From the human T2T-CHM13v2.0 reference genome, Homo sapiens, in NCBI RefSeq assembly GCF_009914755.1, contig NC_060936.1: a stretch of DNA of 64,000 nucleotides. One strand, given 5' to 3'. The position numbers and the translations under genes were made by a program. Below the pieces are notes generated by a model. That model was not told where the DNA came from. It saw only the letters and a program-made list of their open reading frames with translations, and ran no database searches. This document shows positions 1-64,000 of this stretch, one piece after another (within the stretch, counting starts at the first letter, position 1; each line of letters begins with the position of its first letter).

Positions 1-204
1 AGAGGTATGGGTGGTGTTCTGTGAAGCTGTCATTACATGGAGCGGAATGTGTGCACGTGCTGGGGGCGTTGTAAAACTTATGTCTGACCGTGGGTTGTGG
101 TAAAATATTTGAAAGCCACTGGTTAGGTTATTAGAAGGCTAGGTTACTAGGTTATTAGGTTATTATTAGAGTCTAATTAACTGAGAAAGAGCCTGCCCGT
201 GCTG

Positions 205-538
205 CGAGTCTGTTAGGGCTGCCATAACGAAACACCACAGGCTGTGTGGAACACCAAGGTGCCGCACAGTTGCTCTTGTCTGAGGCCTCTCTCCTTGGCT
301 TGTGGACGGCCGCCTTCTTGCTCTGTCCTCGTGTGATCTTTCACGTGACACCGCTGGTGTCTCTGTATGGGTCCAAGCTTCTTCTCCTGAGGACCCCAGT
401 CAGATCGGATCTGGGCCTGCTCTGACAGCCTCATTTAAACTCTGTCACCTTTTAAAGGCCCATTTAGTCACATTCTGAGATACTAGGTATTGGGCTTCAA
501 CATACGAATTTTGGGGGTACACAGTTCAGCCCATGACA
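205..538 (-). mobile_element. MLT1 (MaLR) LTR fragment
   Basis: agggctgccataac...cagttcagcccatgaca is typical of reverse-oriented MLT1. Confidence 0.7.
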
Positions 539-642
539 CATGCTTTTAATTTTTCTTATTTCACCGAAAGTCTAACTTTATTAAAGCACCTGAAATAATA
601 TGTTACTACTATGCAATAGAATGTATATGTATAGGTTAGTGA

Positions 643-1052
<410 letters not shown>

Positions 1053-1111
1053 TAGTAAGCTCCATGGTACCCTTCAGCTGAATTCTTCCATTGTTGACAT
1101 TCTGTCTTTAA

Positions 1112-1406
<295 letters not shown>

Positions 1407-1409
1407 GAT

Positions 1410-1950
1410 GTCAACATCCATTTTTAACACGTCCTAAAAGCCTCTTTCGCCTTCTTTCTCTCTCAGCGTATATACACATGTTGTTATTTTGCTTTTTGTT
1501 GAACCAGTTGAGAGTACGTTGGAGCCACAATGATCTTTCACTCTTTAATATTTCAGCACGTATCTCCCAAGAACAGGAGCGTTCTCTTACAGAAGAGTGT
1601 GTAGCGCGCTCATCAAATTCAGGAAGGTTGGCGTTGGTGCAGTGCCGCCCCCTCATCTATGGTCCACAGTCAGGTCGCCAGTTCCCCAGTAGCGTCCTAG
1701 CAGCTCAGGCGGTGGCACGTCAGTCGTCAGGTCTCCTGCATGTCTGGAGCAGCTCCTTGGGCTTCTTCGTCTTCCGTGACACTGACATTTTCAAAGAGCC
1801 CAGGCTCCTGGTTTGGCAGAATGGCTCTGTTTGGGTATGTCTGGTGTCTCCTCGTGGTTAGGTCCAGGTGATGCAGCTTTGGTGGGAACACGCTGGAAAT
1901 GATGTGGTGTTCTTCTCCGTGCATCTATCGGGGGGATACAACGTTAGTGT
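1410..1950 (-). mobile_element. Old L1 (L1MC/ME-like) fragment
   Basis: Degenerate similarity to the L1MC 3' region (gaaccagttgagagta..., cactgacattttcaaagag...). Confidence 0.5.
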
Positions 1951-1992
1951 ATTTCATTTCTGTGATTTCACTAGGCCACTCTTCAGAAATGA

Positions 1993-2352
<360 letters not shown>

Positions 2353-4339
2353 TGAATGTAGTGCTTTTCTAATAACTGCTATCACATCTTACTTCCTCTG
2401 ATCCTCTTCTGCCCCTGGGCTTCCTGACTCGGTTGAATCCTTACCTTGCACTCAGACTTCTCCTGGGCCGGTCTGTGGGAGTCAGGATGCTTGCGACGCC
2501 GTGGCTCCCACCCTCACGCTGCTCTAGGCTCTCCTCTGGGCCAGCTCTTCAGCTCTCCCCATAGCTCATTTCCCCATTTCCCTATCAGTTGGCTCAGCCT
2601 ATAGGGAGGAGAAAAATCCACTGTATCTTGGTCAAACCTTCTGATCACCACTTTTTCCCCCAAACTCAGAAGAAGAGAATTCTCCAAGTGGAGAAACCTT
2701 TGCTTGATAAGACAGTGGCATTTGAAAAGGAAATATACAAGTTCCCTTATTCTAGCTCACTTAGCTTTTATAGACGTTCCCTCTACCTAGAAGCAGTTTG
2801 AATCCCTTCCATAAAAAGGAAATATTTACATTGGAATCATTTGAAAGCCCTATTAGGCTTTTTACAGAGTATTTTCATCAGAATGTGGAAAGGAGCCAAT
2901 GTGGTTTCATCATCACCTAGATCTAGATTCACTGAAGGTCTTGTTGCAGGCTGTGAAATAGATTGAAGGTCCAAGAGCCTGTCCACGCACAGCAGGTTAA
3001 TTCTCAAGAAACCCAGGGGTGGGAGCGAGGGGCTGAGGTCAGGGGTGGGGGGCAAAGGCCTTATTTCTAGCAGTTACACTGGCTCAACGGAGTTGCCTCT
3101 TTGCAGGCAGCGAGCTGTCCTGTCGCTCAAATCGTCTGATTTTATGAAAGCCAGTCGGGGTGTGTTCACAGACTAAGGTGTAGTTGGAATCGCGTTTTCC
3201 CTGTGAAAGGGCAGCCCTGTTGCACCTGGGTGCAGGTCTGTGAGTGAGCCACCGAGATGAGCATTTTTAGAAATCTTGCAGACAAGGGTCGGGGCGGGGG
3301 CGGGTGTATGTGGCCAAACAAGACATTTTAGGAAAAATGGAAATGTATAACTGTACTTTTATTTTTAGTGCTCTTTGCATAGTGCATGTCATTTTTTTAA
3401 GAGGAGCATAAAAATGTATTAGATATAATATAGCTTGCTCATAAAATGATCATGCCTGGTATATTTAGAGTGTGGAAAAATCAGGAAAAATTATATGTAC
3501 TCCATCTTCACTGGGCTCTTGCATCTCTGGAGAAGTGACTAAGCATCTTGCTCGTTCTCTAGAGTTATCTTGACTACAAACTTGAAAACAGTGAGGCAAC
3601 ATAGGCCAGAGTCCTAGGGCTGCTCGTAATCTTCCCAATTGAGTAGGGTGGGGTTCTGTTACTGGTTTGTTGGTTTGTGCTTCCTAAGTCTGTGAAAGGT
3701 GTCAGAAAGTGGCTCCCCTTTCTCTTCCTTTACATGAAATTACTCTCCTGCGCTGAGACCCAGGAAACTGTTTATGCTGCCTTACCCTCAGGGAAAGCAT
3801 TCAGACTTGACCATAAATATTTAAGAATTAAGGGAAAAACGATGGATGTAACTTGTTAAGAGTCACACAGAGAAATTCTTGAGAGAGGAGGAGGGCCCAT
3901 CATTTGTTTTGTGCCATCTGAGAGAATGAGGCTAATGAACCACTGAACGAAGGTGGGCTCCTATCTCTGCTGTGCTCTCAGCAGACCACGTGAGCGAAGC
4001 TGTAGAGTTAAGTGCTGATTTTAAGTGAAAAAGAAAGTGGGAGAGGGATTTGCCACAGGCTCCTAGAATCCGAGTTCCCTGTCCTTTAAGTGGATTCGTG
4101 GAAAGATTTAGTTCATGGAGACAGTTCCTGAAAAGTTTGTCACCCCCAAATTATTGCCTACCCACTGTGCAGGAGAACAGATTGTCATGTAACTTTCTAA
4201 GAAGCTTTTGAGTGCCTGGGGAAGGGAAGGGAAGGGGAGGCTGTCTCTTGACCCTGACTGGGGATTCTTGTTAAACTCCACCCTGCAGCTCAGCTTCCAG
4301 AGCCCGGAGGCAGCCTTGGGGGACTGCAGAAAAGGGCAG

Positions 4340-5018
<679 letters not shown>

Positions 5019-6459
5019 GGCAGCGTCTGCCTGTCTGCCTGGCAGTCTCTGGAAGCTTCAGTTGCTGCTGTTTGTGGGCTGGGTGGCGGTTGCCTGTTTG
5101 GGATGGACTCCGGAATAGGAGTTTTGGCTCCTGAATGGGAGCCTGTGTTGGATAGGATTGTTCCTGGTGAGCTCTTAAAGGGATCATCTCCTGCAACTGG
5201 CTTTTGGAAGCTTTTCCCTTGGGTATAATGAGGGCCTTCATGGCTGGGTTTTAATATATAAGTCCTTGCTTCAGCCTTCTAGGCCCTCCACAACCAGGAG
5301 CACCTTTGTGATGAGCCAGAGGCTCACATCTGTGGACCAGACTGAAGGGCAGTGGTCACTGAAGGGGCAGCATCCCCGTCTGTCCTCAGGATCTTGTACG
5401 AGATCCGTTGGAAAGACAGGAAAACCGAGGCTGGGAGCGTGGAGTGACGGGTGCAGGGGCCACTGGCTCTGCTCTCTGGGTTGTGCCTGGCGATGGGAAG
5501 CTTCCTCTCCTCCCTGCCCCTGCCAGACACACAGAGTTGCTTGGAACAAGTGTGTTCTGGGCAGTGGAAGATTATATAGTTGTAAACAGACATGAGGGAG
5601 CTCCCGGCATGCCAAGGAAGAGCTCCCAGGTGTGCTGTTAGGTGGAAAAGGCAAAGTGCGGGACACTGTGTCACAATGAACAAAATGGCATTAATAAATA
5701 TGTGCCGGCATCAGCAAGAAAGACGTTCACAGGAAACTGCTAGGACCGGCTGCCTCTTGGGAGAACTGGGTACAGGACAGGGAGAGAGGACGGCTTTTCA
5801 TAGTATCTGCTTCAGAGTTCTGGACCGTGCAAATACATTGCCTATTAAGCACCAAAATTAAAAGGTAATAGGGCATAGTGGGTGGGAGGGAGCGGTTCTG
5901 CTTGGGTGTTTTAGCCAGAAGCAGGGTCTTGTGCTGTCCCCTCAGCTGAGGCATTCCTGAAATCCGATCTTGAACGTGAGTCCCAGCTACAGTCTTGCTC
6001 TGTTGCCAGTGCCCCACCCCCACCACATCCCCCTCACCCCGCTGTTCCCTGTCCCTCATGAGGCTGGGCTAGCACCCGTCCTGGAAGGGTTAGGCCCTGG
6101 TCTTTTGCTCGTTGACTCTCTTCTCAGGAAGGGTCACTTCTCTTCTGCCTGAAGCTGGTGGGCCTCCGTGGTGCCCTTGATGTCCTGGGCACCGAGAGCT
6201 TGAGGGCAGACAGGAGTGTCAGGGTTTTCCTCTCCAGACTACAAGCCACGCTCAGCTCTTGGGGGAGAGGGACATGGGGGCATGGCTCATCACAGGGGAG
6301 TGGGGGGAACCCTCCAAAGTCTGCTTCTCCCAGGAAAGAAAATGGGGATCTGCTGGGGCTTCTTCCTGGCAGCGTCTGAGCAGCGCGTGGGCCAGGTACC
6401 AGATTCCTGGTACTGTATGCCTAACAGAGAGCACCCGCTCCCCCGTGTCTCCCCTGCAG

Positions 6460-6540
6460 GGCACCCTCATCCAGCATCTGAAGGAGCACCTGCTGCACGG
6501 CAACATGACCAGCAGTGACATCCTCCTGTGCTACACCACG
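6460..6540 (+). CDS. AACS: AACS exon ~9 ([27 protein letters not shown]), phase 0-0
   Basis: cccctgcag|GGCACC ... ACCACG|gtaagg; 81 nt. Confidence 0.95.
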
Positions 6541-7005
6541 GTAAGGGCTTCCCCAGGTGCTGGCCTGTGCTATACCACAATAGGGGCTTCCCTGGGTGCC
6601 AGCCCATGACACATAGTAAGGACTTCCCCAGGCGCCGGCCCGTGGCACATGGTAAGGGCTTCCCCAGGTGCTGGCCTGTGCTATACCACAATAGGGGCTT
6701 CCCTGGGTGCCAGCCCATGACACATGGTAAGGGCTTCCCCAGGCGCCGGCCCGTGGCACATGTTAAGGGCTTCCCCAGGCGCCGGCCCGTGGCACATGGT
6801 AAGGGCTTCCCCGGGCGCCGGCCCGTGGCACATGGTAAGGGCTTCCCCGGGCGCCGGCCCGTGGCACATGGTAAGGGCTTCCCCGGGCGCTGGCCCGTGA
6901 CACATGGTAAGGGCTTCCCCGGGCGCCGGCCTGTGCTGCGCCGTGGTAGGGGCTTCTCTGGGGCGCTGCCTGTGCTGCACTGTGGTGAGGGCTTCCCCAG
7001 CGCAC
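6525..7005 (+). repeat. GC-rich minisatellite, ~13 units of 36/39 bp, starting in the end of exon 9
   Basis: Unit GTAAGGGCTTCCCCAGGCGCCGGCCCGTGGCACATG; periodic ORFs (HGKGFPRRRPVA)n. Confidence 0.95.
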
Positions 7006-7243
7006 GGTGTCGAGTTGGGCCCGCTCCTCCGCCCACCCTGCCTCAGCAGCGTGGAATCCACGCCATGAAACCATAACTCAACTCAAGGTGTTGGAGGCCT
7101 TCCTGCCCTTGTTGAGCACTGAAAGACAGAAGGTTAGGACATGTTAAAGGAAGTGTATTTTACCCCAGAGGAGGAGAACTCAAAACATCAAGAGCTTCCA
7201 CAGTGATCTAGCTACAGGTCCTAGGTGATGCTTCTGTGCTGAG

Positions 7244-7542
<299 letters not shown>

Positions 7543-7629
7543 TGCTGAGTCTTTATGCCAAGTGGAATGCAGCAGGCACATGCCTGACCTGTGAGGTCAA
7601 TGCCCAGGGCCCTTCTGTGCCCCTTATGA

Positions 7630-7920
7630 GAGACTCCCCACAGATGCAGGAGGGAGGACAACCCCCCCACCCCAGTGACCTCACACAGGTGCAGGAGAGT
7701 ATCAGACCCCCCACCCATGACCTCACACAGGTGCAGGAGACTGTCAGACCCCTGGGACTGCACACAGATGTAGGAGTGGGGACAGACCCCTGGGACTGCA
7801 CACAGATGGAGGACGGGGGACAGACCCCTGGGATTACACAGAGATGCAGAAAGGGTCAGACCCCTGAGACCTCACACATACACCCGTGCAGGGGACAGAC
7901 CCCTGGGATCTCACACAGGC
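7630..7920 (+). repeat. Degenerate minisatellite, ~36-45 bp unit (CAGACCCCTGGGACTGCACACAGATG...)
   Basis: About 7 recurring CAGACCCC / CACACAG(A/G)TG cores. Confidence 0.8.
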
Positions 7921-7999
7921 TCAAGAGTGGTGACCTTGGGTGTGTTTTTGATGTGTGACTGTGGAGAGGCCCCTCCCTGCTCTCTGTGACCAGCTGTGA

Positions 8000-8747
<748 letters not shown>

Positions 8748-8939
8748 TCCCGACCTGGGTTCTAACAGCAGCCTTGGTGGCAGTTGTTTCATGTCCTGCA
8801 GCCCTGGGCCCAGGCTATACTGTGACCCACCCTCCCTCCCTTCCTTCCCCTTCCTTTCCCTCCCTTCCCCTCCCTACCTCTCCCTTCCTTTCCCGTTTTC
8901 CCTTTGCCTTTTGTCCTCCTTTTTCCCTTTGCCTTTCTT

Positions 8940-9532
<593 letters not shown>

Positions 9533-9686
9533 TTGATTCAGCTTTTAGCAGCTTTGTTGGACAATGAGGTGGCCAGGAATGTTATGCTGCTTGGGGCTTC
9601 CAGGCACTGGTTTCCTCTTTGGGAACAGTTCCTCAATAAAAGAAATTGAACGAGTACATTAAGACCTGTTCAGAAAGCAGCTCAAT

Positions 9687-9990
<304 letters not shown>

Positions 9991-10623
9991 AGCACCTCAA
10001 CTAAATGGAGACCTTTGGCTGTGTCCTTGTGCCCTCTGCCTTTGTGCGTGGGGAGTAGGTGTGGGTGGGCCCTCCAGGGGACGCTGGTTTTGGGTCACTG
10101 TAGCCCGCATGATTTGGGGATGGCACTAGGCTGTGGCGGGCGGGAGGCAGGTTCCCGACACCATTCATCATGGATGAACAATGTCTTGGGGTGGTTCCGT
10201 GTCAGTCCAGACCTCATTCTGTTTCATGACTGTGCAATGGCTGCTGTCATACTGCTGGGGGTCAGGTGCTGTTCAGAACGCCTCATGTGGGTTCAGTGAC
10301 TGTGTAGGAGTGTCAGTAGCAAGTGTGCACCTCCTGTGGCCTTGCTTGTGTCGATAACACCTACATTGCTTTGTCTCTGTCACCAGCAAGGGTGCAACAG
10401 ACATTCTGTGACACATCTTCATGCACATGTGTGAATATGTCTGTGTGATCCATTCTTAGATGTGGAGTTGCCGGGCCAGAGTGTCCTGCATTTGAAATGG
10501 GAAGTTAGCACCAACCTGTGGCTCCATCTTAGGTGGTTTCCCAGGGACACAGGAAGCTGAGGGGGCAGCGCTGGGGGGAGCTGCCTAGCGCCCGCTGAAG
10601 CCGCATCCCTCCTGTCTTTGCAG

Positions 10624-10748
10624 GTCGGCTGGATGATGTGGAACTGGATGGTGTCCCTTCTGGCCACAGGAGCGGCCATGGTCTTGTACGATGGCTCCCC
10701 CCTGGTGCCCACGCCCAATGTGCTCTGGGACCTGGTTGACAGGATAGG
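10624..10748 (+). CDS. AACS: AACS exon ~10 ([42 protein letters not shown]), phase 0-2
   Basis: tctttgcag|GTCGGC ... ATAGG|gtaggt; 125 nt. Confidence 0.95.
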
Positions 10749-11059
10749 GTAGGTACCAAGATGCTGTGCTCAAAGCAAGGGACAGGCAGCACCAGGAAGG
10801 CTCCTTGGGATCAGATGCAGAGCTGTGCCTGCCTTCTACCGTGGTCGGGGCGTCTCCAGCATGCTCTGCCTTTGTGGACGCCCCCTCTCCAAGAGGAGGG
10901 CATGGGAGGTGCCAGAAGCAGAAGGTGAAACTGTTAGGAAGGGAGGGACACCAAGGGCCAGGGCTCTTCCCTCCAGAGTGAGGGCTGAGAAAAATCCTAC
11001 GGGCAGTGTGCAATCTCATTTCTTTTAAGAATCTATTTCTATTTTGAAGGTTATTTTTT

Positions 11060-11285
11060 AGTAAAAATGGTATGTATCGTAAGGCACGCGGCATGGTATT
11101 TTGCTGTGTATACGTATAGTGAAATGAGTACTGCAGTCAGGCAGATTCGCATTTGCATCTCCTCACACAGTTACCTGTTTGTTTTTAGCAAGGAGAGCAC
11201 CTGAAATGGACTCTCTTAGCAAAGTTCCAGCACTTATTGCATAGTACGGCGTTGTCAGCTGCAGTCATCATACTGTGCATTCATC
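11060..11285 (-). mobile_element. L1MA-like 3' fragment
   Basis: atagtgaaatgagtactgcagtcag...cctcacacagttac resembles the reversed L1MA 3' end. Confidence 0.6.
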
Positions 11286-11383
11286 TTATTTCTCTAGTTG
11301 TGGCATTTCCCAGCAAAAGGAGGAAAACCGAGGGTCGCCTAGAGTCCTGTTTCACACAGGTTCTGCAGATTCAGGAGTGAGAT

Positions 11384-11745
11384 TGTATTCATCCATTTTC
11401 CTACTGCTATGAAGAAATGTCTAACAGTGGGTAATTTATAAAGAAAAAGAGGTTGAATGGACTCAGAGTTTCACATGACTGGGGAGGCCTCACAATCATG
11501 ATGGAAAGTGAATGAGGAGCAAAGGCATGTCTTACATGGCAACAGGCAAGAGAGCGTGTGCAGGAGAACTGTCCTTTATAAAACCATCAGATCTTGTGAG
11601 ACTTATTCACTATCGAGAGAACAACTCGGGAAAAACCTGCCTCCATGATTCAATTACCTCCCACTGGGTCCCTCGTACGACACATGGGGATTATAGGAGC
11701 TACAGTTAAAGATGAGATTTGGGTGGAGACAGCTAAAACATATCA
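11384..11745 (-). mobile_element. THE1/MST solo LTR
   Basis: tgtatt...catatca termini; 5-bp TSD GAGAT. Confidence 0.9.
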
Positions 11746-12724
11746 GAGATGAAGTGAGGTGAAGGCTGAACGCACAGGGGAGGTATGTGGATAAGTTCAT
11801 GAGGGGTGGGTGCAGAACCTGTGACTGGGGGGCTGCGTGGTGTTTGGATTTCCTGCCACCTTTCTCCTGAGCCCATTGGCAGGAGGAGAACCCTGTTTGT
11901 TCCTAGCCGTCCCTTGGGGCTGGCAGCCACCTGTCTTCTAGGGTCTTCCTCACCTCATCATAACTGCACTGAGTGCTTCCTGGGGCCCCTGGAGGTGGTC
12001 ATTTATTTCCTGTGGCCCTGGCTGGATGGTAGACAGGAATCCCATGAGCACAGGCGAGAGCCAGTTGGGTACCCTTCTGGTGCCTGAGAATTATGCAAAT
12101 GGGGATAGGTGTAGTGGTCCCTGCTCCCCCCCGACCCCAACTCCTTCTCATCATCATCATTAGAAAGGCCTCATGAGATCCAGTCTCGTCAGCACTTTGC
12201 TGATGAATTAATCACAACTGGCTGGCGTGTTCTGGCCACTGTGGTCTTGGTCACCCTTGGCCTAATGACAGTGTTTCCAGAGATAAGAATATAGAAGTTG
12301 CCAGAGCTCCAGGGGCCCAGAAACAACCATGCTCTGTCCTAATTACATCTGAATCTGTTCTTGGGGGAAACAGGAGCCACTCATGTTTTTAAATCCTTGG
12401 CCATTAAACATTTTAAATATAACTTGGCCTGGGTAATATTTAAATCCTGACATTTGGCTCACAATCTTAGTGAGGAAGGCTATTTCCTAATGAGATTGTT
12501 TCCAGCAAAAGGTTAATCAAATCCCTGGGAACTTCAGATGGCTTTAGAATCTTTACCCTTTTACCCTTAAGCCAGGCTCCAGGTGGAGGAACTTTTATTG
12601 GTGTGTCGGGGAGGCAGGCACTGGGTCGGGGGTTACTGGAGGAGGGGTGGAGAGGGAAATGTACATCAGTGAGGCCCGGTGCTAATGAGATCCAGGGATG
12701 AAGCATCCCAGGGAGACCGTGCTC

Positions 12725-13010
12725 TGTGTGTGCATGGGTGTGAGTCTGCGTGTGTGCACAAAAGTGTATGTGAAAGTGTGTGCGCGCGTGCATGGAGCGT
12801 GATCTTGTGAAAGGGAGCGTGGGAGTGCGTATGTGCATGAGTGTATGTGCACCTACATGTGTAAGTGCAAGTGAGTGCATGGATGTGTGTGCATGTATAG
12901 GTGTCGGGTGTGTGTGCATGTGCATGCAGCTGTGAGTGCTGTACATGTGGATGCATGTGTGCCTTGTGTATGTGTGCATGTACCTGTGTACACGCGTACA
13001 TGTGCAAGTG
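12725..13010. repeat. Degenerate (TG)n/(TGCA)n alternating purine-pyrimidine tract
   Basis: Visible in the sequence; source of the His/Thr-rich spurious ORFs. Confidence 0.9.
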
Positions 13011-14336
13011 TTCACAGCATGGTGGCTGGTTCCGTGCCGTAATCACGGGCCCTGGGTTGGCCAGAGCGCTGAGGCTGATTGAGGTGTGGTCGTGCTGTCG
13101 CAGGGCTCCCTCTGGATGTGGCCATCGCCCCGCCTGAGAGAGCCTCCTGCGCCGTTTGGCGAGGCAGGTGTGACTTGGCACCCTGGCAGGGGCTGCGGGT
13201 GAGGGGCTTTCGGAAGAATGCAGGCTTTAAACCACTACACTGGTCGCCACCAGCAGTGAGAGGGAGCGGGTGCTGGGCGGGGCAGGACACTTCAGCTCAG
13301 TTCTGTCCACCTCCTGGAAACTGAATGTTGTGTAACAGTTGAAAGCAGTCATGGCAAACCCTGTTTTGTGGCAAGAGGCATGCGGGGCAGGCACAGTCCT
13401 CGTGATGCTGTCTCAGTGCCTCTGATTAAAACCCACATCTGTTAGTAAATGAGGGGTGAGATCTCTGTTGATTACCAGCATGTCAGCTCTCAGCCTTATT
13501 GACACATTCGATCAAAGAGCATTTATTTTGTAGGCACAGACAAGATAATTTGAAAAGATGAATTTTCTTCTTCACAGGGGTGTGTTTCTGGGTTCTAGTG
13601 AGGGGACTATTCTGGACAGAATTAGGGCCAGGACCCCGGGGACTTTGTCCAGTTTGCTAGTAGTGGGGCAGGTGTGGACGTTGTCTGGGTTGCCCAGTTT
13701 TGCCCGTCTCTGAATGGGGCCATTGTCTAAGATGGTTCTAGAGGGCAGGGGCCTCGTGGGCGAGCAGGCTTGTCCTTCTAAGGAAGTGCATGGGTTGGGT
13801 AGCACTTTGTCGGGATCTGCACCCCGTGTGTGCTGGACTACGTGCTCTGAGCCAAGCTCCCTGGGGGGTCCTGGGGGCCACACAGCAGCGACCAGGGGCC
13901 AGCACGCTCTGTCCTCATGGGGCTGGCACTGGGAGGGGGAAGGTAAGGAAAAGACAGAGGCCAACCTCAGGCTCTGAGGAGTGCTGTCAGAGACCTGGGG
14001 TCAGGGAGTCCTCGAGAGTCCTCGAGAGGTCTTGGCATTTGGGCTGAGGCCGAAAGGTTCAGGAACTACTTTTGCAGGACTGGGGACGTGTACTTCAGGC
14101 AGAGGGAACCACGAGGAGATGGGCCTAAGATCCATGTGTTGTGGAAGCTGGGAGGGGCCTCCTGTGGACCGAGTGTGAAGGGCTGATGCGGGGCTGGGGG
14201 CAGGAGCAGGGGTCAGAGGGGCGGGGACTTTTGGAGCTGCTTGGAGGGTGAGTTTTTCCCCGAGTGGAATGGAACAGCAGTGGACACTGAATCAGGAGAA
14301 CACTGATCTGGTTCATGTTATTAAAAGGGCAGTGTA

Positions 14337-14708
<372 letters not shown>

Positions 14709-16027
14709 TCAGGTTGCTGGAGCCCACAGGCGCAGTGGCGACCCTGGAGGGGCTGCCTGTGGGCTGATCCACACTTCCCTCCGAACAGGGCTCTGGGCAG
14801 TCTCGGGCACCGGGTCCCAACGGTTTAGGGACCTGAGACTGTCTCATGCTTTGGTGCAGCGACCCCTACAGTACTTGCTAGAAATAAGACGTGGCATGAG
14901 TGCCCGCAGGTGGGCTCCCGTGCTTCCAAGAGCTGAATGGTGTTGCATTTCCTAACCGTCTTACCTGCACCCTGGAGATAGATGGGGGACTTTGCCGTTT
15001 CTTCAGACAAGCAGGACTGTGACTCACAGGCCGGAGAGCATCACCTCTGAGTGCTGGCGGAGCCTCACCAAGATCAGGGTTTGCAGAGTCTTGCCTGCAC
15101 TTAGACGCACTTTAGACCCACAGAGAGCCTTCGAGTTTTCTGGGGGTGGGCAGTGGGGGGATTGCACAAAACCCGTGTGTTGTTTGGGCGTGGCTGTTGA
15201 TTGGAGAGCTTTGTACCTGTAGCTGGAGGTGGTCACTGCTGCTCAGGGCCGGGTGATCACCATTAGAGTCATGAGGTCTCCATCCTCTGTTAGTGATACT
15301 TGCAAAGGAAGTGACACCTTAGTCCTTGGCTATGATGTTGAAGTAGTTAATCAAACTCTGAGTTTATGAAAGAAGCATGGGGGATGGTGGGAGGAGCTAG
15401 TCTCCCTCCCCCAAAACTCCAGCCATCTCTAGGGTACAGTGGTGGCTTTGTTGGTGGCAGGGTGTGTCTGGGGAAGTAAGAGAACGAAGGTGTGGGAGGT
15501 GGAAGGACCATGGTAACCCGCCTCCTTGCGTGGAGGGAGACCCACCCTGCCATTGCCTTAGCCACGCCCAGCCCAGCCAGCCCTGAATTCCGGGATGTTC
15601 TGTGCCATGTTGCCTCGTGGCTTCAGACAGCGAATGCTATGACGGTCTTCCGTGGGATGAGTCTCTCCACCGAATGTGCAGGACTGAGGTTCTACTGCCC
15701 AGAGTGACCCAGAAGAGTCTGAATCTCACAGCCTCCTCTAGGCCCCGAAGAGAATAACGTTCTTTAGTTGGGCCGACTGAGTTTACATGTGAAGGGCCGC
15801 CTGGCTGGAGGAAAAGCTGAGGAAGGAAATAGCATATTAGACAGGGCTGCCCTTGAAAGCGCAGTGAGGTATATTCAGCAGCGTGTGTTGTTCTGTGAGC
15901 ACAAATGCATAGAACGGTGGATTCTGAATGTTCAAGAAGAGCTGGACTTTTCTAAGTTTCATAAAAATGTGATCTTGTTTAAGAAAAGGGGATGGGTGGA
16001 GAGTTTCAAGTATGGCACATGTTTTCA

Positions 16028-16312
<285 letters not shown>

Positions 16313-16687
16313 TCATTGGTGAATGAATGTGTGAGGATAGAATTTGAGGGGACTTGATTTTTATGGCCTCCTTTGGTCCCCCAAGATACAATACTCTGCA
16401 GTTGGGAAGATAATGGGTTCGGGTGAGCGACTGTTTTATGTGACGCCTCGTGGTAAAGGGAGCTGGCCCTGCGTGCTGAAATCAGTGTAAAGAGCAGTCA
16501 GGTGCACCTGTGAGGAAGTCAGGTGCCGTGACTCAGACTCGAGTAAACATGAAGTATGAGTTCAACCCAGAAAACTGCTCTCTCTTGGGTTTTGCAAACT
16601 TGTCAGAAATAAATCACTAACTTTAGAAAGCTTTGGTGCAAGAGCCTTGAAGAGTTTCTGGTGTTTTCTTTCCCGCCTGCACCCTAG

Positions 16688-16752
16688 CATCACTGTCCTG
16701 GTAACTGGGGCCAAGTGGCTGTCAGTGCTGGAAGAGAAGGCCATGAAGCCGG
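16688..16752 (+). CDS. AACS: AACS exon ~11 (ITVLVTGAKWLSVLEEKAMKP), phase 2-1
   Basis: accctag|CATCACT ... CCGG|gtgagt; 65 nt. Confidence 0.95.
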
Positions 16753-16884
16753 GTGAGTGTGCCTCTTCAGTACTCATTCCCTGTACTGCCAATCAAGGAA
16801 ATTAAATCCATCCTATTTCCTGCTTGCGAGTGAGGCTTCAGGCACTGGGTTTAGTTTTAATCTTTTGGTGACTCTGCACCCCAG

Positions 16885-17007
16885 TGGAAACCCACAGTCT
16901 CCAGATGCTCCACACGATCCTGTCCACTGGCTCCCCACTGAAAGCCCAGAGCTACGAGTATGTCTACAGGTGCATCAAGAGCAGCATCCTCCTGGGCTCC
17001 ATCTCAG
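16885..17007 (+). CDS. AACS: AACS exon ~12 ([41 protein letters not shown]), phase 1-1
   Basis: accccag|TGGAA ... TCAG|gtatgg; 123 nt; overlaps ORF 16884..17147. Confidence 0.95.
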
Positions 17008-17940
17008 GTATGGCCCCGGTGGGGACAGTCCTTCCAGCCATCCCCGCCGGCCCCATAAGTATGCACACCTCTGCCCAGTGCTTGGATTCATCCCAAGGAC
17101 ACAGTCCGCTGGGCAGCCAATACGCACAGTCCCTTCTCATGATCTGAGGCAGTGATGTTCCACGAAGTCACTGTGAACACGGAACCCATACGGAACCCTT
17201 GCTCCTGGGGGAAATAGATTTATGTACACACACACACCTCTCACATCGATTATAGTCTTAAAATCCAAAACAATACATCTTGGTAGGTTCTACATTTTTT
17301 ATCTTGCAAAAGAGAAAATGCAGTTCAGAAGCATTCAGTGACTTGCCCAAGGCTGCCCCACCGTCAGGTGCTAGAGCTGGGATGCCACGCCCGGGAAGAC
17401 AGCACCCTGCCCCACCCTGCCCTGGGCTCCTGTGTGTGAGAGCAAGGCAGGGAGGCTGTGTCGCCTTGTGTGACCTCAGTGGGAATGTGCCTGGGTGACT
17501 TAGGGTTTTGACTGCTCTGCAATGTCTGAGAGTGACCACAAAAGCTCCAGAGTATGGATCTGGAGGTGTAACATACCTTTTAGTGAGTAGGCAAATTCCC
17601 CAAAATAGAATCTGCAAATAGTGAGAATCCACTGTATGGAAGGACAAATATTGCCACATTGTTTATATAAGTAAAAAATAGACACTACCTATATGCCCAG
17701 CAGAAGGAAATTGATTGAATAATTTAGGGTACAGTCTTAATTTATGCAGCCATTAGAAGTGCATGAAATACACTGATGGACATCGAAACATGGCCATTGG
17801 CCATGATGAGTGAAAAAATCAGATTGCAGAATTACAAGGTGCGGTCATTTTTGCAGGTGGAAAACAGGTATATATGGATGTGTACATGCACACTCATGTA
17901 TGTATATATATGGGTGTATTATATGTGGATTCCAAGTGAA

Positions 17941-18243
17941 TTTTTTTTTTTTTTTTTGAGGTAGAGTCTTGCTCTGTCACCCAGGCTGGAGTGCAGTGGG
18001 TGCGATCTCAGCTCACTGCAACCTCTACCTTCTGGGTTCAAGCAGTTCTTGTGCCTCAGCCTCCCAAGTGGCTGGGATCACAGGCATGTGCCACCACGCC
18101 CAGCTAATTTTTCTATATTTTTAGTAGAGATGAGATTTCACCGTGTTGGTCAGGCTGGTCTCGAGCTCCTGACCTCAGGTGATCCACCCACCTTGGCCTC
18201 CCGAAATGCTGGGATTACAGGTGTGAGCCACTGTGTCTGGCCC
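17941..18243 (-). mobile_element. AluS
   Basis: Antisense Alu. Confidence 0.9.
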
Positions 18244-18562
18244 CCAAGTGCATTTTTTCTCATAACTTTTTTCTTAACATAAAGTTGTGCTTTAGAAAAT
18301 GGTTCACGCACGTGGTAAAAAATTCAGTCCACAAAGGTGTCCTCATGGCTGCCGTCCCCCTTCCCCAAGGAAGCCGACGTCGTTCCCTTCAGAGATGTTC
18401 TGTGCATAGGTGAGCGTGTGTGCTTGAGTGTGTGTGAGTGTGTGTAAATGGGGCGAGAGCACCCCATTTTTACACAGATGTAGTTTAGGGTACACACCTC
18501 AATTCCCCTTCACATGACTTAAGAGTTGATTCCATTGCTGCCCATAGAAATCTTTGGGTCAG

Positions 18563-18923
<361 letters not shown>

Positions 18924-18962
18924 TAAAAACATACTCTCAAAGCACCTCTTTAAGAGGTGCTA

Positions 18963-19166
<204 letters not shown>

Positions 19167-19331
19167 TCAGCCTTCCTCCCCACCGTTGGTTCCTCGGCCT
19201 GAGGTGGGGGGTCTGAGCCATTCCCACCAGCAGAGTGAGCAGCAGGAAGGAGGTCAGGAGCCCTGCTCAACCTTGATGGTGGCAGAAACGAACGTGACTC
19301 ACTCATTTTCGTGGGACACATCAGTCAGTGA

Positions 19332-19726
<395 letters not shown>

Positions 19727-20143
19727 ACATTTCTGTTTTTCCAACCATTAAGTCCACATAAACCATGGCACTCGAGCCTTCCCATGTGATGGGTCTGTCT
19801 AGGCAGTGCCTGCCAGGTATGTATCACAGGCAAAGCTTCCATTTTCTGCGATCCTGAGTCTTGAATTTCAGCATGACCACAGGAGGTCATTTACTTAGCG
19901 GATCCTCTGGCAGGAAGGCTCGGCTAAAACGTCAATCACCAGATGTGGGGGGTTCATTCTAATTTCCATATCACCTCTCCCACTGCTCCCTGAAGAGAAG
20001 CCCCACCTGTCTGGGATGTTGCAGTGTTTGTCTGGGAGAGTAGATATTTGTCCTCTTGGCACCTTCTCCTTTGTTGCTCACTAATTTAACACAATTTGTC
20101 TTGGGCTTCTAAATTTTGAGTCTCCCTTTGCCATTGCTTGCAG

Positions 20144-20257
20144 GAGGCACCGACATCATCTCCTGCTTCATGGGCCACAATTTTTCTCTTCCTGTGTATA
20201 AAGGGGAGATTCAGGCCCGGAACCTGGGCATGGCCGTGGAAGCGTGGAACGAGGAAG
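20144..20257 (+). CDS. AACS: AACS exon ~13 ([38 protein letters not shown]), phase 1-1
   Basis: ttgcag|GAGGCACC ... GAAG|gtgatg; 114 nt. Confidence 0.95.
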
Positions 20258-21317
20258 GTGATGGCTCCACCAACTGTTTCTTTCTGTGATTAGGCGTGAG
20301 TTGGGAGTGTGGGAGCGTTCGGATGTGTAACTTTGCTTGGACATAGTTCTCCAAAACAGCCCTCGGAGGGGAGGCCCCTGTCACTTGCAGTGTGATGTCC
20401 TTTCCCTCCAGCTTGGTTTAACACCCGCCGGGCTTCTGGTCCCTAGCCTCTGAGAGGTCAGGGTCGAGCTGGAGGACAGGTGGAGAGATGTGTGCTCGGG
20501 AACAGTGGGCAGGTGGGTGGTCATTGCCCTGCATCTGAACCCTGGTGCTGGATACACAGGCAGCAGCCAGCTCTGAGCTTCTGAGAACCTGGTCATTGAA
20601 GGGATAGTCTCCCGCTATGCTGGGCCTGGCAGCTAGAAATCCAGCTGTGCTAGGAGGGGTGAGCAGGGCTCAGTGCACCTGCTCTGCAGAGCAATGTGGG
20701 AGGAGTCAGTGAAGCTGAAGATGCATACGTGCCCTGTGATCTGGGAATGCCACTCCCAGAAGACTTACTTGTGATCCATGCAAGAATGTTTGTAGCGCCC
20801 CATGATTTGTAATGGAAAACAAAATTGGGAACAATAGAAATGTCCATCTTTGAGAGGAAGAAACTCTGTGATCACATGTGGAGAATGCCCAAGTGGTGAA
20901 TACGAATGAACCAGAGTGAGACCTAGTAGCCCGAACGAGCCCAGATGTCATGCTGAGTGAGCACAGGAAGATGCGGGACACATAGAAGGACAGCGTGTAT
21001 GTGTTCAAAGGCATGCAGAGTGACGACATATGCTATTCAAGGATGCGTGTGGATGGAGCAGAAATGTTAACACACATGGGAATAACAAATCACTACGTCC
21101 GAGACAGCGATTTTGGGGAGCACACAGGGAGGGGACTTCATCTGGGAGGAACGCATTATTAGGCTGCTGTGACAGGTGTGTGGGCGTGGACCATCTCTGT
21201 ACCTTTGTATATGTCTGGAATATTGCATAATAAGTAATAGCTTAAGAAAGAGAGAGAGACAGCCAGGGTGTGTGGCTGTGGTGTGTGTTGGGCTTATTTT
21301 TAATTCTCCCATACCAG

Positions 21318-21443
21318 GAAAGGCGGTCTGGGGAGAGAGCGGCGAGCTGGTGTGTACTAAGCCGATCCCTTGCCAGCCCACACACTTCTGGAACGATGAG
21401 AACGGCAACAAGTACAGGAAGGCGTATTTCTCCAAATTCCCAG
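21318..21443 (+). CDS. AACS: AACS exon ~14 ([42 protein letters not shown]), phase 1-1
   Basis: ataccag|GAAAG ... CCAG|gtcggt; 126 nt; within ORF 21176..21571. Confidence 0.95.
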
Positions 21444-23201
21444 GTCGGTTGGAGAGATGCAGACAGAGCTGGCCAGCCTCTGCCTTGGCTGGGCCTTCTG
21501 TGTCTAATTCTGTACCATCGTGCCCCTCCCCTCTTCCTTCCCCCACCAGGGCTTGGAGAAGCTGCTTATAGTTCATTCCGCCAGTGGGGGGATAATGAAT
21601 TTTTGATCAATATCTTGTTGTCTTCAGCTTGAAGCTATCGTGTGCAACTGCAATCTGGTTTAGTTGAATCTCAGCCACCTCTGCCCAGAGCCTCTTGGCC
21701 CCAGCCCCTGCTGCTGGGAGCTGGCACGAGCCTCTGGTTTGCATGTGGGAGGGTGGAGGGTGTGGGGCTGAAACAGGGTGATGCCTGCCTGTTCACGAGG
21801 AGTGGCATGTGGAAGTGGCGTCTGGCTCGGGTCTCTTCCTTCGTGTCTCTCACCATCATCCAGTCCTCATGGAGATGCTGGAGGAAGAGCGCTTTTGCGG
21901 TGGAAGCATTTACAACCCGACACGTCACTCTCACATAGACTGACACCCTTGGGTGTCGTCTTTTGAGTGGTGCCTTGCCCCAAAGCAGGGAAGTCTTTTA
22001 TTTAAAGCTCTGATTCCTGCCTCCCTCTAATCTTATTTCATAAGCAGTCTCGAGTTACTGCTGCTATATAATTCATCGTTTAGCAAGCCTTCTGTTCCAG
22101 AGTTATTTATACTCAGTACTTGCTTTCTGCAGTCTCTCAAAAGGTAATCTGGTTTAGCACAGACCACGTATGGAGAATCAGAAAGCGGTAAGTGGTAGGA
22201 TTTGCCAGGTATCCTTCCTGCCTTGCGTGTTTGCGTTTCACCGTTAAAGCCATTGTGCCTGGAATAGTGCCTTCCTGCAGCAGCGTGGGGCATCCCCCCA
22301 GGGGTGGCTCAGCCTCCACTGCATACCTGCTGCACCTATGCCCCACCTTGGCTCCTGCCGTGAGCAGCTGTGCAGACAGACGAATGCAGAAAAGCAAGAG
22401 TGGATGTAGAGAAACACTCATCAGATGACCCTGAAGAGGAGGGTAGGGCCTCCTGCCTTGGGAGGAGAGGCCAAAAGGATTAGAATCTCAGCTTGAGGAT
22501 CCATCCAAGAAATGATGGCCCTTCATCTTCTGTAACATTGCTCTTTGAAAACTCTCTTTTCTGTCACTTTATTTGTCACATGTGCAAGGGTTCATGTGAT
22601 AGATGTCTCTCAGGATTAATTTCAGAATAATCTTTTTTTGAAACTGATATTCCTTCTTGGAGAAGACAAGTACTTTGTGATGTGTTATATTTCCATTTTT
22701 GCCTTGGCTGCCAGGAAACTCAGAGCTGAAATAATTGCTTTGTTTTTGTAGTCCTCTTACCTTTAGGGTAAGATTTTGCTTCTCTTTGAATAATCCTGTC
22801 ATGAAGTCAGTTTTAAAGGTAGCTTCCTCCAATACTTCCTGAGTGTAGGTGAGAGATATGAATAAATATGGAAAGACAAAGGCAGATCAGATAATGAGAT
22901 CTGAAGCTGTTTATCATGGACAAGGTGAACATAGGCTGCACTTAGACCCTTCCTCAAGCACCAGCGCTGAGAGATTCTTGGGCTGTATAGGAAATGGCGT
23001 GATGGCAAAACCAAGCAACAAGAGCAAGCCTTCGTTTCCACAACTCGGAGTGGGTTTTTGGACGTCGTTACCTTAAAAAATGATGCCAGGTGAAAATGTA
23101 AACAGGCCGTGTGCTGGTATGGAAAGATACCCAGGATGTTAGTAAGTGAAAATGAGAGTTTAAGAACAGAGGACATAGCATCCCTTTGGTGTAAATTTTA
23201 A

Positions 23202-23543
<342 letters not shown>

Positions 23544-23613
23544 TGAATAATGAGTATGAATATGGGGTTATATGAGTGGTGGGATTATGAGCCCATTTTG
23601 GTTTTCTTTATGG

Positions 23614-23879
23614 CTTTTTATTTTTATTTTTTGACACGGTATCTCGCTCTGTTGCCCAGGCTGGGGTGCAGTGGCACGATCTCAGCTTCTCCTGCCTCAG
23701 CCTCCTGAGTAGCTGGGATTACAGGCGCGCGCCACCACGCCCAGCTAATTTTTGTATTTTTAGCGGAGACAGTGTTTCACCATGTTAGCCAGGCTGGTCT
23801 CAAACTCCTGATCTTGTGATCCACCCACCTCGGCCTCCCAAAGTGCTGGGATTACAGGCGTGAGCCACCAGGCCTGACC
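23614..23879 (-). mobile_element. AluS with internal deletion
   Basis: atctcagct joined directly to tctcctgcc. Confidence 0.9.
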
Positions 23880-25806
23880 ACTTTTTATTATTTTTAAAAA
23901 CTTAAAATTTTAAAAGAAAGTAAAAGCAGACTTAAGATTTAGGTCATTGCAGATGCCACATTCCAAACAGGCCTGGTCTGCTATCGGCAGTCACCTGTTC
24001 CCACTGTATTTCCACTTTCGCCTCAGCTCCCAGGAGACTCGAAGCTTAAGTCAGTGCCTTGAAGAATGAGAATGATCTAAATCTGTTCAGTCTGCTGTAG
24101 AAAGGAAGACATCGTTTCTGCGGCTTCGTTTTGCCATCAGGCCACTTCCTCTGTGGTGCCCTGGAGCCAGCCACTAGTGGATTGCTCCTCTCAGCCTGGC
24201 TTTGCAAGGGATCAAAGTGTGTCGGGGAAGTTTTCACAAAAAACATTTCTTCAGAGTGGATTTACATCCTCCTTTTTCTCTGCATTTCCGGGGTCTCAGT
24301 AATTAGGGCACAGTACTGCAGATGGCCCAGAAAACCCAGAAATTTCTCGTCCGATTAAAGGGAGATCTGACTCCAGGCAAACAAGACTGTATGTTGTTGC
24401 TGGCACCGAAGTGCCAGAATGAGGCAGGATTCCCAGGTGAGCGGCACAGGCTTGCAGCTCTCATCTTCCAGGGCTGCCATTCATAGACTCAGTTTGCTGA
24501 GTAGCCATACAGGCGTGCTCCTGCAGAAGCTAGGCACATCCATTGCAAGCCTAGGAGTGGATTTTTTTTTTTCCTTATTTGTGTATGTGAATCTTTTAAA
24601 AGTCCAATGAGAAAAGAATTGGTTTCATTCTCTAGCTTGGGGAGGCGGGAGGAAAGACCTGAAGACCTGCAGTTCTCTTTTTTTGCATTGGAATAAGTAG
24701 CTTTGGGCTCATTTCATTCTCTTCAGCTGCCTCCCAGGGACCATGCACTCCTGTACACAGTCCCCTTGGCCTTCGTCCCCATAGAAGGCTTGGTGGTGGC
24801 TTGTGGCAGTGTCTGCTTCATGATGTCACATAAATGCGTGAGTAGACTAGGTAGCTGTTGAGTCATAAGCTGTTTGGGTTAGCTCTTGCCACAGAGTGGA
24901 GAAGTGCTGGAGAAGTGTCTCGAGATTTGGGAGGGAGGAGATGCCTTCTGAGGCTGCCGCCCGTCAGTGAAGACACAGAAGCTGGCTTCTTTACTGTTTT
25001 CCCTTCCCGGATCGCAGGAAATCTTCGGGGCGTTATTGCAGGAGGCCAGCCTGCTGCTGAGGCAGATGACTTCTGGCATTACAAAGCAGCAGAGATGCGC
25101 TTTTGATTACGGCCAGCCAGTTCCCCTCAGTGTGGCTGATCAAGGGCTGGTGGTGGTGTCAGCAGGAGGAGGCCCCCAGCTGGTTAACTGCTCCCTTGGT
25201 GACTCTCTCGGCTGTGTGGCTTCTCTTCACTGTTTGGCGCCTGGGTGGAGGATGTGGCCAAGGAACCTCTCTCCTTAGAGGCGGCATCCAAATCTGGGAT
25301 TTGATCCCTTTGGTCCATCAGCTTCATGGTGCCACCCCAGCGTGCAGGCCTTCTCTGAACAGCTGCACATGAGGCCACTCACGTGGCCTGCTGACACTGT
25401 GTTGCTGTCATCCCTGGCTCTTTCCTCTTCCCCGTCTCCTCATCCCCTGGGTTTTACCTGCTAATCGGCTCTCTGTCCATGTGGCTAATGTTTTGGTTCA
25501 AGCCTACATGACTCGGACTGGTGCAGTAGCCTCCTTCCTGGTCACGAGCACGTGTATTCCATTCCAAGATCTGGCCCCAACCTCTGCACACCCTGTGCCC
25601 TCCACTGCCCCTGGCCACTCTTGCTTCCCAAGACATGGCTTATTCTTTCCTGTGCTACACTCAGGGTTGTCTCCAGACACTCCTGTTGACCCCCAGTGGC
25701 CTGGCCGAGCTTGGTCCTGCCCTCTGTGAATTCCCGGGTCCTTGCTGGTGCCTGAGGAGCTGCGTTCCTCCTCGCCGGCGGTGTCAGAGCTGCCCGGGCA
25801 GCAGCC

Positions 25807-25820
25807 CCGCTAGAGGGCAT
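25807..25820 (+). promoter_or_regulatory. Candidate CTCF core motif CCGCTAGAGGGCAT
   Basis: 13/14 match to CC(A/G)(C/G)(C/T)AG(A/G)(G/T)GGC(A/G)(C/G). Confidence 0.45.
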
Positions 25821-25985
25821 GTTCCTTGGGGCAGGAACTGTCTGGCTCCCTCTGGCCCCCAGCCCCATGCCAGACCTGCCTCTGGGCCCCAGTGATGTCT
25901 GCGGACCTACACCCAGCGTCTGTCCAGGCAGCCTGTCATGGCCCCTTCTCCTCGGGATGACCGGGCACCTCTGCTGTCTTTGCAG

Positions 25986-26055
25986 GTATCTGGGCTCATG
26001 GCGACTACTGCAGAATCAACCCCAAGACCGGGGGCATCGTCATGCTTGGCCGGAG
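25986..26055 (+). CDS. AACS: AACS exon ~15 ([23 protein letters not shown]), phase 1-2
   Basis: tttgcag|GTATC ... CGGAG|gtaagg; 70 nt. Confidence 0.95.
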
Positions 26056-26776
26056 GTAAGGGCTGCAGAGTCGGCTTCTCTTTCCTGGAGCCCCACCTTC
26101 CAGAGGCATGGGGGTGGGAGAGGAGGTGCTTTCTATAAAAGTCAGTGACCCCCTTCCTGGGCACCTCACTCCACTCCAGCACCAGGGTGTCCACACCACC
26201 CACACCTCTGCTGGTGTCTGGGACCCCCCAGCCCCCACCGGCTGGTGCGCCATGTTTCCCCACCCCTGTGCCTGTGCACACACCATCCCTGGGCCTGAAG
26301 ACCCCCTCTGAGGAAGCATTGTCTGCTCAGTCTGCAACATGGCTGACTGTCCCTCATCTTGGACCCTTCCTGTGTCATTCCTGGGGTGGCGCATCCCTGT
26401 GCCAGCTTCCTTCCCGAGGGATGGGTCTGGGCGTGATCCAAGTCTCCCTGCCCTGTGATGGGGTTCTCGGGTAGGGAGTGTCAGGATGGGGGTTCCACAG
26501 CAAAGGCACAGCAGTGTCCACACCTGCAATGGGGGACACGTGTGCAGGTGGGAAGGCAGTGAGGTGACAGATGTTCCTGCCTCCCTCGATGGAAAGCTTT
26601 AACCTGAGAGGGAGAAAGAGCCGGGTGGTAGGGCAAGGAGCTGGGGAGCGGAGTGTCCGTGACTAGTCCTGGGGGATGCCATGGGAAAGTGGGGGGTGAC
26701 TGCCCTCCCGTGGGACCCCTGGGACTTGCTTCACTCCAGAGCTGCGGTGTGGCCCTGACCTCTTCTCTCTTTCCAG

Positions 26777-26835
26777 TGACGGCACCCTCAACCCCAACGG
26801 GGTGCGGTTCGGCAGCTCGGAAATCTATAACATTG
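26777..26835 (+). CDS. AACS: AACS exon ~16 ([20 protein letters not shown]), phase 2-1
   Basis: tttccag|TGACGG ... ATTG|gtacgt; 59 nt. Confidence 0.95.
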
Positions 26836-27120
26836 GTACGTGCTTCCCCTCCCTGAGCGTTCTCCAGTCTCCAGGAAGGAGGAGGGTCCTGGCGGGAGCC
26901 CCAGGAGCCCCACCTTTGGCACAACTCTGGCCCCTTGTTCTCTGGTGTGACAGTGGACATTTGTGAGCCTGACCTCCTTTCCAGAACATACCTTGCCCAC
27001 ACTGCCATCCTCATAAAACCTCAAATGGGGTCTTTAAGGTCCCTTTGCCCATCCTCTTCCTCATTATAGCTCATCCTCCCGGTGAGCTCTGCTGGGCTGG
27101 TTACTTGTGTCTATCTACTC

Positions 27121-27377
27121 TTTTTTTTTTTTTTGGAGACAGAGTCTCGCTGTGTCACCCAGGCTGGAGCGCGATCTTGGCTCACTGCAACCTCTGCCTC
27201 CTCAGTAGCTGGGATGATAGACATGCACCACCATGCCCAGCTAGTTTTTGTATTTTTAGTAGAGATGGGGTTTCACCGTGTTGGCCAGGCTGGTCTCGAA
27301 CTCCTGACCTCAAGTGATCCGCCTGCCTCGGCCTCCCAAAGTGCTGGGATTACAGGCATGAGCCACCACGCCCGGCC
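27121..27377 (-). mobile_element. AluS with internal deletions
   Basis: Antisense Alu. Confidence 0.9.
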
Positions 27378-27738
27378 AACTTGTGTCTACTCTTTATGGT
27401 TGAAGAAACCAGAAGCACAGAGAGGGTTCAGGATTGCTGAAGGTCACACAGCATCATGCAGGACACCAAGCACAGAGAGTGTAGGCCTGTGGATCTCACA
27501 ACTGTACAGTGGAGTCACCTGTGGGCCTTCAAACTTCCCAGCCCAGGGACCCAGACCCAGCCCAGGCCGCAGAGTTGGTCAGATGGCCTCTTATGCTAGT
27601 GCTTAGGTCAGAGTCCTAAACTTATGTCAAGGTCGTTTGTGTGGCCAGGGTAGAGAAATCCCGATGTCTGATTCCAGCCTTTTTTCCTCACTCCAGTGGA
27701 GTCCCCACCACAGGCACCTGCTTTCTTTTTTAAAAAAA

Positions 27739-28345
<607 letters not shown>

Positions 28346-28644
28346 TGAATTAATTTCTCATTAAGTAAGGCCCACACCTGGCTTCCTGGTAGAACATCAC
28401 CCATCCTGCCAAACCTGAAGCTCTCTCTGCCTCCCCAGTGATGGGTTTTCTTCCGCTTGTGAAACGGCCTCCTCAGCAAATGTCCCTCCAAGGCCCTTCT
28501 CCTGGGTGGACTGGGAGAACACAGGCACCGCTGGAAGGCTTGGGGGACCCAGCCTGCCCCTCCTGCTCTGCCAGGTTGCTGTGAGGCCCGACCCCACACT
28601 GAGGGGCCCCCTGCGTGAATGTGCACCCTCTCCTGTCTCCACAG

Positions 28645-28847
28645 TGGAATCCTTCGAGGAGGTGGAGGACAGCCTGTGTGTCCCCCAGTATAACAAGTAC
28701 AGGGAGGAGAGGGTGATCCTCTTCCTGAAGATGGCCTCCGGGCACGCCTTCCAGCCTGACTTGGTTAAGAGGATCCGTGACGCCATCCGCATGGGCTTGT
28801 CTGCGCGACACGTGCCCAGCCTCATCCTGGAAACCAAGGGCATCCCG
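28645..28847 (+). CDS. AACS: AACS exon ~17 ([15 protein letters not shown]...LILETKGIP), phase 1-0
   Basis: ccacag|TGGAATCC ... ATCCCG|gtatgg; 203 nt; within ORF 28506..28925. Confidence 0.95.
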
Positions 28848-29154
28848 GTATGGCCATCTCCCGCCAGCGAGGAGACCGCAGCCATCGCCCCACGAGCCCA
28901 CACATTGAGGGGCGCTTACATCTGAGCAGCTTGCCGGTGCTTTATATATCGTTTGTCCACGTTGCCTAGCAACGCCATCCTCTCCCTGCCATCCTTTTTC
29001 CTACCCTTCCTAAGACTGCATTTAAAGCAACTTCTGCTAAATACCCATGTTCAGAGGGTTAGCAGGCCCAGCCCTGCAGGTCCAACTGGCTTCTCCCTGC
29101 TATCCCCTGGTTTTAGTGTATTCTCAAAATTTTTAATGAGAACATTAATTTTAA

Positions 29155-29465
<311 letters not shown>

Positions 29466-30102
29466 ATTTTAACTTTTTAAAGTGCTGCTGGGAGCCGTTG
29501 CTGTTGCCTTTTAGTTTTAAGTTCTGCTGGTACAGACAAGACTTGACTCTTTTTAGAGGCAGGTCTTCCTAAGGCTGTGTCGTCATCCCCCAGCCCCTGG
29601 CCCCAGTACGCTCTGCTTTGATTCTAAGTGGGGGAGGAGGAGGGTCACCCAAATTGGATCACAGCTTTCATTTGCATTGCTTACAAAACGGATACCCCGC
29701 AAGCTGACAGAAGCTGCTGTGTGTGTGTGAGTGTGTGTGTGTATGTGAATGTATACAACAATTTAGACAGTGGCAGGCTGTATTTGAAGCCTATGGAATG
29801 GCTATTCGTTAAGGAGAAGATGGGAGCACACACTCACTGGGTTCCCAGGGGAAGCTGACTTTGATGTTGCCCGGGAGCAGGGCTGATTCTGTGAGGTGTA
29901 ACTAGAGACAGGATTTACCAGGAGAGTCTGCTTCCTGGAGAATGTTGAAATATCTGATGCCGTTTACTTTGAAACCCGTAGATCATTCTCTTTGCCTTAA
30001 AAGTTATTTCAACATCTTCAAAACAACCTGTCCAGGAGTGGGGGCTGGGGAGAGCGCTTGCAGCACGACAACGGTGTGCAATCCCTGATCATCCCTGGAA
30101 GA

Positions 30103-30215
30103 CTGACTCCTACTCGGGACCCTGTTCCTCCTCCTCCCGGCGCCTGTCCACATCTGCGCTGACTCCCACTCGGGACCCCTGTCCCTCCTCCTCCCGGCGC
30201 CTGCCCGCATCTGCG
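30103..30215 (+). repeat. Two-copy tandem duplication, period 56 bp
   Basis: CTGACTCC(T/C)ACTCGGGACCC..CCTCCTCCTCCCGGCGCCTG..CATCTGCG at 30103 and 30159. Confidence 0.9.
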
Positions 30216-33200
30216 GTGTTGGTTGCTTTTTGTGGTGTCCACACGTTTCCTTTGTGTTCTGGTTCTGCATGGGAAGAGCCCTGCAGCTTGGGGCTTTCCA
30301 TCCATCTCTTTCTTTTTCCCTTATTTTTGGTTGGTGACTCTTGGCGGCTCTCTGTGGGGACACTGATGCTCTCCAAGAAGGTACTTCTTGAATCAGTGAC
30401 CCTTATTGTCTTTTTCTGATGAGGGTCTAAGGTTTTCCTTCAGTGAATCAGTGCTGTCTTATCTGGAACATTTTAGGGAACTGGAATTTGCATTTATCCC
30501 CTTGGCTTTATATTATTGAAAAAGAACTTAGGTCTTTTGCTGCCAAAACAGTTGTTACCAAACCATATTTGATCACGAGAGTAGTGGAACAATTTATTAT
30601 GAAGGGGGAAAACTCAGCACCTTTCTTTCCCTGGTTGTCCTGGCTTTTGTGGGCTTGCGTCCAGGGCACCCAGCTGGGCTCTGGGCTCTTTCTCTCCCCA
30701 GATAAGGTCTCCTCCTGGGTGCATTCGGGAAGTTATTTGGAGGGTTCTTCCAGATTTTTGAATGCCCTTACATTTTCGAGCCCTCACGGCAGGCTTAGGA
30801 GAGGATTTACCTCTTTTATTGCTGAGCTAGGGAGGGGTCCAGCCTCCACAGGGAGGTGACACGGCGTGGCCCCAGCCTGCCCATTCAGGAACTGGACCCA
30901 CTTCAGGGTCAGAAGAGGACAACTGAGGTCTCATCTGCAAAGTCCCGGGGCCTTGCTGAGGCAGGAGAGCCTGTTGCAGGTCTGACCCTTCACATGTTGC
31001 TTGTAGGGAGTGGGCTACCCACCCCTCACCACCCCGAGAACAGCCTGAGCCCGGGGCGCATCTCTGTCTCTGTGTGGAGAGACACTGCCGCTTCTGTTCC
31101 CTGGGAAGCCAGTGCCATTTTCAGCATTTAGGGGGTTCCTGGTGAGGGCTCAGGAGAGATCTGGGCCCAGAGCCAGCCACACTCCTTGTGTTGAGTAAGA
31201 CTCATCCCATCTCTGATCTGTGACACGAGGAGAGGAGCCCCTCACTCACCCGCCACAGCTCAGGGTGGTGATGCGGCACCATTGGAGTGAGCGGCCCCGG
31301 GGGACTGGGGAGGCTCTGGCCGGCGTAGTCCTTGCCGCCAGCCTTCACAGCGGGTTCTCTGAGGGTCTTTATGCACAGGGGCTCTGTCACTTAGCTCTGG
31401 CCCCCCCTCTGCCCCTGAGGCATGACTTTGGGCAACGCAGCATCCAAGCCTCAGTTTCCCCATCTCTAAGATGAGTTGACAACAGAGCCTCTCTGGTGGG
31501 TGCCGTGGGCCACAGGGTGCCCAGAACGCAGTCCCCGTGCCTCTGTTTCTGTGCTGCCTCCACTCACCGTCAGCCTTCATTCGGAGTAGGTGCGCATGCT
31601 GTGCAAAGCCCTTCCACACACCTGATCTCAGTTGCTCTCTGTGCAAAAGTCAGAGAGGCTTTCCCTGCATTTCCTGTTTGAACAGTGTCCTGGCCTCCAT
31701 CTTTAGCTTTGACAGTGTTTACCATGGGGGTGCTGAGGGTGAGTTCTTGTGTATGTGCACATCTTTCTGGTGGAGTGGAGGCCTCTTGAGGACAGGAACC
31801 TTGTGGGTCTACCTCCTTTTCTTCGGAGCTCAGCTGACTGCCTGGCAAACAGCAGATGCTTTTGGTGTCTGGTGAGTGAATGGGGGGTGGGGAGCTGGTC
31901 CTGTGACCCTGGTGAGGCGGGACAAACTTGTCTTCCTCACACCCATCTTACTTCCTCTTATGAGGAAACCCAGAGAGATGAGGGGTCTTGCCCAAGGAAG
32001 GGGTGTCCATAGTCAGCTCTGCCTTCTGCTCACCCAGAATAAAGACCTGGGGACCCCGCGAGGGTCATGGCCAAGTGGAATGGACTCCTGGCATTTGAGG
32101 GCTTCCCGACTGCAGCCCTCAGGCAGCCATGGCTGTCCCAAGTCCAGCGGGCCTTTGCTCGGGTCATGGCTGGGATGTCTGGCCCTTCCTGACAGGAGGC
32201 TGCTGGGCTCCTGTCTACTTGGGGACGCCTCATGCAGGAGCTGGTGTGGGGGTGGGCAGGGGGGCGGTGGCTTCTTCCTTTCTCTTTCCCTTTCCTCTAC
32301 CTTTTCCCCTCTCCCCAGAGGAAATGGTAGCAGGATTTCTTTTAAGAGGATGCTGCTGTATTTTGCCAGCGGGTGGAAGGTGGCGGTATTAGCTCCCGTG
32401 AGCTGCACGTGGACCCCTGTGTGAAGCGTAGCAGGGCACAGAGCAGGCGAGACGTTTGCATCTCACAGCGGGAGGGCCGGCGACATCACATGAAGTGACA
32501 GGCAGGCCCTTGGAAGCCGGTGCTTAGATCCTTAATTAGTTCACACGTCGACTGAATTTTCAAGTGAATGAATTTTAATTACATCTCAGGTTAAAAAAAA
32601 AAAAAGGCGCCAGTGATCGAGGACTCGTCACTGGGCTCTGTTGCTCCTGAAGTTTCCTAGCCCACAACACACCAACACTGCCAAGGGCTCTTCTGGATTC
32701 AAGGTGAAACACATGTGCCATAAATCTTGGAGCTCTGAATGTTTGGAAAGGGCCCGACTGTGAGAAGAAGTAACACACCGTCCCGTGCAGATGGCTGGCT
32801 CTGAGGAGGAGTTCATGGGAGCTTGGGGACACTCTTGCCTCTAGTTCTAGGAAGCTGGGCCACTTCTGAAGTAATGGCAATATCAATAAAGTAATGGTCT
32901 TTATCATAGAATAACGTGATAAAATATATAGAGAAGTAAAAAAGTATAAATAAAAGTAAAATCATCATAAAACATAGTAGCTAGGCACTTCTGAAGCTGT
33001 GTGTGCACTGATTCATTCACCCAGTGACTCACAGCCTTATAGCCTAGGTGCTGGCACCCCTACTTTCATTCGAGGAAGTGAACTCAGGTTCAGGAATTTA
33101 CCCAGCATCCCCCAGATGGGGTGGCAGGAGCCACATCTTCCCTGAAAACTTTCTTGCCCAGGGTGTCTGCTGGGATTTAGGAATGGTCTATGCCTGCATT

Positions 33201-33387
33201 TTTATCCTGGTCAGGCTGACCCTGAACCCTGAGAGATACTCTTTTTTATATTCCCATCTGGAATATGCACTGCCGGGGTCAGTGGGGTGTCTGGAGGGCC
33301 CTCTCGAGGCCAGCTTGGATGTGACACGTGTCGTGGGTCCCAACGGGGCCCAGTAGAGTGTGCAGCGTTAGAAAAATGAACATGCTC

Positions 33388-33710
33388 GGCTGGGCGCGGT
33401 GGCTCACGCCTGTGATCCTAGCACTTTGGGAGGCCAAGATGGGTGGATCATGAGGTCAGGAGATCAAGACCATCCTGGCTAACATGAGACCATCCTGGTG
33501 AAACCCCATCTCTACTAAAAATACAAAAAATTAGCTGGGCGTGGTGGCAGGTGCCTATGGTCCCAGCTACTCAGGAGGCTGAGGTAGGAGAATGGTGTGA
33601 ACCTGGGAGGGGGAGCTTGCAGTAAGCGGAGATTGCACCACTGCACTCCAGCCTGGGTGACAGAGTGCGACTCTGTCTCAAAAAAAAAAAAAAGAAAAAA
33701 AAAGAAAAAA
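33388..33710 (+). mobile_element. AluY-like
   Basis: 18-bp TSD AGAAAAATGAACATGCTC (33370-33387 and 33711-33728). Confidence 0.92.
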
Positions 33711-34074
33711 AGAAAAATGAACATGCTCATGGTGACCTCTGGGCAACTTTGAAATAGCCTCAGTTTCTCAACAGCCGTGCCAGGGGGCGGGGGTGGGGTG
33801 TGGAGAGTGTTAGAGTTGAGTTTCAGCACCAGTCCTTGAAAGTGCCTTTCAGAAGAACAGGTTTTATCCCCCAAACAGAGAGACAGTGGTCAGTTCACCG
33901 TACTTCGGTGCACGTTTGCAGACCTGGTGGGAAGAGGGGCATCTTAGAGCCGAGACCCATTCACTCTTGGCACTCCAGGTGGAGCTGGGCCTTTGGGGCC
34001 TGGATATATCCAGGGCTGCGGATTTTCCCCCCTTCAGGTTTAAATGTTCCTGTTTTTCTACCTTTCCCTCGCAG

Positions 34075-34212
34075 TATACGCTCAACGGCAAGAAAGTGGA
34101 AGTTGCCGTCAAACAGATCATCGCTGGAAAAGCCGTGGAGCAAGGAGGTGCTTTCTCGAACCCCGAGACCCTGGATCTGTACCGGGACATCCCTGAGCTG
34201 CAGGGCTTCTGA
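34075..34212 (+). CDS. AACS: AACS terminal coding exon ([45 protein letters not shown])
   Basis: ccctcgcag|TATACG; TGA at 34210-34212. Confidence 0.96.
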
Positions 34213-35300
34213 GTCAGACTGGCTGGCGTGTCACTCAGCCGCACCCGTGTGCACTGTAACTTTTGTGTGCTCAAGAAATTATACAGAAACCTACAGCTGT
34301 TGTAAAAGGATGCTCGCACCAAGTGTTCTGTAGGCTTGGGGAGGGATCGTTTCTCTGTTTTGTTAAATCTGGTGGGTACCTGGATCTTCCACACGAGTGG
34401 GATTCTGGCCTTCAGAGACCAGGAGGGAGTGTCTGGGCCGCAGGTGTGGCACTGTGGTGAGAGTGTGTGTCTTTGCACACACAGTGCAGCGGGAACGGTG
34501 GGGCTGGCTGGTGCTGAAGACAGACACACTCCTGAGCCAAGGTCTTGTCTTCAACCTCCCCGTCCCGTTGTCCCATTTTGCTCTGTGAAGGTGCAAATCC
34601 CTTTCTTCCCTTCCCATCTCAGGCTCTCCTGTTTTCCCTCAGGGTCCAGTATGCCTTTGAGCTTTAGCTGTTAGAAAGGAACCCCCGTGACTTGACACAG
34701 CTTTCACAGCTGGCTGCTAGGACCGGCGGGCTGGGTGTTCACGTGTGTCTGTGTCATGGATGCAATGCGGGCCCTGGAGGACTGTGCGTCACCCGTCAAC
34801 CAGAGCGTGCCTCCGGGCCAGCTTCCCTCCAAGGAATGAGTGGATTTCATACAGGATCTCTTTATTGCACAGACTGAATGGCTTTACATGTTTCTAATGT
34901 GAATTAGGCATGTGAAGCAGTGGGTGTCCACCCGTGTCCCTCATGGGTGAGCCCTCCAGCTGTGAGCCCAGGCAGTGTGGTCACCGAGTGAGGACCCTCC
35001 TCACCAGGAACCGCATCCCTGTGCTGCCTCCACCTGAGAGTTGCTAGGGGGTTCTTGTCGAGATCATGTCATCAGCACCCCTAAGTCAAGTCACGGGTTT
35101 CCATAGCCAGGCAGTTGGTATGTACAATTCAGTTCAGCGTATGAACTTGTATCTCTAATCTGATGTCCATTTTTATATTTTTTGAAACTGAGCACAATGA
35201 AATCCTTTCTTGAATCATTTTCCTTTTGGATTATAAAAATATGGGGGAAAGTGCTATGATGAATTTTATGCAATAAATGTATACATGTGTGCACATGCAC
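34213..35300 (+). other. AACS: AACS 3' UTR (end approximate)
   Basis: Repeat-free stretch from the stop codon to just past AATAAA. Confidence 0.8.
35272..35277 (+). terminator. Polyadenylation signal AATAAA
   Basis: AATAAA preceded by a U-rich region with TGTA elements (~35120-35150) and followed by a GT-rich tract (~35305-35335). Confidence 0.85.
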
Positions 35301-36044
35301 CCATGCTGTGTGTGCAGTGTGCTGGTGTGTTTTCTCTGGAGGGGGGACCGCATCTGCGTGTGTGAGGCTGGTGGTGCTTGTGCGCCCGCCAACAGCTGTG
35401 CCCTGGAGTTGTGTGGTTCGAATTGTTGGGGGCACTTCCCAGGGCCCTGGTACTTACCCACATTCCCTTGTGACCAACGAGGAGTGCTGCTCAGTGTGAA
35501 GCCAGCACCCTGGGCCCCCTCCACCCTGAGATCCCCCAACACCCAGCGCCAGCCAGGTTTCTGGCTCCTTTCTTGTCATCGCAAGAGCTGCATGTCACTT
35601 GGGTTGTGTGTGGCTACATGCCACGGGATCCAGGCTTGGCCCAGCAGCGTTTATGGCTCTCACGTCACAGGAAGTTGGAGGCAGTCCATTCTCCCGGGGC
35701 CGGGCAGCAACTCCACAGTGCAGCAGTCCTGGCTCCTGTCTGCTGCACTCTGCTGTCCTCAGGATGTGGCAGTCATCATCTTGGCCCTGCCTGGCTGCCC
35801 CACCTCTAGTCTTTCATCCGTGCTGTAGGCAGGAAGAAGGTGGGAGTGAGAAGGGGGCTGGGTAAAGGCAAAAAGCTGCATCTCTGGAGTGTGTCCCTTT
35901 TTATCTGCAAAATGATGGCTTTTCTGGAAAGCCGGCAGCATCTGCTGGGCCTCACCAGCCAGCCTGGGGACACGCAGCCGCCTTCGCTGCAAGGGCATCC
36001 GGGGGTCTGAGTATTTCAAAGAGGACCTGTTCCCCTTTTTTGTG

Positions 36045-36935
36045 AGTTTCCAACAGCTGCTGTAACATTTCCACAAAGGCAGTGGCTTAACACAGCCCCA
36101 GTTTATTACAGTCCTGGAGGTCAGAAGTCTGCTGTGGGTCTCACTGGGCTGAAATCAGGGTGACAGCAGGGCTGTGTTCCTTCAGGAATCTGCAGGGGAG
36201 AATCCATTTCCTTGCCTTCTCCCGCTTCTAGAGGCCACTGTGTTTCTTGTCTGGTGCCCTGTTGTCTTCAGCAATGGCCGGTCACACCTTCCTTCCACTG
36301 TAGCTCTCTGACGCTGACACTCCCACCCACCGTGTCCACATGTAAGAACCCCCTGTGATTGCAGCAGGCCCACTTGAATAAGGATAATCTCCCTATTTTG
36401 ATGTGTGCTGATTAACAACCTTAATTCCATCTGCAGCCCTCACTCCTCCTCACGACGTCGTAGTCCATTTTGTTTTGCTGTAACAGAATACCTGAAGCTG
36501 GGTGATTTATAAGTTAATAATTTATTAAGGGGTTCATTTGGTTCATGATTCTGGTGGCTGAAAAGTCCAAGACTGGGCAGCTGCATCTGGTGAGGGCCTC
36601 ATGCTGCTTCCACTCAGGGCAGAACATGGAGGGGGAGCAGGTGCATGCAGAGATCACGCAGTGAGAGAGGAAACCAGACCATTCAACAACCACGCCCTTG
36701 GGAACTAATCTGTTCTCACGAGGCACAAGTGACGGTGAGAACTCACCCCCTACAGAGGGGATTAATGTATTCAGGAGGGATCTGACCCCTCCCAACACTG
36801 CTACATTGGGTGTCAATGTCAACATGAGTTTTGGCATATAGACAAGCCACATCCAACCCACAGCACCATGTAACCTAACGCATTCACAGGTTCCAAGGAT
36901 TAGGATGTGGATATCTTTGGGGGGCTGCTACTCTG
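36045..36935 (-). mobile_element. MLT1 LTR with a nested MST/MLT1A-type LTR (~36458-36865)
   Basis: MLT1 body resumes (catgtaacctaac...ggatatctttgggg) after a second LTR starting tagtccattttg...taacagaatacctg. Confidence 0.75.
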
Positions 36936-38799
36936 CTGACCTCACTTTGCAAACACAGTCTGGGTCCTGCTGGCCGAGGGAGAAGTGGATGGTGGTTGTT
37001 GGGAGCAGCAGGGAGCCCTGGTTGATGACACTTGGGCTGGGATTGTCCTCCCCTGTGAGTGGCCCGTGGGCCTTAGGGTTCAGGTCGGGCCTGGGGCCTG
37101 CAAGGTCCTCTCCTCTCACTGGGTGCCTGGAGATTCCCTTCATGTTGACAGTGCCTGAGGAGTCATTACAGCTTAATCAGCGTGCCCTTTAGTTCCAGCA
37201 AGACGGCCCAGGCTGAATAAGCCCACGCATCCTTATTAATAAGCCCTGCCGGACAACTTCATTAATGAGGGACAGATGGTCTGGAACAACAGCCAGTTGA
37301 GTGCACGTGGTGCTGAGCCTGCTTTTGACGTTCCTTGGCCCGAGCATCACTCTAAAGAACCCACCACCTGCCGGCCAGCTGCCTTTTCATCTCTGAGATG
37401 GCCGTGGGCTGCACCGTGCCTTCTCGTCTTCTTCCAGCTCCCCACCAGGCCTGGCCCATCAGGAGCTTCTGAAGGCATCAGGATCTGCCACACAGCCTGG
37501 CTAGGGCTGCCAGGATTCTGCTATCTCCCACGGCCAGCAGGCCTCTGAGCAGCTGGTCCTCCTCCAGGCCCTTCCTGCCCACCTCCAGGAACCTTCTCCA
37601 GGCTGGAGGCCTCCTTCTCATGCTTGGGCTGCCCAGCCCCACCTTCTCGCCCGGGAGGATTCTCCTCAACTGGAGCTGAACGATCAACTCCAGCTGCAGT
37701 CAGCCACTGACCTGTCCCCACAGGGGCATCTGAGCCCTCTAGGATAGGGCCCAGGTTGGCTCACTCATCTGTTTCCCAAACAGAAGGCCTGAAACCCACA
37801 CGCCTTAGAAAAGGCATCCTCCTGATGTCGTACCACCCCTGTCACCATGGCTGTAGGTGAACAGAAGAGCCCCTTCCCTCGAGTCTGCAAATGCCCAGGA
37901 GAAGGGCTCATGGGGAACAACACTCCCTTTGAGGACCCAGCCACAACCTATCCTGTGATGGGCTCAAGCCTTCAGAGGGAATGTCACATGCAGCTTTATG
38001 GGGGATAATCTGTCACTGGGTTCAAGCTGGGCTGCTCTAACAGGTGCCCCCAAATCTGGCTCAATCCGGAATGTGTCTTCTCTCCTGTCACCGCTCTGAG
38101 GTGAATGGGTAGGCCAGGGCGGGTAGGTAGCTTTGTTTTGCAAGGTCACCCAAGGACCTGGGCTTCCAAATGGTTGCTGCCTCCCCTGGTGTGCAGGTCT
38201 TGTCCACTTGGAAGATGTTGGCTCACCACAGTCATGGAGGAGGTGACCTAACATTCACCCTCACCCCCTTGGCCACAACCTTGTCACCTGACTGCACTCA
38301 GCTGTGTAGGAGGCGGGGAGATGTGCTGCCCAGCAGGGTGACAGGTGCCCTCCCAGAACTCTAGTGGTGGGTGCAGATGGCTCTGTGACAAGGAAGGGTG
38401 GGGAATGGTGATGGGGGACAGTCGCAGCCCCTCCCACAGGAATGAAGGAATCTGGCTGCTTCTGTGCCCGACTCCATCTCTCCTGGACGGCTGCTGCTTT
38501 GCTTGAGCTGGGATGGGGGTTACCCCGCTGGGTCCTGCCGCCCAGGAGAGATGAAGAATCGGCTGGGGTGGGGCGTGGGTGTGCACGTGTGCGGAGGCGA
38601 TGCTGCTTGTGTTCGCATCTCTGTATTTTGAAGGGTAGACTGTGAGGTTTGTGAGGCAAACGCATCGGTTTTTACAACACTTTGGCCTTATGTGTGTTTG
38701 TGAATGTATGTGTATGTGTGTGTGAACATATGTGTGTGAATATGAGTGTGCGTGTGTGCCCTTAAAGCTGAGATTGCATGCCTATCAAAACCCGAAAGA

Positions 38800-39110
38800 G
38801 CCAGGCACAGTGGCTCATGCCTGTAATCCTAGCACTTTGGGAGGAGGCCAAGGCAGGAGGATTGCTTGAGTCTAGGAGTTTGAGACCTGGTTGGGCAACA
38901 TGGTGAGGACCTGACTACAAAAAAACTTTTAAAAATTAGCTGGGTGTGGTGGCATGCACCTGTGTTTCTAGCTACTCAGGAGGCTAATACAGGAGGATCG
39001 CTTGAGCCTGGGAGGTTGAGGCTACAGTGAGCTGTGATTTGCACCACTGCACTCCAGCCTGGGTGACAAGAGCAAGATCCTGTCTCAAAAAAAAAAAAAA
39101 AACAAAAAAA
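38800..39110 (+). mobile_element. AluJ
   Basis: Sense Alu. Confidence 0.9.
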
Positions 39111-39703
39111 CCCAAATCCCCAAACCCCAAAGAACATAGCTGTGAGGATGTCAGAATGTAGTTTCTATTCTAGTTCAAGTTGAATCCTGAAAGCCCAGTG
39201 CCCATTCCGACAGGCAGGCAAGCAGGGTGATTTCCCTGTTCTCACAGAACACTGACCAACTGCGGCTGCTCATGGCCACTGGACCTCAGCCTGTGCCCTC
39301 AGTGGTTCTCAGTTCAGTGACAGCTCTATGTCCCAATCAAGTGGCTTTTCTTCAGTGTTCTGCAGAGCCAGGGGACCAGGTACTAACTCATGTGTCCAAT
39401 GGATACATCTGTGCTTATCCTTGGGCCCACTGATCACCAGGGTAGTTGAGCTCTTTGCACCATAGAGGGTATGCCTCGTGGAGGGGGACAGATGGCCAAC
39501 AGGAAACAAGAGGAGGTCTGATGGGACAGGATGCTCTTTAGCCACATTGGTCGGGGGGCCTCCCTTAGGTGACACTGAAGCTGTAGCCTGGGAGGCCTGA
39601 CACTGCCATGTGAAGATCGTAGGATGACCAGCCAACCAGAGGTCCTGAGAAGGAAATGAACTGAACTACAGGAACAAGAAAGCCTATTTGGAGAATATGG
39701 GGG

Positions 39704-40149
39704 TGTGATGGTTACTACTGAGTGTCAACTTGATTGGACTGAAGGATGCAAAGTATTGATCCTGGGTGTGTCTGTGAGGGTGTTGCCAAAGGAGATTAAC
39801 ATTTGAGTCAGTGGGCTGGGGAAGACAGATCCACCCTTAATCTGGTGGGCACAATCTAATCAGCTGCCAGGCAGAAAAACGTGAAAAGGCGAGACTGGCC
39901 TAGCCTCCCAGCCTACGTCTTTCTCCCATGCTGGATGCTCCCTGCCCTTGAACATCACGTCCAAGTTCTTCAGTTTTGAGACACGGACTGACTCTCCTTG
40001 CTCCTTAAGCTTGCAGACAGCCTATTGTAGGACCTTGAGATCACGTAAGTTAATACTTAATAAACTCCCCTTTATATCTATCTATATATCTATCTTTATA
40101 TCTATCTATCCTCTTAGTTCTATTCCTCTAGGGAACCCTGACTAATACA
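39704..40149 (+). mobile_element. MLT2A (HERV-L) full-length solo LTR
   Basis: TGTGATGGTTA..TGAGTGTCAACTTGATTGG...GACTAATACA; 446 bp; 5-bp TSD GGGGG. Confidence 0.9.
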
Positions 40150-40656
40150 GGGGGCAAGAGAGTGGGAGAGGAGGTGGGATTGTGGTGCTGGGCATGGAAC
40201 ACATTCTAAGGGCGCCCAGAGCAGTGACATCATTGGATGAGCATTTGGAGGATCGCGCCGAGGGCAGTTCCTTTTGCTGGGCTCAGTAGGGGCAGCAGGT
40301 GGGTCTGCACTGGGCGCTGGCTGGTGAAAGCCCAGTGGCTCCATGACGTCGGCTTACCAGCTTCCTCCTTCCCTTCTTGCTCTTCTCCTGTCACTGTGCC
40401 TGAGCACCATGTGTGCACAAAACACGACAAGCGTTCTGACCATCCAGCAGACAGGCAGTGAACACATAGCAAAGATGATCAGGAGACTGTCTGATTAGGC
40501 CTCAGAAGCCTAAGCTGGCTTTGATGAGCTGAGATTCTTTTTCTCTGAGCCATGACTGCCTTTTAGATTAGTGCAAATGATTTCTAAAAGCTTCCTGCCA
40601 ATTTGTGTCCAAAGAGAGTCATAGGCAAGTAAAGACCTGTTAAGAAGGTGTTTAAT

Positions 40657-41004
40657 GGCCAGGCATGGCAGCTCACACCTGTAATCCCGGCACTTTGGGA
40701 GGCCAAGGCAGGCAGATCACCTGAGGTCACGAGTTTGAGACCAGCCTGGCTAACATGGTGAAACCCCATCTCTACTAAAAATACAAAAAAACCCCCAAAA
40801 AACAAAAAAAAAAACACCCACAAAAATTAGTCAGGCATGGTGGTGCACACCTGTGGTCCCAGCTACTCAGGAGTCTGAGGCAGGAGAATCACTTGAACCC
40901 TGGAGGCGAAGGTTGCAGTGAGCTGAGATTGCTCCACTCTACTCCAGCCTAGGCAACAGAGTGAGACTCCATCTCAAAAAAAAAATAAATAAATAAATAA
41001 AAAA
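40657..41004 (+). mobile_element. AluS with expanded A-rich linker
   Basis: Sense Alu. Confidence 0.9.
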
Positions 41005-41444
41005 GGAAAAATTGTTTTAAAAAAAGGTGTGTAAGGCCCATTACAATTGGAACTCTGGCTTTGTTGTCATGGTTTATCCCGTTGGAGAGCACTCTTGGCC
41101 ATCACAGTGGTAAATTGATGGTCTAATAATTTCATTAGATGACTTCCAGGGGAGAAACAGGTGTTAGTCAATTCATTATGCTCTGGGACTATTTCCAAAA
41201 GATTTCATCTTGGGACTCCCTCCTACTTCTTTCTTTCTTTCCTTGGCTCAAACAGTGAGATCACAAGTCATGTTGGGTTGTTGGGAGAGTCAAAGGGAGT
41301 GGTTGTCAAGTGGCACCACGAGACTTGGACCAGTTTCCATTTTGCAGGCTCTGTGCTTATCAGTCTCACCGACCCTGCTCACTATTTACCTGTGGCACCT
41401 GGTCTGCTTGTTTTTGGCATCCACTTTTTTGTTTGTTTTTTTCA

Positions 41445-41910
41445 GTCATGACTAAGTATTTTGTTGGCTACTAGTAACAGAAACCCCAACGCCAACTGGC
41501 TCAAGCAGAAAAGGGGTAATTGGCTCACCATTTCGAAAACTCCAATGCTAGGATTAGCTTCAGGTGTGGCTGGATCCAGACGCTCTGATGACATTATCAG
41601 TGTTCTCTCTCTCCATCTCATCTCTGCCTTCCTCTGTGTTGACATTCTCAGATGGACTCTCCTCTCATGATGGCAAGATGGATTCTTTGAGCTCCAGGCT
41701 TATGTCCTCACAGTGATAAGAGGGGAAGAAAGATCCCCTCCCCCCCTCCCCGTAGTTTCAACGTGAGTCCCCATCTTGAAGCTTATTGGCTATTTGGATC
41801 ATATGACCAAACCTGAGCCAATCACTGGCCAGGAGGAGGAAATATGTTGATTGATTAGGCCTGGGTCATATAACCCCTTCAGGTGCGGAACCGGCTGCAC
41901 ACAGTAATAG
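41445..41910 (-). mobile_element. Old MLT1 (J/K/L-like) fragment
   Basis: gtaacagaaacccca..., atggcaagatgg, gattggc / ccaatcactggcc motifs. Confidence 0.55.
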
Positions 41911-42532
41911 GACTGAGGGCTGGGGAGGTAGGCCCTGGACGGGCAGGTGGTTTCCTTTAAAAAGCTGGAGGCAGCAACCAGCCCTGTTTCGTTTCCTCTT
42001 TTCACAGGTGCTGGCCCCTTCTCTCCTTTCCTCCCATGCCCCTTCTTTCTCTCTGTAGCCTCCCTGTGCCTGTCTCCTGCTCCCACCCCAGCACAACAGA
42101 GTCTAGGTCTGTTTTCCGCTGCTAAGTGTGTGATAATTTATTATGCAGCAATAGAGCACTAACACACTCGGCCAGTGGCCCAGGCCTCAGTGTGCGGCAC
42201 ACTCTACTTAGCACCTCCACATGTGTGAGTTCTGTCTTCTCAGCCCCACTCCGGTCCTTGAGGGTGGGAATCTTCCTCCTTTATCTCCTCTGTATCTCCC
42301 ACCCCTTGGTCCCAACTACAGGGTAAGGGTTCAAAAAAGTGCTCATTTGAATTCGGCATAGCACTAAGTCAGTCAGAACTCTTCAGAGGCAAGTGACAGA
42401 AAGCCATCTCTCATCACTGGCTTCAGGCACAGCAGGATATAGGGCTGGGTCAATGTAATCAGGATTCAACATCTCTCATGGCATCTGTATGGGCAGTAGG
42501 GCATAGTGGTTAAGACCATGGGCTCTGGAATT

Positions 42533-42721
42533 GGGTTGCTGGATAAAATACAGGACACCCAGTTAAATGTAAGTTTCAGAAAAACAATGAATAGCTAGTT
42601 TTTCAGTGTAAGAATGTCCCAAATATTTCATAGGATGTGTTTATACCAAAAAAGTATTTATTGTTAATCTGAAATTAAAACATAACCAGGTATCCTGAAG
42701 GTCTGTTACATCTGGAACACT
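42533..42721. mobile_element. MER53 palindromic MITE inserted in a MIR (~42492-42850)
   Basis: gggttgctggataaaatacaggacacccagttaaat...atctggaacact; self-complementary; TCTGGAA(T/C) flanks. Confidence 0.8.
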
Positions 42722-42793
42722 ATTCTGGAACCAAGTGCCTGGATGTGAGTGATGGCTCTGCCTCTTCCTTTGTGACCATAGACAAGTCACTTA

Positions 42794-43271
<478 letters not shown>

Positions 43272-43728
43272 CTATCTCCTATTATTTTATAATCTCTCCG
43301 TCCTTCTTCCTTCTGCGTAGGCTTCAGTCTTTGTCTTTTTGCCGAAGTTCCAACAAAAGGCCCGAAGAGGAGTCCCATTGGCCTGGCCCAGGTCATGTGC
43401 CTATCTCTGAACCAATCATGGAGACCAGGGGAATGGGAGGTTCTGATCGGCGGCACCTGGATCATGTGACTGCCCTGCGGCAGGAGGAGAGGCCAGTCCA
43501 AACGGAGACACGTGACCTGAGGTTGGGGAATGGAGGTGCCTCAGGGGAGGATAAGGGCTCTGAGGCTGGAGGGGAGAGGATGAATCTCAGGCATGACAAG
43601 CACCTCCACCTAATAGCAGTCATGAGGCTTTTGTGAGGAGGCAGAATTCCAAGTGAGGAAGAAGTGCCGCGGCTGAGTTGTGAGTTTAGGTCACTGCCTC
43701 ATTCGCTGCCTGACTATGGATGGCTTAC

Positions 43729-44043
43729 CAGGGCTCCCCAAGCCCCGGGCCGTGGACCAGTACCAGTCCAGTGGCCTGCTGGGAACTGCTCCACACAGTG
43801 GGAGGTGAGTAGCAGGCAAGGGAGCGTTACCGCCTGACCTCTGCCTCCTGTCAGATCAGCCGTGGCATTCGAGTCTTTTAGGAGCGCAAACTCTATTTTG
43901 AACTGCAGGCGTGTCAGGGATCTAGGTTGTGCGCTCCTTATGAGAAGCTAATGCCTTTCATCCTGAAACAATCAGTTCTCCCCATGGAAAAATTGTCTTC
44001 CACGAAACAGGTCCCTGGTGCCAAAAAGGTTGGGGACCTTTGC
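43729..44043 (+). mobile_element. MER1B-like hAT-Charlie DNA transposon
   Basis: caggg.tccccaa.cccc.ggcc.tggacc.gtacc ... gtgccaaaaaggttggggacc termini. Confidence 0.8.
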
Positions 44044-44384
44044 CTCAGGCAATGAGGTCCCCAGTGATGGTGGATGCATGCAAATCGGTAAGACAGGCCT
44101 TGTTTCGGGCGGTCGGAGAATTGAAGAATTGCCTGGCTCTGGCCTGGAAGAGTTCCCAATCAGAATTCCAAAAAAAAAAAAAAAAAGTTCTTCTGGGTCT
44201 GCATGTTCACGGGTCATGAAGACAAATGAGGCTTATTTGCACAGAATGCAGATGAAAGAATTGGGTTTTGAGGATCAGTGAGATTTAAGTGGGAGGCCAC
44301 CTTTTGAGGAGAAGCAACCCCTTCCAAGATAAATCCATCTTATACAATTGTTGTCCTCCTGAACTTTACAGTTACCTCAGGGGT

Positions 44385-44927
44385 TGTGGCAGTTAAAGAA
44401 AAACGGCTGCACAATTTTTGACACTTCTTTTGGTGAGGGGCATGTCTATATCCCCTCCCCACCAATCTAGGTGGGCTGGTGTCTGGTTTGTTCTATAAAG
44501 TATAGCGGAGGTGACGCTCAGTGACTTACGGGCTGGACCAGGAAAACCAGGTAGCTCTGCCTGGTTCTTTTGGGGATGCTCACTGGCAGGAGCCTGCTAC
44601 CATTTAAGAAGTCTCATACCCGGGGCACCATGCTGGAAAAGCCACGTGGAGGTGCTGTGGCCAGAAGTCCCAGCAGAGCCCAGTCTTCCAGCCATCCCCA
44701 CCAAGATACCAGGCATATGAATGGAGCCATCTTTCAGCCTCCAGATCGGCCATCTGCCAGCTGAATATCATTGAGTAACCTCAGTTGACACCTCGTGGAA
44801 CAGAAGAATCACCCAGTCAAGCCCTGACTGAATTCCTGACCCATAGAATCTGTGAAATATAATAAGATCACTTCTGTTGTATGCTACTAAATTTTTGGAT
44901 AGTTGTACAGCAGTAGTAACTGGAACA
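44385..44927 (+). mobile_element. MLT1G/H-like LTR
   Basis: tgtggcag...cagcagtagtaactggaaca. Confidence 0.65.
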
Positions 44928-47769
44928 AGGGATTTGGTGATGTAAATACAAGAAGAAGGTCGAGTACAGCCACAGGGAAGCTGAGGACAGCAGGAGCCTG
45001 CTCTATCTAAAGGCCATGGATGTTAATGGGAGGCACAAGTGTGAGAGGACTGACCCTGGATCCAACAGTCTGGGTTCAAGTCCTGGCTCAGCCAGCTGGG
45101 TCATACTGCAAGTTTTTCGACCACTCAGGGCCTCACCTCTTCCATCTGTAAAATGGGACTAGCCATGAATGGCAAACTTAGCAACAGGGGACAGACGTCT
45201 CAACCCAATGGCCAAGGGTTCAAATCCAGCCCTCAGCTGTATCTTGCTTGCTTCTCACAATCACTGTTTATTTGGATCCAATGCCAATTTAGAAATTGGG
45301 AGATTTCACAGCTTCTCTTGGAATAAAAGGGAAGATCAGGCAAGGCTGGGCCCACATTCCTTGGGTCCCCGATTGCCAGGTCAAAGTGGCTAACATGGAA
45401 TGACCACCAGCATGGCTGGGCCCTGTTCTAAGGGCTACATGTGCATTGATTCATCAGCCCTCAGACCGCCCTGCGGGGTCTGCATCATCGTCATCCCCAG
45501 GCTCTGCCAGAAGGGCCTCCCTGGGTCAATGATTAGATCCAGAGAGCAATGAGGCCACCTCAGTGGGCACCACAGTGGGGAGGTGATAGTGAGAACAGGT
45601 CCCCTCCATCTCCTGCTATGGCGAGACACACTCCTGCCCAAATTTAGGCACAACGCTGGGGAAAGAAGGGAAGTCTCACCCATGGCAGATTCACCTCGTA
45701 TCCCTACGAGAGTGGGAGTTCATAACAGATTAACTTGGGCTACTAAAAAATAGTCATGTTTCTGCAAAGTCTACAGTGTGGGCGGAGCAGAGTGGAAACC
45801 ACTCCTTGAGCAAACCCTCAGGTTCTCTTAGGCTGTCCTGAGACTCGTTAACTCACCCAAGTATACCGAAAGAAGATGCTTTTATGATCTCTGTTTTTAC
45901 AGGATGGAAACTGAGGTGCAGAGAGTTTGACCCACCCAGCGTCAGCCAGCCAACAGTAGTGGATTGGGGACTGAAGCCCGGGCAGCCTGGCTGCAGACTC
46001 CTTGAGCAGTGTGCTGTGCCACCTGTCTACGTCAATGGCCCATTTCCTTGAAAAATATCTTGGGAGAGCAGAGACGGTGCCCTTCTATGGTCCATCAGAG
46101 GCTGCAGGTAGGATGGAAACCTTGAGTGGCCTGGGGCAGGAGTCCCTGGCCTGCAGGCAAGCAGTGCTGAAGGACTGCTGGTGGGAACTGGCACTTGAAA
46201 GAAGGCATTTGAAGAGGGAGGTGGTGGGCGCTCATGTCTCACCCAGGCTGGGGTGGAGGGAAATGCAGTTTTGGTAATGACTCCTGGGTCCCCTCTGTGC
46301 CTGTTGCTAAAGTTTTTTGTCAGCCTGGGCTGTCTGGTGGCTGAAGGATATGGCTCCTATTGTGTCGTCTGCCGATCTGTCCTTTTGCAACAGGGCCCGA
46401 GACCACTGGCTTCAGGGGCTGGAGTCACAATTGTGTGGGCTTTGGGCTGGGTTCTGCTGAGCCGTTAGGGCTTAGCCACTTGGTGCCAATAATAGCTAAC
46501 ATTGCTCAAGTACATACCATATGCTTGGCACTGTTCCGGGGCCACGATCCTGACTATAACCCTAGGAGGTAGGTGTCATCATTATCCCTATTTTGAAGAT
46601 GGGGAATAAGGCTCAAGTTAAAGGAACTTGCCCAAGATCCCATGGGCTAGGGCCAGCCCTTTTGGAAAGAGCTCCCAAGAAGGATAGAGAACTCCCTCTT
46701 TTGATAACCCTGTTTCTCGTGGTCCTTTCTTTGGGTACTTCCTGAATATCTAGATTGATTAAAAGAAATCATACCCCAGTGAAGAAGATCAATTACATGT
46801 ACGTTTTCCAAGCGCTTTGACGTCACAAACTCTCATATGCTTGAGCCTCTAATTAGATTTGGAGTGAGAATCATTTCATGTGTCATGAAATTTTAAAAGA
46901 CAACGTTCCATGAATGGTACTTCCCATTATTCCAGCTTGATTGAAATTGTGTGTTTCTAAAAAGATGCTATTTATACTCTTAAGACAATGGAGCTTTCAA
47001 AAGGATTCTGACTCTTAAGTCTTCTTATGTGATTTCTAGGGAAGTGGAAATTTTCAAATTTTCTTAATGAATGTGTCTTTGTGGCTTTCCTTCTTTTCGT
47101 TCTTTCTTTCTTTAAATAACCTGACTTGACAGTGTTTCTCTCCCCCTTGATGGGAACCTCAGGTTCTTGCCAAAGTATGTATCACATAATTGCTTTCATG
47201 TTCAGACGCGGCAAGAGTGCGTTGTAAATGACCGTGACACAGATGTGACAATTCTATTAGGCCTGGGTTCTTACATGATTGACCTTGCAAATTGAATTCA
47301 GGGAAGGCAGCACTTCTGTCTGGCTGCTAGATTTCTTGTTCCCAGTTTGGGGAGAGGCCTGGGGAGGTGTGGGCTGGGATTTCCGTGCCCAGGCAGCCAC
47401 CCAGGCTTGTCCTGTGCTGCATCCCTCCTTTCCATCTTGGCGTCTTCCTCAGCTCTCCAAACAGAAGGCAGCGGCCCATGATTGATGGGCTCCTGCCCGC
47501 TGGGGCATTATTAGCCACTCTGTCAAGGTGACAGTGTCATTTTTAATGTTCCATCTTCAGACTCGAGGTTTATTTTTAGGTAGAGAGTTAGCCAGCCTTG
47601 CCAGAGATAGAACCACTAAAAGTTTAGGGCATGGTTCTTGACCCTGGCTGCTGGGGAGCTTGCAACAATACCAGTTCTCATGAGGGTACCTTCTGGGGTG
47701 CAGGAAATGTTAGATGTCTTTATCCACGTGGTGGTTACTTGAGTTCATATATGTGTACCAAACAGCTGG

Positions 47770-48562
47770 GCTTTGGTGAGGGTGTGGAGAAACTGGAACC
47801 CTGGTGTCTTGCTGGTGGGAATGTAAATTGGGGCAGCTGCTGTGGAAACACGCTGGTGGTTCCTCAAAAAGTTAAACTTATAATTACCCAGTGAGCCAGG
47901 AATTGCACTTCTAGGTATATACCCAAAAGAACTGAAAGCCAGGACACAAACAGATGCTTGTATGCTAATGTTTGTAGCAGCGTTATTCACAATCACCAAA
48001 AGGCAGAGACAGCCCAAGCTTTTGTCACTGATGAATGATAAACAAAATGTGTTCTATCCCTGCAATAGAATATTGTAGAAGATAGAAGAACTTCATTCCT
48101 TTTTATGGCTGAATAATATTCTATTGTAGGGATAGAACACATTTTATTTCATAATATTATATGAAAAGGAATGAATATTATTTCATAATATTATGTGAAA
48201 AGGAATGAAGTTCTGACACTATAGTGTACATGAACTTTGAACACATTATCGTAAGTGACAGAACATCAGTCACAAAATGACAAATACTGTATGATTCCAT
48301 TTCTATGAAGTACCTAGAATAGTCAAATTCATAGGGACAGAAAGTAGACCAGAGCTTATTCAGGGACGGGGAGGGAGAAGGAATGGGGAGAGCATGTTTA
48401 ATGGGTACATAGTTTTTGTTTAGGATGATGAAAAGGTTCTAGAAATGGATGGTGGTGACTTTTGCGTAACACTGTGAATGTACTTAATGCCACTGAACCG
48501 TACACTTAAAAATGGGTAAAGTGGCAAGTTTTATGTTATGTATATTTTACTGTAATAAAAAT
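47770..48562 (+). mobile_element. L1MA/MB 3' end
   Basis: gagaaactggaaccct...ctaggtatatacccaaaagaa...tgtacttaatgccactgaa. Confidence 0.85.
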
Positions 48563-48663
48563 ATTTGAGATGTATAGTTAAAATTTTTGCTATGGACTAT
48601 AAATGTATGTTATACCTGAATTGTAAAATACCGATTTCCAGGCCCTACTCCCAGGGATTCTGA

Positions 48664-48897
48664 TTTTTTTTTATTTTTTAGGCAGAGCCTCACTTTGTCG
48701 CTCAGGCTGGAGTGCAGTGCTGCGATATTGGCTCACTGCAACCCTCTGCCTCCCAGGTTCAAGTGATTCTTATGCCTCAGTCTCCCGAGTAGCTGGGATT
48801 ACAGGCACGCACCAACATGCCTGGCTAATTTTTGTGTTTTTAGTCAAGACGGGGTCTCACCATGTTGCCCAGGCTTGTCTCAGACTCCTGACTTCAG
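48664..48897 (-). mobile_element. Truncated Alu, probably inside a MER5A-like element
   Basis: Antisense Alu body; flanks ggccctactccca..gattctgat. Confidence 0.75.
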
Positions 48898-49579
48898 CTG
48901 ATGATTTGAATAGTTTGGGGAAAAGTCTAGGCATCAGTATCTTTAAAAACTTACCATGAGGAATTTATAGTTGAGGAAAAGGGGCAAAACTTAGGCATGC
49001 AGACCCCTCAAGAATAAGAATTGTGGAATCAAGGCTAGGCCCTGTGTTCTATGAAGGCCAATGAGTTGTGAGTGGAAGGGACGTGTCATTTCTAGGCCAC
49101 AGCACTTAATTGCTGATGTAAGAGTCTCCAAAGCTCTCTTTTCCCTTTGGTAATGTTTGACATGGGAGCTGCCCTGTCCACCTGGTCCTGAGTGATACAG
49201 GTTCTGACATTGGGCCTGGAATGATGAATGGGATTGAAGGATTACAGGAATTGAATGATCCTATGTAACCTCATAAGTGGGGCAACAGTATCAAGGAAAC
49301 TCGTACATGGGGAAAGCTTTGTGAGTTTCTTGGCCTTTTCCTCATGGTCACAAGATGGCTGCTGCAGCCCCGGCACCACATCCTCACATACTTAAAGCAA
49401 TGAGGCGGCCAGTGCAGTGAGAATTCTCTTTGAAGCCCATTCTTATTTTACCAGAGGAAAATTTATCCCCAGAAAGATCCTCAGCAGCCTTCTCCTCCAT
49501 TTCATTGGCTAGAACTGTGTCTCTTGGCCACCACTAGCTCTAGGGGAAACTGGGAAGCAGGTATCTGTATTCCTTTCCT

Positions 49580-50632
<1,053 letters not shown>

Positions 50633-51521
50633 AGGTATTGAATTTTTTACCTCGATTGTGGGAATGGCTGTTGGGTTGCCAGCTGCAGAGTCTGCTCTAC
50701 TCTTGCTGATCTGAGTGTGGGACCTGTGGTTCCTCTATTATTGTTCATCTTGAGTGGCAGGGAAGAAGGTCTTCAGGAAGCAGCAGGTTCAATATTCTCT
50801 TTTTAGCTACACTTTCTAAGAACCTCCGGGTGTCAGTCTCCCAGACAAGGCCCCACAGAATATAGACAGTAATGGATAGCACTGTCTACCCTCAGTGAAC
50901 TTCCTGCCCAACAGGAGGGAAGGAACAAGTATTTCTTGTTCACCTACTGCCTGCCAAGCGTCGCGTTAGCCACTCACATCCACCATCTCCTTCAAGTTAG
51001 TGTATCGGCTCTAGGAGTCCAGTGCTGTTACCTGGGTAATGATTTGCAGGGCTTTCTTCCTTTCAAACCAGAGGAACCATTCATAGCTTTCTCCAGTTCC
51101 TGGGTCTGCCTCACTTCACCTCACTTGAGTACAGCTTTTTTAAAAAAAGAATCTGAAAATTTTTTTTATATCAAGTGTTTCAAGGACCTAATTATGAACT
51201 TCATTATAAGTGTTCATTAGTTATACTTTGTTCAATTACTTCAACAAGTTGCCAAATGGAACACAAAGCTGGCAATTATCATTATGTAATTGTAATGAGA
51301 CACTCAAACGGGGTTATAGAACGTTGTCTTTGCTGGCGTATTTTTCCTTCAGAGGAAGACAAACCAAAGGCAGCGGCTGGGCCTAGTTCTGCTCACTGAC
51401 TCCTTCCAAGCTGTGCGGGGTGTAAAGAAGCCTCCTTTGATGTACAAAGGTCAAGTCTGGAAAAACGAAAACGTTTAAGTATGGTACTCAAAATGTTTTA
51501 GATGATGAGTATTATATCTCA

Positions 51522-51563
51522 TAATATTATAAATATAAACATAAATATAAATATAAATATAAA
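51522..51563. repeat. (ATAAAT)n simple repeat
   Basis: Direct; source of the INININ ORF. Confidence 0.9.
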
Positions 51564-52578
51564 TTTACCGGACCTCGCTGTGATAGCTGCCGTCAGATTC
51601 ATGTCAGGGGCTGAAGGCTTTTCTTCCCAGTTCTGCTTCCTCCACCTTTTATCTTTCACAGGAATCACCCCCAATATCCCTTGTCCTCCTGGCCTCCTCT
51701 CAGGGCCTGCTTTTCAGCAACCCAAGAACACTCCAGGGGCATTTTTCAAGAAGCTGGCCTTCTCAGAACCAAGGGTTCCAGCAAAACTCCCAGGCCTGAC
51801 TCTCATTGGTGGAAATTAGGGTACCCAGCTTGTCCCAAACCCTCCCTGTGAATCTGATTGGCTAGGCTTGGGTCATGTGACCACTCATGGTCGGGAGCAT
51901 CCCTTTTCAACAACATCCCTTTGTAGTTCACCAAAGGAGAGCTGCCTCCTCCTCTCAGCAGGGAAGGGAACGGCTGCTGTGCAGGCAGAAACTGTGGCTC
52001 CGCCTTGGCCCCCTTGGCAGGCTGTGAATGCAGAAGGCCTGGCTCTTAGCCAGCTTGTCACATCACCTTTTGGGACTCAGTGTCCGTGTCTAGAAAATGG
52101 GGGCACATGGCAAATGGATTCCTGCCCTGGTTCTTCATGGGGCCTTTGTGAGCAGCCTGGGAATAGCCTGCTGAGGCATGGCTCTGGGAGGGGACTCTGT
52201 CACAGCGCTCTTCCTGCTCTGGGTCTGACCAGGCTGGAGGAAGGACTTGCTAACTGTCCCAGCCATGGCCGTGTGTGTGTGTGTGTTGGGGGGTGGGTAG
52301 GGATGGGGATGGGGGGAGGTGAGAGGGAAAGGGGTTCACCTCCTTGCACTAGAACCTTCTGCCTTCCTCCAAAGGCCCCCGATTCAAGGCCAGCTTCCAA
52401 TGAGGGAGGCGGAAACATGTGCTTCACAGAGGCTCCTCTGGAAACCATGGTGACAGCCCCAAATGTGATTTAGTGACACCCTTCTGTTGTCTTAGGTCAC
52501 CCGCCAGAAATGCCAAGCTGAGGAAGGAGCAGGGGAAGCTGTTGAAGCAAATTGTGCATAATTAGGACTGTTGTCTCC

Positions 52579-52917
52579 TGCTATGGTCTGAAGATTCATA
52601 TGTGGAAACCTAATCCCTACCTTGGGGATAGTAAGAGGTGGGGCCTTTGGGAGCTGACGAGGTCATGAGGGCCCCACTGTCATGATTGGGATTAGTGCCC
52701 TCATAAAGGAGGCCCAAGGGAGCTTGTTCACCCCTTCCAACAAGCGAAGATGATGCAAGAAGGGGCCACATGTGATGCAGAGGGTGGGCCCTCATGGAAT
52801 CTGCTGGCACATTGACCTTGGACTGCCCAGCCTCCAGAACTGTGAGCGATAAATTTCTATTGCTTATAAACGACCCACTAAGGCATTTTGTTGTGGCGTC
52901 CTGAATAGACTAACACA
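52579..52917 (+). mobile_element. MLT1A-like solo LTR
   Basis: TGCTATGGTCTGAA...GACTAACACA; 5-bp TSD TCTCC. Confidence 0.85.
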
Positions 52918-53239
52918 TCTCCCAAGGGAGAGTTCTTCCTTTAAACTTTTGTTTTTTTGGTTTTTTAAAAACAATATTTTAAAATTCAGTTTCTGTATAG
53001 TATTCCATTGTATGAATCTTGTGTAATTTATGCCCCTCCCTTATTAATGGACATTTGCGTTGTTCCTCATTCTTGTTCACCTTTGACACCTTAATAGGAG
53101 GGCCCCGCCTTCCTTTGCAAGGCTGGGCATGGTGGCTGGGAGAGAGGGAAGCACAGCCGTGGCTTTATCTGTCCCAGGAACTTTGTCCCAGGGTGCCCTG
53201 ACACATCCCATCTCTCCTTGTCACGGGGTGTCCTCGACA

Positions 53240-53790
53240 CTGTCTGTCTCTCTTACAGTCCTTGCTACTCAGTTTCTCTCCTTACAACTCTCTCTTGCTC
53301 ACTCTCAATCTCTTTCGTTGTCTTTTTGTCTCTCTCTCCCCCTTTCCTCTGTTTCTCTTTCTCACTCTTCTCTGTCTCTCTCTGTCTATCTCTCTCTCCT
53401 CTTTGATTTCCCTTTTCTTTTTCTTTTCTTTTTTTTTTTTTTTTTTGAGACAGAGTCTTGCTCTGTCGCCCAGGTTGGAGTGCAGTGGCATGATCTCGGC
53501 TCACTGCAAGCTCCGCCTCCTGGGTTCACGCCATTCTCCTCCTGATTTCCCTTTTCTATAAGTCTCTCTCTGTTTTTCTATTGCTGTCTCTATTTCTCAC
53601 TATCTCTTTGTCTTTTTCTCCCTTCCCCTCTTTCTATGTCTCTCCCTTTCTTTCCCTGTTTCTCTTTGTTTTTCTATTTCTCTCTCTCTGTCTCTCTATT
53701 TCTGTCTGTCTCTATTTCTCTCTGTGTCTGCTCTGTCTTTCTCTGTCTCTCCCTCCCTCCCTCTCTGTTGATCTCTGCTCACAGCTCTCC
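53240..53790. repeat. CT-rich low-complexity tract containing a 5'-truncated antisense AluY (~53419-53542)
   Basis: TSD TGATTTCCCTTTTCT flanks a ~100-bp right-arm fragment. Confidence 0.85.
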
Positions 53791-54815
53791 TAACAGCATC
53801 CATCTGGGCTCCATGCTGTTCGTGTGAGCCTCTTCCAGATGGTAGGATGGATTTGAGTTGATAGCGTGGTGTGCTAATGACACAGAGCTAATTCTTAATA
53901 ATGGTGAAATGTGATAAAAAAAAGAAAACCCTCATCTGGGTCAGCTCAATACCTGGCCATAATGGCACTATCTGCAGCAGTCCTGGCCACTGTCACCTGA
54001 ACAGATGTGATTGTACTAGGGCTGGGTAGACCTGCAGCCTTGTTCCCCTCCTGGTGTGGCTTCAGAGTTTGGAAAGTCAGGGTTATTCGAATCCAGGGCT
54101 GGAGAGCTGCAAAGACCAGAATCCCTCCCACAGAAGCTCGAGTCACAAGGGAGCTTATTGTAAGTGCCACAGCCACAGATCTGGGTTCACAGACACAGGT
54201 GTGCATCAAATGGGACCCATCAGTTGGGATACCTGGGTGTGAGCAACAAAGGCGGACTCCAGCTGACTCAAGTGGAAAAGGAATTGATTGAAACAACACC
54301 TGGAGAGCTCGCAGAGTTGTTGAGAAACTGCAAAAATAGACTCCAAAGAAGACGTGCAGACAAAGGGAAGCATGCCACGGAATTCGCCTGATGAGGCCGT
54401 CGCTACCACTGCTGCCGGGCAATGGGCGACAGAGCCAGAGAACATCAGAGCTGATCATCACCGCCGCCCTGCTGTCCCTGGATATTCGACATTGTTGCTG
54501 ACACCGGAATAGCTTCTCCCTGTCTCTGCTTCTTCAGATCAATTGCTCCAGATTCCAAGTCTGGTTGGCCGAGCTCTGTCACAAGCTAATACCCTCATTG
54601 GAGGGGTGGCAAGGCATTAAGTGCGTGGATGCTGGAGCCAGACTGGGTTTGAATCCAGGCTCTGCCACATATCTGTGTGAGCCTGGACGCCATGCATGCC
54701 TCGGCTTGCTCATCTACAAAACGGGGATAGTGTAGTCATGCCTACCTCTGTGGGGGGAGGGGGCTATGTGAACTAAATAACAGAATATATGTGAAGCGTG
54801 TAGAAGAGGTGATGA

Positions 54816-55150
<335 letters not shown>

Positions 55151-55588
55151 TACCATTATTATTTTAAAATTATTTGGCATTTATTGTGCGAGGCAGCTGC
55201 TGTGTCTCATGAAGACTCAGACAGTGGGGGATTCTCCAAACGTACGGAGGGGGACACACAAGACAGGTGTCTACCGCAGCAATTCCCGTTCCTTTTTCTA
55301 CCACTCAGATTTATTTCTATTTTGAGCCCTGATTCCTCCGTGATTTCAAAAAATCCCAGTCAATCTGGAGTCCTATACCTGTTCCCTAGTGTTGTATTTA
55401 AAAGATTAAATTGGAACGTCTTGAAGCAGAGCGTTCACTCTCCAGTTTACTGCAGTCTAGTCCACTCCCTATTGCCCTGCACCGGCCCCATTTCACTCAC
55501 ATATGGCAGTTAGCCTGATTCCCATGGACATTTCATTTTATGATTCCAGAACCTAAGAGCTAGGGTCTTTGAAAAACAAAAAGAAGAA

Positions 55589-60180
<4,592 letters not shown>

Positions 60181-60344
60181 AAGAAGGACCCAAGAGGCTG
60201 GGAGGAGAGGTTTGGGGAGAGTTTGGAGAAATTAGAGGAGGTATGGAGTGTGAAGGACATGGATCAGGGAGGGGAGGAGAATTTTAAGAAATATTTCTGT
60301 GGACCATGTGTTGCCTTTATAGCATTCAAGAAATGCAAATAAGG

Positions 60345-60843
<499 letters not shown>

Positions 60844-60905
60844 TTATATTATGGGTTCTTGTCTCTCTGTAAGTTGCATTGGAAATTTGGAAGTCCAGGT
60901 TTTAG

Positions 60906-61204
60906 TATTTATTTATTTATTGAGACGAAATCTTGCTCTGCCACCCAGGCTGGGGTGCAGTGGCATGATATAGCTCACAGCAGCCTTAACCTCTTGGGCT
61001 CAAGTGATCCTTCTGCCTCAGCCTCATAGGTAGCTGGGACCACAAGCATGCACCATCATGCCCAGCTAATTTTTATATATTTTTTGTAAAGATGGGGTCT
61101 CACTATATTGTCCAGACTGGTCTTGAATTCCTGGGCTCAAGTTTTCCTCCCACCTTGGCCTCCCAAAGTGCCGGGATAACAGGCGTGAATGCCTGTGCCT
61201 GGCC
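60906..61204 (-). mobile_element. AluJ
   Basis: TSD CCAGGTTTT(T)AGT. Confidence 0.9.
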
Positions 61205-62307
61205 CAGGTTTTAGTTCTGAGTTTCAAGTTTCATTGCATGGTGTGATGCTGGGGCAGGTCACTTAATCTCTCTGAATCTCAGATTTTTTGCCTAACGTGG
61301 GGGATATAAAGTCTGCCCATGCAAACTCTCAGGGGATATTGCCATGATGAGGTTGGATAATGGGTATGCAATTGCTTTGGGCAAAAGACAGTTTTCATTC
61401 ACTTAAGCGAAGCTGTTTGTACCCATACAGTCAGCATATTAGCAAGAAATGTTTTTGCTTGCAAACACCAGGAAACCCCACCACTGTGGAGTAGTTAGGA
61501 TTTATTTTTCTCATATACCAAGAATTCTAGAGGTGGTTATTTATGGGTAATGATAAAGCTGCTTAGTGACATAAGGACCAAAAATCTCTGTGATTCTCTT
61601 GCCCTTCTCCTCATGGTCACAAAATGATTGCTGTGACTCCAGCCATCAAGGCTACATTTAAGCAGGAAAAAGGGATAGGTCCTGGTCAGGCACCGCTGTT
61701 CTTTTTTTAGGTAGCCTTGCTGGCTGTCTGCCAGGGCTGCTTTTAGCTCCTAGAGGCCCCCTACGTGTCTTCTCATTGGGCTCCTCCATCTTCAGAGCCA
61801 GCAGCAGAGATCCCCAGATGATCTCCAGACTGTTTTATTTCATCTCACGGGACAGAAGTAGAACTGCAAGAGAGTCTGCGGCAGGGGGTATTTAGCTTTC
61901 CCACCCCTTCTAGAGCGAGGAGGCAAGGGAGAAAGAAAGAAGTTGGGAACGGGTGTTGGATTAGACAGCTGACAGTGTCGGGAATAGCTGGCAAGTTCTA
62001 GATGGCAGCAGCTGAGACTGTTGGGATGGCGGGGAAGCAGCCGCTGGAGGATTTTGACTCCCACCCTTGTAACTGCTGCTCCTGTGTATCTGAGCCCTTT
62101 CATGGGGCCTGGCTGCATCTGAATAGCGAACATTTCACTTCGGAGGTGGAATTATATTAAAAATCAGATGCTTGTCATTATGCAAATGGATGTCTCACTA
62201 TTGCTTAGGATTTTCATTTTTCTATGAATTATTCCTTTTTTCAGTGCTTTTTTTATTCCCCATGGAAGAAATAAAAACAACCACTGGCTGATCAAAGGAA
62301 TTTTCCA

Positions 62308-62810
62308 GTCATTCAGTCAACAGATATTTCCTGAGTGTCTGTGCTGGGCCAGGAACTGTTCTAGTCTCAGGGAAATAGTGATGAAAAGACAGTTTCTGCA
62401 GCAGTAGAGCTTGTATTCCAGGGGAGGAAATAAGCCATCAAGTGAATTAATAAATCAAATAACTTAGGAGAATGACACATGCTATAAAGACAGTAAAACA
62501 TGGTAGATCACTAGCTTCATGGGTGGGAGGTCTTCTTTAAATGGGGTGGTCAGACAAGGTCTCAGAGGAGGCAGTATTTCAGGAGAAGCCTTAAAGGTGA
62601 GAGGAAGCTAGCCATGCAGCGATCTGGGGGAAGGGTGTTCTGGGCAGAGGGAACAGCGAGTGCAAAGGCCCTGATGTGGGAACAGCATAGTATGTTTGGG
62701 GAAGAGAAGGATATCCAGGAGGCTCCAGCACAAAGAGAGAGGACAGAACAACAGGAGATGAGGTTGGAGATGGGTGGGGCAAATGACACAGGGCTTTGGA
62801 GAGGCGATTG
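62308..62810 (-). mobile_element. L2 fragment
   Basis: cattcagtcaacagatatt...tgggcagagggaacagc. Confidence 0.7.
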
Positions 62811-62865
62811 GGTTAAAGATTCTGTCTGCTGGGGCTGGTTTGTTGGCTTGGGCCATTGAAACTTA

Positions 62866-63163
<298 letters not shown>

Positions 63164-63377
63164 ACAGCCTGTTAGGCCATTGTCCTGGCATTACCTCCCT
63201 CTCACATTATCTTGTGAATTATTGTGTCCATTGTGTATTTCTTGCCCATTGTCCATTTTCCTAATTTGAATGTAAGCTCCATGTAGAAGGAGTCTTGTCT
63301 GTCTTGCTCATGGCTATGTCTCCAGCACCTAACACGGCCTGGCATATAGTAGGTGCTCAAAGATATTTAATGAATAT

Positions 63378-63946
63378 GTATTTGTTTTCTGTTGCTATGT
63401 AACAAGTTACTCCAAACTTAGCAGCTGAAAACAAAACCCACTTATGAGTTCCCAGTTCTGTAGATAGGGAGTCCAGGCATGGCATTGGCAGGGTGTTCTG
63501 CTCAGGGTCTCACGAGGCTGTAATTAAGGGGTTGGCTGGGCTGTGTCCTCATCTGGAGCTTGGGACCCTCTGCTAAGCTCGTGTAGTTGTGTCATGTGGG
63601 GGTTGAGTTTCTGTGGTGGTCATACTGGGGTCCCCATTTCCTTGCTGGCTGTCTGCCAGGGCTGCTTTTAGCTCCTACAGGCCCCCACATGTCTCCTCCT
63701 TGGCCTCCCCCATCTTCAAAGCCAGCAGCAGAGAATCTCCCTCAATTTGAATCTCTCACACCTCAAATTGCTGACTTCAGAAAGAGTCCAGTCTCTTTTA
63801 AGGGGTCACTCAGGCTAATTTCCCTTTCTCAGGGTCAACTGCACCCTATGACAACCTAATTACAGGTGTAAAATTCATCATATTCACAGCCCCCTGGGGA
63901 TTAGACAGGGCAGGAATCTTAGGGGCTGCCCTAGAACTCTGCCTAC
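63378..63946 (-). mobile_element. MLT1 (D/E-like) LTR
   Basis: tgctatgtaacaagttactccaaacttagc...tagaactctgcctac. Confidence 0.75.
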
Positions 63947-64000
63947 GGAAGAAAGTAGGAATGAATCAGTGCTCATTCTTCTTCCCCATGAGAGCCATTT

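What the first reader, a model, noticed from the sequence alone, without database searches (positions are those of the whole stretch)
6525..7005. Minisatellite built from the exon-9 splice junction: array of in-frame decoy 5' splice sites behind a stop codon
Seen: the repeat unit spans the end of exon 9 and the donor (…ACG|GTAAGG). Donor-like copies recur at 6616 (GTAAGG), 6652, 6727, 6799, 6835, 6871, 6907 (all ATG|GTAAGG), 6946 (GTG|GTAGGG) and 6985 (GTG|GTGAGG). Copies at 6580, 6691 (ATAGGG) and 6763 (TTAAGG) have lost the GT. Units are 36 or 39 bp, so every copy is in the same frame as the true donor at 6541. However, the nearest copy is dead and an in-frame TGA (6607-6609) precedes the first usable one, so any downstream donor yields a premature stop. 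Inference: copy number or unit composition could tune AACS level through competing donors plus NMD, or through a U1 snRNP decoy cluster. An allele lacking the TGA would instead insert repeat peptide in frame.
Basis: partly seen in the sequence, partly recalled or inferred. Interest (0 to 1): 0.8.

Follow-up and report, generated by a model that had tools for sequence, protein, structure and literature searches.

The report
Donor-repeating minisatellite in AACS intron 9
A tandem repeat that starts inside AACS exon 9 copies that exon's splice donor nine more times into the intron; it is real, old and variable in people, belongs to an already described kind of repeat, and nobody has shown that the extra donors do anything.

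Summary
There are 13 units of 39 or 36 bp (6541-~7007). The first unit includes the last 16 nt of exon 9. Nine of 12 downstream copies keep GT, and six of them match the true donor at +1..+8. All copies are in frame, and in-frame TGAs lie at 6607, 6718 and 6898.

This is not a new kind of element. Minisatellites whose first monomer spans an exon/intron border are described for F7 IVS7, CBS IVS13, IFI6, LMNB2 and PDGFA. In F7 minigenes the pseudo-donors are functional but silent, because the most upstream site is always chosen.

Two things are new here. First, an unprocessed AACS paralogue on chr5 (about 10% diverged) carries a 10-unit array at the same junction with shared unit types, so the array is tens of millions of years old. 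Second, Lu et al. 2023 list this VNTR as an eQTL. Their two lead motifs are the decoy-donor junction k-mers of the second 111-bp higher-order copy, and all 29 slopes are negative.

However, 27 of those 29 rows concern a transcript in the last intron, and the locus is absent from their fine-mapped set. The most likely reading is a mostly silent by-product array. Causal tuning through decoy donors remains possible, at about 0.15.

The parts
6460..6540 (+). AACS exon 9 (81 nt, phase 0-0)
   Evidence: Hub annotation. The translation is an open frame, [27 protein letters not shown].
6525..6540 (+). Exonic part of the first repeat monomer (CCTGTGCTACACCACG)
   Evidence: Matches the tail of the 39-bp units 1 and 4 at 14 of 16 positions. 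There is no similarity further upstream in the exon.
6541..6548 (+). Authentic 5' splice site, ACG|GTAAGGGC
   Evidence: Hub annotation gives the exon end as 6540. U1 duplex energy -8.7 kcal/mol.
6541..6651 (+). Higher-order copy 1 (units 1-3: 39+36+36 bp). The unit 2 donor is dead (ATAGGG at 6580). The unit 3 donor at 6616 is weakened (ATA|GTAAGGAC).
6607..6609 (+). First in-frame TGA behind the true donor. It lies in the 36-bp 'B-type' unit.
   Evidence: The same unit type (GCCAGCCCATGACAC) is present in the chr5 paralogue.
6652..6762 (+). Higher-order copy 2 (units 4-6). It differs from copy 1 at 2 of 111 positions (6615/6726 A>G and 6622/6733 A>G). It carries full-strength decoy donors at 6652 and 6727 and a second TGA at 6718-6720.
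6649..6670 (+). Published lead eMotif ATGGTAAGGGCTTCCCCAGGTG (the junction of unit 3 and unit 4, spanning decoy donor 6652)
   Evidence: Lu 2023 Data S3 rows. One exact match in the window and one in the whole genome.
6706..6737 (+). Published lead eMotif (listed in the paper as its reverse complement). It spans TGA 6718-6720 and decoy donor 6727.
   Evidence: Lu 2023 Data S3 rows. One exact match in the window and one in the whole genome.
6763..6906 (+). Run of four 36-bp units (7-10). Unit 7 has lost its GT (TTAAGG). Units 8 and 9 are identical. The third in-frame TGA is at 6898-6900.
6907..7007 (+). Three terminal units with 39-bp spacing (11-13), carrying donors GTAAGG, GTAGGG and GTGAGG. 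Similarity to the unit fades at about 7007.
   Evidence: The last unit has a counterpart in the chr5 copy.
10624..10748 (+). Exon 10, whose acceptor is the single 3' splice site that all these donors would have to join
   Evidence: Hub annotation.
6499..6718 (.). RefSeq 'enhancer' functional element overlapping the exon 9 end and units 1-5
   Evidence: Hub annotation only. The underlying experiment was not seen.

Best explanation
This is a GC-rich minisatellite (VNTR). It arose when a 39-bp piece spanning the AACS exon-9/intron-9 border was duplicated in tandem, and it has since turned over by unequal exchange.

Because the seed contained the donor, the intron now holds nine more GT-bearing copies, six of them as strong as the true site. 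At the RNA level the true donor wins by position. Exon definition, or 5'-to-3' scanning from exon 9, takes the first competent 5' splice site. The downstream copies therefore stay silent or are used only at trace level.

The two nearest copies are also crippled: there is an A at +1 at 6580, and 6616 is a weak site. Any leak product carries the TGA at 6607 and would be removed by nonsense-mediated decay.

The array is thus mainly a by-product, with two practical consequences. It is a reservoir of cryptic donors that would be taken up if the true donor were mutated. It is also a polymorphic marker whose composition tags a haplotype associated with lower expression of AACS-locus transcripts.

Shown: the anatomy, the age, the polymorphism and the association. 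Inferred: positional selection of the first donor (by analogy with F7), silence of the decoys, and non-causality of the association.
For: - Anatomy.
- Known class with the same architecture: the introduction of Borensztajn et al. 2006 (PMC1557585) lists IFI6, CBS, LMNB2, PDGFA and F7.
- F7 minigenes: five pseudo-sites identical to the authentic donor are functional but unused. After inactivation of upstream sites, only the most upstream functional one is taken. Pseudo-sites raised to a consensus value of 91 still do not compete.
[quoted passage not shown] This parallels the dead second copy here.
- The hub's RefSeq table (12 transcripts) has no exon 9 extended into the array.
- No selection signal on the donors. 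GT is lost in 3 of 13 AACS units, while GCTT is kept in all aligned units. In the chr5 paralogue, assumed non-coding, GT is kept in 10 of 10 units, so keeping GT needs no AACS-specific function.
- The 'in frame' property rests on few events. The 39-bp and 36-bp unit types both predate the chr5 duplication.
- The locus is absent from the fine-mapped file of Lu 2023. Five search terms over the readable files hit only Data S2 and S3.
- The motif signal (p 2.7e-46) far exceeds the length signal (p 4.4e-8) in the same tissue. A haplotype tag would behave this way.
Against: - The lead eMotifs are not arbitrary k-mers. Both span decoy donors of the second higher-order copy, one of them also a TGA, and each is unique in the genome.
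- All 29 of 29 listed slopes are negative (23 eMotif rows and 6 length rows). More decoys causing less product would give exactly this.
- Predicted RNA structure does not hide the decoys. The probability that the 9-mer is unpaired is 0.0002 for the true donor and 0.0002-0.0057 for the six full-strength decoys.
- A RefSeq enhancer feature overlaps units 1-5 (hub annotation), so a DNA-level role cannot be dismissed.
- Lu's Data S3 file was cut when stored, and their PDF supplement and Data S1 could not be read. Weaker AACS rows or notes may exist.
Confidence: 0.6

Rival explanations
1. The decoy donors are used at a meaningful rate. Each extra higher-order copy adds two full-strength donors and one TGA, which diverts more pre-mRNA into stop-containing isoforms that NMD removes. 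Array composition would then causally set AACS output.
For: - Six decoys are essentially equal to the true donor.
- The stop at 6607 is in frame and lies upstream of eight or more later junctions (hub exon table).
- The lead eMotifs are decoy-donor junctions unique to the second higher-order copy.
- All 29 of 29 slopes are negative, including AACS in muscle (eMotif p 1.5e-19, slope -0.34; length p 1.2e-4, slope -0.15).
- Precedents exist: use of proximal pseudo-sites in IFI6 and CBS, and a paper title linking the CBS VNTR to reduced enzyme activity (reference list only).
Against: - F7 minigenes show no competition from identical downstream sites.
- The nearest full-strength decoy is 111 nt away, behind one dead and one weak copy.
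- AACS is the associated gene in only 2 of 29 rows, and the locus is not in the fine-mapped file.
- No RefSeq isoform uses the decoys (hub annotation).
- No transcript data were examined here.
Confidence: 0.15
2. DNA-level element. The GC- and CpG-rich array acts on transcription as an enhancer or silencer, as a methylation target, or as an obstacle to elongation. Copy number or unit type would change expression of downstream AACS-locus transcripts independently of splicing.
For: - A RefSeq 'enhancer' feature at 6499-6718 overlaps units 1-5 (hub annotation).
- The array has 68% G+C and 30 CpGs in 483 bp, with CpG observed/expected 0.54 against 0.29 for the window.
- The strongest associations are with a transcript inside the last intron, not with spliced AACS. 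A change in transcription or read-through explains this more easily than cytoplasmic NMD does.
Against: - A simple enhancer-dosage model predicts positive slopes, yet all 29 are negative.
- The locus is not fine-mapped.
- The experiment behind the RefSeq feature was not seen.
Confidence: 0.12
3. U1 snRNP landing pad or decoy-exon cluster. The repeated donors bind U1 without being spliced. Five units also carry a 3'-splice-site-like CTTCCCCAG|G, which may add to this. Binding would either reinforce the upstream true donor and protect the 4-kb intron from premature cleavage, or form dead-end exon-definition complexes that slow intron 9 removal.
For: - Nine GT copies have U1 duplex energies from -5.0 to -8.6 kcal/mol.
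- Five 3'ss-like motifs lie 8 nt behind donor-like sites, at 6548, 6623, 6659, 6734 and 6770.
- Three poly(A)-signal hexamers lie further down intron 9, at 9091, 9635 and 9808.
- That U1 bound at intronic 5'ss-like sites suppresses cleavage, and that decoy exons promote intron retention, is recalled general knowledge, not checked here.
Against: - There is no direct evidence of any kind for this locus.
- The F7 study found no autonomous regulatory element in the neighbouring intron sequence (section heading seen; the section was not read).
- The chr5 paralogue, presumably without splicing constraint, keeps the same motifs.
Confidence: 0.08

Closest known systems
F7 intron 7 (IVS7) 37-bp VNTR (Borensztajn et al. 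2006, PLoS Genet, PMC1557585; abstract, introduction, one results section and discussion read)
   Same: The first monomer spans the exon/intron border. The authentic donor is followed by several copies of itself. The array is polymorphic in copy number. All donors must join one acceptor.
   Different: - F7 takes only 4 nt of exon into the monomer, whereas AACS takes 16 nt.
- The F7 unit is 37 bp, so frames differ between copies. AACS units are 36 or 39 bp, so all copies are in frame, but behind a TGA.
- F7 pseudo-sites are strictly identical. In AACS the two nearest copies are degenerate, and there is a 111-bp higher-order structure.
- F7 has minigene data. AACS has none.
CBS intron 13 31-bp VNTR (Yang et al. 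2000; Lievers et al. 2001; known here only from the introduction and reference list of PMC1557585)
   Same: It is a VNTR at an exon/intron border of a metabolic enzyme gene. A substitution in the second repeat is said (in a paper title) to prevent multiple alternate splicing, like the dead second copy in AACS. Copy number has been linked (in a paper title) to lower enzyme activity, like the negative eQTL slopes here.
   Different: Use of two pseudo-sites is documented for CBS. No such transcripts are documented for AACS. The CBS papers themselves were not read.
IFI6 (6-16) intron 2 minisatellite (Turri et al. 1995; known here from the introduction and reference list of PMC1557585; the paper itself is not held)
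   Same: It is a minisatellite that reiterates a splice donor: the authentic site is followed by 25 pseudo-sites.
   Different: [quoted passage not shown] In AACS the most proximal copy has no GT, and any use gives a stop.
LMNB2 (100-bp monomer) and PDGFA intron 4 (81-bp monomer) junction repeats (cited in PMC1557585 introduction)
   Same: The exon/intron junction is reiterated and only the authentic donor is used. This is the behaviour I predict for AACS.
   Different: Their monomers are much longer. These papers were not read.
eVNTR/eMotif loci of Lu et al. 2023 (Genome Res, PMC10234305; abstract, three sections, text passages and supplement rows read)
   Same: This array is their TR locus 17502 (GRCh38 chr12:125114540-125114952). 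It has significant length and motif associations.
   Different: It is not among their fine-mapped likely-causal loci. The paper's main text never mentions splicing (0 occurrences of 'splic') or AACS, so the splice-junction nature of the repeat is not noted there.

Membership tests
Exon/intron-junction minisatellite (F7 IVS7, CBS IVS13, IFI6, LMNB2, PDGFA class) | Head-to-tail array of a 10-100-bp unit | tested here: met
   TRF finds period 36 (9.7 copies, score 474) and period 111 (3.3 copies, score 552). I placed 13 units by hand.
Exon/intron-junction minisatellite (F7 IVS7, CBS IVS13, IFI6, LMNB2, PDGFA class) | First monomer spans the exon/intron boundary | tested here: met
   The last 16 nt of exon 9 (6525-6540) match the tail of the 39-bp unit at 14 of 16 positions, and the donor follows directly.
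Exon/intron-junction minisatellite (F7 IVS7, CBS IVS13, IFI6, LMNB2, PDGFA class) | The donor sequence is reiterated in the intron | tested here: met
   Nine of 12 downstream copies keep GT, and 6 of 12 are identical to the true donor at +1..+8.
Exon/intron-junction minisatellite (F7 IVS7, CBS IVS13, IFI6, LMNB2, PDGFA class) | Polymorphic in the population | tested here: met
   This comes from print, not from sequence. Lu 2023 tested only motifs that vary among assemblies. They list length and motif associations for this locus. Only one haplotype (T2T-CHM13) was seen directly.
Exon/intron-junction minisatellite (F7 IVS7, CBS IVS13, IFI6, LMNB2, PDGFA class) | Known splicing behaviour of the pseudo-sites (silent, or proximal ones used) | not testable with these tools
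   No RNA-seq, EST or minigene data were on hand. The hub's RefSeq table shows no extended exon 9.
Causal expression VNTR (fine-mapped eVNTR/eMotif) | Significant association of length or motif dosage with a nearby gene | tested here: met
   There are 23 eMotif rows and 6 length rows, with p from 2.7e-46 to 1.2e-4 and all slopes negative.
Causal expression VNTR (fine-mapped eVNTR/eMotif) | Posterior inclusion probability of at least 0.8 when SNVs are in the model | tested here: not met
   Data S4 (file 5, not cut) holds the fine-mapped set. Searches for AACS, its Ensembl id, the TR start, RP11-158L12.4 and its Ensembl id found nothing there.
Unproductive splicing coupled to NMD (regulated poison splice site) | The alternative site introduces a stop more than about 50 nt upstream of a later exon junction | tested here: met
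   TGA 6607-6609 is in frame, ahead of all GT-bearing decoys, and nine exons follow (hub table).
Unproductive splicing coupled to NMD (regulated poison splice site) | The isoform is observed and stabilised when NMD is blocked | not testable with these tools
   No transcript data.
Unproductive splicing coupled to NMD (regulated poison splice site) | Sequence conservation of the poison element beyond neutral expectation | tested here: inconclusive
   The array and its TGA-bearing unit type predate the chr5 duplication. However, units turn over, GT is lost in 3 of 13 units, and the chr5 copy (presumed non-coding) keeps GT in 10 of 10. No other species could be examined.

The most novel reading that the evidence does not exclude
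The copy number of the 111-bp higher-order unit is itself the causal variant behind the multi-tissue eQTL. Each copy adds two full-strength in-frame decoy donors and one TGA. Extra copies would divert AACS pre-mRNA into stop-containing products or trap U1, lowering output of all transcripts that pass intron 9. That would make this a natural, graded 'splice-decoy rheostat' in a ketone-body-utilising lipogenic enzyme. It would also be a counter-example to the strict first-site rule derived from F7.
Probability: 0.15. Interest if true: 0.6.

Novelty: new member of a known kind. Interest (0 to 1): 0.4.

Why it matters
Junction-reiterating minisatellites are natural experiments on how the spliceosome picks one 5' splice site among equals. 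Only a handful have been described, and only F7 has been dissected.

AACS offers a further case with useful properties:
- all copies are in frame;
- there is a built-in stop;
- the two nearest copies are dead or weak;
- a recent 111-bp higher-order duplication varies in people;
- a published multi-tissue expression association has lead k-mers that sit on the decoy donors.

This makes a concrete mechanism testable with existing GTEx reads and long-read assemblies.

It also matters for variant interpretation. A mutation of the true donor at 6541 would probably activate 6616 or 6652, giving a stop, or cause skipping of the 81-nt exon, by analogy with F7.

If the array turns out to be silent, it is simply one more ordinary VNTR tagging a haplotype.

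Tried and rejected
- **RNA structure as the reason the decoys are unused: rejected.** The 571-nt exon-plus-array RNA folds no better than shuffles (z = +1.96; 98 of 100 shuffles fold at least as well). Local accessibility does not separate the true donor from the decoys.
- **Selection for donors or for frame: not supported.** The head of the unit (GT.A..GCTT) is the most conserved part in both the AACS array and the chr5 array. Spacings in the chr5 copy are 38, 39, 36, 39, 39, 39, 39, 40, 39 (derived), so its frame drifts. In AACS only two unit lengths, 39 and 36, exist, and both are old.
- **Mapping artefact from the paralogue as the source of the eMotif signal: rejected.** Both lead motifs occur once in the whole T2T genome, with near matches only inside the same array.
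- **VNTR catalogues that gave nothing for this array.**
  - Bakhtiari 2021 lists only a promoter VNTR and an exon-1 VNTR for AACS.
  - The Eslami Rasekh 2021 supplement has 0 hits.
  - The Cell Genomics 2024 supplement has 0 hits.
  - Hamanaka 2023 lists only a non-significant CT repeat elsewhere in AACS.
- **Literature searches with no relevant hit.**
  - 'AACS' + 'VNTR': 4 papers, none on this array.
  - 'AACS' + 'minisatellite': 0 papers.
  - 'AACS' + 'sQTL': 0 papers.
  - 'RP11-158L12.4': 0 papers.
  - 'AACSP1': 20 papers, 12 listed, none on its origin.
- **Unavailable.** The IFI6 paper is not held. MaxEntScan and SpliceAI scores, RNA-seq junctions, GRCh38 sequence, other human haplotypes and primate orthologues could not be obtained with these tools.
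- **Canonical G-quadruplex potential of the unit.** I considered this by eye and set it aside because the loops are too long. No tool was run.
Full report

Yes, at every coordinate. Exon 9 of AACS (6460-6540) is 81 nt, reads [27 protein letters not shown] in frame 0, and ends ACG|GTAAGG. Tandem Repeats Finder reports an array with period 36 (6584-6935, 9.7 copies, 84% matches, score 474). The same array has a 111-bp higher-order period (6540-6899, 3.3 copies, 90% matches, score 552).

Anchoring on the base homologous to the G of the donor gives 13 units at 6541, 6580, 6616, 6652, 6691, 6727, 6763, 6799, 6835, 6871, 6907, 6946 and 6985. Spacings are 39 or 36 bp, so 13 of 13 are in the frame of the true donor.

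GT is present at 10 of 13 anchors. It is lost at 6580 and 6691 (ATAGGG) and at 6763 (TTAAGG). Six of the 12 downstream copies read ATG|GTAAGGGC and differ from the true site only at -2. Computed U1 duplex energies are -8.5 against -8.7 kcal/mol. Site 6616 (ATA|GTAAGGAC) is weaker at -5.0. Sites 6946 and 6985 score -8.2 and -8.6 (the U1 5' end used there was a recalled 11-nt motif).

The first in-frame stop after the exon is TGA 6607-6609, with further in-frame TGAs at 6718 and 6898. The repeat begins inside the exon: 6525-6540 matches the tail of the 39-bp unit at 14 of 16 positions. The 14-mer GTAAGGGCTTCCCC with up to 2 mismatches occurs 11 times in the window against 0.77 expected, and 0 of 100 shuffles reach that number.

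**2. Internal anatomy**

- Units 1-3 (39+36+36 = 111 bp, 6541-6651) and units 4-6 (6652-6762) are two copies of a higher-order repeat. They differ at 2 of 111 positions, 6615/6726 and 6622/6733, both A>G. Those two changes are what make the 6616 site weaker than its twin at 6727.
- Four 36-bp units follow. Units 8 and 9 are identical.
- Three 39-bp-spaced terminal units close the array.
- The array has 68% G+C and 30 CpGs in 483 bp, with CpG observed/expected 0.54 against 0.29 for the window.

**3. Age: a paralogue inside the same genome**

A search of the whole T2T assembly with 6400-7100 finds exactly one other place, on chromosome 5 (minus strand, 78% identity). BLAST of the window against 60 kb fetched there gives colinear blocks from about window 6038 to 34227 at 84-88.5% identity. 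Summing 13 blocks gives 2539 mismatches in 25,150 aligned columns, about 10%. This is therefore an unprocessed duplicate of AACS. I presume it is the annotated pseudogene AACSP1, but that name is recalled and comes from no call.

The chr5 copy has an exon-9-like segment with 5 of 27 residues changed, followed by its own array of 10 units at the same junction. Its units are old and divergent: mean pairwise identity is 0.69, against 0.77 in AACS, where groups of units are 97-100% alike.

Several chr5 units have their best match across loci rather than within their own array: P08-A11 at 0.88, P03-A10 at 0.83, P05-A04 at 0.82. The 36-bp unit with the tail GCCAGCCCATGACAC, the unit that carries the TGA in AACS, exists in both arrays, and so does the terminal unit. 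The array, with several unit types including the TGA-bearing one, therefore existed before the duplication.

With recalled calibration points (human-macaque about 6-7% divergence, human-marmoset somewhat above 10%), 10% between paralogues implies some tens of millions of years. This dating is an inference. After the split the AACS array kept turning over, while the chr5 array mostly decayed in place.

**4. Any sign that the donors or the frame are under selection?**

No.
- In AACS, GT is lost in 3 of 13 units, whereas GCTT at +7..+10 is kept in all 12 aligned units.
- In the chr5 copy, which I assume has no coding constraint, GT is kept in 10 of 10 units.
- The chr5 spacings are 38, 39, 36, 39, 39, 39, 39, 40, 39 (derived), so its frame drifts.
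- In AACS the 'all in frame' property rests on just two unit lengths, 39 and 36, both of which predate the duplication. It amounts to very few independent events.

**5. Why is only the first donor annotated?**

RNA structure is not the answer. The exon-plus-array RNA is no more stable than shuffles (z = +1.96). The probability that the 9-mer is unpaired is 0.0002 for the true donor and 0.0002-0.0057 for the six full-strength decoys.

The literature gives a better answer. Borensztajn et al. 2006 (PMC1557585; abstract, introduction, one results section and discussion read) describe the F7 intron 7 VNTR. Its first 37-bp monomer spans the exon 7 border, so the authentic donor is followed by four to eight identical pseudo-sites.
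- In minigenes all pseudo-sites proved functional, but none competed with the authentic site.
- After stepwise inactivation, only the most upstream functional site was used, with increasing exon skipping.
- Pseudo-sites raised to a consensus value of 91 still did not compete.

The authors propose a 5'-to-3' scanning rule. Their introduction lists the class. In IFI6 (6-16), the authentic site plus 25 pseudo-sites exist and the two nearest are used. In CBS intron 13, two pseudo-sites are used. In LMNB2 and PDGFA, only the authentic site is used.

[quoted passage not shown] Another links the CBS VNTR to reduced enzyme activity (titles only). The AACS array fits this class on every structural criterion. 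It resembles CBS in having a dead second copy.

**6. Is it polymorphic, and does it matter for expression?**

The supplement of Lu et al. 2023 (PMC10234305) lists TR locus 17502 at GRCh38 chr12:125114540-125114952.

By total length, it is associated with:
- AACS in skeletal muscle (p 1.2e-4, slope -0.147, q 0.021);
- RP11-158L12.4 (ENSG00000279233) in five tissues (p 4.4e-8 to 5.2e-5).

That makes 6 rows, all with negative slopes.

By motif dosage there are 23 rows in the stored part of the file:
- 22 tissues for RP11-158L12.4 (p 2.7e-46 to 2.2e-12, slopes -0.33 to -0.55);
- AACS in skeletal muscle (p 1.5e-19, slope -0.337).

All of these slopes are negative too.

Only two lead motifs occur. 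One is the reverse complement of window 6706-6737, which spans TGA 6718 and decoy donor 6727. The other is window 6649-6670, which spans decoy donor 6652. Each matches exactly once in the window and once in the whole genome. Both are diagnostic of the second higher-order copy. The variant being tagged is therefore most simply presence or number of extra 111-bp copies; this is my inference.

Lu et al. removed motifs that do not vary among their 35 assemblies, so the array is polymorphic.

**7. Does that prove the decoy model?**

No.
- 27 of the 29 rows concern RP11-158L12.4. By rough coordinate offset (about ±100 bp, from the gene ends and the hub table) it lies at about window 30224-33690, inside the last AACS intron, overlapping an alternative long exon (28645-32911, hub table). 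AACS itself appears only in muscle, where its statistics are almost identical to those of RP11-158L12.4.
- The motif signal is far stronger than the length signal in the same tissues. A haplotype tag would behave this way.
- The paper fine-mapped every eGene with GTEx SNVs in the model and put loci with PIP >= 0.8 in Data S4. That file is held uncut. Searches for AACS, its Ensembl id, the TR start, RP11-158L12.4 and its Ensembl id hit only Data S2 and S3.
- The paper's main text never mentions splicing (0 occurrences of 'splic').

Limits: Data S3 was cut when stored, and Data S1 and the PDF supplement could not be read. Weaker AACS rows may exist.

**8. Verdict**

The thing is a junction-reiterating VNTR, a new member of a kind known since the 1990s.

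The most likely mechanism (0.6) is positional selection of the first donor, with the decoys silent or nearly so, any leak removed by NMD, and the expression association due to linkage.

No paper in the searchable library describes this AACS array as a splice-junction repeat. The searches were 'AACS'+'VNTR', 'AACS'+'minisatellite' and 'AACS'+'sQTL'.

Noticed in passing
window 7663-7918; L002 955-1179: A second minisatellite (42-bp and 38-bp periods, scores 152 and 176) lies about 650 bp downstream of the junction array. The chr5 paralogue has a 37-bp array (5.9 copies) at the corresponding side. Intron 9 therefore carries two old arrays.
   Followed up: no
G000 contig 5, about 179320000-179353000 (minus); loci L002-L008: An unprocessed duplicate of AACS is colinear with window ~6038-34227 at 84-88.5% identity. 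Its exon-9-like segment is open but has 5 of 27 residues changed. I presume it is the pseudogene AACSP1 (name recalled).
   Followed up: partly
window 6548, 6623, 6659, 6734, 6770: Five units carry CTTCCCCAG|G, a 3'-splice-site-like motif, 8 nt behind the donor-like GT. Such units hold both kinds of splice-site look-alike and could frame pseudo-exons of 20 + 36k nt. In units 8-11 the AG is replaced by GG (CCCCGGG).
   Followed up: no
window ~30224-33690 (approximate) and 30103-30215: RP11-158L12.4 is the transcript most strongly tied to the VNTR motifs in Lu 2023. It maps roughly into the last AACS intron, overlapping the alternative long exon 28645-32911. A 57-bp x 2 tandem repeat (score 189) sits just before its approximate start and could itself be a candidate variant for that signal.
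   Followed up: no
outside the window (GRCh38 chr12:125065358-125065429 and 125065501-125065602): Bakhtiari et al. 2021 list two other AACS VNTRs, one in the promoter (14-bp unit) and one in coding exon 1 (32-bp unit). Both were tested and neither is an eQTL.
   Followed up: no
window 9091, 9635, 9808: Three poly(A)-signal hexamers (ATTAAA, AATAAA, AATAAA) lie in intron 9 downstream of the array. They are relevant only if the array acts through U1-dependent protection from premature cleavage.
   Followed up: no
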